DNA of 62,030 nt, filler included, from Candidatus Coatesbacteria bacterium (GTDB lineage Bacteria; JAFGND01), in NCBI GenBank assembly GCA_016927185.1. It is 4 parts of 4 records of this genome, joined end to end, with 100 filler letters (N's around TTAATTAATTAA, not from the genome) between each part and the next. Parts side by side here need not be neighbours in the genome. Positions count along the whole stretch, not along the records: positions 1 to 10,329 come from JAFGND010000109.1; 3 more parts are not named here. The stretch is one strand, 5' to 3'. Below the pieces are notes generated by a model. That model worked only from the letters and a program-made list of their open reading frames with translations. It had not been told where the DNA came from and did no database searches. Shown here piece by piece: positions 1-62,030 of the stretch. The first letter of the stretch is position 1, and each line of letters starts with the position of its first letter. The position numbers and the translations under genes were made by a program.

Positions 1-237
1 CCATGCAGAAATCAGATACTCAATATACGCTATGCACTTCCCAAGAACACGAAAGTAAGCATGAAGGTAAGAAACCTTCTCGGGCAGACAGTTGCAGTAC
101 TCATGGAATCAGAAACTCACAAATCAGGCAATTACATGGTACACTGGATCCCAATGAATTACTCATCAGGTGTTTATATTGTTGAAATCACAACAAACGA
201 AAAGACAATTACAAAATCAATTTTGATTTTGCGTTAG
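1..237 (+). CDS. 3' end of a secreted protein: T9SS type-A-like C-terminal sorting domain (5' partial; missed by ORF track)
   Basis: Frame +1 is open from base 1: PCRNQILNIRYALPKNTKVSMKVRNLLGQTVAVLMESE...SSGVYIVEITTNEKTITKSILILR, TAG at 235-237. About 48/78 aa identical to the C-terminus ending at 2209. Confidence 0.85.
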   Translation, partial: PCRNQILNIRYALPKNTKVSMKVRNLLGQTVAVLMESETHKSGNYMVHWIPMNYSSGVYIVEITTNEKTITKSILILR

Positions 238-258
238 TCATTGACATAGTATTTAACG

Positions 259-286
259 AAAGGCGGTCTTAAAACCGCCTTTTTTT
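259..286 (+). terminator. Rho-independent terminator
   Basis: AAAGGCGGT-cttaaa-ACCGCCTTT stem followed by a T run, just after the stop at 237. Confidence 0.85.
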
Positions 287-391
287 CTGTTTATCGACCT
301 TGAAATAATCATTCAAGATGATTCAACAAAAAAGATCTTGACTAAAAAAACGAAAAATTTTCAATATACAATATATTTGAAAGGAGGTAAT

Positions 392-2209
392 ATGAAATTA
401 ATTGCATCGATTTTTTTAATTCTTTATCTTTTCAATCCACTGTTAGCAAGAGAATGGACATTGCAGGAAACAAAGAATAATATCAGCAAAAATGGTAACA
501 CTTGGATTGCAGATGAGACTTTTTTCTCGAGACTTCCAAAAGAAGTGAAAAAACTGTTTTTCTATAAGGATGAAGCCTTGCTGAAACTTGACAGCACGAT
601 ACCTGTCCATGCCAATAAAGGATTAAAAGCACCAGATCATATTGATTACAGGAATTTCGATGGTAAGAATTACATGACACCAGTAAAAGACTTTGGACAT
701 GGCTGAACATCCTCAAGTGTTTTTGCTCTACTGGCTTCAGTAGAAACGGATATCAAACTATTTTACAATTTAAGTGAGATAAAACCAGATTTATCAGAAC
801 AGTATTTTCATAGCTGTTTATCACAAAATGATAAAAATTTGTCTCTTGATAGTCTTGCTCATCTAATGATGAATAATGGAGTGACATGGGAATCCTGCTG
901 GCCATACGAATGCAGGAATGCCAATTGCAATGAAAGATGTACTGATTGGGATTTTGTCCAGCAGAAAATTCAGTCTTATACAAGAATACCTTATGGAGAA
1001 GTAGAAATGAGACGCAATGCATTAGCTAACAAAGAAGGGATTTTGATTTCTCCGATGAAAATCTATGGTGATTTTCAGTATTACAGAGGTGGAGTTTATG
1101 AATGTGATGAGAATTCTGGATATCAAGGAATGACAGTAGTAAATGTAATTGGATATGATATTCCAGAGAATTACTGGATAGTAAGAAATGTCTGGGGAAC
1201 AGGCTGGGGTGAACAAGGTTATATGAGAGTAAGACATGGAGGTGCTGATGAGGTTGGAATGTATGAATGTTTTTATGTAGCTGTCCTTGAAATTGCCAAT
1301 CATCTATGGTATCTGGAACCTAAGGGAGGTCACTATTATTAATATGGGAGAGAAATAGAAATAAAGTGGAATAGTCTAGGGATAGATAAAATTAACATAT
1401 TTTATTCTACTGATAAAGGAACTAGCTGGACAACTATTGCATCAAATGTTGATGCAAGTTCCCAGGAATATAGTTGGTATCTGCCTGCTACACCAGCGAA
1501 GATCAAGATAAAGCTCGCTGATACTCAACATACAAGGGAAGGTAAGTGTGCTATAGCGGCAGCAATGACTGAAGGGGAATTCACTGTAGGTCCTGAAAGA
1601 ACAGTAACAATGACTTATCCAAATGGTGGAGAGACATTCTATAATGGAGAAAAATATTATCTTACATGGGATTGTACTGATAATGTTAGCACCATAAATA
1701 TTTATGGTTCTACAGATAATGGTTTGACCTGGCTTCCTGACAGAATAGCTTCTTCTGAAGATGCAAGCAAGAAAACATATTTATGGACTGTTGATACAAG
1801 CAAATTTCCAGAAACAACTCAGGGTAGAATGAAGATAACAGATATTGAATTTGAAGAGGATATCTTTGATATTGATGATGGAGTTTTTACAGTGTCAAAC
1901 GATATGAATTTCAAGGAACAAAAAACAAAACTGCCAATTCCGAAAGAGACTGGCCTCTGGATAAATCCAAATCCATGCAGAAACAGGATTATGAAAATTG
2001 AATATGCACTTCCATCTTCATCAAAAATAAGCCTGAAAGTAAGAAATCTTATAGGTCAAACTGTTGCAGTATTAATGGATTCTGAATTCCAGATAAAAGG
2101 TAATCACAGGATAAATTGGGTTCCTGTCAATTTATCTTCAGGCATTTTTATTGTAGAATTGACAACAGAGGGAAAAACGATCTTTAAACCTATTTTAATA
2201 TTGAAATAG
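392..2209 (+). CDS. Secreted papain-fold (peptidase C1A-like) protein with two Ig-like repeats and T9SS-like CTD; interrupted by in-frame TGA (704-706, possible Sec) and TAA (1340-1342); recoded gene or pseudogene
   Basis: SD AAGGAGGT at 381-388, ATG at 392, signal peptide. ORFs 338-706, 839-1342 and 1565-2209 share one frame, and the stretches between them are open. C1A motifs PDHIDYRN, TPVKD, DLSEQY, WPY, FQYYRGGVY, YWIVRNVWGTGWGEQGY; PxGG...W Ig-like repeats; NPNP...SSGIFIV CTD. Confidence 0.8.
707..751 (+). promoter_or_regulatory. Candidate bacterial SECIS-like stem-loop directly 3' of the in-frame UGA
   Basis: Perfect 7-bp stem TCTACTG(727-733)/CAGTAGA(738-744) with GCTT loop starting with G, 27 nt after the TGA. 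Possible lower pairings GTT/AAC and ATCC(709-712)/GGAT(748-751). Confidence 0.45.
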
Positions 2210-2210
2210 T

Positions 2211-2241
2211 AAAAAAAGCCACTTCTTAGGTGGCTTTTTTT
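2211..2241. terminator. Bidirectional intrinsic terminator between convergent genes
   Basis: AAAAAAAGCCAC-ttcttag-GTGGCTTTTTTT. Confidence 0.85.
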
Positions 2242-2261
2242 ATTCATTTTATCTGCTATTT

Positions 2262-3071
2262 CTATTGATACTCGTCTTTTTCTTTCTCCTTATCGTTATC
2301 TTTGTCATCACTGTCCCCAATTCTAATAGCAGTTACTTCACCTATTTTTCTTCTTATTTGCATATATTTATGCCTGTAGTTTAAATTGTCTGGATAAAGA
2401 CGAGTCAATGTTTTGAAAATTCCTTTAGCTAAATCATATTTACCTATTCTGGCTAGAATATCACCTTTCCAGTATAGGTATTGTTCATTTTCTGGTTCAT
2501 CCTGGAGTTTTTTCTCCACTGCCTTCAGGAATTCTTCCATTATCTCTTTTGCTCTTGCAGTTCGTTTTGTTTTTATGTACAATACGCACAAAGAATACAT
2601 TGCTTTTGCATTATCTGGTTCATAAGTTAATACTTCTTTGTATTCTCCAATCGCTTCATCAGCTTTTCCAGTTTTTTCGTAATTAAATGCAAGACCCATA
2701 TGTGCAAGAACGTAACCAGGTCTGATTTTAATACTCCTCTTGAAGGATTTCTCTGCCTCGCTAAATTCATTGTTTTTTACATGCAGCCAACCTATTTCAA
2801 GGAATATTGTTGCATCATGGTCATTCATGTAAACCGGATCATCATAACGATTGTTGGAAAGAGCTTTGTAATACTCTTTTATCGCTTCTGCGTATTTCTT
2901 TTCAGCAGCTAATTTTTTCGCATTCGTTTCTGCCTTATCTCTTTCCTCATCGTTATAAAACCAGGCTGAACCAGAAGGATCTTTCTTTGTATCTCCTTCT
3001 TCAGAAAAGAGAGGTTTAGCTAAAAGGAAAGCAGCTAAAACTAGTATTACTGTAAGTTTTTTCGCTAGCAT
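2262..3071 (-). CDS. Exported tetratricopeptide-repeat protein
   Basis: Signal peptide; TPR-like helices (AHMGLAFNYEKTGKADEAIGEYKEVLTYEPDN); SD GGAGG upstream. Confidence 0.85.
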   Translation of the reverse strand: MLAKKLTVILVLAAFLLAKPLFSEEGDTKKDPSGSAWFYNDEERDKAETNAKKLAAEKKYAEAIKEYYKALSNNRYDDPVYMNDHDATIFLEIGWLHVKNNEFSEAEKSFKRSIKIRPGYVLAHMGLAFNYEKTGKADEAIGEYKEVLTYEPDNAKAMYSLCVLYIKTKRTARAKEIMEEFLKAVEKKLQDEPENEQYLYWKGDILARIGKYDLAKGIFKTLTRLYPDNLNYRHKYMQIRRKIGEVTAIRIGDSDDKDNDKEKEKDEYQ

Positions 3072-3085
3072 ATTTCCTCCATTTT

Positions 3086-4735
3086 TTATTCATCTGTGCT
3101 TGTATCTGTTTCATCAGGCTGTAAATCCAATTCACTTAGATTTAAAACCTTAAACTCAATTCTTCTGTTTTGTGAACGTCCATATTCTGTCATATTATCT
3201 GCTATTGGTTGACTTGCACCATATCCAACTGCATTAATTCTGTTTTCCTCAATTCCACCTTTATCTAACAAATATTGACGGACAGATTCTGCACGTTTCT
3301 GACTTAGAATTTGATTATGTGTAACCCCACCTAAATTATCAGTATGCCCAGCAATTTCTACTCTCATTTTGGGATAGGCTTTCATTGTCTTGATAGCTTC
3401 GTCAAGATCCTGGTAAGCATTTTGCTGAATATCCCATGAATTGCTTGGGAAAGTTACATTACGTAAAATAATGACAGCTTTGACCTTAGGTCTTTTCACT
3501 ACAACTTTGACAACTGGTTTCTCATCAGGACATCCGTCATCATCCTGGTAGCTATTAACTGTCTCGGGTGAATTTGGGCACTTGTCTTTAGTATCAGGGA
3601 TGCCATCTTTATCATTATCAACGTCAGGACATCCATCCTCATCTTCAAATCCATCATAATCTTCTGGTTCATCAGGACACTTATCTTTGTTATCCTGGAT
3701 TTTATCATGATCCCTGTCTGGAGGTATTAAAGCTGATGCAAAAGATAATCCCAAGGCAAATCCGACACTTGGAAACAATCTGTTTCTTGTTCCAAAAGCC
3801 TTGTCTGCTTCTGAGGAACCCCATTTCCAGTCAGCCGGTAATGAAGCCATTCCCTTGGCATCTAAATCCTCTCCCAAGCCAAAATTTGCCAGCAAAGTCA
3901 TTGAAAAACCAACTGGAGTTGTCAATCTTACCCCTGGAGAAATATAATGTGGGGAGTTTGTTGGTTTAATATTTTCATTTCCCAGATATGGAGCCCAGTA
4001 CCATTCAAGCATACCTGTTACCCATTGAGTTGGAAATTCAATCCCGATACCAAATGGTAATTGGTGTGCTGAAGGATATACTTCTTTGTTATGCATCTGA
4101 TAACCTACGTTAGCATGAAACCTGAATGGGGCATCAGGAGCTTCTTTTATCAAATCAAGTGTGAATAAGGCAGAAACTCCAAACATGACCTTGTCTTCAG
4201 TGCGTGGACGCAAACGGTAGGGATCTGTATTCTTACCAGTTGGTATAGTCAGTTTGGTTTGCAAGGCAACATTCCATATTGGATCATGTCGTCCTGGATA
4301 TCCACACTTAAGATACCAATCCAGATCCCCAACTCCGTTATTTGTTGGAGGTTGAACATCATATCTGTCAACCAGATCTTCCAGATCATACTTGTCTATA
4401 TACCATACATTATGCATACTAGTTTCAAGATAATCTAGTATAGAGTAGCAAATAGTACTGTTTACAGTCGCATCAATAATCATGTCTTTTACTGGTTGTT
4501 TTTCAAAACTGTTATTGAACTTTGCAAATGTAAAATTTTTCATAGTACCATAAGTACCCCAGAAAGCAAATCCCAGCCTTGTTCTTCCCATGGTGTCTGC
4601 TGCTATAATGTTATAAAGACCATTTACTCCAAATGGTGTTGGATTATTTGAAACACCTTCTCCAACACTGCTTGCAAATGCACTAGATATCACAGCAAGG
4701 ATTGTGATTAAGAAAAACATTTTTGAAGTCCGCAT
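3086..4735 (-). CDS. OmpA-family outer membrane protein with thrombospondin type-3-like Ca-binding repeats
   Basis: Signal peptide, barrel-like N-terminal region, DxDxDG/DKCP repeats, OmpA_C motifs VEIAGHTD, LSQKRAESV, NRRIEF; start moved to ATG 4735 after SD AAGGGGGT. Confidence 0.9.
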   Translation of the reverse strand: MRTSKMFFLITILAVISSAFASSVGEGVSNNPTPFGVNGLYNIIAADTMGRTRLGFAFWGTYGTMKNFTFAKFNNSFEKQPVKDMIIDATVNSTICYSILDYLETSMHNVWYIDKYDLEDLVDRYDVQPPTNNGVGDLDWYLKCGYPGRHDPIWNVALQTKLTIPTGKNTDPYRLRPRTEDKVMFGVSALFTLDLIKEAPDAPFRFHANVGYQMHNKEVYPSAHQLPFGIGIEFPTQWVTGMLEWYWAPYLGNENIKPTNSPHYISPGVRLTTPVGFSMTLLANFGLGEDLDAKGMASLPADWKWGSSEADKAFGTRNRLFPSVGFALGLSFASALIPPDRDHDKIQDNKDKCPDEPEDYDGFEDEDGCPDVDNDKDGIPDTKDKCPNSPETVNSYQDDDGCPDEKPVVKVVVKRPKVKAVIILRNVTFPSNSWDIQQNAYQDLDEAIKTMKAYPKMRVEIAGHTDNLGGVTHNQILSQKRAESVRQYLLDKGGIEENRINAVGYGASQPIADNMTEYGRSQNRRIEFKVLNLSELDLQPDETDTSTDE

Positions 4736-4757
4736 TACATACCCCCTTGAAGTCAAT

Positions 4758-4832
4758 TGCCCCCAGCGGGATTTGAACCCGCGTCGCAGGCGTGAAAGGC
4801 CTGTGTCCTAGACCAGGCTAGACGATGGGGAC
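4758..4832 (-). tRNA. tRNA-Glu (TTC)
   Basis: GTCCCCA/TGGGGGC acceptor stem, anticodon arm CAGGC-CTTTCAC-GCCTG, GGTTCAAATCC T-arm; CCA not encoded. Confidence 0.95.
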
Positions 4833-4837
4833 ATTTT

Positions 4838-5332
4838 TCATTTTATATATACTTTTGAAATGTCTATCGTATCTAAAATTGCTTTATTCAGCATAACATA
4901 AGTAGACAAATTTTCATTTGATTTTCTTATTCTGTCACACAATATCTCTCCAAGTGACAAAAGTATCTTGCAAGCTATTGCAGGTTCTTTTGTCATCAAT
5001 TCAGTAAAGTCATGTCGAAATAAAACATAAAGTTCAGTCTTTCTTAGCGTTTTTGCTGCTGCAGATCTTGCTCCTTCATCAAGAAGAGCTATTTCTCCGA
5101 AAAACATTCCATCTCCAAATTCACTCAGTATAATCTCATCATTCTCGATTTTTTTTGAGATTTGAATATGTCCTTTCTTAATAATATAGATAGAATCTCC
5201 TTTTGAACCTTCATCAAAGACTATCTGATCTGGAGGATACTCATTAAGTTTGAAATAAGCAGTTATTTTTTCGATTTCCTCATCAGTTAGATATTTAAGT
5301 AAATCCAGGTTCTGATTTAATACTCTCTCCAT
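4838..5332 (-). CDS. Cyclic nucleotide-binding domain protein
   Basis: EGSKGDSIYII, FFGEIALL...RSAAA motifs. Confidence 0.9.
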   Translation of the reverse strand: MERVLNQNLDLLKYLTDEEIEKITAYFKLNEYPPDQIVFDEGSKGDSIYIIKKGHIQISKKIENDEIILSEFGDGMFFGEIALLDEGARSAAAKTLRKTELYVLFRHDFTELMTKEPAIACKILLSLGEILCDRIRKSNENLSTYVMLNKAILDTIDISKVYIK

Positions 5333-5364
5333 ATATACTCCTTAAGGTACAATTAATAAGCCTA

Positions 5365-5437
5365 TGAGCCAGGATGGACTCGAACCATCGACCCTCTGCT
5401 TAAAAGGCAGATGCTCTGCCACCTGAGCTACTGGCCC
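5365..5437 (-). tRNA. tRNA-Lys (TTT)
   Basis: GGGCCAG/CTGGCTC acceptor stem, anticodon arm TCTGC-CTTTTAA-GCAGA, GGTTCGAGTCC T-arm; CCA not encoded. Confidence 0.95.
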
Positions 5438-5554
5438 TCATATTACGTTTGAAAAAAGCTTATAATATAGCATTTCTGTCAAGGTATTTATTAAAATACA
5501 ATTTGCTATTTAATTCAAGTCAATTAGACATAAAATAAGTTTTAATCAATTAGC

Positions 5555-5583
5555 TTGACTATAAACGAAAAAATAAGTATTCT
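5555..5583 (+). promoter_or_regulatory. Sigma70-type promoter for rsmE (probably leaderless transcript)
   Basis: TTGACT-17 nt-TATTCT, with the ATG 6 nt after the -10 box and no SD. Confidence 0.55.
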
Positions 5584-5589
5584 TTCTCA

Positions 5590-6285
5590 ATGCAAAGAAA
5601 TGACTTACCACACTTATTTCTATCAGAAAAAACTGGAAATATTGTATATCTTAATGAGAATGAAACAAAACATATTAGGGTTTTAAGATTGAGAAATAAT
5701 GATTTAATTTTCTGTATTGATGGCAAGGGCTATAAGTATCTGGTAAGAATACTTGAAACAGGAAAGAGCTATACAAGGGGAGAGATAATTGAGGAGCATT
5801 TTGCAAAATCCTCTTCAAGAATGTTAACATTAGGATTTAGTCCTCCATCACTTAACAGAACCACCTGGTTGATAGAAAAATCCATTGAGATTGGGATAGA
5901 TTTTTTTCAACCGATTTTTTTTGAAAGATCCTTGACCAGAAATTTTCCTTCACTTGAAAAGTATGAAAGTAAAATGAGGGAATGTCTCAAGCAATGCAGG
6001 AGAGCATATATGCCTGTAATTCTTCCAGTCAAAAAGTTTCATCATTTCTTTCCAGTAGGTTATGATTATATACTGTTTGCTTCAATACATGGTGAAAAAC
6101 TACCTGAAATAGAAGGAAATAATATCCTGTTACTTGTCGGGCCAGAAGGGGACTTTACTGATAAAGAATTGCAGCAAATTAATGATTTTCCTAATTCATT
6201 TGCAGTAAAATTAAGTGAAAACAGGCTCAGGCTTGAAACTGCATGTATTTCTTTGCTTTCAAACGTGAAAGCACAATTTGCTTGA
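5590..6285 (+). CDS. rsmE: 16S rRNA m3U1498 methyltransferase
   Basis: HIRVLRL, EKSIEIG, QCRR, LVGPEGDFT, LRLETA motifs. Confidence 0.9.
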   Translation: MQRNDLPHLFLSEKTGNIVYLNENETKHIRVLRLRNNDLIFCIDGKGYKYLVRILETGKSYTRGEIIEEHFAKSSSRMLTLGFSPPSLNRTTWLIEKSIEIGIDFFQPIFFERSLTRNFPSLEKYESKMRECLKQCRRAYMPVILPVKKFHHFFPVGYDYILFASIHGEKLPEIEGNNILLLVGPEGDFTDKELQQINDFPNSFAVKLSENRLRLETACISLLSNVKAQFA

Positions 6286-6286
6286 T

Positions 6287-7117
6287 TCATGGTTTCCTGC
6301 AGGAAGTGAACCTGTCTCTTTCAGCCATATCTTTGTATGAAGTTATTTGTATAAAGCCATTCATATTCAAGATGTTCCTGCATTTCTCAGCTTGATTATC
6401 TCCATGTTCATAACACAAGAACCCCTTGTTTTTTAATTTCGTAAATGATATAGTAGCTATAGTTTTGATAAAATCAAGTCCATCTTTGCCAGAAAAAAGG
6501 GAAAGATTAGGATCATAATATCTTACTTCATCAGGCAAATTACACTTATCAGAAATCGGTATATAAGGAGGATTGCACAGAATTGCTGAAAATGAATTAT
6601 CCTTGAAACAAGAAAGCCCGTTTCCTCTTATTATATCAATACTTATATTGTTCATACGTGCATTTCTTTGGGCTAGTTTTATTGCCTTTTTTGAAATATC
6701 AAGAAGAATTACAACAAGATCTTCTTTTTCCTTTTTTATTGACAAGCCGATAGGTCCTGAACCACAACAGAGATCCAGAATAATGTTTGAAGGCAAGTCA
6801 TTAGGTATTAAATCAATCATCATTTCAGTTTCCATTCTTGGAATAAAAACACCTCTCTGTGTCTTCAGGTTTATTTTTCTAAATGGATATTGACCTAATA
6901 ATAATTGAAGTGGTTTTCCCCCCAGCCTCTTTTCAACAATAGCTTCTATTCTTCTTATCTGTGTTTGATTTAATGAAAGATCAGAAATATCGTTTTTTCC
7001 AAGCACTTGTTGAAAAATCCATAAAGCTTCATGTTCCAATGACTTACCAAGAATAGCCTTTATCTGTATCAGGAATTCCGTTGCTTTTATGTAAGAAGAT
7101 TTTTTTCTGGATGTCAT
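6287..7117 (-). CDS. prmC: Release factor glutamine methyltransferase
   Basis: VFIPRMETE, LDLCCGSG, NPPY, GKDGL, EHG..Q motifs. Confidence 0.9.
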   Translation of the reverse strand: MTSRKKSSYIKATEFLIQIKAILGKSLEHEALWIFQQVLGKNDISDLSLNQTQIRRIEAIVEKRLGGKPLQLLLGQYPFRKINLKTQRGVFIPRMETEMMIDLIPNDLPSNIILDLCCGSGPIGLSIKKEKEDLVVILLDISKKAIKLAQRNARMNNISIDIIRGNGLSCFKDNSFSAILCNPPYIPISDKCNLPDEVRYYDPNLSLFSGKDGLDFIKTIATISFTKLKNKGFLCYEHGDNQAEKCRNILNMNGFIQITSYKDMAERDRFTSCRKP

Positions 7118-7277
7118 TTTTTTTTCTCATGTCATTCAAGAAGGTATATTTTTTTCTGACAATATTATTTTTTTATCTATACGCTTAACGTTATGTAATA
7201 CATGAAATTAAGAGGAAGATATTATTAAAAATGGAAAAAATTTATACTGTTAATGGAAAAAAAATTGATTTCAGCTC

Positions 7278-7305
7278 TTGACAAATATAAGAAAGTTATT
7301 ATATT
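7278..7305 (+). promoter_or_regulatory. Putative sigma70 promoter of rpoD
   Basis: TTGACA-16 nt-TATATT upstream of SD GGAGG and ATG 7376. Confidence 0.45.
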
Positions 7306-7375
7306 TAAAACAATGTATTTCGGATTTTTTCAAAGACTTATTTCATTTACAAGATCATAAATTATCTGGAGGAAT

Positions 7376-9139
7376 ATGGAAACAAAGGATCAGTTAATCG
7401 ATGAGCTCATAAAAGTAGGAAAAAGCAAGGGATATCTATCTTACTCGACAATCTCAGCATCAATAGGAAAAGAAAATCTTACATCAGAAGAAATAGATGA
7501 TATAATTCTGATACTTGAGGGTTTCAATATAAAGATCATTAATGAAGATAATATAACAGCTAATGATAAAATCCGGCTTATCGGGCTTGATAAAAGCATT
7601 TCAGATGCAAATGTCAAATATGATGATACTGTAAGAATGTATTTGAAGGAGATGGGAAGAGTCCCTCTATTAACTCGTGAAGGTGAGATTTCAATAGCAA
7701 AGAAAATTGAAAGAGCGACAAGAGAAATATGCAAGTATGTATTCTATTCAGCAAGTTCAGTTAAGACACTTGTTTCCCTTGGACAGAAGCTTGAAAGAAA
7801 AAAGCTTAAACTAGATCAGCTAATTCAGGTTGATTCATCTGCATGGGAACCTGGTTATACTGGACAGAAAGAAACTGAGTTTGTATTGAACGTAGTAAAA
7901 CGTATAAAACAGCTTAATGATGATCTTGATGATTTCTCATTTCATGGAAAGCAGATAAGCGAAGAGGAAAAAGCAGATATAAGGCAGAAGCTTCGCCAGA
8001 AGAAGGAAGAAATGGTCAATCTGGTTGGCAAGCTTTCTCTTCATCCACGGCAGATTGACAGGCTGGTTGATAAATTGAGGCGACTTGTGGAAAGAATTCG
8101 CGATACAATGGAAGAGATAAATATTCATGAGCGTGAAATTGGTCTTTCAAGCAAGGAAATCAATACTTATGCGAGAAAGATAATCAACAATCCATCTTCC
8201 AGAAAAGAAATAGAAGACGAACTTCAGATAAATGTAAATCACATAATTGATATAGCAAGAAAGCTCAAGAATTTCAGGCGCAAGATAAGGCGTGTTGAAC
8301 TTGAAGCCAAACTTTCAAAGAATAATCTTTTCCAGATACTCGAGCATATAGAGCGCTGGAATAATGAAAGAAACAAGGCAAAGCAGGAAATGATTGAGGC
8401 AAATGTAAGGCTTGTTATTGCTATTGCAAAACGCTATAACAAGAGAAAGCTTGAATTCCTGGATCTTATTCAGGAAGGAAATGCTGGTCTGATGCGTGCA
8501 GTTGAGAAATTTGATTACAGACGCGGTTATAAATTCAGTACTTATGCAACCTGGTGGATAAGGCAGAGCATAACCAAGGCAATTGCTGATCAGGCAAGAA
8601 CTATCCGTGTTCCTATTCATATGATTGAGGCTATCAATAAAGTCATTCGCGTTCGTGCAAGGCTTACACAAGAATATGGAAAGGAGCCGTCACCCGAGGA
8701 TATTGCAGAGAAACTTGATATGCCTCTGGAGAAAGTAAAAACCATAATGAAGATAGCACAGGATCCAATTTCCCTGGAAGAGAAAGTAGGGGAGGATGGA
8801 GATGTTGATTTTGGTGATTTCATACCTGACAAGAAAGCATTATCCCCTGCAAAGAATGCAATAAAGCAGATGTTGAGGGAAGTCTTGAATGATACTCTCT
8901 GCACATTGACTCCACGAGAACAGAAAGTAATAAGATTGAGATACGGTCTTGATGATGGTTGTGAAAAAACGCTTGAGGAAGTCGGTAGCTTGTTCAATGT
9001 TACGCGTGAACGTATCAGACAGATTGAAGCAAAAGCGCTCTCGAAACTCCGTCATCCAAGCAAGATAAAGCTTCTTGAAGACTTGATTCATAACATGAAT
9101 ATTCTCAAAGATACTAATGAAGTGAACAAGATTTATTAA
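7376..9139 (+). CDS. rpoD: RNA polymerase primary sigma factor with non-conserved region
   Basis: Region 1.1; [45 protein letters not shown]. Confidence 0.97.
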
Positions 9140-9148
9140 TGAATTGCC

Positions 9149-9171
9149 GGCACTGACATTAATTCAGTGCC
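9149..9171. terminator. Hairpin between convergent rpoD and PQQ-repeat gene
   Basis: GGCACTGA-cattaat-TCAGTGCC; U-tract is weak. Confidence 0.55.
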
Positions 9172-9178
9172 AGTTGTT

Positions 9179-10105
9179 TCAATCAATTTTTATTATTTTT
9201 TTTGTTTCTTTCCCACAGTAAACTATATATACTCCATTAGTCCATTCACTTGTATCAAGAGAATGTTTGCCTTTGGTAAGGTTCATTATCAGCTGACCGG
9301 TCAGGGAATAGATAGAACCTGAAGATGGCAGGGAGAGTGACAAGCGGTATGAAAAGGGGTTTGGAGAAACTGAGAAGTATTTAGCTGGTATATAAGAAGC
9401 TGATTTGTTGTTCTTGAAACCTTTATATCCATAAGCTTCTATTGCATAGAGATAATGATCACAACTTCCAACATAAACAACGCTATCTGAGACACAAGGT
9501 GAGGAAAAGACAGAACCATTTGTCCTGAACTTCCATTTAAGAATTCCATCTGAGCAGTTTATTGCATAGAGATAATAATCATCACTTCCAACATAAACAA
9601 TTCCATCTGAAACACAAGGTGAGGAAAAGATAGAACCACTTGTCCTAAATTTCCATTTAAGAGTTTCATCTGGGCAATTTATTGCATAAAGATAAGTATC
9701 ACTACTCCCAACATAAACAACTCCTTGTGAAACACAAGGAGAAGAAACGGAGAGGCCTGTATAACAGCTCCATTTAAGAGATCCGTTTGAACAGTTTATT
9801 GCAGAGATATAATGACCCTGGTCTCCAATATAAATAATTCCATTTGAAACACATGGAGAAGAGCCAACAGTACTATCTGTTTGATATTTCCATCTAAGAT
9901 TTTCATTTCGGCAATTTATTGCATAAAGAAAACCGGTCTCAAAAGGATCATCTATTCCACTTCCAATATAAACAACTCCCTCTGAAACACAAGGGGAAGA
10001 GAGATGGTAACCAGCTGTTCTGAACCTCCATACTAAATCCCCTGGAGCTGAAAAGAGCAGGGATGATAATGATAGCAGAAATATGGCTGCTATTAAGTTT
10101 CTCAT
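9179..10105 (-). CDS. Secreted PQQ-like beta-propeller repeat protein with short T9SS-like CTD
   Basis: Signal peptide from ATG 10105; five ~40-aa repeats SSPCVSxGxVYVGSxDxYLYAINCxxxxLKW; SPNPFS...NGVYIV...KKIIKID. Confidence 0.88.
   Translation of the reverse strand: MRNLIAAIFLLSLSSLLFSAPGDLVWRFRTAGYHLSSPCVSEGVVYIGSGIDDPFETGFLYAINCRNENLRWKYQTDSTVGSSPCVSNGIIYIGDQGHYISAINCSNGSLKWSCYTGLSVSSPCVSQGVVYVGSSDTYLYAINCPDETLKWKFRTSGSIFSSPCVSDGIVYVGSDDYYLYAINCSDGILKWKFRTNGSVFSSPCVSDSVVYVGSCDHYLYAIEAYGYKGFKNNKSASYIPAKYFSVSPNPFSYRLSLSLPSSGSIYSLTGQLIMNLTKGKHSLDTSEWTNGVYIVYCGKETKKIIKID
9441..10035 (-). repeat. Intragenic ~120-bp tandem repeats (about 5 copies)
   Basis: 9441-9560 vs 9561-9680: 15 mismatches in 120 nt by manual count; upstream copies are more diverged. 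Confidence 0.9.
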
Positions 10106-10329
10106 ACTAGCCTCTCTACAATAATCATGATCTTCCCTTTCATATATATCACTTAAAATCTGACAATATTTAATGTCAAGAATAATAATCCATCCCCTAG
10201 ACATGATGGACTGAATTTAACTCTCCTTCTCTCTCCAATACTTATAAATAGATGATTTGAAGAACAATCCCTCAAATGAGGTATTTTTGCAAGTGCTTTA
10301 CAAACATTGATTTATCTGGACTGCCTGTA

Positions 10330-10429
10330 NNNNNNNNNNNNNNNNNNNNNNNNNNNNNNNNNNNNNNNNNNNNTTAATTAATTAANNNNNNNNNNNNNNN
10401 NNNNNNNNNNNNNNNNNNNNNNNNNNNNN
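10330..10429. other. Artificial contig spacer
   Basis: 100 nt of N with central TTAATTAATTAA (stops in all six frames). Confidence 0.98.
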
Positions 10430-10929
<500 letters not shown>

Positions 10930-11043
10930 AAGGAGATAAGGTGTGTAACCTTATCTGAAGCACGAATAAGCTTGAGTTTGTTATCTGCATATCCTTTGGA
11001 ATTACCATTTCCGAATGTGCTATGGGCTTGCTTAAGCTATTAG

Positions 11044-11117
11044 GGGCCTATAGCTCAGTTGGTTAGAGCGCGCGCCTGATAAGCGCGAGGTCATTGGTTC
11101 AATTCCAATTAGGCCCA
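11044..11117 (+). tRNA. tRNA-Ile (GAT)
   Basis: GGGCCTA...CGCGC-CTGATAA-GCGCG...TAGGCCCA in the 16S-23S spacer. Confidence 0.96.
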
Positions 11118-11130
11118 TACTGAAAAGTAT

Positions 11131-11203
11131 GGGGATGTGGCTCAGCTGGTAGAGCACCGCCCTTGCACGGCGGGTGTCAGCGGTTCGAATCCGCTCATCT
11201 CCA
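11131..11203 (+). tRNA. tRNA-Ala (TGC)
   Basis: GGGGATG...CCGCC-CTTGCAC-GGCGG...CATCTCCA in the 16S-23S spacer. Confidence 0.96.
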
Positions 11204-11296
11204 TTTAATAAATGTTCATTACTATGAAAATATAGGGGAAGAAATGAAGTATTACCGTAGGGTAAACTTGATGGTGAACCTTTGGAAAAATTATTT

Positions 11297-14286
<2,990 letters not shown>

Positions 14287-14336
14287 TTTTTATATATTTT
14301 TCGTACTTTCATTTCTTCCTCTATTTAAATATTTAT

Positions 14337-14454
14337 TCCCGGTGATTATTGGCAGGAGGCCACACCCGTTCCCATTCCGAATACGGCCGTTAAGCTCCTG
14401 ATCGCTGATGATACTGCAGTCTTACGACTGTGGGAAAGTAGGTTATCGCCGGGT
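14337..14454 (+). rRNA. rrf: 5S rRNA
   Basis: CCCGGTGAT...CACCCGTTCCCATTCCGAATACGG...GGGAAAGTAGGTTATCGCCGGG. Confidence 0.95.
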
Positions 14455-14582
14455 TTTTTATTTTGTGAAAAATCTTTTCATGTCCATCAATTACTGCTTG
14501 ATATACTATCATTTCACTTGACTTAATATTTCCAGGGGAAATCCAAGCTCTTTAAGAATAAAATCTCCCTAAAAGGAATTGA

Positions 14583-17441
14583 ATGCCACCACTTGATGAA
14601 GTAAGGAATCTTGTTAGTCGTTTTGATGCAGATCCAAAAAACAGGAATATCAATGAAGAAACTCTTTGCCAATATTTCCTGTTACCATTCTTTGAAATAC
14701 TAGGCTGGGATATTTCTAACAAGACAGGATTGAATGAAGTAAAACCACAATACAGCCTGAGAACAGAAGATGGAAGACAGGCACCTGACTATGCATTCTG
14801 TCTTGATGGAAAACCGAAATTCTTTGTAGAAGCGAAAAAGCCATCTACCAATATAAAATCATTAAGTGAATCAGCTTATCAGTTAAGACGATATGCTTGG
14901 AGTGCACATCTTCCAGTTTCGATACTTTCTGATTTCGATGAATTTGCACTCTATGACTGCAGAGTTCCACCTGCTCATGAAGATGGTGCAGAGATAGCAA
15001 GAATAGATTATTTTGAACACAGGAATTTAGAAAACAAGCTTGAGAATTTCTATAATCTCTTTTCCAAAGAGGCAGTCAAGAATGGTTCTCTGGATAAATA
15101 TTCAGAAGACACAAGAAATCAAAGAGGAGTAAGCGAAGTAGATGATGAATTCCTTAAGGAAATAAGGAAGTGGAGAGAAATCCTTGCAGTAGATATAGCA
15201 CGAAACAATCAAGACCTTGATCAAAGCTCCCTCAATTATGTAGTCCAGCTTACAATAGACAGGATAATCTTCTTGAGAATTTGTGAAGACAGGGGAATAG
15301 AGAAGTTCGGGCAACTGATGTCATTACAGAATGGGAATAATATCTACAAGAGATTGATTAGTCTTTATCACAATGCAGACGAAAAGTATAATTCAGGCTT
15401 GTTTCATTTCAGGAAAGAAAAAGACAGGGAAGATCCTGATGATATAAGTCTTGATAAAGTTATAAATGACAATACATTAGTTAAAATATTCAAGAGGCTC
15501 TATTTCCCGGAAAGTCCTTATGAATTCTCAGTATTTTCAGCTGAAATCTTAGGTCAGGTTTATGAACAGTTTCTTGGTGAGGTAATAGTATTGAATGAAA
15601 ACCATGAAGTTGAAATAGTTCAGAAACCAGAAGTAAGAAAAGCAGGTGGAGTTTACTATACTCCCCGCTATATAGTTGACTATATAGTGAATAATACGGT
15701 AGGGAAGCTGTTTGAGAACAAGACTGCAAAGGAAGCAAGATACATTCATATACTGGATCCAGCTTGCGGATCCGGTTCTTTTCTTTTAGGTGCTTTTGAT
15801 TACCTGCTTGACTGGTACAGGAAGAAGTATTCAGAAGATGGTATTGAAAAGCATGAAAAGGAATTGTATGTTACAAAAGAGGGTGAAGTAAAGCTTACTG
15901 TAAATGAAAGGAAGAGAATTCTCCTTGCTCATTTATATGGAGTTGATATTGACAGTCAGGCAGTTGAAGTGACAAAGCTGTCTTTGCTTCTGAAGGTTCT
16001 TGAAGGAGAGAATGACCAGACAATTGATCTTCAAATGAAGATGTTTCAGGAAAGAGTATTACCTGATTTGACAAGGAATATCAAATGCGGTAATTCATTG
16101 ATTGGAACTGATTTCTATGAAGGAAAGCAGAATATAACTAAAGAAGAAATGTTAAGAATCAATGCATTTGACTGGGACAAGGGATTTCCTGAGATAATGA
16201 GTAAAGGTGGTTTCGATGCAGTAATAGGGAATCCACCATGGGTTGATATAAAAGGATTAGACAAGGTAATTGTTAAATTTTATTTTAGTTTTTATAAAAC
16301 AACAGCAAACAGAATAAATATCTTTTCAATTTTTATTGAAAAATCCTTACATTTATTGAATAAAACTGGTAAACTTGGTTTTATTATTCCTAGCTCAATA
16401 TTAACTCAGAGTTCTTACAATAAGATAAGAAAAGATATTTTAGATAACTATCAAATAGAAATAATTGTAAGACTTCCTGATAATGTGTTTATAAGTGTTA
16501 AAGCAGAAACATGTATTCTGATTGTTTCAAGTTCTTTTTCAGATAATGGAATTAATACAATAGTATATCAAAGACAAGATAAGATAAGTGAAATTGGTGA
16601 AAATAATTGTTTGTCTTTTAAGCAATTTAATAAAAGTATATTTCTTAATAATAATTACTTGATAAATGTTATAATGGATAGTAGTATCATAGAAATCTTA
16701 AAAAAGATTGAAGATAAAAGTAATTGTTTAAGCGATATTTGTACTTTTTCACTCGGTATTACACCCTATGATAAATATAAAGGACATACTCAAGAAGAAA
16801 TAAGAAATAGAATTTTTCATTCAAAAACCAAGATAAGTGATGAATATAAGGATCTGCTTTCCGGCGAAGATATTAAAAGATATTATATAAATACTAAAGT
16901 AAAGGAATTTATTAAATATGGGAAATGGTTAGGGGCTCCAAGAGAGAAAAAATTCTTTGAAGGTGAAAAAATATTCGTAAGGCAAATTATTAGCGGAAAA
17001 CCATTACGAATCTATGCGTCATATTCAAATACTGAACTTTACATTACCCAAATTGCTTTCTCAATAGTTAGAAAAAGCGATATTTGTTTAAAATTTGTTC
17101 TAGGTATTTTAAATTCAAAGCTTATGTCTTTTTACCATCGGAGTAAATTTCTAGATTTTTCTAAAAACCTTTTTCAGAAGATTCTTATTCAGGATGCGAA
17201 ATTGTTTCCTTTTAGAATTCTTGATCTGAAGAATGACCAAGATAAACTAATATATAGTTCAATTATTTCTCTAGTAGATAGAATTCTTGACTTATATAAA
17301 GGATATTTTGAAACTCAAGCACCAAACGAAAAAGCAATTTTCAATAATCTTATAGAAGCAACTGACAGGCAAATAGATGAGCTTGTCTATAAACTCTATG
17401 ATTTAACTGATGAAGAAATAAGGATAATAGAAGGAGAATAA
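14583..17441 (+). CDS. Type IIG (Eco57I-like) fused restriction endonuclease/adenine methyltransferase
   Basis: N-terminal PD...EAK nuclease; GVYYTP; ILDPACGSGSF (motif I); GNPPW (motif IV); TaqI-like C-terminal TRD; IDELVYKLY tail. Confidence 0.92.
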   Translation: MPPLDEVRNLVSRFDADPKNRNINEETLCQYFLLPFFEILGWDISNKTGLNEVKPQYSLRTEDGRQAPDYAFCLDGKPKFFVEAKKPSTNIKSLSESAYQLRRYAWSAHLPVSILSDFDEFALYDCRVPPAHEDGAEIARIDYFEHRNLENKLENFYNLFSKEAVKNGSLDKYSEDTRNQRGVSEVDDEFLKEIRKWREILAVDIARNNQDLDQSSLNYVVQLTIDRIIFLRICEDRGIEKFGQLMSLQNGNNIYKRLISLYHNADEKYNSGLFHFRKEKDREDPDDISLDKVINDNTLVKIFKRLYFPESPYEFSVFSAEILGQVYEQFLGEVIVLNENHEVEIVQKPEVRKAGGVYYTPRYIVDYIVNNTVGKLFENKTAKEARYIHILDPACGSGSFLLGAFDYLLDWYRKKYSEDGIEKHEKELYVTKEGEVKLTVNERKRILLAHLYGVDIDSQAVEVTKLSLLLKVLEGENDQTIDLQMKMFQERVLPDLTRNIKCGNSLIGTDFYEGKQNITKEEMLRINAFDWDKGFPEIMSKGGFDAVIGNPPWVDIKGLDKVIVKFYFSFYKTTANRINIFSIFIEKSLHLLNKTGKLGFIIPSSILTQSSYNKIRKDILDNYQIEIIVRLPDNVFISVKAETCILIVSSSFSDNGINTIVYQRQDKISEIGENNCLSFKQFNKSIFLNNNYLINVIMDSSIIEILKKIEDKSNCLSDICTFSLGITPYDKYKGHTQEEIRNRIFHSKTKISDEYKDLLSGEDIKRYYINTKVKEFIKYGKWLGAPREKKFFEGEKIFVRQIISGKPLRIYASYSNTELYITQIAFSIVRKSDICLKFVLGILNSKLMSFYHRSKFLDFSKNLFQKILIQDAKLFPFRILDLKNDQDKLIYSSIISLVDRILDLYKGYFETQAPNEKAIFNNLIEATDRQIDELVYKLYDLTDEEIRIIEGE

Positions 17442-17447
17442 TGTTTT

Positions 17448-17921
17448 ATGGAATTCAGGAAAATTGCTTCTGATGTCAAGATTGGCGAAAATGTAAAGAT
17501 TTTCGAATTCACCAATCTGTATGGTTGCGAAATCGGGGATAATACAAAAATCGGTGCATTTGTCGAAATTCAGAAAAATGCAAAAATTGGCAAGAACTGC
17601 AAGATATCAAGTCATACTTTTATATGCGAAGGTGTAACAATTGAGGACAATGTCTTTGTTGGACATAATGTTACATTCATCAATGACCTCTATCCCAGAG
17701 CAACCTCGGTAGAAGGAAAACTGCAGAATGAAAGCGACTGGAAGGTAGTGCCTACACTTGTAAAACAAGGTGCATCAATAGGTTCTAGCGTCACTATCCT
17801 TGCAGGAGTGACAATAGGGGAAAGAGCAATAGTTGGTGCAGGAAGCGTTGTTACTAAGGATGTTCCTCCTGATACTATTGTTGCTGGAGTACCTGCAAGA
17901 GTAAAAAGAAAGATTGACTGA
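17448..17921 (+). CDS. Hexapeptide-repeat N-acetyltransferase (sugar-nucleotide acetyltransferase type)
   Basis: IGxNxKI repeats, FINDLYPR, GAGSVVTKDVP. Confidence 0.9.
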   Translation: MEFRKIASDVKIGENVKIFEFTNLYGCEIGDNTKIGAFVEIQKNAKIGKNCKISSHTFICEGVTIEDNVFVGHNVTFINDLYPRATSVEGKLQNESDWKVVPTLVKQGASIGSSVTILAGVTIGERAIVGAGSVVTKDVPPDTIVAGVPARVKRKID

Positions 17922-17942
17922 TACTTGCAAACAAGACAGGAT

Positions 17943-18545
17943 CTATTGCTTCTTCACTACTACCTTGTCAATCTTGAATGAAAAAGTATATTCCTTCTTT
18001 TTCCCCTTGATTTCAAGCGGCATGTAAATGCTGAAATTCTTTCCCTCATACATTTTTTTGGCTTCTATCTCCTTTGCAGGGAATGAAAATAACTCGTATA
18101 CATTCCAGTAGCTGTTTTGTCCACTAACGAAATAGACGTTGTATGCAGGAATCATAAGGTCAGATATTTCCATTTTAGGAGGGATAGTCGTGGGAAACTG
18201 CGGTTCATCTTTCTTTACATACCTGACACCTGAATGAATTATCCTGTATGATGTCCCGTTTATCGTAATGAATGACAAGTCATCCCATTTTATCTTTATT
18301 CCTTCATCAGTCTTATTCTTGATTTTGAAGGAGATGCAAGTCTTTTCCAATAAAAAGCTTATATCAATATTCTCATCAGAAAAGGCTAAAGTCTTTGACA
18401 CCTTGGGCTTTTCAAGTGAGACATCAAGACTGTAGAATGCTCTGGTTGAAGTGCATGCTGAGGATGCTATAAAAAGAAGCATGCCTGTTAAGAACACAAT
18501 TGAAATAAGCAGAAACTTTTTCAGAAATATCTCTCTATTTGACAT
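17943..18545 (-). CDS. Hypothetical exported protein, probable lipoprotein
   Basis: Hydrophobic N-terminus followed by SSAC; SD GAGG. Confidence 0.7.
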   Translation of the reverse strand: MSNREIFLKKFLLISIVFLTGMLLFIASSACTSTRAFYSLDVSLEKPKVSKTLAFSDENIDISFLLEKTCISFKIKNKTDEGIKIKWDDLSFITINGTSYRIIHSGVRYVKKDEPQFPTTIPPKMEISDLMIPAYNVYFVSGQNSYWNVYELFSFPAKEIEAKKMYEGKNFSIYMPLEIKGKKKEYTFSFKIDKVVVKKQ

Positions 18546-18605
18546 ATTACCTCACAATTTTGAGTATTCAGGTAAAGAAAAATAACATTTTCAAGATAAA
18601 GAAGT

Positions 18606-21392
18606 TCAAAAAAACAAACCGCCTGTCAATACAAATCCTTCCTTTAATTTCCTGTCATCAAATCTGTAAGTAATAAACGGACCGATACTCAACCTTATTC
18701 CATACCAGAAAATCAGATCATCAAGAATAAAGCACGTTGCATCTGATGTCCAGTTCTTTTCATCATCAAACAACCTTCTGTATTTCAATCCCTCAATCTG
18801 GAAATTTATATCTAACTTATATGAATGAATCTGCCAGAAACGGATTAATGAATACTTGATCGGGAATGTGTAATTGATTGAGCCATATAAATATCTCTCA
18901 GTCTGAAACGTGTCTGTCTTATATGATGGAAACCTGAAAGCTTCTCCACCAAACGAAAAGGTATTATCAAACCAGATGGAGTTAAGGCTGTAAGCATATC
19001 CAGTTTCTCCTGTCAAAGATAATGTATGCTGGCTTATTGGCATGGGAATGTAATTAGCAAATGTCAGTACATTTTTGCTTTGTCTCGAATTTTTCTTCCA
19101 TTCCTGATAAAGAGAGGATCTTATTCTTGCGAACTGACCCTTTTTCCAGGAATTCCAGCTTTCTGTATTGTTGTAAATTAAAGCCATGGAAGGAATTAGT
19201 CTTATATCAGGAGGCAATCCCCATTCATCAGGAATTCTTTCTTGTTCACTTATACCAAATATCTTGCTTACTGTAAATGAAGGAGTTAACCTTACATATC
19301 TGCTCAAAGGCAAATTAAGTGATAAACTTCCCCAATTGTTTCTCCAGAAATAGAGACTGTCTTGAAGTGCTTTGTCTGCATGTAAATCAGTACTTCCCTG
19401 AATAATAATGGGATATTTCCATGCAGAATTAACATATGAAAATCCGAACTCAGCTTTCTTGCTGTCAAGAACCATTCCACCATTCATGAACAATTCATGC
19501 CTGTTCAAATCATCTTCAAGATAAATATTATATCCGAAATGATGCTGGTTGTTTTTAAAATAGTATGGATACCAGTATTTTGGAGAAATGGAATTCAGGA
19601 AATTGTAATCTCTTGCATCTGTTGGTTTTGAAAAGGTGAGTTTCCTCGGAGAGCCTGCCTTTGCTTCCTTTTTTGAAACTCCTTTTCTGTTCAGGAATAT
19701 CTTGAAGAGAGACATTCCATTTTCAGAAAATCCTGTTGCAAGCGCAGTCGAATCATCTATTGCAAAGGCATTATATATTCCCCCATTTCTTAATCTGCAA
19801 GTCTCCTTTGTTTCTTCATTTATATTAAACTTGATAAGCTCTGGAAAAGCACTGTTACTTCCCTGAGCATATAGATATCTGTCATCAGATGAGAAAAATG
19901 GTGATGAAAGGAATTTCTTGCTGAACTCTTTTTGGGATCCGGTTTTGAAATCATGTATCAAGCAGCTTACAAGCAAGGGCTTATCCCTGTCCAGCCTCAG
20001 ATAAGCAAGCTTGCTACCATCTTTGCTGAATACCGGTTGTTCGAAAGAGTATCTGTAAGGTTCCTGATAAAGCGGATATGGTTCAGTAAAGTTTTCTGAT
20101 ATCTGTATGGATTGTATCCCGTTTTCATTAACAACAATTGCCAGGCGAGATAATCCTTTTGAATCACAATGAATTGCGAAATCAATTATCCTTGATTCCT
20201 TGAAAAGAATGGAAGTCTTTTTGCTTTCCAGATCAAGAACTTTCAATCTGGAAAGGGTTCTGTACCCCTTATTATAATTTTCCAGGAAGAAAATCTTCTT
20301 GCCATCAAAATCACTTTCTACCCTGTTACCAATATCCCTGTTTTTGTATGCACATTTCACATCTTTGCTGTCAAGGTTCCATATATATATTGCTGGATTG
20401 GACATAATGCTTTCTTGTCCAATAAAGACATATCCATTCTTGAAGCGGGAAACATGCCTGATATCATGAAACTTTTTGCTTGGTATCTTAATTTCGCTGA
20501 AAGTGTCCTTGTCATTTTTCAAATCTCTCTTCAATTCATATTTCCACTCCTTGTCTGCCTTTGACAGACTTTTATCAATGATTCCTGAAAAGTGCTTCTC
20601 AAAACTTACTACAAGAACAAGTGGTGTACCTCTCTTCCTGAAAACTTCAGTAAGCAGATCTTCCCTGCTTGCGTACTGTTTTCTCAGGAATGAGAATCCA
20701 TAATTATAAATTGCCTCTGAACCTGGAAATGGAGCCTGTTCTAAACCAAGTATTTCCTCTTGCCTGAAAGGTTTAGTAGTGCGTACATTTAGCAAGGCTT
20801 GTCTTACGTCATCCCAGCAGTCATATCCAGCAACACTGGAGCCGATCTGGGCAACTCCCTCGGTAAACCAGTATGGATTGACTGTATCAGGCAAATAAAG
20901 ATTACCCAGCATATAATAAAGGACATTTCCTGCTCCATGCCTTTGTCTCAGGTGAATGAGATGAGTAAGTTCATGAGATGCAACCATTGGCAGCCATGAC
21001 TTAGAAGATCTGAACTTGTATCTCTTATGCTGTGTCCATATTTGAATTTTGCCAGTAACTGGATTTGCCAGTCCATTAGAGTAATCCTCGTAACCTATTA
21101 GTATGACTGCATATTTTTCATTATCATTTTTTCTTGCAAAATATGAAATAACCCTGTATGATGTTTCTAAAAGATCAGCTATATATGAAGCTTGTTCATG
21201 AAGATAAGGATAATCCTGGAAATATATTGCAAAATGCCTTGTTTCAATTACCTTCCATTTTTCATCTGAATCAGTCCAGCCAGTTGTATTCATGAATTTT
21301 TTTTCGAAAATGTATTCAGGCATTGATTGTCTGGCATTCAGTAAGCCAGCAATGAGTAAAATGAAAGTTAAGTAACTAATTAATTTCTTCAT
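18606..21392 (-). CDS. Exported protein: HExxH (MA-clan) metallopeptidase domain + TolB-like propeller + Omp85-like beta-barrel
   Basis: Signal peptide; IETRHFAIYF; SHELTH...WFTEGVA; PVFSKDGSKLAY; amphipathic strands; C-terminal Phe. Confidence 0.75.
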   Translation of the reverse strand: MKKLISYLTFILLIAGLLNARQSMPEYIFEKKFMNTTGWTDSDEKWKVIETRHFAIYFQDYPYLHEQASYIADLLETSYRVISYFARKNDNEKYAVILIGYEDYSNGLANPVTGKIQIWTQHKRYKFRSSKSWLPMVASHELTHLIHLRQRHGAGNVLYYMLGNLYLPDTVNPYWFTEGVAQIGSSVAGYDCWDDVRQALLNVRTTKPFRQEEILGLEQAPFPGSEAIYNYGFSFLRKQYASREDLLTEVFRKRGTPLVLVVSFEKHFSGIIDKSLSKADKEWKYELKRDLKNDKDTFSEIKIPSKKFHDIRHVSRFKNGYVFIGQESIMSNPAIYIWNLDSKDVKCAYKNRDIGNRVESDFDGKKIFFLENYNKGYRTLSRLKVLDLESKKTSILFKESRIIDFAIHCDSKGLSRLAIVVNENGIQSIQISENFTEPYPLYQEPYRYSFEQPVFSKDGSKLAYLRLDRDKPLLVSCLIHDFKTGSQKEFSKKFLSSPFFSSDDRYLYAQGSNSAFPELIKFNINEETKETCRLRNGGIYNAFAIDDSTALATGFSENGMSLFKIFLNRKGVSKKEAKAGSPRKLTFSKPTDARDYNFLNSISPKYWYPYYFKNNQHHFGYNIYLEDDLNRHELFMNGGMVLDSKKAEFGFSYVNSAWKYPIIIQGSTDLHADKALQDSLYFWRNNWGSLSLNLPLSRYVRLTPSFTVSKIFGISEQERIPDEWGLPPDIRLIPSMALIYNNTESWNSWKKGQFARIRSSLYQEWKKNSRQSKNVLTFANYIPMPISQHTLSLTGETGYAYSLNSIWFDNTFSFGGEAFRFPSYKTDTFQTERYLYGSINYTFPIKYSLIRFWQIHSYKLDINFQIEGLKYRRLFDDEKNWTSDATCFILDDLIFWYGIRLSIGPFITYRFDDRKLKEGFVLTGGLFF

Positions 21393-23493
21393 CCAGTAAC
21401 TGAATTTCAGTCAGATTGGCTATTCGTCTGAAAAGAGCATCTCCTATCTTCAGTAATGAAAGCCTGTTTTTCCTTGTTGCAGGATCCTTGTCAATTACAA
21501 TGACTTTCTCGAAGAAATTATGAATAAGCTCATCCAGATCTGCAAGTTTCCAGGTTATGTAAACAAAATCCTTCTCTTCCCATGCTGGTTCTATGGAACG
21601 TTTTGCAGTCTGGAATGCAGTATATATTTCGAATTCAAGTCCTTCCTTGAATAGACTTGGTTCAGGCTCTGCAAGGTTTTCCTTCATATTTGCTGATTTC
21701 AATATATTGGCTAGCCTTCTTCCGGGACGAAGCAGTTTCCTGAACAAGTATTCATCATCCCTTATAAGATTATCAAGATATGTAATAATCTTCAAAGATG
21801 TTCCTATATCTGTTGCCCTTTGATCATCTGGATATCTTCTATCCAGAACTGCATTTATGTGATCAAAACGATAATTCTGCTCCAGACAGTAGTTTTTGAG
21901 CCTTTCAATCATGAAGTTTTCAAGCTCTTCTTTGACAAGATCTATATTAAATTCCTCTTTATAAAGCTTTGCATTTTCGTCAATTAAATCGCTGAGTGTG
22001 AATGGGAATGTATAGTCTTCCCAGATCTTGATCAAACCAAGAGATGTCCTTCTCAATCCATATGGATCCTTGCTGCTAGTAAATGTAGCTTTTATGGCAA
22101 ACAAACCAACAAGGGTATCCAGTCTGTCAATGAAGGCAAGAAAAGCCCCATGTTTTGTTACTGGTATATTGTCTTTTACATCAACTGGATTATAATGTTC
22201 ACCAATTGCTTTTGCAACAACAGGATCTTCTCCCTGTGCAAGTGCATAAAATTCTCCTGCTTTACCCTGAAGCGAGTTGAATTCCTTCTCTCCAATCAGA
22301 AGGGTTGTCAAATCTGTCTTGCACAAATGGGCTGCCAGGAAAGTCTTGTCAGTTTCATCTTCATTAGAGAAAAACAATGGTGCATATTTCTGTGACATTT
22401 TTTTCAATCTGTTTGTCTTATCAAGCATGTTACCAAGGTTCGGGAAAAAAGCTATGCCAGTGAGCTGTGTAATCCTGTCATCCAGCTTTACTTTAAGATC
22501 TTCTTCATAAAAGAATTTTGCGTCAGATAATCTCGCAAAAATTACTTGTTCATTAGATTTTATTATCTTTTCATTAACTCCATTATTAGAAACTACTGCT
22601 GTTAATGGTGCCAGATTGCCTTTATTGTCCCTGAAGCAGAAAGTACGCTGATGTTCTTTCAAAGCAGTAATCAGTATTTCCTTTGGCAGGTACATGAAAT
22701 CAGGTGAAATACTGCATGAAAAAACTACTGGATCTTCTGCTAATAATATGTTATCATTCAATAACTTATCATCTTGAATAAGAGTGACATTGAATTTCTG
22801 CTCGATTTCCTGCAATTCAGTAATAATACTCTTTTTTCTCTTTGAGATGCTTACAGTTACCTTATTTTTTGACATCAAGGACACATACTGTTTTGCGTGA
22901 GGAATTATTACTTCATTATCCAGTGTCCAGTGTCCAATAGTCTTGTTGCTGCTTGAAATATTTCCAATCTCTAAAGGGACAATTCTGTCATTGAGTAATG
23001 CAACAATACTCCTTATTGGTCTAGCAAAAACTATATCAGTTTCATCCCATCTCATTGTTTTAGGGAAGGAGATAGACTGTATTATCTCAAGAATTCCCCT
23101 GGAAAGTATGGGAAGTATATCCTCACCACCAACTTTCTTGTTGCATGCAATCTTCTGCCCTTTGCTTGTATCTTCGAAAAAAATCTGCTCAGGTTTCATG
23201 TTGTTTTTTTCCAGGAATTTCTGACCAATAAGCGTAAGATTTCCATCTTTATCGAATGCTGCATCTCTGGACGGGCCTGTTATCTTGACTTCTTCTTCTT
23301 TCTGTGTTGTATTGACATCATCTGCAAGCAATACAAGCCTTCTATTTGTTGCAGAAGTTTTCGTATTCCCTATACTTATGAGATTCTTTTTACATAGAAG
23401 CTCAAATCCCTTTTCCAGAGATGTCAAGGCTGGTTCAATATATGCAACAGGAATCTCTTCTGTCCTTATTTCAAGCAGTAATGTAGCTAACAT
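21376..23493 (-). CDS. glyS: Glycine--tRNA ligase beta subunit
   Basis: LLLEIRTEEIP, FPKTMRW, FARPI, ARLSDAKFF, DPYGLRR, NRLSLL. Confidence 0.95.
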   Translation of the reverse strand: MLATLLLEIRTEEIPVAYIEPALTSLEKGFELLCKKNLISIGNTKTSATNRRLVLLADDVNTTQKEEEVKITGPSRDAAFDKDGNLTLIGQKFLEKNNMKPEQIFFEDTSKGQKIACNKKVGGEDILPILSRGILEIIQSISFPKTMRWDETDIVFARPIRSIVALLNDRIVPLEIGNISSSNKTIGHWTLDNEVIIPHAKQYVSLMSKNKVTVSISKRKKSIITELQEIEQKFNVTLIQDDKLLNDNILLAEDPVVFSCSISPDFMYLPKEILITALKEHQRTFCFRDNKGNLAPLTAVVSNNGVNEKIIKSNEQVIFARLSDAKFFYEEDLKVKLDDRITQLTGIAFFPNLGNMLDKTNRLKKMSQKYAPLFFSNEDETDKTFLAAHLCKTDLTTLLIGEKEFNSLQGKAGEFYALAQGEDPVVAKAIGEHYNPVDVKDNIPVTKHGAFLAFIDRLDTLVGLFAIKATFTSSKDPYGLRRTSLGLIKIWEDYTFPFTLSDLIDENAKLYKEEFNIDLVKEELENFMIERLKNYCLEQNYRFDHINAVLDRRYPDDQRATDIGTSLKIITYLDNLIRDDEYLFRKLLRPGRRLANILKSANMKENLAEPEPSLFKEGLEFEIYTAFQTAKRSIEPAWEEKDFVYITWKLADLDELIHNFFEKVIVIDKDPATRKNRLSLLKIGDALFRRIANLTEIQLLDEEIN

Positions 23494-23508
23494 AAGCTCC
23501 TTTTCAAA

Positions 23509-24972
23509 TTACTGTTTTCCTGATATAACAAATTTACCTTTCTTGAGCAAATCAAAAACAATATTCCATCCTTCCATTCTGGATAGTTTTACAATATATT
23601 TACTTAATTGAATGGGATCTTTAAGCAATGCAATCATTTTTCTTTTCTTTGTATACCTTACTGCTTCTTCAATTTCCTTATAAGATATTGATGGATAGGA
23701 AATTACACTACTATTTCCACCCTCGAATTGCCTGAAATCTCTTGTCTTGAGATAATTATTCTCTACAAGGAAGCTATAGAATTCAGTTCCAGGATAAGGA
23801 GTTGCAAGACTGAACTGTGCAGTACTTGTTCTCAGTTTGAAAGCAAAATCAATTGTCTTCTTTATGGTTTCCTTGTTTTCTCCAGGTAATCCAAACATAT
23901 ATGTTGCATGGGTATACAGACCCAGTTTCCTGCAGGTTTCAGTAAATTTAATAACTGTTTCAAGATCAAGTGGTTTCTTGATATTCTTCAAGATATTCTC
24001 ATCTGCACTTTCAACTCCGAACTTGAGTCCCCTGCATCCTGATTTTTTCATTAACAAAAGTGTCTCTTCATCAGTTCTTGCATCAGCCATACATGACCAG
24101 TATATTTTCAATCCTCTATCAAGTATTTCTGAAGAAATGCTTCTGGCATGTTTTATGTTGGTTGTGAATGAACTGTCATCGAAATATACTTCCTCTACCT
24201 TGAATTCCTTTACAATATATTCTATCTCATCCACTACTTTCACTGGGTTTCTCATTCTATAATTGGTTTTGCCATAGAAAACCGAAGTCTCCAGACAATA
24301 AATGCAATGATATGGACATCCTCTTGATGATATTACACAAATATTGGGAAATTTCTTGCATGTTGGATCAGTATATTTCTCTATGGGTATATCATGCCTT
24401 TCGGGATAAGGAAGTATATCAAGATCCTTCAACAAAGGTCGCTTATTATTTATCTGTATATCGTAACCATTAAAAAAGGCAAGTCCTTCAACTCTGTCAT
24501 AATCCAGTTTTCCTGATTCAATTGCATTTGCAAGTTCAAGCGCTGTAAGCTCCATCTCACCAAGCAGGACAAAATGAGCTCCGTCTTTTTTTATGCACTC
24601 TTCTGGCAAAGCGCTTGCATGAGGACCGCATAAAGCAACCGGTATTTTGAGCTGTCTGTGAGCAATACCAGCAAATTCAAGATCACTATATATGGAAGGT
24701 GTTGAAGTATCTATTATTATTAAATCGGGTTTGCCTTCCTTTACCATATCATACATTTTTTTTCTTGTAATTTCCTGTGCTATACCATCAATTAATCGTG
24801 CTTCTATACCATTCTGTTTCAAGTAAGTGGTTGTATATGCAAGACTGAAAGGGAAAGGGAAATACTGTATTGTTCTGTCCTTGTAGCGAACTGATGCCCA
24901 CCTGGCTCCAGCCTTGACTCCATACTTGTTACTATCTTCAATCCATGGAATATTTAGAAGAAATACTTTCAT
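23509..24972 (-). CDS. B12-binding-domain radical SAM protein (HpnJ-like architecture)
   Basis: GPHASALP..GEME cobalamin-binding region; SRGCPYHCIYC; FGVES; TPYPGT. Confidence 0.88.
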   Translation of the reverse strand: MKVFLLNIPWIEDSNKYGVKAGARWASVRYKDRTIQYFPFPFSLAYTTTYLKQNGIEARLIDGIAQEITRKKMYDMVKEGKPDLIIIDTSTPSIYSDLEFAGIAHRQLKIPVALCGPHASALPEECIKKDGAHFVLLGEMELTALELANAIESGKLDYDRVEGLAFFNGYDIQINNKRPLLKDLDILPYPERHDIPIEKYTDPTCKKFPNICVISSRGCPYHCIYCLETSVFYGKTNYRMRNPVKVVDEIEYIVKEFKVEEVYFDDSSFTTNIKHARSISSEILDRGLKIYWSCMADARTDEETLLLMKKSGCRGLKFGVESADENILKNIKKPLDLETVIKFTETCRKLGLYTHATYMFGLPGENKETIKKTIDFAFKLRTSTAQFSLATPYPGTEFYSFLVENNYLKTRDFRQFEGGNSSVISYPSISYKEIEEAVRYTKKRKMIALLKDPIQLSKYIVKLSRMEGWNIVFDLLKKGKFVISGKQ

Positions 24973-25679
24973 TACATTAGTCCAGATTTGCTTAATATGC
25001 TGTCTTTACCAAAGAGTATTTCTTCTACATCCTTGAAATTCCTGAAAGGGAAATAGGTCTTTTCTATTGTTTCCATATAGTCTCTCAATCCATTGCTGCA
25101 GCACTTCGCAAGTACAATATCAGCAAATTTTGCTGGGCAGCAATCACTTTGTCCATCTCCTATATATACTATAGTATCATGACCTCCTGTTCTGTACAAA
25201 GACAGATGATAACTTTTGCAGTTCCCGCAGTTCCCGCAACCATAATAAAAATAAGGGAATGTTGCAGTAAAATAATCTATGGATGGATTCACTTTATCAA
25301 GAAACAGGATCTTGTTTGAATAGGATGGTATTTCTGACAGTCCTTCTCTTTTCAGAAGCATGTTTATATAATAGTCAAGCCCATCACTGAATATTGCAAC
25401 AGGGATATTTTTTTCCCTGGTGGAATAATAAAAGCTTTTAAAGTATGGATCTATTTTCTGTTCATTGATAAAGTCATCAATCCTTGCTTTTGCAGTTTCT
25501 ACAAGACTGCATTCACAAAGAGTGCAATCCCTTGAGGAAATGCGTTTTTTCTTCCACAGGTCAATTATATCATTAAAATTCTTTTTGCTGGATGCAAATT
25601 TCTTGAAGAGATTATGACCGATATCCTTCGGAAAAATTGTACCATCAAAGTCTACCAATATTGCTATTTTTTTTTTCAT
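24972..25679 (-). CDS. HAD-IB phosphatase, MtnX-like
   Basis: DFDGT, SDG, CGNCK, YIGDGQSD. Confidence 0.85.
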   Translation of the reverse strand: MKKKIAILVDFDGTIFPKDIGHNLFKKFASSKKNFNDIIDLWKKKRISSRDCTLCECSLVETAKARIDDFINEQKIDPYFKSFYYSTREKNIPVAIFSDGLDYYINMLLKREGLSEIPSYSNKILFLDKVNPSIDYFTATFPYFYYGCGNCGNCKSYHLSLYRTGGHDTIVYIGDGQSDCCPAKFADIVLAKCCSNGLRDYMETIEKTYFPFRNFKDVEEILFGKDSILSKSGLM

Positions 25680-26392
25680 TATATCCTAATATATCCATCT
25701 GGTTCAAGTTTGGGTACTATCGTAATATTTCCTTTGGTAAAGCAGAAATCAACATCCTTTATGAATCCAATCTTCTTTAAATGCATAGCATGAAATGAGC
25801 TTTCCTTTACCCTCTCAATATTTCCATCATAGTAATTAGCGATTGAAAGAGCTGCATATGCTCCACTATCAAATCTGCAATTCGCTTTCTTGTGTTTTTT
25901 TGTCCATGAGTTAATGAACAAACCAGCAAAATATACATCATCAATCCCGAATGCACCATTCTGACCAGAGCATGCAAGATGGATTTCTGGATATCGTTCT
26001 GGTGTTATGAAGGAAACTACTGCGTCAAAATTCAGAAAAGAAGCTATTATTGCTGGTTTTCCATGACAGTAGCTTAAAACCTTTGTTCCATTTGTAGTGC
26101 ACAAACATATATCTTTATCTTTTATAACTTCTTCCACATATTCCAATGGAGAATTCCCTAAATCGAATCCTGGAATTTTCTTTCCTTCTCTTTCACCAGC
26201 AAGAAGACATTTGGGATTTTTCTTCCTGAATTTATAAGCATCACTGATTTCCTTGACTGGATAGAAACTCAAGGCTCCACACTGAAGCCCTTTGCAGATA
26301 GTAGATCCAGCTCTTAAAATATCAATAACTACTGTTAGAATCTTCTCTCTTGGTTTCACTTGAGCAGGTGCAAAACTTACTGTGAAAAGCAT
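25679..26392 (-). CDS. comB: 2-phosphosulfolactate phosphatase family protein
   Basis: VIDILRA, LAGEREG..IPGFDLGNSP, TTNGT; start set at ATG 26392. Confidence 0.88.
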   Translation of the reverse strand: MLFTVSFAPAQVKPREKILTVVIDILRAGSTICKGLQCGALSFYPVKEISDAYKFRKKNPKCLLAGEREGKKIPGFDLGNSPLEYVEEVIKDKDICLCTTNGTKVLSYCHGKPAIIASFLNFDAVVSFITPERYPEIHLACSGQNGAFGIDDVYFAGLFINSWTKKHKKANCRFDSGAYAALSIANYYDGNIERVKESSFHAMHLKKIGFIKDVDFCFTKGNITIVPKLEPDGYIRI

Positions 26393-26393
26393 A

Positions 26394-27758
26394 TCATTCC
26401 TGTCCCAGAATATCTGTCCTGCCAATAAAACCGGTATCAACCTTGCCTTCCTTGAAAACTGGATGTTTCAGGAGTGCAAGATGAAGAGGGATCGTTGTCT
26501 TGACACCACCCTGCGGCAAACCGTTGATAATCATTTCATTAAGTCCTCTTTCCATCCTCTTGATTGCTTCATCCCTGTCATGTCCGAAAGATATAACTTT
26601 TGCAAGAAGAGAATCATAAAAGCTGGGAACACTGTAACCTGCATATATGTGAGTATCAACTCTTATTCCAGGCCCCCCTGGAAGATGAAGCCAGGTTATC
26701 GGTCCCGGAGTAGGCGTGAAATTCCTGTATGGATCCTCTGCATTTATTCTACATTCTATTGAATGTCCATTCAATTTAATGTCACTTTGCTTTATTTCAA
26801 GTTTTTCTCCCATTGCAATCTTAAGCTGTTCTTTGAGAAGATCTATTCCAGTAACCATTTCTGTTACAGGATGCTCCACCTGTATCCTTGTATTCATCTC
26901 TATGAAATAAAAACTTCCGTCTTTATCCAGAAGGAATTCTATTGTTCCTGCATTTTCATAACCAACACCTTTTGCTGCATTGACAGCTGCATCTCCCATT
27001 TTCTTTCTTAATTCCTTGTTTACAACAGGAGATGGACATTCTTCAAGCAGCTTCTGATGCCTTCTTTGTGCGCTGCAATCTCTTTCTCCAAGATAAATTG
27101 TATTCCCATAAGAGTCTGCAATTATCTGTATCTCTATATGCTTTGGGTTTATGAAATATTTCTCAATATATACTGAAGAATCCTTGAATGCAGAAAGTGC
27201 TTCGTTCTGGGCAGTGGCATAGTTTTTTTCTAGTTCCTCTTTTTCATAAACAACACGCATTCCCCTGCCTCCACCACCTGCTACTGCCTTGATTATTACT
27301 GGATAACCAATTTCGTCAGCTATTTCATAAGCCTGTTGAATAGAAAAAACAGGTCCATCACTTCCAGGAACAACAGGTACTCCTGATTCCTTGACTATAC
27401 TTTTAGCTACAGATTTATCTCCCATTTTTGCAATTGCAGAAGCTGAGGGACCTATGAAATTGAAATTATGCTGTTCGCACATATCAGCGAAAAGAGGATT
27501 TTCAGCAAGGAAACCATATCCTGGGTGAATTGAATCAGCTCCTGACAATGTTGCAGCACTTAAGATTGCTCTCATGTTCAGGTAGCTTTTTACTGAAGGT
27601 GCAGGTCCTATGCATATGCTTTCGTCAGCAAGCTTTACAGGAAGAGAATCAGTGTCTGCTTCTGAATGTACAACAACAGTAGGGATATTAAGTTCCATAC
27701 ATGCTCTTATTATTCTGAGCGCTATTTCCCCTCTGTTGGCAATAAGAACCTTTTTCAC
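26394..27758 (-). CDS. accC: Acetyl-CoA carboxylase biotin carboxylase
   Basis: [47 protein letters not shown] start. Confidence 0.97.
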
Positions 27759-28231
27759 TAGCTTACCTCAATTATGAATATATCCTGTCCATACTCTACT
27801 GGTTGTGCATTCTGAATGAGGATTTTCTTGATTATTCCATTATATTCTGATTCAATTTCATTCATTACCTTCATTGCCTCTATAATACACATTGTCTGAC
27901 CTTTGGAAACAGAATGACCTTCTTCCACGAAAGGTTTTGCATCAGGTGATGGTGCTCTGTAAAATGTCCCTACTATAGGAGATTTCACTATTCTTTCATT
28001 ATCTGAAACAGAAGGTTCTTTCTTCTCCAGAGGTTTTGCATCAACCATATTAACTTGTGGTACAGGAATTGACTGCTGAACAGGAATTTGTACAGGTTGC
28101 ATAAGCTGCTGAGAAGGTAATGCTGCTGATTTGGTAATCTCTATCTTAAGTTCTCCTTCCTGTACATTTAGAGCTGTAATGTTGCTTTCCTCCACAAGTT
28201 TCACTAGTTGACGAATAATCTTGAAATCCAT
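27758..28231 (-). CDS. accB: Biotin carboxyl carrier protein
   Basis: [17 protein letters not shown]. Confidence 0.97.
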
Positions 28232-28242
28232 ATCTCTCCTTA

Positions 28243-28806
28243 TTATTTAGAAACTCTTTCTATATAAGAATGATTTCTTGTATCTATCTTTATAACATCA
28301 CCTTCATTGACAAATAAAGGGACCTGGATTGTTGCACCTGTTTCAACTTCTGCCGGCTTATTAGTATTCTGGACAGTATTCCCTTTTTCTCCAGGTTCTG
28401 TCCTTACTATTTTCAAATCCACAAAAGCTGGAAGTTCTATGCTAATAGGTTCCTCATCTATAGAGAAGACATAAACAGTGCCATTTTCTTTCATCAAATC
28501 ACTGATATTCTTGAAATAACTTGCTGGAAATGGAATGATTTCAAAATTCTCTGGATCCATGAGATGGACGAAATCAGTATCCGAATATGAATAAGTCCAT
28601 TCTTTCTTCTCCAGTTTTACTTCCTCGAATTCTACATTTGAACGCCAGGTTTGGTCAAGAGCTCTTTCTGTTTTAAGATTTTTCAGTTTGAGTCTCATGA
28701 AAGCTCCGCCCTTACCGGGTTTAACATGCAGGAACTCAACAACATTCCAGTATTCATTTTCCCATTTTATAGTCATCCCTTTACGAATATCACTAATATT
28801 CGCCAT
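28243..28806 (-). CDS. efp: Elongation factor P
   Basis: [35 protein letters not shown] before ATG 28806. Confidence 0.97.
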
Positions 28807-28978
28807 TGTCAGTCCTCCATAAATTGCTTTCAATAAATATGATTAAGTGCAGATGGTTTAAACAGCAGAGTTATGTCAAGTAAATTGTCAGTAATAAAAA
28901 GCATATCGCTTAATACTTGCTAATCTCTGTAATCACCATGAATTACTGAATGGAATTGGAGAATTTTAAATCAATATA

Positions 28979-29443
28979 TCAAATTGTCTTCAGATCTCCT
29001 AAAAGCATATTCCTGTCTTCTTCTTCCTTTACTTCAGCAGCATATTTGTTTGCATTATCAAGAGCTTCTTTTTTTGCTTCTTCATCACCTTTTATTGAGT
29101 ATGCTCTTGCCAAAGCTTCATATGCATATGCTTTGCTGAATGGTGGAAGATCTGATTTGAGGCTTATATCAAGACATTTGTTTCCATAATATAACGCTGT
29201 CTTGCCTTTCTTTGCAACTGCATATACCCTTGATAGCATCCAGTAGCCAATAGAGACATTCTCATCAGTATGATCTTCAACCTTCAGCCAGTGCCAGAAA
29301 GAAACATGACTGAGATGTAATGCCATTTCAATATCTTCTTCAGATTTTTCTGCCTTGTCCAGTATTCCCCATGTGTCATTGAAGCACTGAATTGCAAAAT
29401 ACTTGTTGTATTTATTTAACTCACTTGCATCAGGCATATTCAT
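28979..29443 (-). CDS. Conserved-looking hypothetical alpha-helical protein
   Basis: SD AAGGAG; FNDTW, SFWHW, AYAYEALARA. Confidence 0.75.
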   Translation of the reverse strand: MNMPDASELNKYNKYFAIQCFNDTWGILDKAEKSEEDIEMALHLSHVSFWHWLKVEDHTDENVSIGYWMLSRVYAVAKKGKTALYYGNKCLDISLKSDLPPFSKAYAYEALARAYSIKGDEEAKKEALDNANKYAAEVKEEEDRNMLLGDLKTI

Positions 29444-29811
29444 TCTCCTTCCTCATGAAAAAAAGACAATCATGATTTAAATAGTCTATAATTTATCTAT
29501 ATCTTATGCTTCCATTCTGCCAGTCTAACTGTTGTTTTTACATCTCCTATATGAAGTTTTATTTATATTTATTAATGTCTCTTCTCTTTTTTATAGAGAG
29601 AGATTTTCTAAATGAATTTATGTCAAGTCTTTATATTTGATATTGGAGAAGAAAGTGCATGAGAATCATCTGTTATTCATTGTTAAGTCTGATTTCTTTC
29701 ATTCCTTATAAATACTTCTTTTTCTATAAAAAAGTAGTATTTTAATCATTTTCGATTGACTAAAAAATAACAAAAAAGTATAGGGTTAAATTAACAAGAT
29801 AAGGAGTTAAT

Positions 29812-31422
29812 ATGAAGAATTTGACGGTTTCATTCATATTGATTTTCATATCCCTTCTTACAGCTGGCAATCATCCATGGCCAATGTGGGGACATGATGT
29901 AAGGCATACTAACAGGACTGAGATGAAGGGAGCAATCCCCAAATACAACTGGCAGTATGAGGGAGGTTCATATTCTCCATCATCTTGTATCGCAGATATT
30001 CTCAGTAATGAGTGGTCTATTAGTAATGGCATATATGAAGATGCTGACCTAGTCTCTTATGTTAGTTTTACTCATGTTTATACTTCTTTTTACAATTTTA
30101 AAAGCAGTAAAAGAAAGTCCTTTGAAGAGGGAGTTTACACAAAGGAATTTGATGAGCATTTAAAGGGGAGTGTATATGTCTCTCCATTCGATATAATTTA
30201 TTACACTACTTTAGGAGCTGATCTTAATTTTCATTTGATAAAATCACAAATAAACAGTCAGGATTCAATAACAATCATGAATGATTGTATAGGACCATTT
30301 AATGGTGATATTACTCCGTTTGAGGATTTTCTGTTCATAACCAGCAGGGATGAAATTAATGATTCAAAAACTGTTTCTTTGATGAAAATAGATCTGGATT
30401 TTTCTCATATCAAGATTATAGATCTTGAGAATAAAACAAGAATATCTTCTGTTGCAGTCGATAAAATGGGAAATGCTTATGCAGTAACAGAAAACAATCT
30501 CTATAAAATTAACAGAAATTGTGAAATTGTCTGGATAAAACCAGTAAGAATATATTTTCATAAACTCTGGGAAGAATTTGGTAAAGCATACATAATGAAA
30601 AGCCAGGCACCTCTTTTATCAATAAAAGATTATGTAATCGTGAATAGCGAAAGTGGAGTTTATGCTTTTAACGCATTAGACAGTAATAGGGAATGGTTTT
30701 ATCTTACTAATGATAAAGGTATTGCATGTCCGGCTGAGGATTTAGAAGGCAATCTATATATGGTCGGAGAAAAAAGTATAACAGCATTAACATCTGAAGG
30801 AGAATTGATCTGGAGAACAACTTCGTTTGAACCTGCTGCAGTCCCTCCTACAGTCGATAGTGAGGGGAAGATATATATATGTTCTTATGATCCTGAATGC
30901 CTGTTTTGTTTTTCTAAATCAGGTAAGATCCTTGGAACTTCAGTATGGAAAAATTATTATAGTTATAGTGAGTCAAATGAATATAGCAGTACCTACTTTC
31001 TTGAAAAAGAACAGTCATATGGTCAACCACAAATAATCAAGAACGGGCTTGTTTTTTGTCAAATTTTAGGTTATGTAGAAAGGTCTTATAATAACAGATA
31101 TGAACATGAGAATAGCATTCAAAGATATGGTGGTCTCTGCTTTTTTGATGAAAAGAAAGGTTTCTCATCAAGCAAGACAAGCAGAAGTCTTCCAGAGATA
31201 TTGAGATTTACCTGCTCTCCCAATCCATTCTCTTCAAGATTAGGCATTTCAGTCAATTCACCATCAAGTGAAGTGCTTCAAATCTACGATATTTCAGGAA
31301 GACTGGTTTTCAGGAGGAATTTAGAAAAAGGGGAGAGCAGGCATTTCTTTTCTCCATCAGCAAACGGTGTTTATATAATAAAGATTGGAAATAAAACCAG
31401 GAAAGTTGTTAAGATTAGCTGA
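29812..31422 (+). CDS. Secreted PQQ-like beta-propeller protein with T9SS-like CTD
   Basis: Signal peptide; HPWPMWGHDVRHT; PAEDLEGNLY, PTVDSEGKIY blades; SPNPFS...IYDISGRLV...NGVYII. Confidence 0.85.
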   Translation: MKNLTVSFILIFISLLTAGNHPWPMWGHDVRHTNRTEMKGAIPKYNWQYEGGSYSPSSCIADILSNEWSISNGIYEDADLVSYVSFTHVYTSFYNFKSSKRKSFEEGVYTKEFDEHLKGSVYVSPFDIIYYTTLGADLNFHLIKSQINSQDSITIMNDCIGPFNGDITPFEDFLFITSRDEINDSKTVSLMKIDLDFSHIKIIDLENKTRISSVAVDKMGNAYAVTENNLYKINRNCEIVWIKPVRIYFHKLWEEFGKAYIMKSQAPLLSIKDYVIVNSESGVYAFNALDSNREWFYLTNDKGIACPAEDLEGNLYMVGEKSITALTSEGELIWRTTSFEPAAVPPTVDSEGKIYICSYDPECLFCFSKSGKILGTSVWKNYYSYSESNEYSSTYFLEKEQSYGQPQIIKNGLVFCQILGYVERSYNNRYEHENSIQRYGGLCFFDEKKGFSSSKTSRSLPEILRFTCSPNPFSSRLGISVNSPSSEVLQIYDISGRLVFRRNLEKGESRHFFSPSANGVYIIKIGNKTRKVVKIS

Positions 31423-31428
31423 TAATTC

Positions 31429-31457
31429 AAAGCTGCAGTAAAAGGCTGCAGCTTTTT
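31429..31457. terminator. Intrinsic terminator between convergent genes
   Basis: AAAGCTGCAG-taaaagg-CTGCAGCTTTTT. Confidence 0.8.
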
Positions 31458-31464
31458 ATCTTCT

Positions 31465-33387
31465 TCAGGCTTTTTTCTTTGTAAGATTTAGTCTTCCCCC
31501 AGCTTTTATAACTTCTATTTCCTCGCTATTAAGCGAATGCTTTAGAGTGAATGTGTAATTCTGTGTCTTGTTTTGGGTTACAACTAAGTTTCCATTTTCA
31601 AGCTGATTCTGAATATCATTGATTATAATCTCATCATCCTGCTTTATCCTGTCATAATCCTGTGGATTCTCGAACATGAAGGGAATGATGCCGAAATTGA
31701 TGAGATTAGCAAGGTGGATACGTGCAAATGATTTCACAATCACTGCTTTTATACCAAGAAACATTGGACATAACGCTGCGTGTTCCCTGCTTGAACCCTG
31801 TCCATAATTCTCTCCACCAATAATGAATCCACCATTCTTTTCCTTTGCCCTTCCATAGAATTCTGAATCTATTCCTTCAAAAACATGCTTTGCATATTCA
31901 GGAACATTGGAACGGAGCGGAAGATATTTCCCTGCAGGCATTATATCATCAGTAGTTATATTATCACCAGTTTTTAAAAGCACGGAACCAACAAGTTTTT
32001 CAGGAAGTTCTTCAGCTTTCGGGCATGGTGCTATATTAGGTCCACGCAGTATCTCAATCCTTGAACCATCAATTGGTGGGTATATGAACATGGAATCATC
32101 TATTACGAATTTCTTGGGAGACTTGGCTTTCGGATATTCTCCCAGTATTCTTGGATCAGTAATTTCTCCATAAATTGCTGAAGCAACAGCTACTTCAGGA
32201 CTTACAAGATATATGGATGCATCTTTAGTACCTGAACGTCCCTTGAAATTCCTGTTGAAAGTGCGAAGTGAGACTCCCTTAGAATTAGGAGCAAAGCCCA
32301 TTCCTATACATGGACCGCAGGCATTTTCCAGTATTCTTGCACCTGCTTCAATTAAATAAGTGAGAAGCCCTTCCTTTGCAAGCATCAGGAAAACCTGCCT
32401 TGAACCAGGAGATATTCCAAGTGAAACATCAGGATTAATCTTTTTGCCTTTCAGGATCAATGCAGCTGTTGCAAGATCTTTGTAGCTTGAGTTTGTGCAG
32501 CTTCCAATAGCAACCTGATTGACTTTCATTCCCTTAAGCTCAGTCACTTTGACACCCAAATCTGGCATGTGAGGTGCTGCTGCCATGGGTTCAATAGACG
32601 AGAGATCAATGTGAATCTCCCTGTCATACTTGGCATTTTTGTCAGCATTTAGCTTAATCCAGTCCTGCTCCCTGTTTTGTGCCTTGAGGAATGCTTTTGT
32701 TATATTGTCGCTTGGGAAAACACTTGTTGTTGCACCAAGCTCAGCTCCCATATTGGTTATTGTTGCGCGTTCTGGTACAGACAACGACTTTATGCCTTCG
32801 CCACAATATTCATAAACACAACCTACTCCGCCTTTTACTGTCTCGATTCTGAGAAGCTCTATAATGACGTCTTTTGCACTGCACCATGGATTTAGTTTCC
32901 CGGTTAATACAACCTTTACCACTTTTGGCATTGCCAAAGGGAAGGAAGCTCCACCCATTGCTAAAGCTACATCCAACCCGCCAGCTCCAATAGCAATCAT
33001 TCCTATTCCACCGCCTGTCGGGGTATGGGAATCGCTTCCAAGGAGTGTCTTTCCTGGTTTTCCAAAACGCTCAAGATGAACCTGATGACATATGCCATTT
33101 CCAGCCCTTGAAAATATAATGCCATATTTGGCAGCAATTGATTGCAGATATCTGTGATCATCTGGATTCTTGAAGTCCATCTGCGAAGTATTATGATCAA
33201 CATAGCTCACTGAAAGTTCTGTCTTGATTTTGTCAATTCCAATGCTTTCGAATTGAAGATAAGCCATTGTTCCTGTTGCATCCTGAGTGAGAGTCTGATC
33301 AATTCTTATCTCTATAGGTTCCTGAGCTATCAGTTTACCTGAAACCAAATGATTTTTTATGATTTTCTGGGTAAGGTTAAGTCCCAT
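31465..33387 (-). CDS. Aconitate hydratase (~640-aa type)
   Basis: QDATGT, DSHT, GSCTN, CGPCIG, GQGSSREHA. Confidence 0.95.
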   Translation of the reverse strand: MGLNLTQKIIKNHLVSGKLIAQEPIEIRIDQTLTQDATGTMAYLQFESIGIDKIKTELSVSYVDHNTSQMDFKNPDDHRYLQSIAAKYGIIFSRAGNGICHQVHLERFGKPGKTLLGSDSHTPTGGGIGMIAIGAGGLDVALAMGGASFPLAMPKVVKVVLTGKLNPWCSAKDVIIELLRIETVKGGVGCVYEYCGEGIKSLSVPERATITNMGAELGATTSVFPSDNITKAFLKAQNREQDWIKLNADKNAKYDREIHIDLSSIEPMAAAPHMPDLGVKVTELKGMKVNQVAIGSCTNSSYKDLATAALILKGKKINPDVSLGISPGSRQVFLMLAKEGLLTYLIEAGARILENACGPCIGMGFAPNSKGVSLRTFNRNFKGRSGTKDASIYLVSPEVAVASAIYGEITDPRILGEYPKAKSPKKFVIDDSMFIYPPIDGSRIEILRGPNIAPCPKAEELPEKLVGSVLLKTGDNITTDDIMPAGKYLPLRSNVPEYAKHVFEGIDSEFYGRAKEKNGGFIIGGENYGQGSSREHAALCPMFLGIKAVIVKSFARIHLANLINFGIIPFMFENPQDYDRIKQDDEIIINDIQNQLENGNLVVTQNKTQNYTFTLKHSLNSEEIEVIKAGGRLNLTKKKA

Positions 33388-33442
33388 CTATAACCTCCTT
33401 GAAGTATTTTAATAACAAGGGTCAATCCCTGAAACAGTATCA

Positions 33443-34138
33443 CTAAGGCAAGCTGAAAAAATTATTGAAAATTCTGTTAACTGGAAGTAATCTGAAATCC
33501 ATCCTGTAATTCTCTATATTGTTTGGAGGCCATGGATAATTCTTGTCAAGAGAATGCATTTCGAACAGGAATGAGTAAGCAACAGAATTCTCTATTTCAG
33601 GATGGAACTGGACTCCATATATCTGAGTATCTTTCATAACCATAGCTTGTACTTTGCAGTCTTTTGTTGTTGCAAGGATCTCGAATCTCTCATCAAGATT
33701 ACAGACCTCATCGAAATGAGAAAGAAAAGCTGTGAATTGAAAGGGGAGACCTTCGAGAAGGAAGTATTCATTTGATTTTTCTGTTTTTGTTACAGGATAC
33801 CATCCGAACTCTTTGTAACTGGTTTTTCTTACTCCAGCTGAACCTATGAATGCTTTTGCAATAAGCTGATGACCAAAGCATATTCCTAGTATCTTCTTCC
33901 GTTTTTTTGCTAGATTTATTACCAATTCCATCTCCTGTTCAATCCATTTGTGATTCTCAAGGATTGAACATTCGGAGCCTGATAAAACGAAATAATCAAA
34001 TTCATCTGGATCAGGAAAGCTGTTTTTTGAAGCATCGAACGAAGTAATATAATCCTTGCCATATTTATTGAAATACTGGTTGAATCTATAATCCTCGAAA
34101 TTGTTGATCAAGGCTATTCTTTGCATATTTTCCTTCAC
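33443..34138 (-). CDS. Class I glutamine amidotransferase domain protein
   Basis: LGICFGHQ, QFHPE; start could be ATG 34126. Confidence 0.9.
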   Translation of the reverse strand: MKENMQRIALINNFEDYRFNQYFNKYGKDYITSFDASKNSFPDPDEFDYFVLSGSECSILENHKWIEQEMELVINLAKKRKKILGICFGHQLIAKAFIGSAGVRKTSYKEFGWYPVTKTEKSNEYFLLEGLPFQFTAFLSHFDEVCNLDERFEILATTKDCKVQAMVMKDTQIYGVQFHPEIENSVAYSFLFEMHSLDKNYPWPPNNIENYRMDFRLLPVNRIFNNFFSLP

Positions 34139-34153
34139 TTTCCTTCTAAAAAC

Positions 34154-34672
34154 CTACCTGTCAAAAAAGATATTCTTTCCTGTTGCTGACAATGGAATTC
34201 CCATCACGATATCCCAGTCTACCATTCCCATATTCCTTGCAACAGCACCAACTCTGTACATTATCCTGTTATCAATATTGTGATTCATTGCTGTTTTTAC
34301 AGCACTGCCTAAAGCGATACCTAAATCTATAAGCCTGAAAGCACAAATCAAGCCCTTGAATTCATTTTCCTGCTTAACCTTGAGAGCTTCTGCACATGTA
34401 GGGAATCCACATGCGCCGCAATTGATAAGTGCTGGAGGTGCATCCTTCAAACCTATCAGGACAATTGCAGATGATTTCAGTACTCCTTTTGCATCTCTAT
34501 CGAAATTTGTCCTGTTAGTCTTTTCTCCATATTCCACCATCTTTTCTGCCAGGTTTCTTATTTCATCTTCATCATCTATTATTTTTATGCTTATATAATC
34601 TTCGCCTCTTGTCTTGGGTGCAGTTACTGCAGAAACAGCCATGAGCTCTGCTATGGTCGTCAATATTTTCAT
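34154..34672 (-). CDS. DUF2148-type ferredoxin-like domain protein
   Basis: TAPKTRG, NCGACGFPTC, DLGIALGSA, DNRIMY. Confidence 0.85.
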   Translation of the reverse strand: MKILTTIAELMAVSAVTAPKTRGEDYISIKIIDDEDEIRNLAEKMVEYGEKTNRTNFDRDAKGVLKSSAIVLIGLKDAPPALINCGACGFPTCAEALKVKQENEFKGLICAFRLIDLGIALGSAVKTAMNHNIDNRIMYRVGAVARNMGMVDWDIVMGIPLSATGKNIFFDR

Positions 34673-34689
34673 TTAAAATCCTTTCATTG

Positions 34690-35196
34690 TCATTTTCTGA
34701 TTAGTATGCCTTCTTTTTCAAGAAGAATTCTTTTCATCTTCACATCACATATGAATCCTCCAAGAGATCCATCAGACTTAATCACTCTATGACATGGAAT
34801 GATAATTGGAACTGGATTTCTACCTATTGCATTACCTACAGCTCTTGCCGAATCAGGATGTCCTATATTCTTTGCAATTGCAGCATAAGTTCTTATAGAA
34901 CCATAGGGAATTTCAATTAGCTTTTTCCATACACTCATTTGAAATGGTGTTCCTGATATATCAAGCTTGAGTTTTCTAAGTCCCTTGTCATTCTTGTCAA
35001 AAAAATAGGATCTAAGTGAACGAATGGTTGAATTCAAAGGTCTTTGATCCTCATCAGCATATAAACTTATCTGAGAGTACCAGTCAGGCATAGCAGATGC
35101 GAAAATAATCCTTTTCAAGCCAAGGGGAGAGGAAATCAGTATAAGCAGTCCAACAGGTGAAGGCCATGGGTAAAAAGAATATCTTGTTTTTGGCAT
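34690..35196 (-). CDS. ogt: Methylated-DNA--protein-cysteine methyltransferase
   Basis: GTPFQ..VW, IPYG, RAVG, PCHRV. Confidence 0.93.
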   Translation of the reverse strand: MPKTRYSFYPWPSPVGLLILISSPLGLKRIIFASAMPDWYSQISLYADEDQRPLNSTIRSLRSYFFDKNDKGLRKLKLDISGTPFQMSVWKKLIEIPYGSIRTYAAIAKNIGHPDSARAVGNAIGRNPVPIIIPCHRVIKSDGSLGGFICDVKMKRILLEKEGILIRK

Positions 35197-35466
35197 TAAT
35201 CTTTGATTTGATAAGTAGCAACTTTTGTCAATATTAATAATTAGCACGAATGATTAATTATGAAATTCAGTAAGATAATCTATGAATAAATCTTGTTTTG
35301 CTTTATGTAAAATATTGTAATATAATAACTTATGGGATAAAGTAACAATAAGATAATTGGAGTAAATAGATAACACTTTCAATTTACAGAATGAAGATGA
35401 ACAGTATAAAAGATGGTTAAATATCTCCTTGACTGATTTTAATAGTTTTAATGCATGTTAAGCAAT

Positions 35467-36924
35467 ATGAAAATCATCTTCACTACAAGCGAGATTTATC
35501 CATTCAGCAAGACAGGTGGTCTTGCTGATGTTTCTTTTTCACTCCCAAAGGCTTTGTCATCTCTTGATAATGAAATAATGATAATATCTCCTCTTTACAA
35601 ATGCATAGACAGGAAAAAGAACAGATTGAAAATTGTCATACCGATTCTGGAAATACCAATGGGTTGGTTCAAGCATTTCTGTTCTGTATGGACATCAGCA
35701 ACCCCCAGGAAAAATCTTAAAATTTTTTTCATAGAACATGAAAGATTTTATGGAAGAAATGGTTTGTATGGAGAAAGCGATTACAGTTATGGAGATAATC
35801 TTGAAAGATTTGCAATGCTTTCAAGAGCTTCTCTGGAAATAGCGAAATTTTACAAGTTCGTGCCAGATATAATACATTCAAATGACTGGCAGACAGCTCT
35901 TGTTCCCGTATTCTTGAGGGAATTGGAGAAAACCAATCCTTTTTTCAAGAAAACTAAAACATTACTCACCATTCATAATATGGGATATCAGGGGGATTTT
36001 CCTGTTAGAGAGTTTCCTCTTACCGGACTCTACTGGGATGCTTTTTACAGAAGAAGTTTCGAATTTTATGGAAAACTTAATTTCCTGAAAGCAGGTCTAT
36101 ATAATGCTGATAAGATTTCAACTGTATCACCTTCTTATGCAAGAGAAATACTGACATATGAAGGCGGTTGGAGTCTTGATGGTGTATTGAGAGACAGGAA
36201 GCAAGATCTTGTTGGTATATTGAATGGAGTGGATTATTCAATATGGAATCCAGCTACCGACAAACTTATCCCTTTCAATTATGATGTTAATGATATAGAG
36301 AATAAGATGAAATGCAAACTTGAACTTCAAAAAAGAACTGGATTACCTCAATCAGAGCAAATACCATTGTTTGGGGTTATATCAAGATTTGCATACCAGA
36401 AGGGGATTGATGTTCTTGCACAGGTAATTCCAAAACTATTGCTTGAAAACATCCAGTTTATTATCCTGGGGGATGGTGATTCTTACCTGGAACATATTTT
36501 TGGTATATTGCCAAGACATTATCCAGAGAAATGTGCTTCGTATATTGGGTATAATAATGAGTTATCCCACATGATTGAGGCGGGAGCTGATTTTTTTATA
36601 ATGCCTTCCAGATATGAACCTTGTGGACTTAATCAGATGTATTCACTTAAATATGGTACGCTTCCTGTTGTCAGGAAAGCAGGTGGTCTTGCTGATACTG
36701 TAGAGAATCTGGATGTTTATACTGGAAAAGGAAATGGTTTTGTTTTTAATGATTTATCCCAGGAATCGTTATTGAATACAATAAAATGGGCTTATAATAT
36801 TTGGCGGGAAAGACCTGATTTCATAAGCAAGATGAGAAGAGCAGCAATGGAATGTGATTTTTCATGGAAGAAAAGTGCTATAAGTTATATGAATCTTTTC
36901 AAGGAAATGGCAGGTATGAATTGA
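35467..36924 (+). CDS. glgA: Glycogen synthase
   Basis: KTGGLADV, NDWQT, TIHN, PSRYEPCGL; start 35455 or 35467. Confidence 0.95.
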   Translation: MKIIFTTSEIYPFSKTGGLADVSFSLPKALSSLDNEIMIISPLYKCIDRKKNRLKIVIPILEIPMGWFKHFCSVWTSATPRKNLKIFFIEHERFYGRNGLYGESDYSYGDNLERFAMLSRASLEIAKFYKFVPDIIHSNDWQTALVPVFLRELEKTNPFFKKTKTLLTIHNMGYQGDFPVREFPLTGLYWDAFYRRSFEFYGKLNFLKAGLYNADKISTVSPSYAREILTYEGGWSLDGVLRDRKQDLVGILNGVDYSIWNPATDKLIPFNYDVNDIENKMKCKLELQKRTGLPQSEQIPLFGVISRFAYQKGIDVLAQVIPKLLLENIQFIILGDGDSYLEHIFGILPRHYPEKCASYIGYNNELSHMIEAGADFFIMPSRYEPCGLNQMYSLKYGTLPVVRKAGGLADTVENLDVYTGKGNGFVFNDLSQESLLNTIKWAYNIWRERPDFISKMRRAAMECDFSWKKSAISYMNLFKEMAGMN

Positions 36925-36925
36925 T

Positions 36926-37090
36926 ATGAAATACTGTGATATATTTTGTGAACATGCAGAATTCCCTTCAAAGGATGCACTAGATGGTGCGTGCAGGAGA
37001 GAGGTTTCTCTTTATTGCAAGCTGCTTGAAAGACTTGTACTGAAAAATTCTCCATGCAAAGCTGGTATTAATGAAGAGAGTGATAAATGA
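36926..37090 (+). CDS. Small Cys-rich protein (54 aa; missed by ORF track)
   Basis: MKYCDIFCEHAEFPSKDALDGACRREVSLYCKLLERLVLKNSPCKAGINEESDK; starts 1 nt after the glgA stop and overlaps the next gene by ATGA. Confidence 0.75.
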   Translation: MKYCDIFCEHAEFPSKDALDGACRREVSLYCKLLERLVLKNSPCKAGINEESDK

Positions 37091-38121
37091 GAATTGTATT
37101 TCTGATAATAATTTCATTATCAAGCATAGTTGCATCTTATGGTCCTGAAGCTGTCGTATCTGATTCAATATGGAATGTAGGAGACATAAAGCAGAATGAA
37201 ATTAAGCACTTTGAAATAACAATCTGGAACAAGGGATCTCATCCACTCGTACTTAAAACAGCAAGAGGAACCTGCAATTGTGTTGTAGCAGATTATCCGA
37301 AACAGGCAATTCAGATGCAGAAAAGCGGGAAAATACTTCTGGGATTCAGGGGCAAGAATATGCTCCCGGGAGAAGTCAATGAGACGGTATATTTACATAC
37401 GAATGATACAGGTAACCAGATAATTCCCATCTTGATCAAGGCAAATGTAATAGACAGCAAAGAGAAATTAAAAAATCCAGGTATAAAACTGAAGATAAAC
37501 AATGTGGAAGATCTGGAATTCGGGGTAGTTCCTCCTCAAACAAAGATAAAGACATTTCTGAAATTATATAATCCAAGTAATTTCAGCATTTCAGTTAAAG
37601 ATGTTAGAGCTACGTGTGCCTGTACATTCCTGGAAAAAATTGCCTTCAGTATTCTTTCAAAAACTGAATATACAATTCCAGTAGTTATAAATACCAAGGA
37701 TAAATATGGACATTTTAATGAGAAGATTTATGTTACTCAGAATAATCTTGTAGATGATGTTCTGGAAGTTAAGATACATGCGACACTCTTATCTGGTTCT
37801 AACTATCTAGATCTTTATCCGAATATTTTAGAACTGCTGCCTGAAGCCGAACCTGAATTCATGAACCTGAAGGTTAAAAATAACTGTATGGAGAAGATTG
37901 ATGTTGAAATAACACAACTGGATTCAGGGCTGTTTGTTTCAGGCGAAAGGAAGTTCAATCTTGCATCTGGGGAAACAAGGGAATTCGGTATATATATAAT
38001 AGATTATGTTCCTGCTAGCAAAGCCTTGTTGCCATTGATATTCAATATAAAGGCAAGGAATAAATTCGCTGAAAAACTATGCTTGCCGATATTTTTCAGG
38101 GAAGCAGAGAGATCTAGTTAG
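37087..38121 (+). CDS. Exported DUF1573-type Ig-like domain protein (two copies)
   Basis: Signal peptide; NKGSHPL...TCNCV and FG...N...TCACT repeats. Confidence 0.8.
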   Translation: MRIVFLIIISLSSIVASYGPEAVVSDSIWNVGDIKQNEIKHFEITIWNKGSHPLVLKTARGTCNCVVADYPKQAIQMQKSGKILLGFRGKNMLPGEVNETVYLHTNDTGNQIIPILIKANVIDSKEKLKNPGIKLKINNVEDLEFGVVPPQTKIKTFLKLYNPSNFSISVKDVRATCACTFLEKIAFSILSKTEYTIPVVINTKDKYGHFNEKIYVTQNNLVDDVLEVKIHATLLSGSNYLDLYPNILELLPEAEPEFMNLKVKNNCMEKIDVEITQLDSGLFVSGERKFNLASGETREFGIYIIDYVPASKALLPLIFNIKARNKFAEKLCLPIFFREAERSS

Positions 38122-38130
38122 TTTATATTT

Positions 38131-39810
38131 TTATGGTTTCTTGAAAATTATAATCTCGAATTTCCTGTTATTGAAATAAGGTGAAATATTTTCTTCTTGA
38201 TAGATTATTTTATATCCTGATGGATATTTATCAATATTAGATGAATACCTTGAATCCCAGATAACTGGATAATCAAGATCTTCATATTTATTGCTCTCTC
38301 TATAATCAATTTTCATATCCTTTGAATGCTTCGCAAAGAAATACCATATTAAACTGTTATTGCATCTCGCCTTTTTCTCATTACTGAGATTCTTGATAAA
38401 CCATTTGACAGCATTTTCACACATTTTTTCCTCAATATTCATTCTCTGATAGAACTGTCTTGGTTTTGCAAAACTCATTATAGGCAGAATTAGTGAAACA
38501 GGAAGAGCAGAAATGAATATAATGGGAAAAATGATTTCAAGCTTCTTGTTTTTCGTTCTTGAAAGGACTGTTTTCACTATGAAAGCTGAAGCTGATAAAA
38601 CAAGCCAGAATCTGGCCAGTCTTATGTAAGGAAACGGGATTTCAAATGAAGTAAAATACTTGAGAAACACCTGCAGTAAAAGTACTGATGATAATGCTAT
38701 TATAATCCATTTATTTATGAAATGCCAGTTGAAACCAAATATCATGAAACTGCTTAGGATAATAAAAATCGGGATGTATCTATAAAGGTAAGTCTGTTCC
38801 AGATGCCTTCCCTGAATCTCGTAATATCCATCTACTAAAATGAAAAGGAAGGAAGCGAGATAAAAAAGGTGAGGAGATAACTGCTTTTTAGAGAGATTAC
38901 TGAAACCGATTGATGCAATAATACATACAACAGGAGAGATTGTAACGAAAAACCTGTCATATCTGCTATAAGTTCCAATATATGAGAGTATAATATTGAT
39001 AAGCATGAAAATGGAAAACAAAAAAATATACAAAGGTTTTTCTTTCAAGGATTTGACAAATCCAATTAACAGAAGGAATAATCCTGCCGGTCCGAATATA
39101 TGTATCAATCTCTTGAACCAGTAAGAAACATCTACAGATTCCTGTCTGTATTTTGTGCCATATATTCTGAACGATTCATATAACCATAATGCATCTTTAG
39201 TATATATAAAGCTTGTTATCCACCACAATAGAAGCCCGTATAATGAAACAAGAACTGCTTTCAGTTCTTTCCTTGTAAGCCAGTAGATTATGAAACATGC
39301 AAGCAGGAAGGCTCCTTCGAATCTAGTAAGTGGAAGCAATCCCCCGAATAAAGCTGATATCTTGTATTTTTCTGAAGCAGTGAAATAGCAGGTTAATATC
39401 AATAACAATGCTGCTAGGGGTTCAGTCAGATTTGCTATGGAAATGCTGAAGAATGCTGGAAAAGTTGCAAGTATAAGAACTGAGATCAAGCTGTTGATTT
39501 GAAGTCGTCTTGACAAACTGAAAACAAGAAACAATGTCATGGTTGAAATAATTAGTGTAAGCAATCGTGCATATTCTATACCTGCTCTCACAAACGGATA
39601 ATAAAGAAGCGCAAATAATGGCTTATTATAAACCTCTATAAGATTACCGAATCTGTCTTTGGCTGAGTAAGTAAGCATGTAATGAGCAATTTCGTCTTCA
39701 GTAAAGAATCCATCTGAATTTTTTATCCTTAACAAACCGATAAGGAAAAAAACTGACAGAATTAAAATTAAAACTGAAATTTCCAGATAAACATGCTTAT
39801 GCTTCTTCAT
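38131..39810 (-). CDS. Multi-pass membrane protein, GT-C/PMT-like glycosyltransferase
   Basis: TM helix then EDE motif, KPLF, TEP, LTRFEG; many TM segments; start at ATG 39810. Confidence 0.7.
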   Translation of the reverse strand: MKKHKHVYLEISVLILILSVFFLIGLLRIKNSDGFFTEDEIAHYMLTYSAKDRFGNLIEVYNKPLFALLYYPFVRAGIEYARLLTLIISTMTLFLVFSLSRRLQINSLISVLILATFPAFFSISIANLTEPLAALLLILTCYFTASEKYKISALFGGLLPLTRFEGAFLLACFIIYWLTRKELKAVLVSLYGLLLWWITSFIYTKDALWLYESFRIYGTKYRQESVDVSYWFKRLIHIFGPAGLFLLLIGFVKSLKEKPLYIFLFSIFMLINIILSYIGTYSRYDRFFVTISPVVCIIASIGFSNLSKKQLSPHLFYLASFLFILVDGYYEIQGRHLEQTYLYRYIPIFIILSSFMIFGFNWHFINKWIIIALSSVLLLQVFLKYFTSFEIPFPYIRLARFWLVLSASAFIVKTVLSRTKNKKLEIIFPIIFISALPVSLILPIMSFAKPRQFYQRMNIEEKMCENAVKWFIKNLSNEKKARCNNSLIWYFFAKHSKDMKIDYRESNKYEDLDYPVIWDSRYSSNIDKYPSGYKIIYQEENISPYFNNRKFEIIIFKKP

Positions 39811-40852
39811 AGGCTTTTTTCGTTGTATCTGCGATTTCCTTCCAGTCGCATGAAAGAGATATTTGATAAGCTTTTTCAGATGCCTTTTCAAGATCCAAAT
39901 TCTGAAGATTCATAAATGCATCTTTCAATGATTCTTTGCTTTCTGGATCGTAGAGAATCCCAGAACCTTCTGAAACCATTTCCTCGAAAAAAGGAGATTT
40001 AGGAGCTAGAACAGGCTTCTTCTGGGAAAATGCCAATAATAAGCTTCCTGAAGTGAATATTTTCCTATAAGACAACCAGATAATATCTGCGGCAGAGAAA
40101 TAAATATTAATGTCAGAATCTGGTATGTATTCTGTTCTCAATATAATCCTGTCTGTGTTATTATCTGCCAACTCCTTTAGCAGTCTCATTTCTTCCTTGT
40201 CTCCTTCAGAACCAGCTATAAGCAGTTTGTAATCGGGTGGAGCTATTTCGATAAAATCACATGCAGATTTATAAACTCCCTTATAGCTCCTGAGCATACC
40301 CAAAATCATCAGATAAAATGCATCTTTGTCAAGATTTAGTTTTTCCCTTGCTAAATTCTTGTCTACAGGTGGTAGATATTTATTCAAATAGTTTCCATGT
40401 TTTATCTTGTAGAATTTTCTGCCACCAAACTCCTTTTTCACAGCCTTTTCTGCAGCTGCAAAATGAATAAATAATCCATCAGCCAGCATTGCAAGTATTT
40501 TCCTTGAAATTTTATGACGAAACATGTTTTTGTAGTCATGGGGATAAAGGTTGTGGACTGTCCAGAAGATCTTGTATCTCAGCATTTTAGATAATACTAT
40601 TGTGAAGCAGAAATTCAGGAATTTTATATTCCGCTTGATTTTGTTTTCATGATCATTGTAAGCAGATGGCCAGTGAAAATGTATTATATCAAGTTTTCTT
40701 AAATTACGTAAAAGAAATATAATATTGAATCTGCTGTCATGATTTATTATTTCAACTCCTTCTTTTTCAAGTGATTCTGAGAGTAGGTCAAGATAAGGAT
40801 TCTTTTTCAGATTAAAAGGCATGAAGGTAGCAACGATATGATCTTTTTTCAT
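39797..40852 (-). CDS. Glycosyltransferase, GT4-like
   Basis: NPY, HFHW, WTVHN, GMLRSYKG, TSGSLLLA. Confidence 0.88.
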   Translation of the reverse strand: MKKDHIVATFMPFNLKKNPYLDLLSESLEKEGVEIINHDSRFNIIFLLRNLRKLDIIHFHWPSAYNDHENKIKRNIKFLNFCFTIVLSKMLRYKIFWTVHNLYPHDYKNMFRHKISRKILAMLADGLFIHFAAAEKAVKKEFGGRKFYKIKHGNYLNKYLPPVDKNLAREKLNLDKDAFYLMILGMLRSYKGVYKSACDFIEIAPPDYKLLIAGSEGDKEEMRLLKELADNNTDRIILRTEYIPDSDINIYFSAADIIWLSYRKIFTSGSLLLAFSQKKPVLAPKSPFFEEMVSEGSGILYDPESKESLKDAFMNLQNLDLEKASEKAYQISLSCDWKEIADTTKKAYEEA

Positions 40853-41889
40853 TACAAACTATTTATTATCTCTATAAGTCTTTCAACTCTTATATTGATT
40901 GTGTGTTCCCTTTTCACTCTTTCATATCCAGCTTTTCCAATCTCCTCACGCATGGCTTTGTCATGAAGAAGAATTCTTGACTGTTTGACAAATTCATCTT
41001 TATCCTTGAAGGTCATAAGTTCCTTTCCTATTTCAAAGTACTCAGAAATACCTGGTTTGTAATCAACTAGCTGGCAGGCTTTTGCTGCAGGAATTTCAAA
41101 TAATCTGTAATTACCACCTGAAATCTCCAGTTTTCTGTGAATGTTGAGAACAATTGCAGAGGATTTCATGATTGAAATCATTTCACTGCCATATACTTCA
41201 GCTCTAAGATTACTTGATAACCCTCCTTCACTCACAATCTCTTTGTTGTAGGAATAAATCCTGAATGGCAGATCTGCTATTTTCCTGAAATACTCAAGTC
41301 TTTCCTCATTCACTGCTCCTGTAAAAACAATCGAATTTTCCAGTTCTTTGTCAGGAGATGGTGAAACTGCATTGAAATTGTCAATATCAATACCGAAGGG
41401 CAACCTTTCCGTTCTTCTGCAACCTATATTTTTAAAGATTTTTTCATATTCAGGATCATAGTATAAGAGGCAATCCGCTTCTATATATGATTTTAGAATT
41501 AATTTATTTATGTAGTCCGGATGAACTCCCAGCCATCCAAGTAATGGTATCTTGCCTTTAAACATTTCAAGAAAAAAGTAAAAGTATGAAAAATCTACTG
41601 GATGAAAGAGGATAATATCAGGTTCAAAATTCACTATTTTCTCATGAAGCTCATGTATCAGCATTTTATCATAAGGAAAATCTATTATTCTTCTTAGATT
41701 ATATCTTATTCCCAAGTAATATTTACCAAAGAGGTATTTCATAAATTTGTCCTGAAAAAATTCAACAAATGAAAATATCCTTATATCGTATCCTTTCATC
41801 TTAAGGATTTTCGCTATTGAGGAAAAATAGACAGAAATAAATAATGTAACCTTATCAAAATTTACTGGAGCAACGATTGCTATTTTCAT
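40852..41889 (-). CDS. Glycosyltransferase, CgeB-like
   Basis: IVLNIH, NYRLFEIPA, IGKAGYERVKREHT. Confidence 0.85.
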   Translation of the reverse strand: MKIAIVAPVNFDKVTLFISVYFSSIAKILKMKGYDIRIFSFVEFFQDKFMKYLFGKYYLGIRYNLRRIIDFPYDKMLIHELHEKIVNFEPDIILFHPVDFSYFYFFLEMFKGKIPLLGWLGVHPDYINKLILKSYIEADCLLYYDPEYEKIFKNIGCRRTERLPFGIDIDNFNAVSPSPDKELENSIVFTGAVNEERLEYFRKIADLPFRIYSYNKEIVSEGGLSSNLRAEVYGSEMISIMKSSAIVLNIHRKLEISGGNYRLFEIPAAKACQLVDYKPGISEYFEIGKELMTFKDKDEFVKQSRILLHDKAMREEIGKAGYERVKREHTINIRVERLIEIINSL

Positions 41890-41920
41890 TCAACTTTTCT
41901 TTCTTCTACTAATGAGCCAC

Positions 41921-42020
41921 NNNNNNNNNNNNNNNNNNNNNNNNNNNNNNNNNNNNNNNNNNNNTTAATTAATTAANNNNNNNNNNNNNNNNNNNNNNNN
42001 NNNNNNNNNNNNNNNNNNNN
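41921..42020. other. Artificial contig spacer
   Basis: N run with TTAATTAATTAA. Confidence 0.98.
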
Positions 42021-42025
42021 ATGGC

Positions 42026-42080
42026 TCCTCAAATATCCTGCGCATTTTGAGATCAAAAGTCCTCAAATATCCTGCGCATT
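42026..42080. repeat. Two exact 21-bp direct repeats at a contig edge (possible mobile element end)
   Basis: TCCTCAAATATCCTGCGCATT at 42026-42046 and 42060-42080, 13-nt spacer. Confidence 0.8.
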
Positions 42081-42094
42081 GCCTTGTTTTTCTC

Positions 42095-42667
42095 TTATCT
42101 CGACAGATTGTGCTTATCATAAAGTGTATAGATAATTACTTCATCTCCTTTTTTCAAGGATGATTCAATACTATATGGTGTAGATCTTATTATAATATTA
42201 GAAAGCATATTGCTTTCTGTAAGAGCAGACTTACCCAGAAGGATTTTATTAATCTTGATTACTACTCGTCTTCTTTCAGCATCATTATCTAGTTCCAATC
42301 CTATTTCTTCTTTTGTCATTTTGTCTTTATATATGCTTCTACGACCTAGCAAAAACTTGATTTCATTTTCAACAATTGTTCCTGTGCAGACAATACGAGT
42401 TCCAGCTACAGCATTAGCAACAGAATACTCATTGAAAACATATCCACCTTCTTCATCCTTAGATTCCTTGTATTCTTGCTTATAACCAAGTTCTCTGAAT
42501 AATCTTTTTTTTATAAAGGAAAAGGTTTTCATTTTATATTTTATCTGATCCTCTTCCAAATTTTCCTTTATCCTGTCTGGCAGTTTTTTGTAGCTTTCCA
42601 AATCATCTACTGCATGAATACTTCCAAAACAAGACACCAAGATGATTAATAGTATCAGTCTATTCAT
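42095..42667 (-). CDS. Hypothetical exported protein
   Basis: Signal peptide from ATG 42667 (MNRLILLIILVSCFGSIHA); no recognised domain. Confidence 0.65.
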   Translation of the reverse strand: MNRLILLIILVSCFGSIHAVDDLESYKKLPDRIKENLEEDQIKYKMKTFSFIKKRLFRELGYKQEYKESKDEEGGYVFNEYSVANAVAGTRIVCTGTIVENEIKFLLGRRSIYKDKMTKEEIGLELDNDAERRRVVIKINKILLGKSALTESNMLSNIIIRSTPYSIESSLKKGDEVIIYTLYDKHNLSR

Positions 42668-42995
42668 TTTTTTCCCTTTTCGATATTGAATTATAAAATC
42701 ATTCAAATAATACAATTCACTGTTCTTAAAGAGATTTAATCTGCACAGGATTCACTTCTCATGTTTCCAAATCAAGCATAATCTTTAAAAACAAGAAAAA
42801 TAGTATTAAAATATAAATCAAGAAAGCCATTATAAAGAAGATTTCGTTTATTTTCAGGACTTCTATTTTCTCATGTCTATTTATGTTATTGTCATTCATT
42901 TTATCTTGACAAAAATCTTTAATAGTCAGTTGACAAAACCTATCATTATTTATTGATTTACTTGCCTGTACTTAATCAAAGGAGAATAATATATC

Positions 42996-43808
42996 ATGAT
43001 TAAATCCTTGTTTTTAATATTCTTTTTCCCGGTATTATTACTTGCAGAGATAATCTGTCCATATTGCAAACATAAGAATGAGGACGATGCAAAAGCCTGC
43101 TCTGGATGTGGTAAATGGCTTTATGTATTGCTGGAAGTAAAATCAGAACCTTCTCATGCAGAGGTCTATTTAAGTAATAAGGTAATTGGTTATACTCCTT
43201 TGAAACAGAATGTTCTTGTAGGCAAATATGATATGAGGATATATAAAATGGGTTATGTACCTGTCGAGGAAACAATTGACTTTCTTTATCAGACACAAAC
43301 TGATGAACTTAGGACAATTGAAAAAAGCTATAGTCTTGTCTTTAAAAGAGAACTGGATAAAAATCAGGGAAGATTCTACTTTGATTCTCAACCACAAAAA
43401 GCTGATCTTCATCTGGATGGTTATTCCATTGGAAATACTCCTTCAGTATCAAAAATGCTTGATCCTGGAAAGCACAAGATAAAGTTTATACTGGAACCTT
43501 ATGAAACATATGAAACAACAGTGAAATTGGAATCAGGAGTAGAACAGGATGTTTTCCATATTTTTGTTCCAAAGAAACAGAAGAAAAGTGGTTTCGTGAA
43601 AATCATGAAATATGGGGGAGCTACAATATTCCTGACAGGAGTTGGATTTGCTCTCGGGGCAGAGTCAAATTACAAAAAGTATACAAATGCACAACAGGTA
43701 GATGAAATAAAGGAATACTGGGATAAATATCAAAGCTTGAGAAATCCTGCTTTTGTATTTATTGGCTTCGGCCTGGCATCTTTTGGTACATCTTTCTTCT
43801 TGAAATAG
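42996..43808 (+). CDS. PEGA-domain protein with N-terminal zinc ribbon
   Basis: Signal peptide; CPYC...CSGC; two PEGA repeats (SEPSHAEVYL...GYTP; SQPQKADLHLDG...GNTP); hydrophobic Gly-rich C-terminal helices. Confidence 0.85.
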   Translation: MIKSLFLIFFFPVLLLAEIICPYCKHKNEDDAKACSGCGKWLYVLLEVKSEPSHAEVYLSNKVIGYTPLKQNVLVGKYDMRIYKMGYVPVEETIDFLYQTQTDELRTIEKSYSLVFKRELDKNQGRFYFDSQPQKADLHLDGYSIGNTPSVSKMLDPGKHKIKFILEPYETYETTVKLESGVEQDVFHIFVPKKQKKSGFVKIMKYGGATIFLTGVGFALGAESNYKKYTNAQQVDEIKEYWDKYQSLRNPAFVFIGFGLASFGTSFFLK

Positions 43809-43811
43809 TAT

Positions 43812-45302
43812 ATGAACGATATAAATCAGGGTATCTTGAAAGCTTCTAATGGAAGATACAAAACCATCCGCCTGATAGGAAAAGGTGGAATGGGAATAGT
43901 TTTCGAAGCAGAAGATACATATCTTTCAAGAACTGTCGCTATAAAACAGATCTTGCCCCAGTATGCAGATGACCAGGAATTCGTTGGATTTTTCTTCAGG
44001 GAAGCCAAACTACAGGCTCAGTTGAAACATCCCAATATAGTAAAAGTGCTGGATTTCAATCCGCAGGGAGATGCAATTTATTTCGTAATGGAATTGATAG
44101 AAGGTGTCTCGCTTGCCAGGATAATGAAGGAAAACAAACTTCCTTTCAGGATCATCTGTTGCATAATATCCCAGATAGCAGAAGCACTATCTTATGCTCA
44201 TCATGGTCCACTAAAGATGTTTCACAGAGACTTAAAACCTGCTAATATATTGATAAATAGCCAGGGATCATGCCTGATTACTGATTTCGGTTTGTCAAAA
44301 GCCTTGTCCAGCACAAAATTCACCAAATCAGGAGAAGTTCATGGTACCCCATCGTACATGTCACCCGAGCAAATAGATTCAAATCTTACTCAGGATCACA
44401 GGATAGACTGCTATGCTTTAGGAGTTATCACATATGAGCTTGTTACTGGAAAGCCTCCTTTTACTTCAGATTCTTATATGGCTTTGATGTACAAGCATGT
44501 ACATGAGAATCCCAAACCATTGAGTTTTCATGATTCTTCAGTTCCTGCCTGGTTTGAAAGCATGACCTTGAAATGTCTTGAAAAAGCACCTGAAAACAGA
44601 TTCAATGATCTCAAGGAAATCACGAATATAATAGATTACATGTTCCCCTTAAAAAAGGATTTCAACAGGGAACTTGGAGAATTAGTCCTGAAAAGCATGA
44701 ATAAGGAAGACAAGAAGACACTTCCTCCAAAATCACCTTCATTTGGCAAGTCAGTGCAAGTTTCAGAAAACCAGCATACAGTAAAAGAGGATATCCAGGA
44801 GGAAATAATCACGAGAATGGATCCCAGGCCTATTATCGATAGTATAAATGAAACAAGGGAAGTTTATCTGGGCAAGCGAAATAACTGGCTTTTGCCTGCA
44901 ATCATAGTTGTTCTAGTTGTAGTTTCAGCATATTTGCTGATAATATGGAAACCATGGCAAACTAGTTCAGTAAATCTTGATTATTTCGTCATGAATCTCA
45001 AGATACCAAATATTCCAATGCTGGAACAGAAGGAGACCAAGAAGACTGAGAATGAATCTGCAAACGAAGCAAAGAAAGATGAAAAGAAAAAGGATGAAAC
45101 AATTAAAAAGACCATAGAGAAAACGGCGCAGAAGCATGAAGTTCCTGTTGCTGCAAAACATGTATATGTTCCAGAGGAAAAGAAATCCCAGAAGGAATTT
45201 GCTTATAAAGTATGTCCCAAATGCGGCAAGAAGTATTTCAGGCAAGACGAAAAATTCTGCAATCAATGTCCTGGACAGCAGTTAATAACTGTTTATAAAT
45301 AG
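43812..45302 (+). CDS. Hanks-type Ser/Thr protein kinase, single TM, C-terminal zinc ribbon
   Basis: GKGGMG, VAIK, HRDLKPAN, DFG, GTPSYMSPEQ; TM WLLPAIIVVLVVVSAYLLII; CPKC...CNQC. Confidence 0.95.
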   Translation: MNDINQGILKASNGRYKTIRLIGKGGMGIVFEAEDTYLSRTVAIKQILPQYADDQEFVGFFFREAKLQAQLKHPNIVKVLDFNPQGDAIYFVMELIEGVSLARIMKENKLPFRIICCIISQIAEALSYAHHGPLKMFHRDLKPANILINSQGSCLITDFGLSKALSSTKFTKSGEVHGTPSYMSPEQIDSNLTQDHRIDCYALGVITYELVTGKPPFTSDSYMALMYKHVHENPKPLSFHDSSVPAWFESMTLKCLEKAPENRFNDLKEITNIIDYMFPLKKDFNRELGELVLKSMNKEDKKTLPPKSPSFGKSVQVSENQHTVKEDIQEEIITRMDPRPIIDSINETREVYLGKRNNWLLPAIIVVLVVVSAYLLIIWKPWQTSSVNLDYFVMNLKIPNIPMLEQKETKKTENESANEAKKDEKKKDETIKKTIEKTAQKHEVPVAAKHVYVPEEKKSQKEFAYKVCPKCGKKYFRQDEKFCNQCPGQQLITVYK

Positions 45303-45312
45303 GGAGTAAATT

Positions 45313-47751
45313 ATGCAAAAAAAGAACTTATTTAAATTATTACTAATTGTATTCCTTTCATTAATTCTGTTTACATGTGGTGAAAGGGATAATCCTTTTG
45401 ATCCTGATGGCAACAACTATAAAGGACCATATGACTTTCCAATACTGGAATATCCTGATTCTTCAGCAAATTACCGCGTAAATATGATTACCTTGAGCTG
45501 GAGACTGGGAAATCCTTCAGGCTGGAAAACCACTTATGATGTATATTTCGGGCTTGAGGGACACATGAAAAAAATAACCGAAAATATTGACAGTACAAGA
45601 TTTACAGTCAATGAACTTGCTGAAGATAAGAAGTATATCTGGCAGATAGTTGCTAACAGCCAGAGAGGAACAAGTGAAAAAAGCAATATATGGAGGTTTA
45701 CCACTAATAAATCACAGAATAAGTCTCCAAATCCTCCTCATGATCCATCCCCGGCGAATCATGCACAAAACATTCCGCTAGATACCAAACTTGCCTGGGA
45801 ATGTGAAGATCCAGATTCATTGCCAATGTTCTTGATTCCCGGGAAGGTAATTCTTAATTCAGCAAATCTTTTCAGGAAAAATTCAAAAGCTCTTAAGGAT
45901 TCCCTATGGTACTTTGTTTATTTTGGAAAAGAAAGCAATCCCACTTTCGCGGATAAGAGTGACTTTAAATACTATACACCTAAACAAAGACTAGAATACT
46001 CCACAAAATACTACTGGAAAATTGTTGCATATGATACTGGAGGGAACCAGACAGAAGGCCCAATATGGGATTTCACTACTATTCCTGACAGCAATAAATT
46101 ATGGATAAGAATAACTGAACCTGGAAACAGGGATACTACAGTTGATTCTTTGCTTGCAATAAGATGGGAATTCAATGCTCCAGGAAGTTCAAATCCAGTT
46201 GTCAGTTTGTATTATGACAAAGATGGAATAAAGAATGGTGATGAGGTTTCGATAAAAGAGAATATAAAGGCTAATGACAGATATTTTCTCTGGAATTGCA
46301 GAGGTGTGAATGAGGGAAGTTATTATATTCTTGCAATGCTGGATGATAACCTATTAGGTAAGCGCATTACCCGAATCAAGGTTGGAAATCAACAAAGAAT
46401 AAAATCTGCAAAACTAAAAAAACCTGATTCAGCATATGATTATTCAGATGCAAGAGTATTCATTAGCCATGATGAATACCAGCCTCCTACAATAAATGTA
46501 ACGCAACCATCGGCAGCTAACGACTCAGCGCTTGAGTATTATGATATAAGATGGGAATTCAAGTCAGATAAACCGGAAAGTACGTATGTTTCTCTGTACA
46601 CTGACAAAGATGATATTCCTGGTGGAGAAAGTCTGATTGCTGAGAATATAAAAGCAAGTGATCAGTTTTATAAATGGACTTGCGATACTATGTCAACAGA
46701 TACTCTTTACATCAAGGCAGTGATAGATGACGGACATACTCTTTATCAAAAAGGTATAATAAATATAGCAAGACAGGCAATTCACAGATTGAAATTGAGT
46801 ATTGCATATCCTGATACTTCATATGATTACTCTGACGGAAAACTGAAACTTATTCCAGGATTGTTGAAGACAATAGACAAACCTTATGGTAGTTTTTCTG
46901 TAAATTCTGTTAGCTTAAGCAAGGATTATCTCTTGGCTGGAGGTAATAGTAATATAGTAAAACGATGGCATTTACCTGATTTCGTTCCAGTAAATGATTA
47001 TCAAGGTCACAAACAATCAGTGAATTCTGTGAAAATATTTGATGATGGAAATAGAGGACTTTCCGGTTCAGGTGATAGCAAAATGATATATTGGGATTTC
47101 AATTCAGGAAATAAAACAAGAGAATTCGATCAAACAAGCTCCATAAGATCAATAAGCTTGTTCAAAGACCAGAATTTTGCATTGTCTGCAGGAGACGCTG
47201 GTATCTTGAAATACTGGGATCTGAACACAGGAGAATGCTTAAAAGCAAAACTTGTTGATGCAAGATATGTCAATGCTTGTGAATTCACGTTGGTTTCTAA
47301 TTATGCATTAACAGCTGGATCAGACAATGATGTCAAATTATGGAATCTTGGTGACAACAGTGTTCTTCCAACAGCAACATTTACAGGTCATAGAGGTGAA
47401 GTGAGATGTATTTGTCTTAACAGAGCTTCTGCAGGGAATTACTTTGCTACATCCAGCAATGACAGCACCATCAGATACTGGAGAACAAGCCAGACAACGC
47501 CTATTTTCACTATCGAAAAAGCACATAATGCATCCATTCTGTCAATATCAATATCCCTAGATGGTAACTATCTTATTTCCGGTGGAAAGGATAACTGTGT
47601 TAAATACTGGGATTTGACAAACCAAGAGCTAATTATTACATTTACAGGACACGAATCTTCTGTCAAAACTGTGGATCTTACTCCCAAAAGGTTTTTTGCA
47701 GTTTCTGGAGGTGATGATCAAACCATCAGATTCTGGAGGTTACCAAGGTAA
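45313..47751 (+). CDS. Lipoprotein with FN3/Ig-like domains and C-terminal WD40 propeller
   Basis: Lipobox LFTC followed by ERDNPFDP; YDVYFG/YYWKIVA FN3-like units; duplicated WEF...YDYSD domain; about 7 GH...WD repeats. Confidence 0.88.
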   Translation: MQKKNLFKLLLIVFLSLILFTCGERDNPFDPDGNNYKGPYDFPILEYPDSSANYRVNMITLSWRLGNPSGWKTTYDVYFGLEGHMKKITENIDSTRFTVNELAEDKKYIWQIVANSQRGTSEKSNIWRFTTNKSQNKSPNPPHDPSPANHAQNIPLDTKLAWECEDPDSLPMFLIPGKVILNSANLFRKNSKALKDSLWYFVYFGKESNPTFADKSDFKYYTPKQRLEYSTKYYWKIVAYDTGGNQTEGPIWDFTTIPDSNKLWIRITEPGNRDTTVDSLLAIRWEFNAPGSSNPVVSLYYDKDGIKNGDEVSIKENIKANDRYFLWNCRGVNEGSYYILAMLDDNLLGKRITRIKVGNQQRIKSAKLKKPDSAYDYSDARVFISHDEYQPPTINVTQPSAANDSALEYYDIRWEFKSDKPESTYVSLYTDKDDIPGGESLIAENIKASDQFYKWTCDTMSTDTLYIKAVIDDGHTLYQKGIINIARQAIHRLKLSIAYPDTSYDYSDGKLKLIPGLLKTIDKPYGSFSVNSVSLSKDYLLAGGNSNIVKRWHLPDFVPVNDYQGHKQSVNSVKIFDDGNRGLSGSGDSKMIYWDFNSGNKTREFDQTSSIRSISLFKDQNFALSAGDAGILKYWDLNTGECLKAKLVDARYVNACEFTLVSNYALTAGSDNDVKLWNLGDNSVLPTATFTGHRGEVRCICLNRASAGNYFATSSNDSTIRYWRTSQTTPIFTIEKAHNASILSISISLDGNYLISGGKDNCVKYWDLTNQELIITFTGHESSVKTVDLTPKRFFAVSGGDDQTIRFWRLPR

Positions 47752-47880
47752 TAATCATAGATTCTGCAATATGCAAACAGCATTTAGAGAATCTTATACA
47801 TGCTATTCCATAAGGATTTGTTATAATTTTCTCAATAATGACAAGATCAGGACTAAGTTATAAATTCAAGGAGGTTGATT

Positions 47881-50454
47881 GTGAAATATAGCATTATCAT
47901 TTTACTTGTCTTTTTTTGTATCTTGAATGCAATTCCAGATAAGACTTTGAAATGGACAGATCCTCTGGGAAGAAAACCTTTATCATATAATTCCTTTCTG
48001 AGTAATCACTCCAGATTATTGAAAACCGGTTATCCAACATATTTATCACCAAAATCTGACAAGAGAGCAGATGGTTTGCTTGTCTTGGTGATAGCTGATT
48101 ATTTACAATCTCCCCTGGCAACAGAATTGAATACTTTCAAGGCCGATCTTGAAAATGAGGGATATACGGTTCAGACTATAATCTGGACAGGAGGAGATGC
48201 AGAAGAATTGCGAGCTCAAATTGCTTCTTATCTATCCTCAAATCTTGAAGGGGCAATTCTGATAGGTGAATTACCTGTAGCATGGTACAGGGAAGATAAC
48301 GAAGAATTCCCTATTGAATTGTTTTATACTGATTTGAATGGAGTCTGGACGGATTCAAATAGTGACGGGATTTATGATAAACATACTGGAGATGTAACTC
48401 CAGAAATCTGGACGGGAAGATTATGGTCTGCAAATCTTACTTGGGGAGATGAAATACAATTATTGAAAGATTATTTTCTGAAAAATCATGCATACAGGAC
48501 AGGGGATTTGAAACTGCCTTACAAGGCAATCTTGATGATAGATGATGACTGGCATGACTGGGCAGGACCTGATGCGGAAGAAGGAATGAGTTATCTTTAT
48601 GGGGCATCTAATCTTAAGGTATGTAAATCAGGGAATAACTATAATGCGGCAAGGTGGAAAGCTGAGCTTTCAGAAGGATATGAATGGGCAATGATCATGG
48701 CTCATAGCTGTCCATGGCTTCACACATTCAGAGCAAACAATACTTCATACAAGGGAAGCGTGACTAATGTAGAAATCTTCAATCTTCATCCAAAAGCTTT
48801 CTTTTATAATCTGTTTGCATGTTCAAATGTCAGATTTGTAGAAAATGATTGCCTTGGAAACTGGTATATCTTTGGTGAGGAATATGGTTTGGTTGCAGTA
48901 GGAGCAGCTAAGTCAGGTTCAATGCTTGAATTCCAGGATTTTTTTGCAGAAATTGCTGACAATCAGCCATTTGGAGAATCCTTCAAAAACTGGGCAATAA
49001 AGTATAATGAAGAATCAAGAGAGTGGTTTTACGGGAATGCAATACTTGGGGATCCAACACTTGTATATAAAAATAATGGCAAAATGGGAAGATATAAATG
49101 TAGTACAGGCAGCAAGGCGAAACATAATTTTTCCTGGAGTGAACCAGTAAGGATAACTTCACATGCAAGCAGTGATGCGAATCCTGTCTGGGGATTAACA
49201 AATGAAGGAAAACCAATGCTGATTTGGGAATCAGGAAGGGAAGTAAGGGCTGATTTATATTATTCAATCCTGGAAAATGGAACATGGTCGTCTGATAATC
49301 CAGTTTATCTATCTGAATACTGGTCAGTAAAGCCTGCGATAGCCTGTAAAAATGGGCAAAACCCTGCATTGATCTGGTCTCAATATAATGCAAGCAACTC
49401 AAGTTATGATCTTGCTACAAAGACATATACAAACAGATGGTCAGCATCAGCAAGTTTCATAGAAACCGCTCGCGGTTATGATCTTTATCCTAAAGCTTTG
49501 TTTGACGATAATAATGATATACACCTTGTATGGGTTACATACAGAAAAGGTACAGGCAGTATTGCTTACAAAAAAAGAAATGGCACTTCATGGGGAAGCA
49601 TGTCTTTTCTGACCTCAGCCAATGATATATGCAAAAATCCCTTTCTTTTCCTGCATAATAACAAACCGATTTTATGCTTCATTAATAATAACAAGGTTCA
49701 TATCAGAGTATATAACAATGACAGCTGGGATAGTGAAGAGCAGATTCCTTTTCCAGCTAATTCAAGATACAAGGAACCAGTTGGAATTTCACTACCGAGT
49801 GGAAAAATCATGATAATTGTGAAGTCATTAGGAACTGATGGAACAGAACTATATGCAATAGAAGGACTTCCTCATACCTGGAATCAATCTTACAAGATAA
49901 CTGATAATTTCTTGAATCCAACAGATATTGATATTGTGAGAGATGGTGAATTTGTTCATTTGATATTCGGAAGGAAAATGCATGGAAATGAGCATTTTAT
50001 TACAACATGGACTGATGGAAGAGGGTTTTCTTCTCCAGATACCCTTATTTTACCTTATAATGGCTCATGTCCAAAACTATTCAAGGAAAACAACAGACTA
50101 TTCATAGCATTTCATGGTGAGCAAGACAGCAATCTTGATATCTATGTAATAAGTACGGAATCATCTGGTTTCAAGTACAGGAATACAGGAAAATTCATGC
50201 CAGAGTGTTTTATCGGGATGCCATTTCCAAATCCTTCATCTGTATCAGTTAAAATCAAGTATAATGATATAAAACCTGATACTCCGGTGAACATTTACGA
50301 TATTTCAGGAAGGCTGGTCTATTCAGATAAAATAACGGGAAAAACAGGCATCTGGGAATGGAGTTTTAAAGATAAAAACAACTGCAGTTTATCAGATGGA
50401 GTTTATATAATCAAGTTTGATAATATCATCAGAAAGGTTGTTAAATCGGAATAG
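47881..50454 (+). CDS. Secreted peptidase C25 (gingipain-like) protein with T9SS-like CTD
   Basis: SD AAGGAGG then GTG 47881; LIGELP, YTDLNG, PEIWTGR, His (AHS) and Cys (FACS) dyad, ILGDPTL; FPNP...IYDISGRLV...DGVYII CTD. Confidence 0.8.
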   Translation: MKYSIIILLVFFCILNAIPDKTLKWTDPLGRKPLSYNSFLSNHSRLLKTGYPTYLSPKSDKRADGLLVLVIADYLQSPLATELNTFKADLENEGYTVQTIIWTGGDAEELRAQIASYLSSNLEGAILIGELPVAWYREDNEEFPIELFYTDLNGVWTDSNSDGIYDKHTGDVTPEIWTGRLWSANLTWGDEIQLLKDYFLKNHAYRTGDLKLPYKAILMIDDDWHDWAGPDAEEGMSYLYGASNLKVCKSGNNYNAARWKAELSEGYEWAMIMAHSCPWLHTFRANNTSYKGSVTNVEIFNLHPKAFFYNLFACSNVRFVENDCLGNWYIFGEEYGLVAVGAAKSGSMLEFQDFFAEIADNQPFGESFKNWAIKYNEESREWFYGNAILGDPTLVYKNNGKMGRYKCSTGSKAKHNFSWSEPVRITSHASSDANPVWGLTNEGKPMLIWESGREVRADLYYSILENGTWSSDNPVYLSEYWSVKPAIACKNGQNPALIWSQYNASNSSYDLATKTYTNRWSASASFIETARGYDLYPKALFDDNNDIHLVWVTYRKGTGSIAYKKRNGTSWGSMSFLTSANDICKNPFLFLHNNKPILCFINNNKVHIRVYNNDSWDSEEQIPFPANSRYKEPVGISLPSGKIMIIVKSLGTDGTELYAIEGLPHTWNQSYKITDNFLNPTDIDIVRDGEFVHLIFGRKMHGNEHFITTWTDGRGFSSPDTLILPYNGSCPKLFKENNRLFIAFHGEQDSNLDIYVISTESSGFKYRNTGKFMPECFIGMPFPNPSSVSVKIKYNDIKPDTPVNIYDISGRLVYSDKITGKTGIWEWSFKDKNNCSLSDGVYIIKFDNIIRKVVKSE

Positions 50455-50478
50455 GAAAAAGTAAGGTTTTCGTAAAAA

Positions 50479-51192
50479 TCAATCGCTGAATTTAAGCACA
50501 CAGCCTTTCTTTTTCTCGGCATGCTTGTGTTCTATTACTATGAACCAGGTAGAACATAGATTTTTTATTACTGGCAAGAAAGGTGCTATTTTGTTTACAA
50601 AATCGCTTACCAAAGGTATTTCCTTTGGAATAAGCATCATTCTTCCATGCCTGACAACTTCAAGATTATTATCTTCAACTATCTTCCTTATTCTGCCTGA
50701 TGACTGGAATTTGTGATCCCCTTCAGGCATCTTGAGAGACAATCTTTCGCTTATCCAGAAAATTGGCTCCCAGAAAGGATTGACGCTTGTCAGGATACAT
50801 TGTCCATTTTCTGAAAGCAAATCTGGAACACATGATATCATTTTAGCTACATCAGGTACATGATCAATTATATCAACCATTATAATATATTGGAATTTCT
50901 TTCCTAAAATCATTCTCTGTGCATCAGCTCTTAAAAATAAAAGTTCAGGAAATTTCTGTCTTGCCTTTTTAAGCATTTCGCTGGAATAGTCGATACCTAC
51001 TCCTAATGAAGGCTTGACGCAATTCAATAAAGTTCCTGTACCGCATCCAACATCAAGTACCTCTGAGCCGGGAGGAATTATTCCTGACAAAACCTTCTGA
51101 ATGCCTGAATAATAGTAATCAGCTTTATTCTTCCAGTAATCATAATCTTTAGCTATTTTGTCGAAATGCTTCCCTATTTGTTCTGCCTTCAT
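50479..51192 (-). CDS. Class I SAM-dependent methyltransferase
   Basis: VLDVGCGTG, GIDYS. Confidence 0.9.
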   Translation of the reverse strand: MKAEQIGKHFDKIAKDYDYWKNKADYYYSGIQKVLSGIIPPGSEVLDVGCGTGTLLNCVKPSLGVGIDYSSEMLKKARQKFPELLFLRADAQRMILGKKFQYIIMVDIIDHVPDVAKMISCVPDLLSENGQCILTSVNPFWEPIFWISERLSLKMPEGDHKFQSSGRIRKIVEDNNLEVVRHGRMMLIPKEIPLVSDFVNKIAPFLPVIKNLCSTWFIVIEHKHAEKKKGCVLKFSD

Positions 51193-52922
51193 TATTCCGC
51201 TTCTAGTGATGTAGTTACCTTTAACAATTCCTGAAATGTAGTAATTCCATTCAAAACCTTAGATTTCCCATCTATAAACAAAGCTCTGAAATTATTATCT
51301 TTTGCTATCTTGAATAAATCTTCAGTTGTCGCTTTTGCATGAATAGCTTTTCTGAATACAAGATTTGGAGTTAATACTTCAAATATGCCAATTCTACCAA
51401 AAAAACCTGTATGACGGCACAGAGAACAGCCTTTCCCTTTATATAGCTTGTCTGTCTTAATCTGATGGAATTCAAGTAATTCCCTTTCCTCTCCATCAGG
51501 AGAATATTCTTGCTTGCAATGTGGGCAGATTGTCCTGACAAGTCTCTGTGAAATCGCCCCCACTATCGTTGATGACAGGAGATAGCTCTCTACCCCCATA
51601 TCAAGTAATCGCGTTATGCTTGATACTGCAGTGTTGGTGTGGATGGAAGAAAGAACAAGATGACCAGTTAAAGCAGCTCTTATTGCAGACTGTGCAGTCT
51701 CTGTATCCCTGATCTCTCCTATCATTATTATATCGGGATCTTGCCTTAATATGGTTCTTATTACTGAAGCAAAGGTTATCCCTATATTTGGTCTGACTGC
51801 AATCTGATTGAAATCCCCATATACGAATTCAATAGGATCTTCAACAGTGACAATGTTTTTTTCAGGGCTTGACAGGTATTGAAGAGCAGAATATAAAGTT
51901 GTCGTTTTTCCAGCACCTGTTGGACCGCATACAAGTATAATTCCATAACTGTATTTGAGAAAGGATTCCAGTGAAGACAGGTCTTCTTCATTAAGCCCTA
52001 GTTCTCTTATATTTGTAACAAAAATCTCTGGATTTAGCAGACGCAATACAACTTTTTCGCCAAAAGCTACAGGTACAGTGCTTACACGAATTTCAACCTC
52101 ATTCTCCTTATGGTTTGTCTTGAATCTGCCGTCCTGAGGTTCTCTTTTCAAGGTTATGTCAAGACCTGCCATTATCTTGATTCTCGATATAATAGGATTA
52201 AGAATGATCTTCGGCAAGACATGAATATCATGCAAAACACCGTCAATGCGAAATCTTATCAGGATTGATTCCCTTTTCGGTTCTATATGAATATCACTAG
52301 CTCTTTGTGTAAATGCCATCTGCATTATCTGATTGACTGTTTTTACAATCGGCTGGTCTGTTGGTTCAAGGTGGCCAGTTACTTTAGAGTGGACATAGTG
52401 CTCAAGGTTTCCAAGGTCGATTTCATTATTGGTAAACTGTTTTTCAGCAGCCTTCACACTGCTTTTAAGTCCATAGAAATGCATTATTATTTGCTCTAGA
52501 TTTGTTTCAGTACATATAACAACTTTTACATCCTTGCCAGTCAGGAATGCCAAATCATCAAGAGGAGTTCTGTCCCAAAGATTTGCGGTAGCAATCTGTA
52601 TTGACTTGTCATCAGAATCCAGGGTAATCATCTTATGTTTTTTTGCAAACTGTGCAGGTATTGTTTTTGTTATTATTTCTATATCAAGGTCCAGGGGATC
52701 TATTATCACGAATGGCAGATTAAGATAGTGCGCAAGACCTCTCATGAGTTTTTCCTCAGTAATCACCTTTGATTGCAAAATCACCTGAAGGAAAGTATCT
52801 TCAGTGAATTGTGACTGTCTCTTTATCTTGTCCAGAGATTCCCTGTCAAGAATTCCCAGATTGAAAAGTATATTTGGTACTTCTTCTTCCCTGATAGTTC
52901 TGTATAAAGGATCTATTTGCAT
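51192..52922 (-). CDS. GspE/PilB family assembly ATPase
   Basis: RASDIHIEP, GPTGAGKTTT, EDPIE, LRQDPD, TGHLVLSSIH, CPHC...CSLC. Confidence 0.93.
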   Translation of the reverse strand: MQIDPLYRTIREEEVPNILFNLGILDRESLDKIKRQSQFTEDTFLQVILQSKVITEEKLMRGLAHYLNLPFVIIDPLDLDIEIITKTIPAQFAKKHKMITLDSDDKSIQIATANLWDRTPLDDLAFLTGKDVKVVICTETNLEQIIMHFYGLKSSVKAAEKQFTNNEIDLGNLEHYVHSKVTGHLEPTDQPIVKTVNQIMQMAFTQRASDIHIEPKRESILIRFRIDGVLHDIHVLPKIILNPIISRIKIMAGLDITLKREPQDGRFKTNHKENEVEIRVSTVPVAFGEKVVLRLLNPEIFVTNIRELGLNEEDLSSLESFLKYSYGIILVCGPTGAGKTTTLYSALQYLSSPEKNIVTVEDPIEFVYGDFNQIAVRPNIGITFASVIRTILRQDPDIIMIGEIRDTETAQSAIRAALTGHLVLSSIHTNTAVSSITRLLDMGVESYLLSSTIVGAISQRLVRTICPHCKQEYSPDGEERELLEFHQIKTDKLYKGKGCSLCRHTGFFGRIGIFEVLTPNLVFRKAIHAKATTEDLFKIAKDNNFRALFIDGKSKVLNGITTFQELLKVTTSLEAE

Positions 52923-53119
52923 TTTCTTTTAATCTTTCTGTAAAGTATTCTTAAAAAAACCGTTATCAAAATTATTGTAAGGGAATGAGCCCATACTTGA
53001 TTAAGAGCTTCCTCATGAAGCCAAGGTGAAGTATAAAACTGGGCAAGTCCATGAAAAGGATCTGTTTCCTTGTCTTTCAAGATTCTTCCAGATCTTACAT
53101 CCTCAGCATATAGCTTCAT
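52913..53119 (-). CDS. Small hypothetical membrane protein
   Basis: ATGA overlap with the cyclophilin stop and 10-nt overlap with the ATPase start; one C-terminal TM helix. Confidence 0.5.
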   Translation of the reverse strand: MKLYAEDVRSGRILKDKETDPFHGLAQFYTSPWLHEEALNQVWAHSLTIILITVFLRILYRKIKRKCK

Positions 53120-53598
53120 AGAATCCTTATTGTCTTGATTTTCTGCTCAGCAAAAGGTTTATCTTTACTGTCTCTTTTAACCTTTGAAATGTTCTCGCAA
53201 TATTCATATCCCTTTTTTACCTTGCCAAATGAGGCATACTTCCCATCAAGGTGTTCACAATCAGCAACCATTATGAAGAATTGACTGGAAGCTGAGTTGG
53301 GTTCATTGGTTCTAGCCATGCTAATAACTCCTTTTGTATGCTTCAAGGGATTGCTGAAACCATTTGAATCAAACTCACCAAAAATCAATTCCTGGGATCC
53401 TCCAAAACCAGTTCCTTCAGGACATCCTGCTTGTATCATGAAATCAGGTATTACTCTATGAAAGATAATGCCATCATAAAAATTCTGTTTTATCAGTTTT
53501 AAAAAATTGGATACTGTTTTAGGAGCAATCTCTGGATAAAGCTCCAGAATAATATTACCGCCACTTTCCAGCGCTATTTTAATTTCTATGTTCTGCAT
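53116..53598 (-). CDS. Cyclophilin-type peptidyl-prolyl isomerase
   Basis: APKTVSNF, FHRVIPDFMIQ, SMAR, SQFFI, LDGKYASFG. Confidence 0.95.
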   Translation of the reverse strand: MQNIEIKIALESGGNIILELYPEIAPKTVSNFLKLIKQNFYDGIIFHRVIPDFMIQAGCPEGTGFGGSQELIFGEFDSNGFSNPLKHTKGVISMARTNEPNSASSQFFIMVADCEHLDGKYASFGKVKKGYEYCENISKVKRDSKDKPFAEQKIKTIRIL

Positions 53599-54014
53599 AT
53601 TTTCCTTTCTTTGATTATAGTTGCAGCTTGTAAAAAAGGGTAAGTCCAGTCAAGAATTTTATAAATCTCAACCTTACCGGAGGATATATTGGATTAATTA
53701 TTGTGTTATCATGAAACCAGGACTTTATCCTTGTGCGAATTAGTTTTCATTAATCCTGGAAATAACTTTTGTTTCCTTAAGTCCCTAGATATATTGTCTC
53801 TTCGCCAATACTTCCATTAATATAACTTCCCCACAACTCAGTCCATTAGTCTTCTGGGATAGATTATCAATCCCTCTCCTGCCATGCTGAACAATGCTTT
53901 TTTGAATCTCAATAGAAACTGTTAAGATTCTCTTCCATTTCAGGGAAATCTGCCTCTTTCAAGACAGACTCCCTGGTTATGGAAACAGGGGCTTTCCTTG
54001 TTGATTATTCATTC

Positions 54015-54114
54015 NNNNNNNNNNNNNNNNNNNNNNNNNNNNNNNNNNNNNNNNNNNNTTAATTAATTAANNNNNNNNNNNNNNNNNNNNNNNNNNNNNN
54101 NNNNNNNNNNNNNN
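54015..54114. other. Artificial contig spacer
   Basis: N run with TTAATTAATTAA. Confidence 0.98.
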
Positions 54115-54270
54115 CTTGAACTCCTTCTTGCCTTCTTCAAGTATGCTGTATGCATTGCTTCCTGTTATACCTTCAACAAGAAGCCACTTGTATTGCCATT
54201 TGGCTGAGGCAAGACCTGGAAACAAAACTACAATGCATATTGTTGTTATTATTGAATATACATTTTTCAT
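54115..54270 (-). CDS. 5' fragment of an exported protein (runs into gap)
   Basis: SD AAGGAG, ATG 54270, signal peptide ending in ASA. Confidence 0.7.
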
Positions 54271-54318
54271 TGCTACTCCTTTTTTACGACAATTATATAT
54301 TTAGAATATACAGAAATA

Positions 54319-55572
54319 TCAAATTTTATTCCCTCTCAAAATATGTTTGAATGCCATGCTTATTATAAACCACCATATCATGCTGTTTTCAAGGTCAGTA
54401 TAGTAACACTGGAATAATCCCGAACCAAGAAAACAAACAAGTACAGCTAAGCCAGCAAGTATTTGAGGCTTATTCATGCTGAATAATTTCAGATTCCTTA
54501 GCAGGAAATATATGCAGCTTAACCACAATACAATCCAGCTAATGCTTCCAATCAGACCTCCTGCCACAAGCATATTCAGAATATCACTGTGAGGATGAGT
54601 TCCATATTCCTTCTTATCATCACTTACTTCATCACCATATAAATTAAGTGCATGCTTCTGGAAATTACCTCTGCCTATCCCTGCCAAAGGATATTGCTTG
54701 AAGATTTTGACAGAGGTATTCAAGAAAATATATCTGTCAGTAGTATCTCTCAAATTCTTGTTATGTGTAGATTTTACAACCCTTTTCAAATCTGGATTCA
54801 TATATATCTCTGGGTGAAAAAGTATTAACCAGTATAATAAAATCAGAATCACTATCAGGAAAACCTTGATGGACTTTTTGGGCAGGAAAAATAACATGAT
54901 AATAAACGCAAGAGACAATCCAAACCATGTACTTCTAGCTGCATTCAAGAATCCACCTGTCAAAGTCAATATAGAAGAAAAAGAGGCAATTTTTTGAAAA
55001 TTTCCTGCAGGCAGAATTAATGCAAAAGTCATTATCAAGATAGAAACAGGAACCTGCCACCCCGCATATGTCAATACCCCCCTGAATAAACCTTCATTTC
55101 TGAATATATATCCTCTATGCATCAGACCTGCTTCCTGGAAAAGTCTTACACCTGTATAAGTCTGGAATATGCCATACAATCCCATTATTGCTCCTGACAG
55201 AAAGAGGATTTTCCATAATCTCTCCTCCCTCTTCTCATCAAGTGGTGCAATAAGCACTATAGGAAGCAATACAATTATCCATTCCTGTTTAAGCATTTCT
55301 GATAAAGATTTGTAAGGTGTCTCTGAAACAAGATTAAGTATGAAATGAATAAACAGGTAAACTATTATCATATAGAACCAAATATGAATTTTGAAGAAAT
55401 CTGGTTTCCTTCCCTGAAGAATCTTGTTTATCAGGAGCAAAATCATTCCAGCAATTGAAATTACAATACCAGTTTGTGTTATTGCAATGCTGAAACTTGA
55501 ACCTAATGCAAAAATATATAAACCAGATATTAATAGAATATTCTGGGATTTCTCCAAAACTGGCTTATTCAT
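54319..55572 (-). CDS. O-antigen ligase (WaaL/Wzy_C) family membrane protein
   Basis: Multiple TMs; ARSTW; PLAGIGRGNF; HPHSDILN; start at ATG 55572. Confidence 0.85.
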   Translation of the reverse strand: MNKPVLEKSQNILLISGLYIFALGSSFSIAITQTGIVISIAGMILLLINKILQGRKPDFFKIHIWFYMIIVYLFIHFILNLVSETPYKSLSEMLKQEWIIVLLPIVLIAPLDEKREERLWKILFLSGAIMGLYGIFQTYTGVRLFQEAGLMHRGYIFRNEGLFRGVLTYAGWQVPVSILIMTFALILPAGNFQKIASFSSILTLTGGFLNAARSTWFGLSLAFIIMLFFLPKKSIKVFLIVILILLYWLILFHPEIYMNPDLKRVVKSTHNKNLRDTTDRYIFLNTSVKIFKQYPLAGIGRGNFQKHALNLYGDEVSDDKKEYGTHPHSDILNMLVAGGLIGSISWIVLWLSCIYFLLRNLKLFSMNKPQILAGLAVLVCFLGSGLFQCYYTDLENSMIWWFIISMAFKHILRGNKI

Positions 55573-55576
55573 AGAA

Positions 55577-58231
55577 TCAACCAACAGGTAATTCAGGAAT
55601 AAATATCTTATTGAAATTCTCCATGAATCCAATGATTTCATTTTTATCAATATTATAGATAATTCTTGATAAGTTCTTCGAAGTCCTGAAGAAATATGGT
55701 TTATCCATGGCAAAATCCAGCAGGAATCTTTTTCCCAGCTTTATAAGACTCTTATCAAGTTTGTCTATAGATGTATATCTGTCTAGTATACTTGAAAATT
55801 CCTGAAGTATCTTCAGTCTCTTTCCTTCATCATCAATAGCATAAGCCATCTCAACGATAGATTGCATTTCCCTGGTATACTTTTTATCATTCTGGAGAAA
55901 GGATTGAAAGGAGAATGCATAGATTTCCTTTAAATCATTGAATTCATGACAGTTTGCAATGTAATCTCTGAGTTTTTCAGTATACATAGTTCTCTCTTCA
56001 CTGTTTTCTGGATATGATGCAGCCATTCCTGCAAGTGTCTGATAGAAATAATGATTGTTCTCTATTAATGGAATAATTGCTTCAATCTCCTGGAACTTCT
56101 TTGCTTCAGCAAGAGCATTAGTTATACCAACAAGGCCAGATGTCTTGGAAGTCAATACAAGTACTTCTTTTGCAGATGAGATTATTTCATTGAATATGCT
56201 CATACCTTTTTCTTCATAACCGAGCTGTATATAACGTTTTGCAACATAAGCTCTTGCAGTAAAATTCAATTGCCCTTTTCTCATTCTACTTACAATCCTG
56301 TTTATATCATCAAGTTCCCTCAAATTCCTTGTCTTGTTAACCCAGTATCTTAGAAGGCTTACTTTCAGGCTGTCTTGATATACATGTGTAAAAACAAGGC
56401 TATATAATTCGTAATCCTCTTGTTCAATTATTATATTTATAAGCTCTCCCATAGCCCTGTTTCTGAAAAACTGACTTCCAATCCTTTCTACCTCTTGAAA
56501 TGCATATTTCCATTGACCAAGCTCAGCGAGTAATCTTGCTTTATATGTTTTAAGAACATATTTGTCATTCGGATCCTTGAGAAGTGAAGACATACTGTCA
56601 ATTTTCTTCAAGAGATCCATTGCCTGTTCTTTTTTTTGTGTTTTGATCATAGTGAAAGTTATATAAGCAAGGCATCTGATTTTATGAATTTCGCTCTTCT
56701 GTTCCTTTGCCAGTTTATATGCAAATGAAATCATTTTTATGTACAGGTCCTCTTTTTTCAAATTGTGTGCATAAATGCTGAAGGAAGACAGGAGATTAAC
56801 CAATCCTGGGGTATGATTAACTCCAATATTCTGCTTGACACACCTTGCAAACATATCTATAGATTCTTGAGCTTTTCTTATAAGTATCATTGTATAGATG
56901 AAATAGCCTAGGATTCTGAATAAATCAGGCTTATAGGATATCATCTTCATTTCTGCTTCAATCTGATTCAAGATCTCTGGATCTCCTGCTCCCTGTTTAA
57001 ATAAAGTAAGTGTTTGCTCACATTTTGCTCTAAGATGATCAGGATGAAATGATATCTTGTCTATGAGGGGAATGTTTTCCTTCATTATCTTGTCTGCTTT
57101 AGTGAAATCTTTCAAGTGATAGTATAGCAAAGATAGATGACATTTAAGATGTATCTTTATCTGCAGTGATATGCAAGTATCTATCCATTTCTCTAACGTC
57201 TCAAGATGAGGGGAAACAGATTCATAATTAGACCTGTTCTCTAATACTGACATGAACAAGCTTGATTTAAACTGACCTGGACAATAACTGTCAATGATAT
57301 CCTCTATTTCCGATAAATCCTTTTTTTGTGAAATGTATATCTTTAGAATATCCACTCTATCACGAAGATCTCCTATCTGGTTCAATAAAGGTATGAAACT
57401 TGCTTCATCACCAGTTCTTGCCAGACTCAACGCCATTCCCTTGGTTACATACTGATCCTCTGTCTTGCCGAATTTGCTTATCAGCTCGTCAGCGAGTTTG
57501 TATTCCCCTACGAAAGCTGCGGTATAAGCCAGTTCTGAAACAGATTGAACATTTTCATTCTTTAATATGTCGATTGCCTTCTTGAGATAACTTTTTGATA
57601 ATCTGGATAAACCAAGCTGAAAAGAGAATGAAGAACATATGCAAATATTTCTCAGCAATGCATCTGCATAGCTTTCTCTCTTCAGGATTTCATCAAAATG
57701 ACTTAGAATAAATGCAAAATCCTTCAGATTTTTTATGTCTTTGTAGCTTTGAAAATACTCAAGAATCAGACTTGTTGTTAAATACAATGAATTGTGATAT
57801 AGAAGTTTTATTGAACTTAGATATCCATGTTTCATGAGGTTTCTTATGGTAAGAAAAACCCATTCCTTTATTATATCCTTTTTAATATCAACTTTGGACG
57901 CTATATTTATGATTTCTTCTACCAGGTCTCCCCTGCTTTTATCTCCATTATCAAATTCAATCAGGATTTTGTTCAAAAGGAGAATAAGAGCCAGATAACG
58001 CTCCTGTGGATTACTAATCTGCTTCGAAATGATATGGGGATCATCAGGATTTTCTTCACTTTCTTCTTCTGTACTTCTATTTTTTGTTATTATCAACGCT
58101 GGATTTAGCTTCATTATGCCTTTCAGAATATCATCCCAATCAAAATTTTCATTCATGGTTATATCTGCTTGCTGAAGTTTATTTCCTTCATCTTCCATTA
58201 TTTTTATATTTGTTTTTTGTTTTTTTGACAT
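55577..58231 (-). CDS. Large hypothetical alpha-solenoid protein
   Basis: 884-aa ORF of recurring amphipathic helices; no motif recognised. Confidence 0.75.
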   Translation of the reverse strand: MSKKQKTNIKIMEDEGNKLQQADITMNENFDWDDILKGIMKLNPALIITKNRSTEEESEENPDDPHIISKQISNPQERYLALILLLNKILIEFDNGDKSRGDLVEEIINIASKVDIKKDIIKEWVFLTIRNLMKHGYLSSIKLLYHNSLYLTTSLILEYFQSYKDIKNLKDFAFILSHFDEILKRESYADALLRNICICSSFSFQLGLSRLSKSYLKKAIDILKNENVQSVSELAYTAAFVGEYKLADELISKFGKTEDQYVTKGMALSLARTGDEASFIPLLNQIGDLRDRVDILKIYISQKKDLSEIEDIIDSYCPGQFKSSLFMSVLENRSNYESVSPHLETLEKWIDTCISLQIKIHLKCHLSLLYYHLKDFTKADKIMKENIPLIDKISFHPDHLRAKCEQTLTLFKQGAGDPEILNQIEAEMKMISYKPDLFRILGYFIYTMILIRKAQESIDMFARCVKQNIGVNHTPGLVNLLSSFSIYAHNLKKEDLYIKMISFAYKLAKEQKSEIHKIRCLAYITFTMIKTQKKEQAMDLLKKIDSMSSLLKDPNDKYVLKTYKARLLAELGQWKYAFQEVERIGSQFFRNRAMGELINIIIEQEDYELYSLVFTHVYQDSLKVSLLRYWVNKTRNLRELDDINRIVSRMRKGQLNFTARAYVAKRYIQLGYEEKGMSIFNEIISSAKEVLVLTSKTSGLVGITNALAEAKKFQEIEAIIPLIENNHYFYQTLAGMAASYPENSEERTMYTEKLRDYIANCHEFNDLKEIYAFSFQSFLQNDKKYTREMQSIVEMAYAIDDEGKRLKILQEFSSILDRYTSIDKLDKSLIKLGKRFLLDFAMDKPYFFRTSKNLSRIIYNIDKNEIIGFMENFNKIFIPELPVG

Positions 58232-58388
58232 AGTCTTAAAGTTGAAATAAATGAATATATGTCAAGCCTGTCTCTTTGAATGATCCCAAGGTTTTTCCAT
58301 CAGTTTTCCAGTTTTCACTTGACATAGAAGCATTGACAAATTGCCTTGTAACTTCGTAATGTCTGTTTATTTATCAAGTAGGTAGAGA

Positions 58389-59774
58389 ATGGAAGAAAAC
58401 AGTCTTTTTGATGGAAACACTTCGCAAAACCAATCATTTCCACTGAACAAGAACGCTTTCCTTGACATTGTAAACATCCCTTATGACCAGCTTTACAGAT
58501 TCCTTGGTATGGTTGTAGAAGAGCTCTTCGAGAACAGGGATATAATAAACAATATTGAACAGGAGCTTGATCAGCATAAAGAGACAATTCTGCAATTACA
58601 GAAAGTTGTCCTTGATACTCAGGATAAGATAAAGCAGGAACAGAGAATGATAGAGATATATAAGAGGGAGCGAGAGGAATTAGAGGTAAAAGGAAATGAG
58701 CTCCTGAAAAAACTGAGTGCAAACAGGGAAACATTGAAACAAACACAATCTTCATATAACAGGCTCAGAATACTTCTTGAGGAAGAAAAATCCATTTCTG
58801 CAAGAGTAGGCAAGATAAATGATATAGATGAAGCACTTCATTATGCAAAGAATGCAATTGAAATTCTTCATTCTGACACGAATGATGAAATAAGCAAAGT
58901 TAGGATAGATATTTATCACAAAATCCTCAATAAACTTCTGGAGAAAAAGGGATTGCCACCAGAACAATTCGATATACAAAAACAAGTCGAAAAGAAACCC
59001 AAGAAAACAATGATAGGAACAGTATTTGACGATGATGAGGAGGAGGAATACATAGAAGTTGAAGTTGCACAGGATGAGGGAACTACTATCGATGATATTT
59101 TGGTTCCGGAACCCGAAGAGGTAGCTGAAGAATATGTTATTGTTGAGGAAGAAGAGAAAATTCCAGAACCTATTTCAGAGGCTAAAGATACTTCAAAAGA
59201 AACAATAGAAGATGTCAAGATTGATATTGGGGAAATCAAGTATTTTGAAGAAATGGAACCATCCAGCGAGGAAAAAAAGGAAACAGCATCTATATCAGAC
59301 CAGAAAACAGCGAAACCTGAAAAGAAAGAAACAAAGCCAGATTCCAAGCTTATCATTACAGATGATGAGAAGAGAACAGGCGAAGAAGGTTCAGTTGGTG
59401 TAGAATCATCACATTTGATAGATAACAAAGACTGGGTTATGGAGTTCATTTCCAAGAAGAAAGACCAGACTGAATATATTAGTGAGCTGGAAGCAAAGAA
59501 GACTGAATTATTTAACAAAGTCGAGAAAATAAAGAATGAAACAAAAGAAAAAGAAAACGATCTGATGCTGAAAACAAAGCAATTGCTGGATGACAGAGCT
59601 GAAAAAAGCAAATCATTCCTTTTTCGCAAGAGAAATGTCACTGACGAAGATATAAAAAGACTGGAAGCTACCATTCAATCAATAGAAGAACAAATCGAAA
59701 AACTGACTAATCAGAAAGCCGATTTTGATGAGGAAATTAAAAATATCGAGCGAGAACTGGACACATTAAGATAG
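58389..59774 (+). CDS. Hypothetical coiled-coil protein with acidic low-complexity centre
   Basis: E/K/Q-rich heptads at both ends; DDDEEEEYIEV...EEVAEEYVIVEEEE centre; SD GAGG. Confidence 0.8.
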   Translation: MEENSLFDGNTSQNQSFPLNKNAFLDIVNIPYDQLYRFLGMVVEELFENRDIINNIEQELDQHKETILQLQKVVLDTQDKIKQEQRMIEIYKREREELEVKGNELLKKLSANRETLKQTQSSYNRLRILLEEEKSISARVGKINDIDEALHYAKNAIEILHSDTNDEISKVRIDIYHKILNKLLEKKGLPPEQFDIQKQVEKKPKKTMIGTVFDDDEEEEYIEVEVAQDEGTTIDDILVPEPEEVAEEYVIVEEEEKIPEPISEAKDTSKETIEDVKIDIGEIKYFEEMEPSSEEKKETASISDQKTAKPEKKETKPDSKLIITDDEKRTGEEGSVGVESSHLIDNKDWVMEFISKKKDQTEYISELEAKKTELFNKVEKIKNETKEKENDLMLKTKQLLDDRAEKSKSFLFRKRNVTDEDIKRLEATIQSIEEQIEKLTNQKADFDEEIKNIERELDTLR

Positions 59775-59805
59775 AAGAAAGCGTCTATGAAGACGCTTTC
59801 TTTTT
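59775..59805. terminator. Bidirectional terminator
   Basis: AAGAAAGCGTCT-atga-AGACGCTTTCTT between convergent stops. Confidence 0.85.
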
Positions 59806-60673
59806 ATCCCAATCTCTCTTTCAATAAACCGGGTATCTTGCTTATGAGTGTTGCTACAGGAACTCCTACACTTTCGAATTTCTCTATCTTGTCTTTTGCT
59901 GTTGTTCCTCCACCAGTAATAATTGCTCCAGCATGCCCCATTCTTTTACCCGGAGGTGCTGTTTTTCCTGCTATGAATGAAACAACAGGTTTTGAAATAT
60001 TCTCTTGAATGTAATCTGCGGATTCCTGTTCATCATTTCCACCAATTTCCCCTATCAAAACTATGGCATCAGTTTCAGGATCTTTCTGGAAATGAGATAA
60101 AGCATCAATGAAATTGGTTCCTATTACAGGATCTCCTCCTATACCTATTGAAGTGCTCTGACCATATCCTGCAAGGACAAGTGAATATACTACTTCATAA
60201 GATAATGTACCGGAACGAGATACAACGCCAATGTTGCCCTCCCTGTGAATATGTCCTGGCAGTATTCCGACTTTTGATTTGCCTGGAGAAATCAATCCTG
60301 GACAATTAGGTCCTATAAGTCTTACATTCTTTTTTTTCAAATAATCATGGAGTATAAGCATGTCCTGGGTTGGAATTCCCTCTGTAATACATACTATAAG
60401 AGATATACCGCTATCTGCTGCCTCGTACATTGCATCAATTGCAAAAGCTGGTGGAACAAAAATCACTGAAGTATTAACACCAGTTATCTTGACTGCATCT
60501 TCAACACTGTCGAATATTGGTATTCCTTCAATATTCTGACCTGCCTTGCCTGGAGTGACTCCTGCGGCAACATTTGTTCCATAATCAAGCATCTGCTTTG
60601 CATGGAAAGCTCCATCCCTGCCAGTAATTCCCTGAACAACGAGTCTTGTTTTCTTATCTATGAAAATACTCAT
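59804..60673 (-). CDS. sucD: Succinyl-CoA synthetase alpha subunit
   Basis: QGITG, GPNCPG, SRSGTL, MGHAGA. Confidence 0.97.
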
Positions 60674-61824
60674 TATAAAGCACCTCCCTCGGCAACTTTT
60701 ATTGCATGCTTTGCAGCTTCCTCCATATTGGAAAGTGCATTAAATCCCTTTTGAAGAAGAATTTCCCTTGCAATCTTCTCATTTGTGCCTGTCAGTCTTA
60801 CAATAACAGGAGGGATATCCTTGAGTGTCTCAAGGGCAATCAACAAACCCTTTGCTATGTCATCACATCTGGTTATTCCACCAAAGATATTTATCAGAAT
60901 GGATTTGACATTCTTGTCGCTTGAAACAAGTTCCATAGCAGTCTTCACCTTCTCCGGACTTGAAGAGCCTCCGACATCAAGGAAATTGGCAGGTTCACCA
61001 CCATAATATTTTATTACATCCATTGTTGTCATTGCAAGTCCAGCTCCATTCACTATACAACCTATGTTTCCTTCCATGGGAACAAAACTCAGGTTCATTT
61101 CCTTTGCCTTCCTGTCATTATCTGTCTCCATTTCTGGATCATACATCTCAGTTATATCTGAGTGACGGAATAATGCATTGTCATCGAAATTGATTTTCGC
61201 ATCCAGTGCACAGACAGCACCTGTCTTGAAAGTGACAAGCGGGTTAATTTCTGCCAGTGAAGCATCCAGACATCTGAATAACTTGAAAAGATTTGCTGCA
61301 ATCTGCGATGCCTGTTTTACCATTGATGGATCCTTATACAGGAATTTCGCCAGTTTCCTTGCCTGGAATGGCATCATTCCGACTGCTGCATCAATCCATA
61401 TCTTGAATATCTTGTCAGGAGTTTTTCTTGCAACTTCTTCAATTTCAACTCCTCCTTCTGCGCATGCCATGAAGCAATATGCTTTCTTTCCTCTATCCAG
61501 AATAAGTCCCAGATAGGATTCAGAAGTGACAATTAACTTTGGATCATTTGCTACTACATAGACTTTGCTGACTTTGTATCCCTTGATATCCATGCCAAGA
61601 ATGCTTTTTGCTGCCTCTTTTGCCTGTTCTGGAGTTTCAGCGAATTTTATTCCTCCAGCCTTTCCCCTTCCTCCAACATGTACCTGAGCTTTTACATAGA
61701 CTGGAACCTTGAATTTCGTTGTTATCTCTTCTGCTTCTTCTGCTGTTGTTGCAATTTCCCCTGGCAAAACAGGAATATCAAATCTACTGAAGAGTTTCCT
61801 AGCTTGATATTCATGTATTTTCAT
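60673..61824 (-). CDS. sucC: Succinyl-CoA synthetase beta subunit
   Basis: [30 protein letters not shown]. Confidence 0.97.
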
Positions 61825-62030
61825 AATCCCTCTCCTTGAATTAATTTTGCCTTACATCCATAAAAAGCATTGTTTTTGTCCACAGAAAAATCGAGTGTTT
61901 CTCCATTTTCAAGAAATGTCATATATAGAATAATACTATATATTGAATTCCATTTGTTCTTTACTTTAGTTTCTTTCATTAATATTCCTTTTTAATTGTG
62001 CAGGGATATCATTTCTATCCCTGCGTTTTC

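Follow-up and report, generated by a model that had tools for sequence, protein, structure and literature searches.

A candidate selenocysteine codon at a structural cysteine position of a papain-fold protein in Candidatus Coatesbacteria

The type case of bacterial selenocysteine (Sec) insertion is E. coli formate dehydrogenase, encoded by fdhF, in which a UGA codon is followed by a downstream SECIS hairpin. To our knowledge, the known bacterial selenoproteins are almost all oxidoreductases in which Sec occupies the catalytic site; we know of no redox role for the papain fold, and of no Sec in the family that NCBIfam describes as 'T9SS-dependent M6-like inactivated metalloprotease'. The bacterial SECIS model, as set out in the available part of PMC13188914, has a stem of 4–16 bp and a loop of 3–9 nt with a G within its first two positions, 16–37 nt from the UGA. 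A family table in a second source (PMC9312934) lists a selenoprotein family of trypsin-like serine proteases found in ocean metagenomes.

The locus described here lies in a window—the whole stretch of DNA that was analysed, 62,030 nucleotides from a Candidatus Coatesbacteria bacterium—and resembles bacterial selenoprotein genes in several respects: (i) an in-frame UGA occupies the position of the homologs' Cys, (ii) a small-loop hairpin whose loop starts with G lies 16–37 nt downstream, inside the coding sequence, (iii) the genome contains selA, selB, selD and tRNA-Sec, and (iv) Cys-bearing paralogs exist beside the proposed Sec form. It differs from classic selenoproteins in that the candidate Sec sits not at a catalytic redox site but at one of the two positions of a structural disulfide, the partner of which has been lost. 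It also differs from the five classic selenoprotein genes of the same genome: its loop begins with GC, whereas all five have the commoner GU or GG. No Sec-bearing orthologs of it are known in other species. Several independent tests point to Sec, and we consider UGA 704–706 to be a probable Sec codon (probability roughly 0.65).

An ATG at position 392 opens a frame of 605 codons that runs to TAA 2207–2209. On translation, this frame contains two in-frame stops: TGA 704–706 (codon 105) and TAA 1340–1342 (codon 317). Every peptide quoted in the preliminary description is found in it (TPVKDFGHG-(stop)-TSSSVFALLASVE, DLSEQY, WPY and YWIVRNVWG), as is the second stop reported there, which is present in this assembly and differs among strains. 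Gene callers split the gene into three pieces, of 104, 158 and 214 aa. The parts of the locus are as follows.

1..237, plus strand: 3' end of an upstream paralog (78 codons, T9SS tail), with 62% identity to the studied gene's own tail
258..283, plus strand: terminator-like hairpin closing the upstream gene
381..387, plus strand: Shine-Dalgarno-like AAGGAGG, 4 nt 5' of the ATG, by direct reading
392..2209, plus strand: frame of the C1-like, T9SS-tailed protein, 605 codons with two in-frame stops
392..448, plus strand: probable signal peptide MKLIASIFLILYLFNPLLA, read by eye and aligned with the paralogs' hydrophobic N-termini
632..1270, plus strand: Peptidase_C1 papain-fold domain, catalytically dead
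704..706, plus strand: proposed Sec codon, an in-frame TGA in the invariant Cys22 column
727..744, plus strand: proposed bacterial SECIS core, a 7-bp hairpin with a GCUU loop, 27 nt past the TGA
1340..1342, plus strand: in-frame TAA; one contig from run X2 has CAA (Gln) instead
1343..1963, plus strand: Ig-like middle region, open in frame, with weak Kre9_KNH and Big_7 matches
1964..2197, plus strand: T9SS type A C-terminal sorting domain (TIGR04183)
2208..2244, plus strand: terminator-like hairpin, the sole one found between 283 and 2400

The upstream segment (1..237) may be the remainder of the active C1 peptidase gene truncated by the end of contig C107, if the two contigs join as we infer. 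Terminator-like sites occur only at 258–283 and 2208–2244, which points to one transcription unit; the scan of 283–2400 found none between TGA 704–706 and the latter site. Nor was any internal start noticed that is convincing and has a ribosome-binding site, the next in-frame start listed being TTG 839.

The hairpin is as the preliminary description had drawn it. Positions 727–733 (TCTACTG) pair perfectly with 738–744 (CAGTAGA) to form a 7-bp stem around the loop GCTT (734–737), with 27 nt between the A of the TGA and the first loop base, the G, and a hairpin energy of -8.6 kcal/mol. These dimensions (7 bp, GCUU, 27 nt from the UGA) fit the bacterial SECIS model as given in the available part of PMC13188914. 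When the limits published there are used for ranking, 93 of the 7485 Cys codons that lie in the genome's long ORFs, only 1.2%, have a qualifying hairpin of equal strength. The five classic selenoprotein genes, selD included, carry hairpins of the same class and rank at 1.3–3.1% in the same test. By the same rules, no qualifying hairpin is present at the 704–706 column in the three Cys-bearing paralogs. The folding energy of the whole segment is unremarkable (z = -1.43; 17 of 200 shuffles fold equally well), and a whole-segment z score is an unsuitable test for a short local hairpin. An Rfam scan of the locus, the contig C66 paralog (see below) and selD, at E values up to 10, gave no SECIS family match; the scan is uninformative, because the certain selD site also went without one.

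The Cys correspondence claimed in the preliminary description was likewise recovered. MAFFT places TGA 704–706 on the Cys22 column in an alignment of four paralogs, and in a 59-sequence MAFFT alignment the TGA column is Cys in 58/58 homologs. A screen of the genome for paralogs with TGA against Cys aligned this TGA to Cys in seven of eight matches and to Tyr in one. The same screen, which had replaced screens for stop-separated open frames and by codon score (both too noisy), also listed many off-frame artefacts that were set aside by eye; its 'TGA at Cys' rows on contigs C60, C21 and C77 seem to be non-coding frames and were left uncounted.

The window itself holds no selA, selB, selD or tRNA-Sec, and all four were found elsewhere in the genome above curated cut-offs: selA (342 bits, an intact 383-aa ORF), selB (334.6 bits), selD (327 bits) and tRNA-Sec (68.3 bits; called tRNA-SeC(tca) by ARAGORN). 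The selD gene is itself Sec-containing, with an in-frame TGA for the U in SCAGUASKLG. The other classic selenoprotein genes are two AhpC/TSA-like genes with a UxxC motif and signal peptides, an HdrA-like gene with CxxU, and FlpD/MvhD, the match to which (148 bits) spans its TGA. Judged by these genes, the organism reads UGA as Sec in classic families.

The encoded protein has the hallmarks of a papain-family (MEROPS C1A) protein. The Pfam model Peptidase_C1 matches over its full domain (residues 81–293, E 3.5e-28), and a PDB profile search puts the dipeptidyl peptidase I (cathepsin C) catalytic domain closest among solved relatives (E 5.7e-37). The fold is still confidently predicted (pLDDT 90.7, pTM 0.89), a point in favour of the Sec reading. 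An N-terminal pro-region is present, Asn175 (57/58 homologs) and Trp177 are retained, and the Cys56–Cys95 pair is intact. Unlike the family, the protein has Phe in place of the oxyanion-hole residue Gln19 (Gln in 58/58 homologs), Ser in place of Cys25 (Cys in 55/58), Thr in place of His159 (His in 55/58), a one-residue insertion (His103), a TGA-encoded Cys22, and a deletion of Cys63, the disulfide partner of position 22. Since Gln19, Cys25 and His159 are all replaced, the usual cysteine-peptidase mechanism is not available to it; by sequence, the papain fold is catalytically dead, and the idea of an active papain falls. The loss of the catalytic residues and the disulfide partner, which relaxed selection would also give, counts against Sec.

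The preliminary description also proposed an exported protein with a C-terminal sorting domain. A sorting tail is indeed encoded (TIGR04183, 25.9 bits versus a cut-off of 23; Pfam PF18962 scores 25.2, under its cut-off of 27), but in this assembly the TAA cuts it off. Of the T9SS machinery, the genome has a 1925-aa ORF with an SprA_N match above cut-off; GldM (TIGR03517) gave no match in the genome, and a control search was likewise silent. The arrangement recalls the M6-like inactivated metalloproteases in combining a protease fold without catalytic residues with a T9SS type A tail, and differs in having a papain rather than an M6 fold; the match to that NCBIfam model is to the shared tail alone (19.3 bits versus a cut-off of 600). 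The trypsin-like family listed in PMC9312934 likewise has a hydrolase fold and is reported to include Sec-containing members; the two folds are unrelated.

If the UGA is read as Sec, SelB with Sec-tRNA(Sec) would bind the hairpin at 727–744, 27 nt 3' of the UGA, Sec would be put in at residue 105, and the ribosome would continue past the UGA. The product would then consist of a signal peptide for its presumed export, a pro-region, the papain-fold domain, the Ig-like region and the T9SS sorting tail. A lone selenol would occupy position 22, immediately ahead of the central helix and at the mouth of the former cleft, unpaired because its usual partner, Cys63, is deleted. The contig C66 paralog is the mirror image: UGA at Cys95, with partner Cys56 replaced by Thr. 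In the assembled strain, the change of codon 317 from CAA to TAA removes the Ig-like region and the sorting tail, so that this copy may be freshly disabled or may produce a tail-less form. At a guess, the selenol is a redox-active or covalent-capture residue. More tentatively, and at a little under even odds in our judgement, one genome may hold a family of exported papain-fold proteins—'seleno-pseudoproteases'—in which a disulfide Cys became Sec twice, independently, with the partner and the active site discarded each time; they would be secreted and would bear a lone selenol at the surface.

The alternative that survives best, although we consider it unlikely, is that these genes are decaying duplicates: an active C1 peptidase would have duplicated, both in tandem and to dispersed sites, and two of the copies would then have lost function, the TGAs being ordinary nonsense at dispensable Cys codons, the TAA a second hit, and the hairpin coincidental. 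The inventory of losses is what decay would leave, with Gln19, Cys25, His159 and Cys63 gone from the studied copy and Cys25, His159 and Cys56 from the C66 copy; a Cys whose disulfide partner is lost would, moreover, be free to change. Plain nonsense also occurs in the genome's other exported multi-copy families, with a TGA at a Gly column and a TAA at a Tyr column (12/12 matches). The former TGA has no qualifying hairpin under the bSECIS rules in the available part of PMC13188914.

Set against decay is the condition of the two copies. They are 48–53% identical to the live copies, yet neither has a frameshift and each has a single stop, the strain-specific TAA aside; the C66 paralog has one TGA in 617 codons. 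That TGA aligns to Cys in 8/8 matches, in a column (Cys95) that is Cys in 58/58 homologs. Both TGAs thus fall on invariant Cys columns, and a random nonsense change would strike a Cys codon with p ~0.034–0.059 per gene (~0.04–0.05 for each of these two). Both are followed by qualifying hairpins, again by the limits in the available part of PMC13188914, that of C66 being in the top 4.3% of control Cys codons and that of the studied gene in the top 1.2%. The C66 hairpin is not TGA-specific, since the studied gene, which has Cys at that column, carries an equally strong one (-6.3); whole-segment folding of C66 gives z = -0.16.

Variation among strains bears on the same alternative. The comparison covers 40 listed differences (170 further ones are not listed) and was made on low-depth contigs, not raw reads. 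Downstream of the TGA, 14 of the 20 listed differences are synonymous, five are nonsynonymous and one is a stop/Gln change; against a random synonymous expectation of 0.205 the binomial p is 2.5e-6 (8e-4 if 0.33 is assumed). Downstream of the TAA, all eight listed differences are synonymous. Such strongly synonymous variation, which arose after the TGA, counts against decay. The second stop is strain-variable: the X2 contig reads C at 1340, turning TAA into CAA (Gln), and this too speaks against decay, whereas the TAA of this assembly speaks for it. The X3 contig that spans 1340, which shares only ~85% identity (62 differences across 421 nt), was left out of the TAA comparison. The TAA in this assembly is a feature that Sec cannot account for.

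The TGA itself is kept among strains. In X2 there is no difference at it among 14 of that contig's 16 differences, those listed, and a 104-aa predicted protein with A62T, from a 1134-nt contig, stops right after Gly104; contigs of X1, the probable source run, lack cover over 322–1177 and at 1340. The strains keeping the TGA share ~98.6% identity and thus have it by common descent.

Decay also draws support from the absence of cross-species evidence in the genomes and protein sets searched. The searches turned up no ortholog at all beyond this species or genome and returned only own-genome paralogs or relatives at 24–39% identity. There was none in 40 other genomes, all same-domain kin; GTDB species genomes gave 28 pattern matches, of which none was confirmed; metagenome contigs gave four loci, at 24–33% identity and none an ortholog; and neither a set of 5.8 billion proteins, searched at near and shorter lengths, nor 1.84 billion protein representatives yielded one. 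The standard cross-species evidence for Sec, TGA-bearing orthologs, is therefore missing. The preliminary description had held that homologs all with TGY, TGG or GGA at this position and without the hairpin would refute Sec. That pattern was seen, with Cys throughout, but in homologs that are not orthologs; because of this, because Cys beside Sec is the ordinary pattern of Cys/Sec pairs, and because same-species copies keep the TGA, Cys-bearing homologs do not overturn a Sec codon at 704–706. The other two outcomes that it had named as adverse, a genome without Sec machinery and an assembly error at the TGA, did not hold either. Its reading of the codon as Sec is thus supported; Sec insertion itself we infer.

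A far less probable alternative is that the TGA is a true stop, leaving a 104-residue exported fragment (signal peptide and papain pro-region) that might inhibit the live peptidase next to it in the manner of a propeptide, with the remainder a relic or internally started. The 104-aa ORF follows a strong Shine-Dalgarno and starts like a signal peptide, gene callers predict precisely this fragment (P0021), and papain-family enzymes have known inhibitors that are free-standing and propeptide-like. However, the 500 codons downstream remain open and vary almost only synonymously, a sorting tail is useless unless an N-terminal signal peptide is on the same chain, and neither a terminator after the TGA nor a convincing internal start with a ribosome-binding site is seen in the locus.

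That 704–706 is an assembly or sequencing error, or that TGA is a sense codon in an alternative code, is barely credible: the draft genome was assembled from a metagenome, in 109 contigs, which counts for error, but contigs from two other studies (runs X3 and X4) span the site and retain the TGA, every difference that they show (6/6 and 4/4) being accounted for elsewhere, and TGA is an ordinary stop that closes 8 of the 23 ORFs of at least 300 aa in the window, in line with the preliminary description, and 363 of 1397 long ORFs genome-wide.

If the Sec reading is true, this would be a new kind of bacterial selenoprotein; on the more tentative reading of two independent conversions, the proteins would be, as far as we have found, the first papain-fold and the first T9SS-cargo selenoproteins in print. 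Sec at 704–706 would extend the use of Sec beyond the usual catalytic redox sites, to a disulfide position left without its partner in an exported protease fold that is catalytically dead. It would also represent a fresh Cys-to-Sec conversion, together with a newly evolved SECIS hairpin, among the paralogs of one genome, and so would bear on how selenoprotein genes originate. Because gene callers split such genes, lineage-specific selenoproteins would be invisible to surveys that demand Sec-bearing orthologs in other species.

The gene of interest occupies a single frame of 605 codons (window 392–2209, + strand), interrupted only by TGA 704–706 (codon 105) and by a second stop, TAA 1340–1342 (codon 317), that the preliminary description had already reported. 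Terminator-like hairpins lie upstream and at the frame end, and none was found between them; the sequence therefore suggests a single transcription unit for the entire frame. A C-terminal sorting domain had been proposed, and its T9SS tail indeed scores above the NCBIfam TIGR04183 cut-off (25.9 vs. 23 bits). The features are:

258–283, terminator-like hairpin upstream of the frame
381–387, + strand, AAGGAGG at the Shine-Dalgarno position, preceding ATG 392
residues 81–293, Peptidase_C1 domain (Pfam, E 3.5e-28)
residues 524–602, T9SS tail (Pfam)
2208–2244, terminator-like hairpin at the frame end

The draft genome comprises 109 contigs (93% complete, 0.6% contamination). Contig C43 makes up window bases 1 to about 10429 and contig C44 bases 10430–41920, with 264 N in the window; no feature is to be read across the joint at 10430. 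The genome encodes three close paralogs of the window protein:

C79 paralog, 53% identity, no stops
C107 paralog, 51% identity, cut off by the contig end
C66 paralog, 48% identity, L019 1465–3318, 617 codons with a single in-frame TGA at L019 2017–2019

Canonical QCGSCWAF/QCGACWAF and GGH motifs are present in the C79 and C107 paralogs, which therefore look like live enzymes. The window protein, in contrast, is predicted to be a dead papain. It was aligned with 58 homologs (two paralogs plus 56 database proteins chosen from the 150 best representatives); in papain numbering, it has Phe at Gln19 (Gln in 58/58 homologs), Ser at Cys25 (Cys in 55/58), Thr at His159 (His in 55/58) and a gap at Cys63 (Cys in 56/58), together with a one-residue insertion, His103. 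It keeps Asn175 and Trp177 (57/58 each), as well as Cys56 and Cys95 (58/58 each). Among solved structures, the catalytic domains of cathepsin C are closest to it (E 5.7e-37), and an AlphaFold2 model of residues 1–316 is confident (pLDDT 90.7, pTM 0.89), with confidence dropping near residues 101–110 and 141–150, the two remodelled loops.

Window 1–237 is the 3' end (78 codons) of a gene for a T9SS-tailed protein; the sorting tail it encodes shares 62% identity with the window gene's own and is nearly identical to that of the C79 paralog. The C107 gene (L020, C107:3–1424, − strand) is truncated by its contig end, about 60 codons short of the tail stretch seen at 1–237. The two pieces may be one gene, via a putative contig join, giving a tandem live/dead pair; the window gene may thus sit immediately downstream of a live paralog.

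A dead enzyme with two stops is naturally read as a recent pseudogene. Such a reading must, however, absorb two TGAs on invariant Cys columns. The preliminary description placed TGA 704–706 at the equivalent of Cys22, and this column is Cys in all 58 homologs (among own-genome matches, Cys in 7/8 and Tyr in 1/8). The TGA column of the C66 paralog, which we take to be papain Cys95, is Cys in 8/8 own-genome matches and 58/58 homologs. Papain disulfides pair Cys22 with Cys63 and Cys56 with Cys95. In the window copy the first pair is affected, with TGA at Cys22 and Cys63 gone, and the second pair (Cys56, Cys95) is intact; in the C66 copy the second pair is affected, with TGA at Cys95 and Thr at its partner Cys56, and Cys22 and Cys63 remain. 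Judged from the alignment, the copies are reciprocal in TGA and lost disulfide Cys. If all single-base changes occur at equal rates, a random nonsense mutation strikes a Cys codon with probability 0.034–0.059 in these genes, and two would both do so with probability about 0.002. The copies have also diverged by half their residues without any frameshift, which a pseudogene must likewise absorb. Apart from its TGA, the C66 paralog (Asp replacing Cys25, Ile replacing His159) is intact as far as the end of its T9SS tail; of the two genes, it may be the stronger selenoprotein candidate.

The organism uses selenocysteine (Sec). The preliminary description made its proposal depend on Sec machinery elsewhere in the genome, and selA (342 bits), selB (334.6 bits), selD (327 bits, TGA inside SCAGUASKLG) and tRNA-Sec (68.3 bits; ARAGORN call tRNA-SeC(tca)) are all present above curated cut-offs. 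Stops reported within the selA match fall outside an intact 383-aa ORF. This selA (L006 1459–2610, − strand) is a short form matching the model only from position 55; its N-terminal domain may be missing. Comparison of each in-frame TGA with the genome's own ORFs, then with Pfam, identified four classic selenoprotein genes beyond selD:

C47:4722–5270, − strand, AhpC/TSA-like with signal peptide and UxxC (L049/L050 pair); loop AGUUA, 16 nt after UGA
C70:9639–10205, + strand, AhpC/TSA-like with signal peptide and UxxC (L049/L050 pair); loop AGUUA, 16 nt after UGA
C82:21912–22700, − strand, FlpD/MvhD with CCNWU (L052)
C82:24389–25732, − strand, HdrA-like with CxxU (L051)

The two AhpC/TSA-like proteins are exported selenoproteins of the same genome, and the FlpD/MvhD and HdrA-like genes lie about 1.7 kb apart. 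TGA is an ordinary stop elsewhere, as previously noted, ending 8/23 long ORFs in the window and 363/1397 in the genome.

The hairpin described earlier downstream of TGA 704–706 is present: 727–733 pairs with 738–744 around a GCUU loop, beginning 27 nt past the UGA. Whole-segment folding (z −1.43 at the window site, −0.16 at the C66 site) says little, and an Rfam search gave no SECIS match, even at selD; hairpins were therefore scored against published constraints. According to a 2026 review (PMC13188914), bacterial SECIS elements have a loop of 3–9 nt with G in one of its first two positions and an upper stem of 4–16 bp, and lie 16–37 nt from the UGA. Each site was scored by its best hairpin within these limits, with all 7485 Cys codons in ORFs of at least 300 codons as controls. 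The window hairpin (−8.6 kcal/mol) is equalled or beaten by 93 controls (1.2%); the five classic genes rank at 1.3% to 3.1% and the C66 site, whose qualifying hairpin (loop GCUUACUG) begins 21 nt downstream of the TGA, at 4.3%. A pseudogene must absorb both qualifying hairpins. At the Cys22 column none of three Cys-bearing paralogs has a qualifying hairpin, while specificity is poor at the C66 column, where the window copy, with Cys, has a hairpin just as strong (−6.3). Both candidates have GCUU loops, versus GU or GG in the classic genes; GCUU is within the SECIS model but atypical.

In favour of the pseudogene, the genome also has ordinary nonsense stops in other exported families:

C38:14812–16305, − strand, PQQ-like beta-propeller with T9SS tail, TGA at a position that is Gly in every other repeat (L053)
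C47 near 6495–6497, − strand, PQQ-like beta-propeller, TAA where 12/12 matches have Tyr

Recent nonsense mutation or strain variation is the probable source of these stops. Where relevant, no SECIS-like hairpin was found at them; the TGA-at-Gly case has none qualifying under the published limits.

The organism seems to be without near relatives in the genome set searched. No orthologs outside this species were found in 40 other genomes, GTDB species genomes, metagenome contigs or two protein collections. The 40 genomes offered as relatives are kin at domain level only, none with a close homolog of the gene family. Near-identical DNA occurs in public sequencing runs X2 and X3 (one study) and X4 (another), neither study being the probable source of the assembly. 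Strains were compared over window 1–3200 using Logan contigs about 98–99% identical; contigs of other likeness also mapped. An X3 contig (455 nt) and an X4 contig (449 nt) span 704–706, and all of their differences (6/6 and 4/4) lie elsewhere; both therefore keep the TGA, which dispels the earlier concern about an assembly error. The 1134-nt X2 contig has no difference at 704–706 among the 14 of 16 listed, and a 104-residue protein from a 1134-nt contig, with the same A62T as X2, ends directly after Gly104. With TGA in both lineages, their differences arose while it was in place. At position 1340, X2 has C (TAA to CAA, Gln), which means that the gene does not always carry the second stop. A record from a 4680-nt contig, a 158-residue ORF that matches the window's exactly and likewise ends at TAA, may stem from the source sample. 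Window 710 is G in all three runs (Ser107 to Ala), two residues past the putative Sec; window 1187 is T in X2 alone, turning the conserved Asn175 into Tyr.

Among the 40 best-supported of 210 differences (contig depths 3–7; a few between 1450 and 1648 common to more divergent contigs), 22 are in frame: 15 synonymous, 6 non-synonymous and the stop/Gln change. In this set, 14/20 downstream of the TGA are synonymous, against 0.205 expected if random (p 2.5e-6; p 8e-4 if 0.33 is assumed), as are 6/11 between the stops (p 0.013) and 8/8 after the TAA. A pseudogene must absorb both this strongly synonymous variation, within the 40 best-supported differences, and a strain with a sense codon in place of the one further stop. 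With the signal peptide ahead of the TGA and the sorting tail 500 codons further on, only read-through makes sense of selection on the tail.

These data point to decoding of UGA 704–706 as Sec, with a probability of roughly 0.65; in the strain assembled here, the TAA probably reflects recent truncation, the gene being complete in its relatives. A recent pseudogene is unlikely, though a serious contender. A true stop at the TGA, yielding a pro-region fragment, is improbable, and an error or another genetic code scarcely credible.

If Sec is inserted, its selenol would lie at the entrance to the former cleft, immediately ahead of the central helix; it would follow the inserted His by two residues and lack a disulfide partner. 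Our guess is a role that is redox-active or in covalent capture. The preliminary description knew of no characterised exported selenoprotein with this fold and a CTD, and searches on bacterial selenoproteins and papain yielded no papain-family selenoprotein by title or abstract among the papers listed. Those listed for selenoproteomes, SECIS, cysteine proteases and metagenomes revealed no papain-fold or T9SS-cargo selenoprotein, and titles on selenocysteine and type IX secretion nothing relevant. In passage searches of the main texts of two prokaryotic selenoproteome reviews (PMC13188914, PMC9312934), papain, peptidase and Peptidase_C1 have no occurrences; the main text of the latter includes a trypsin-like serine protease family among selenoprotein families. 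The recoding machinery is standard; what is new in the proposed selenoprotein is its fold, the position of its Sec, and its export route.
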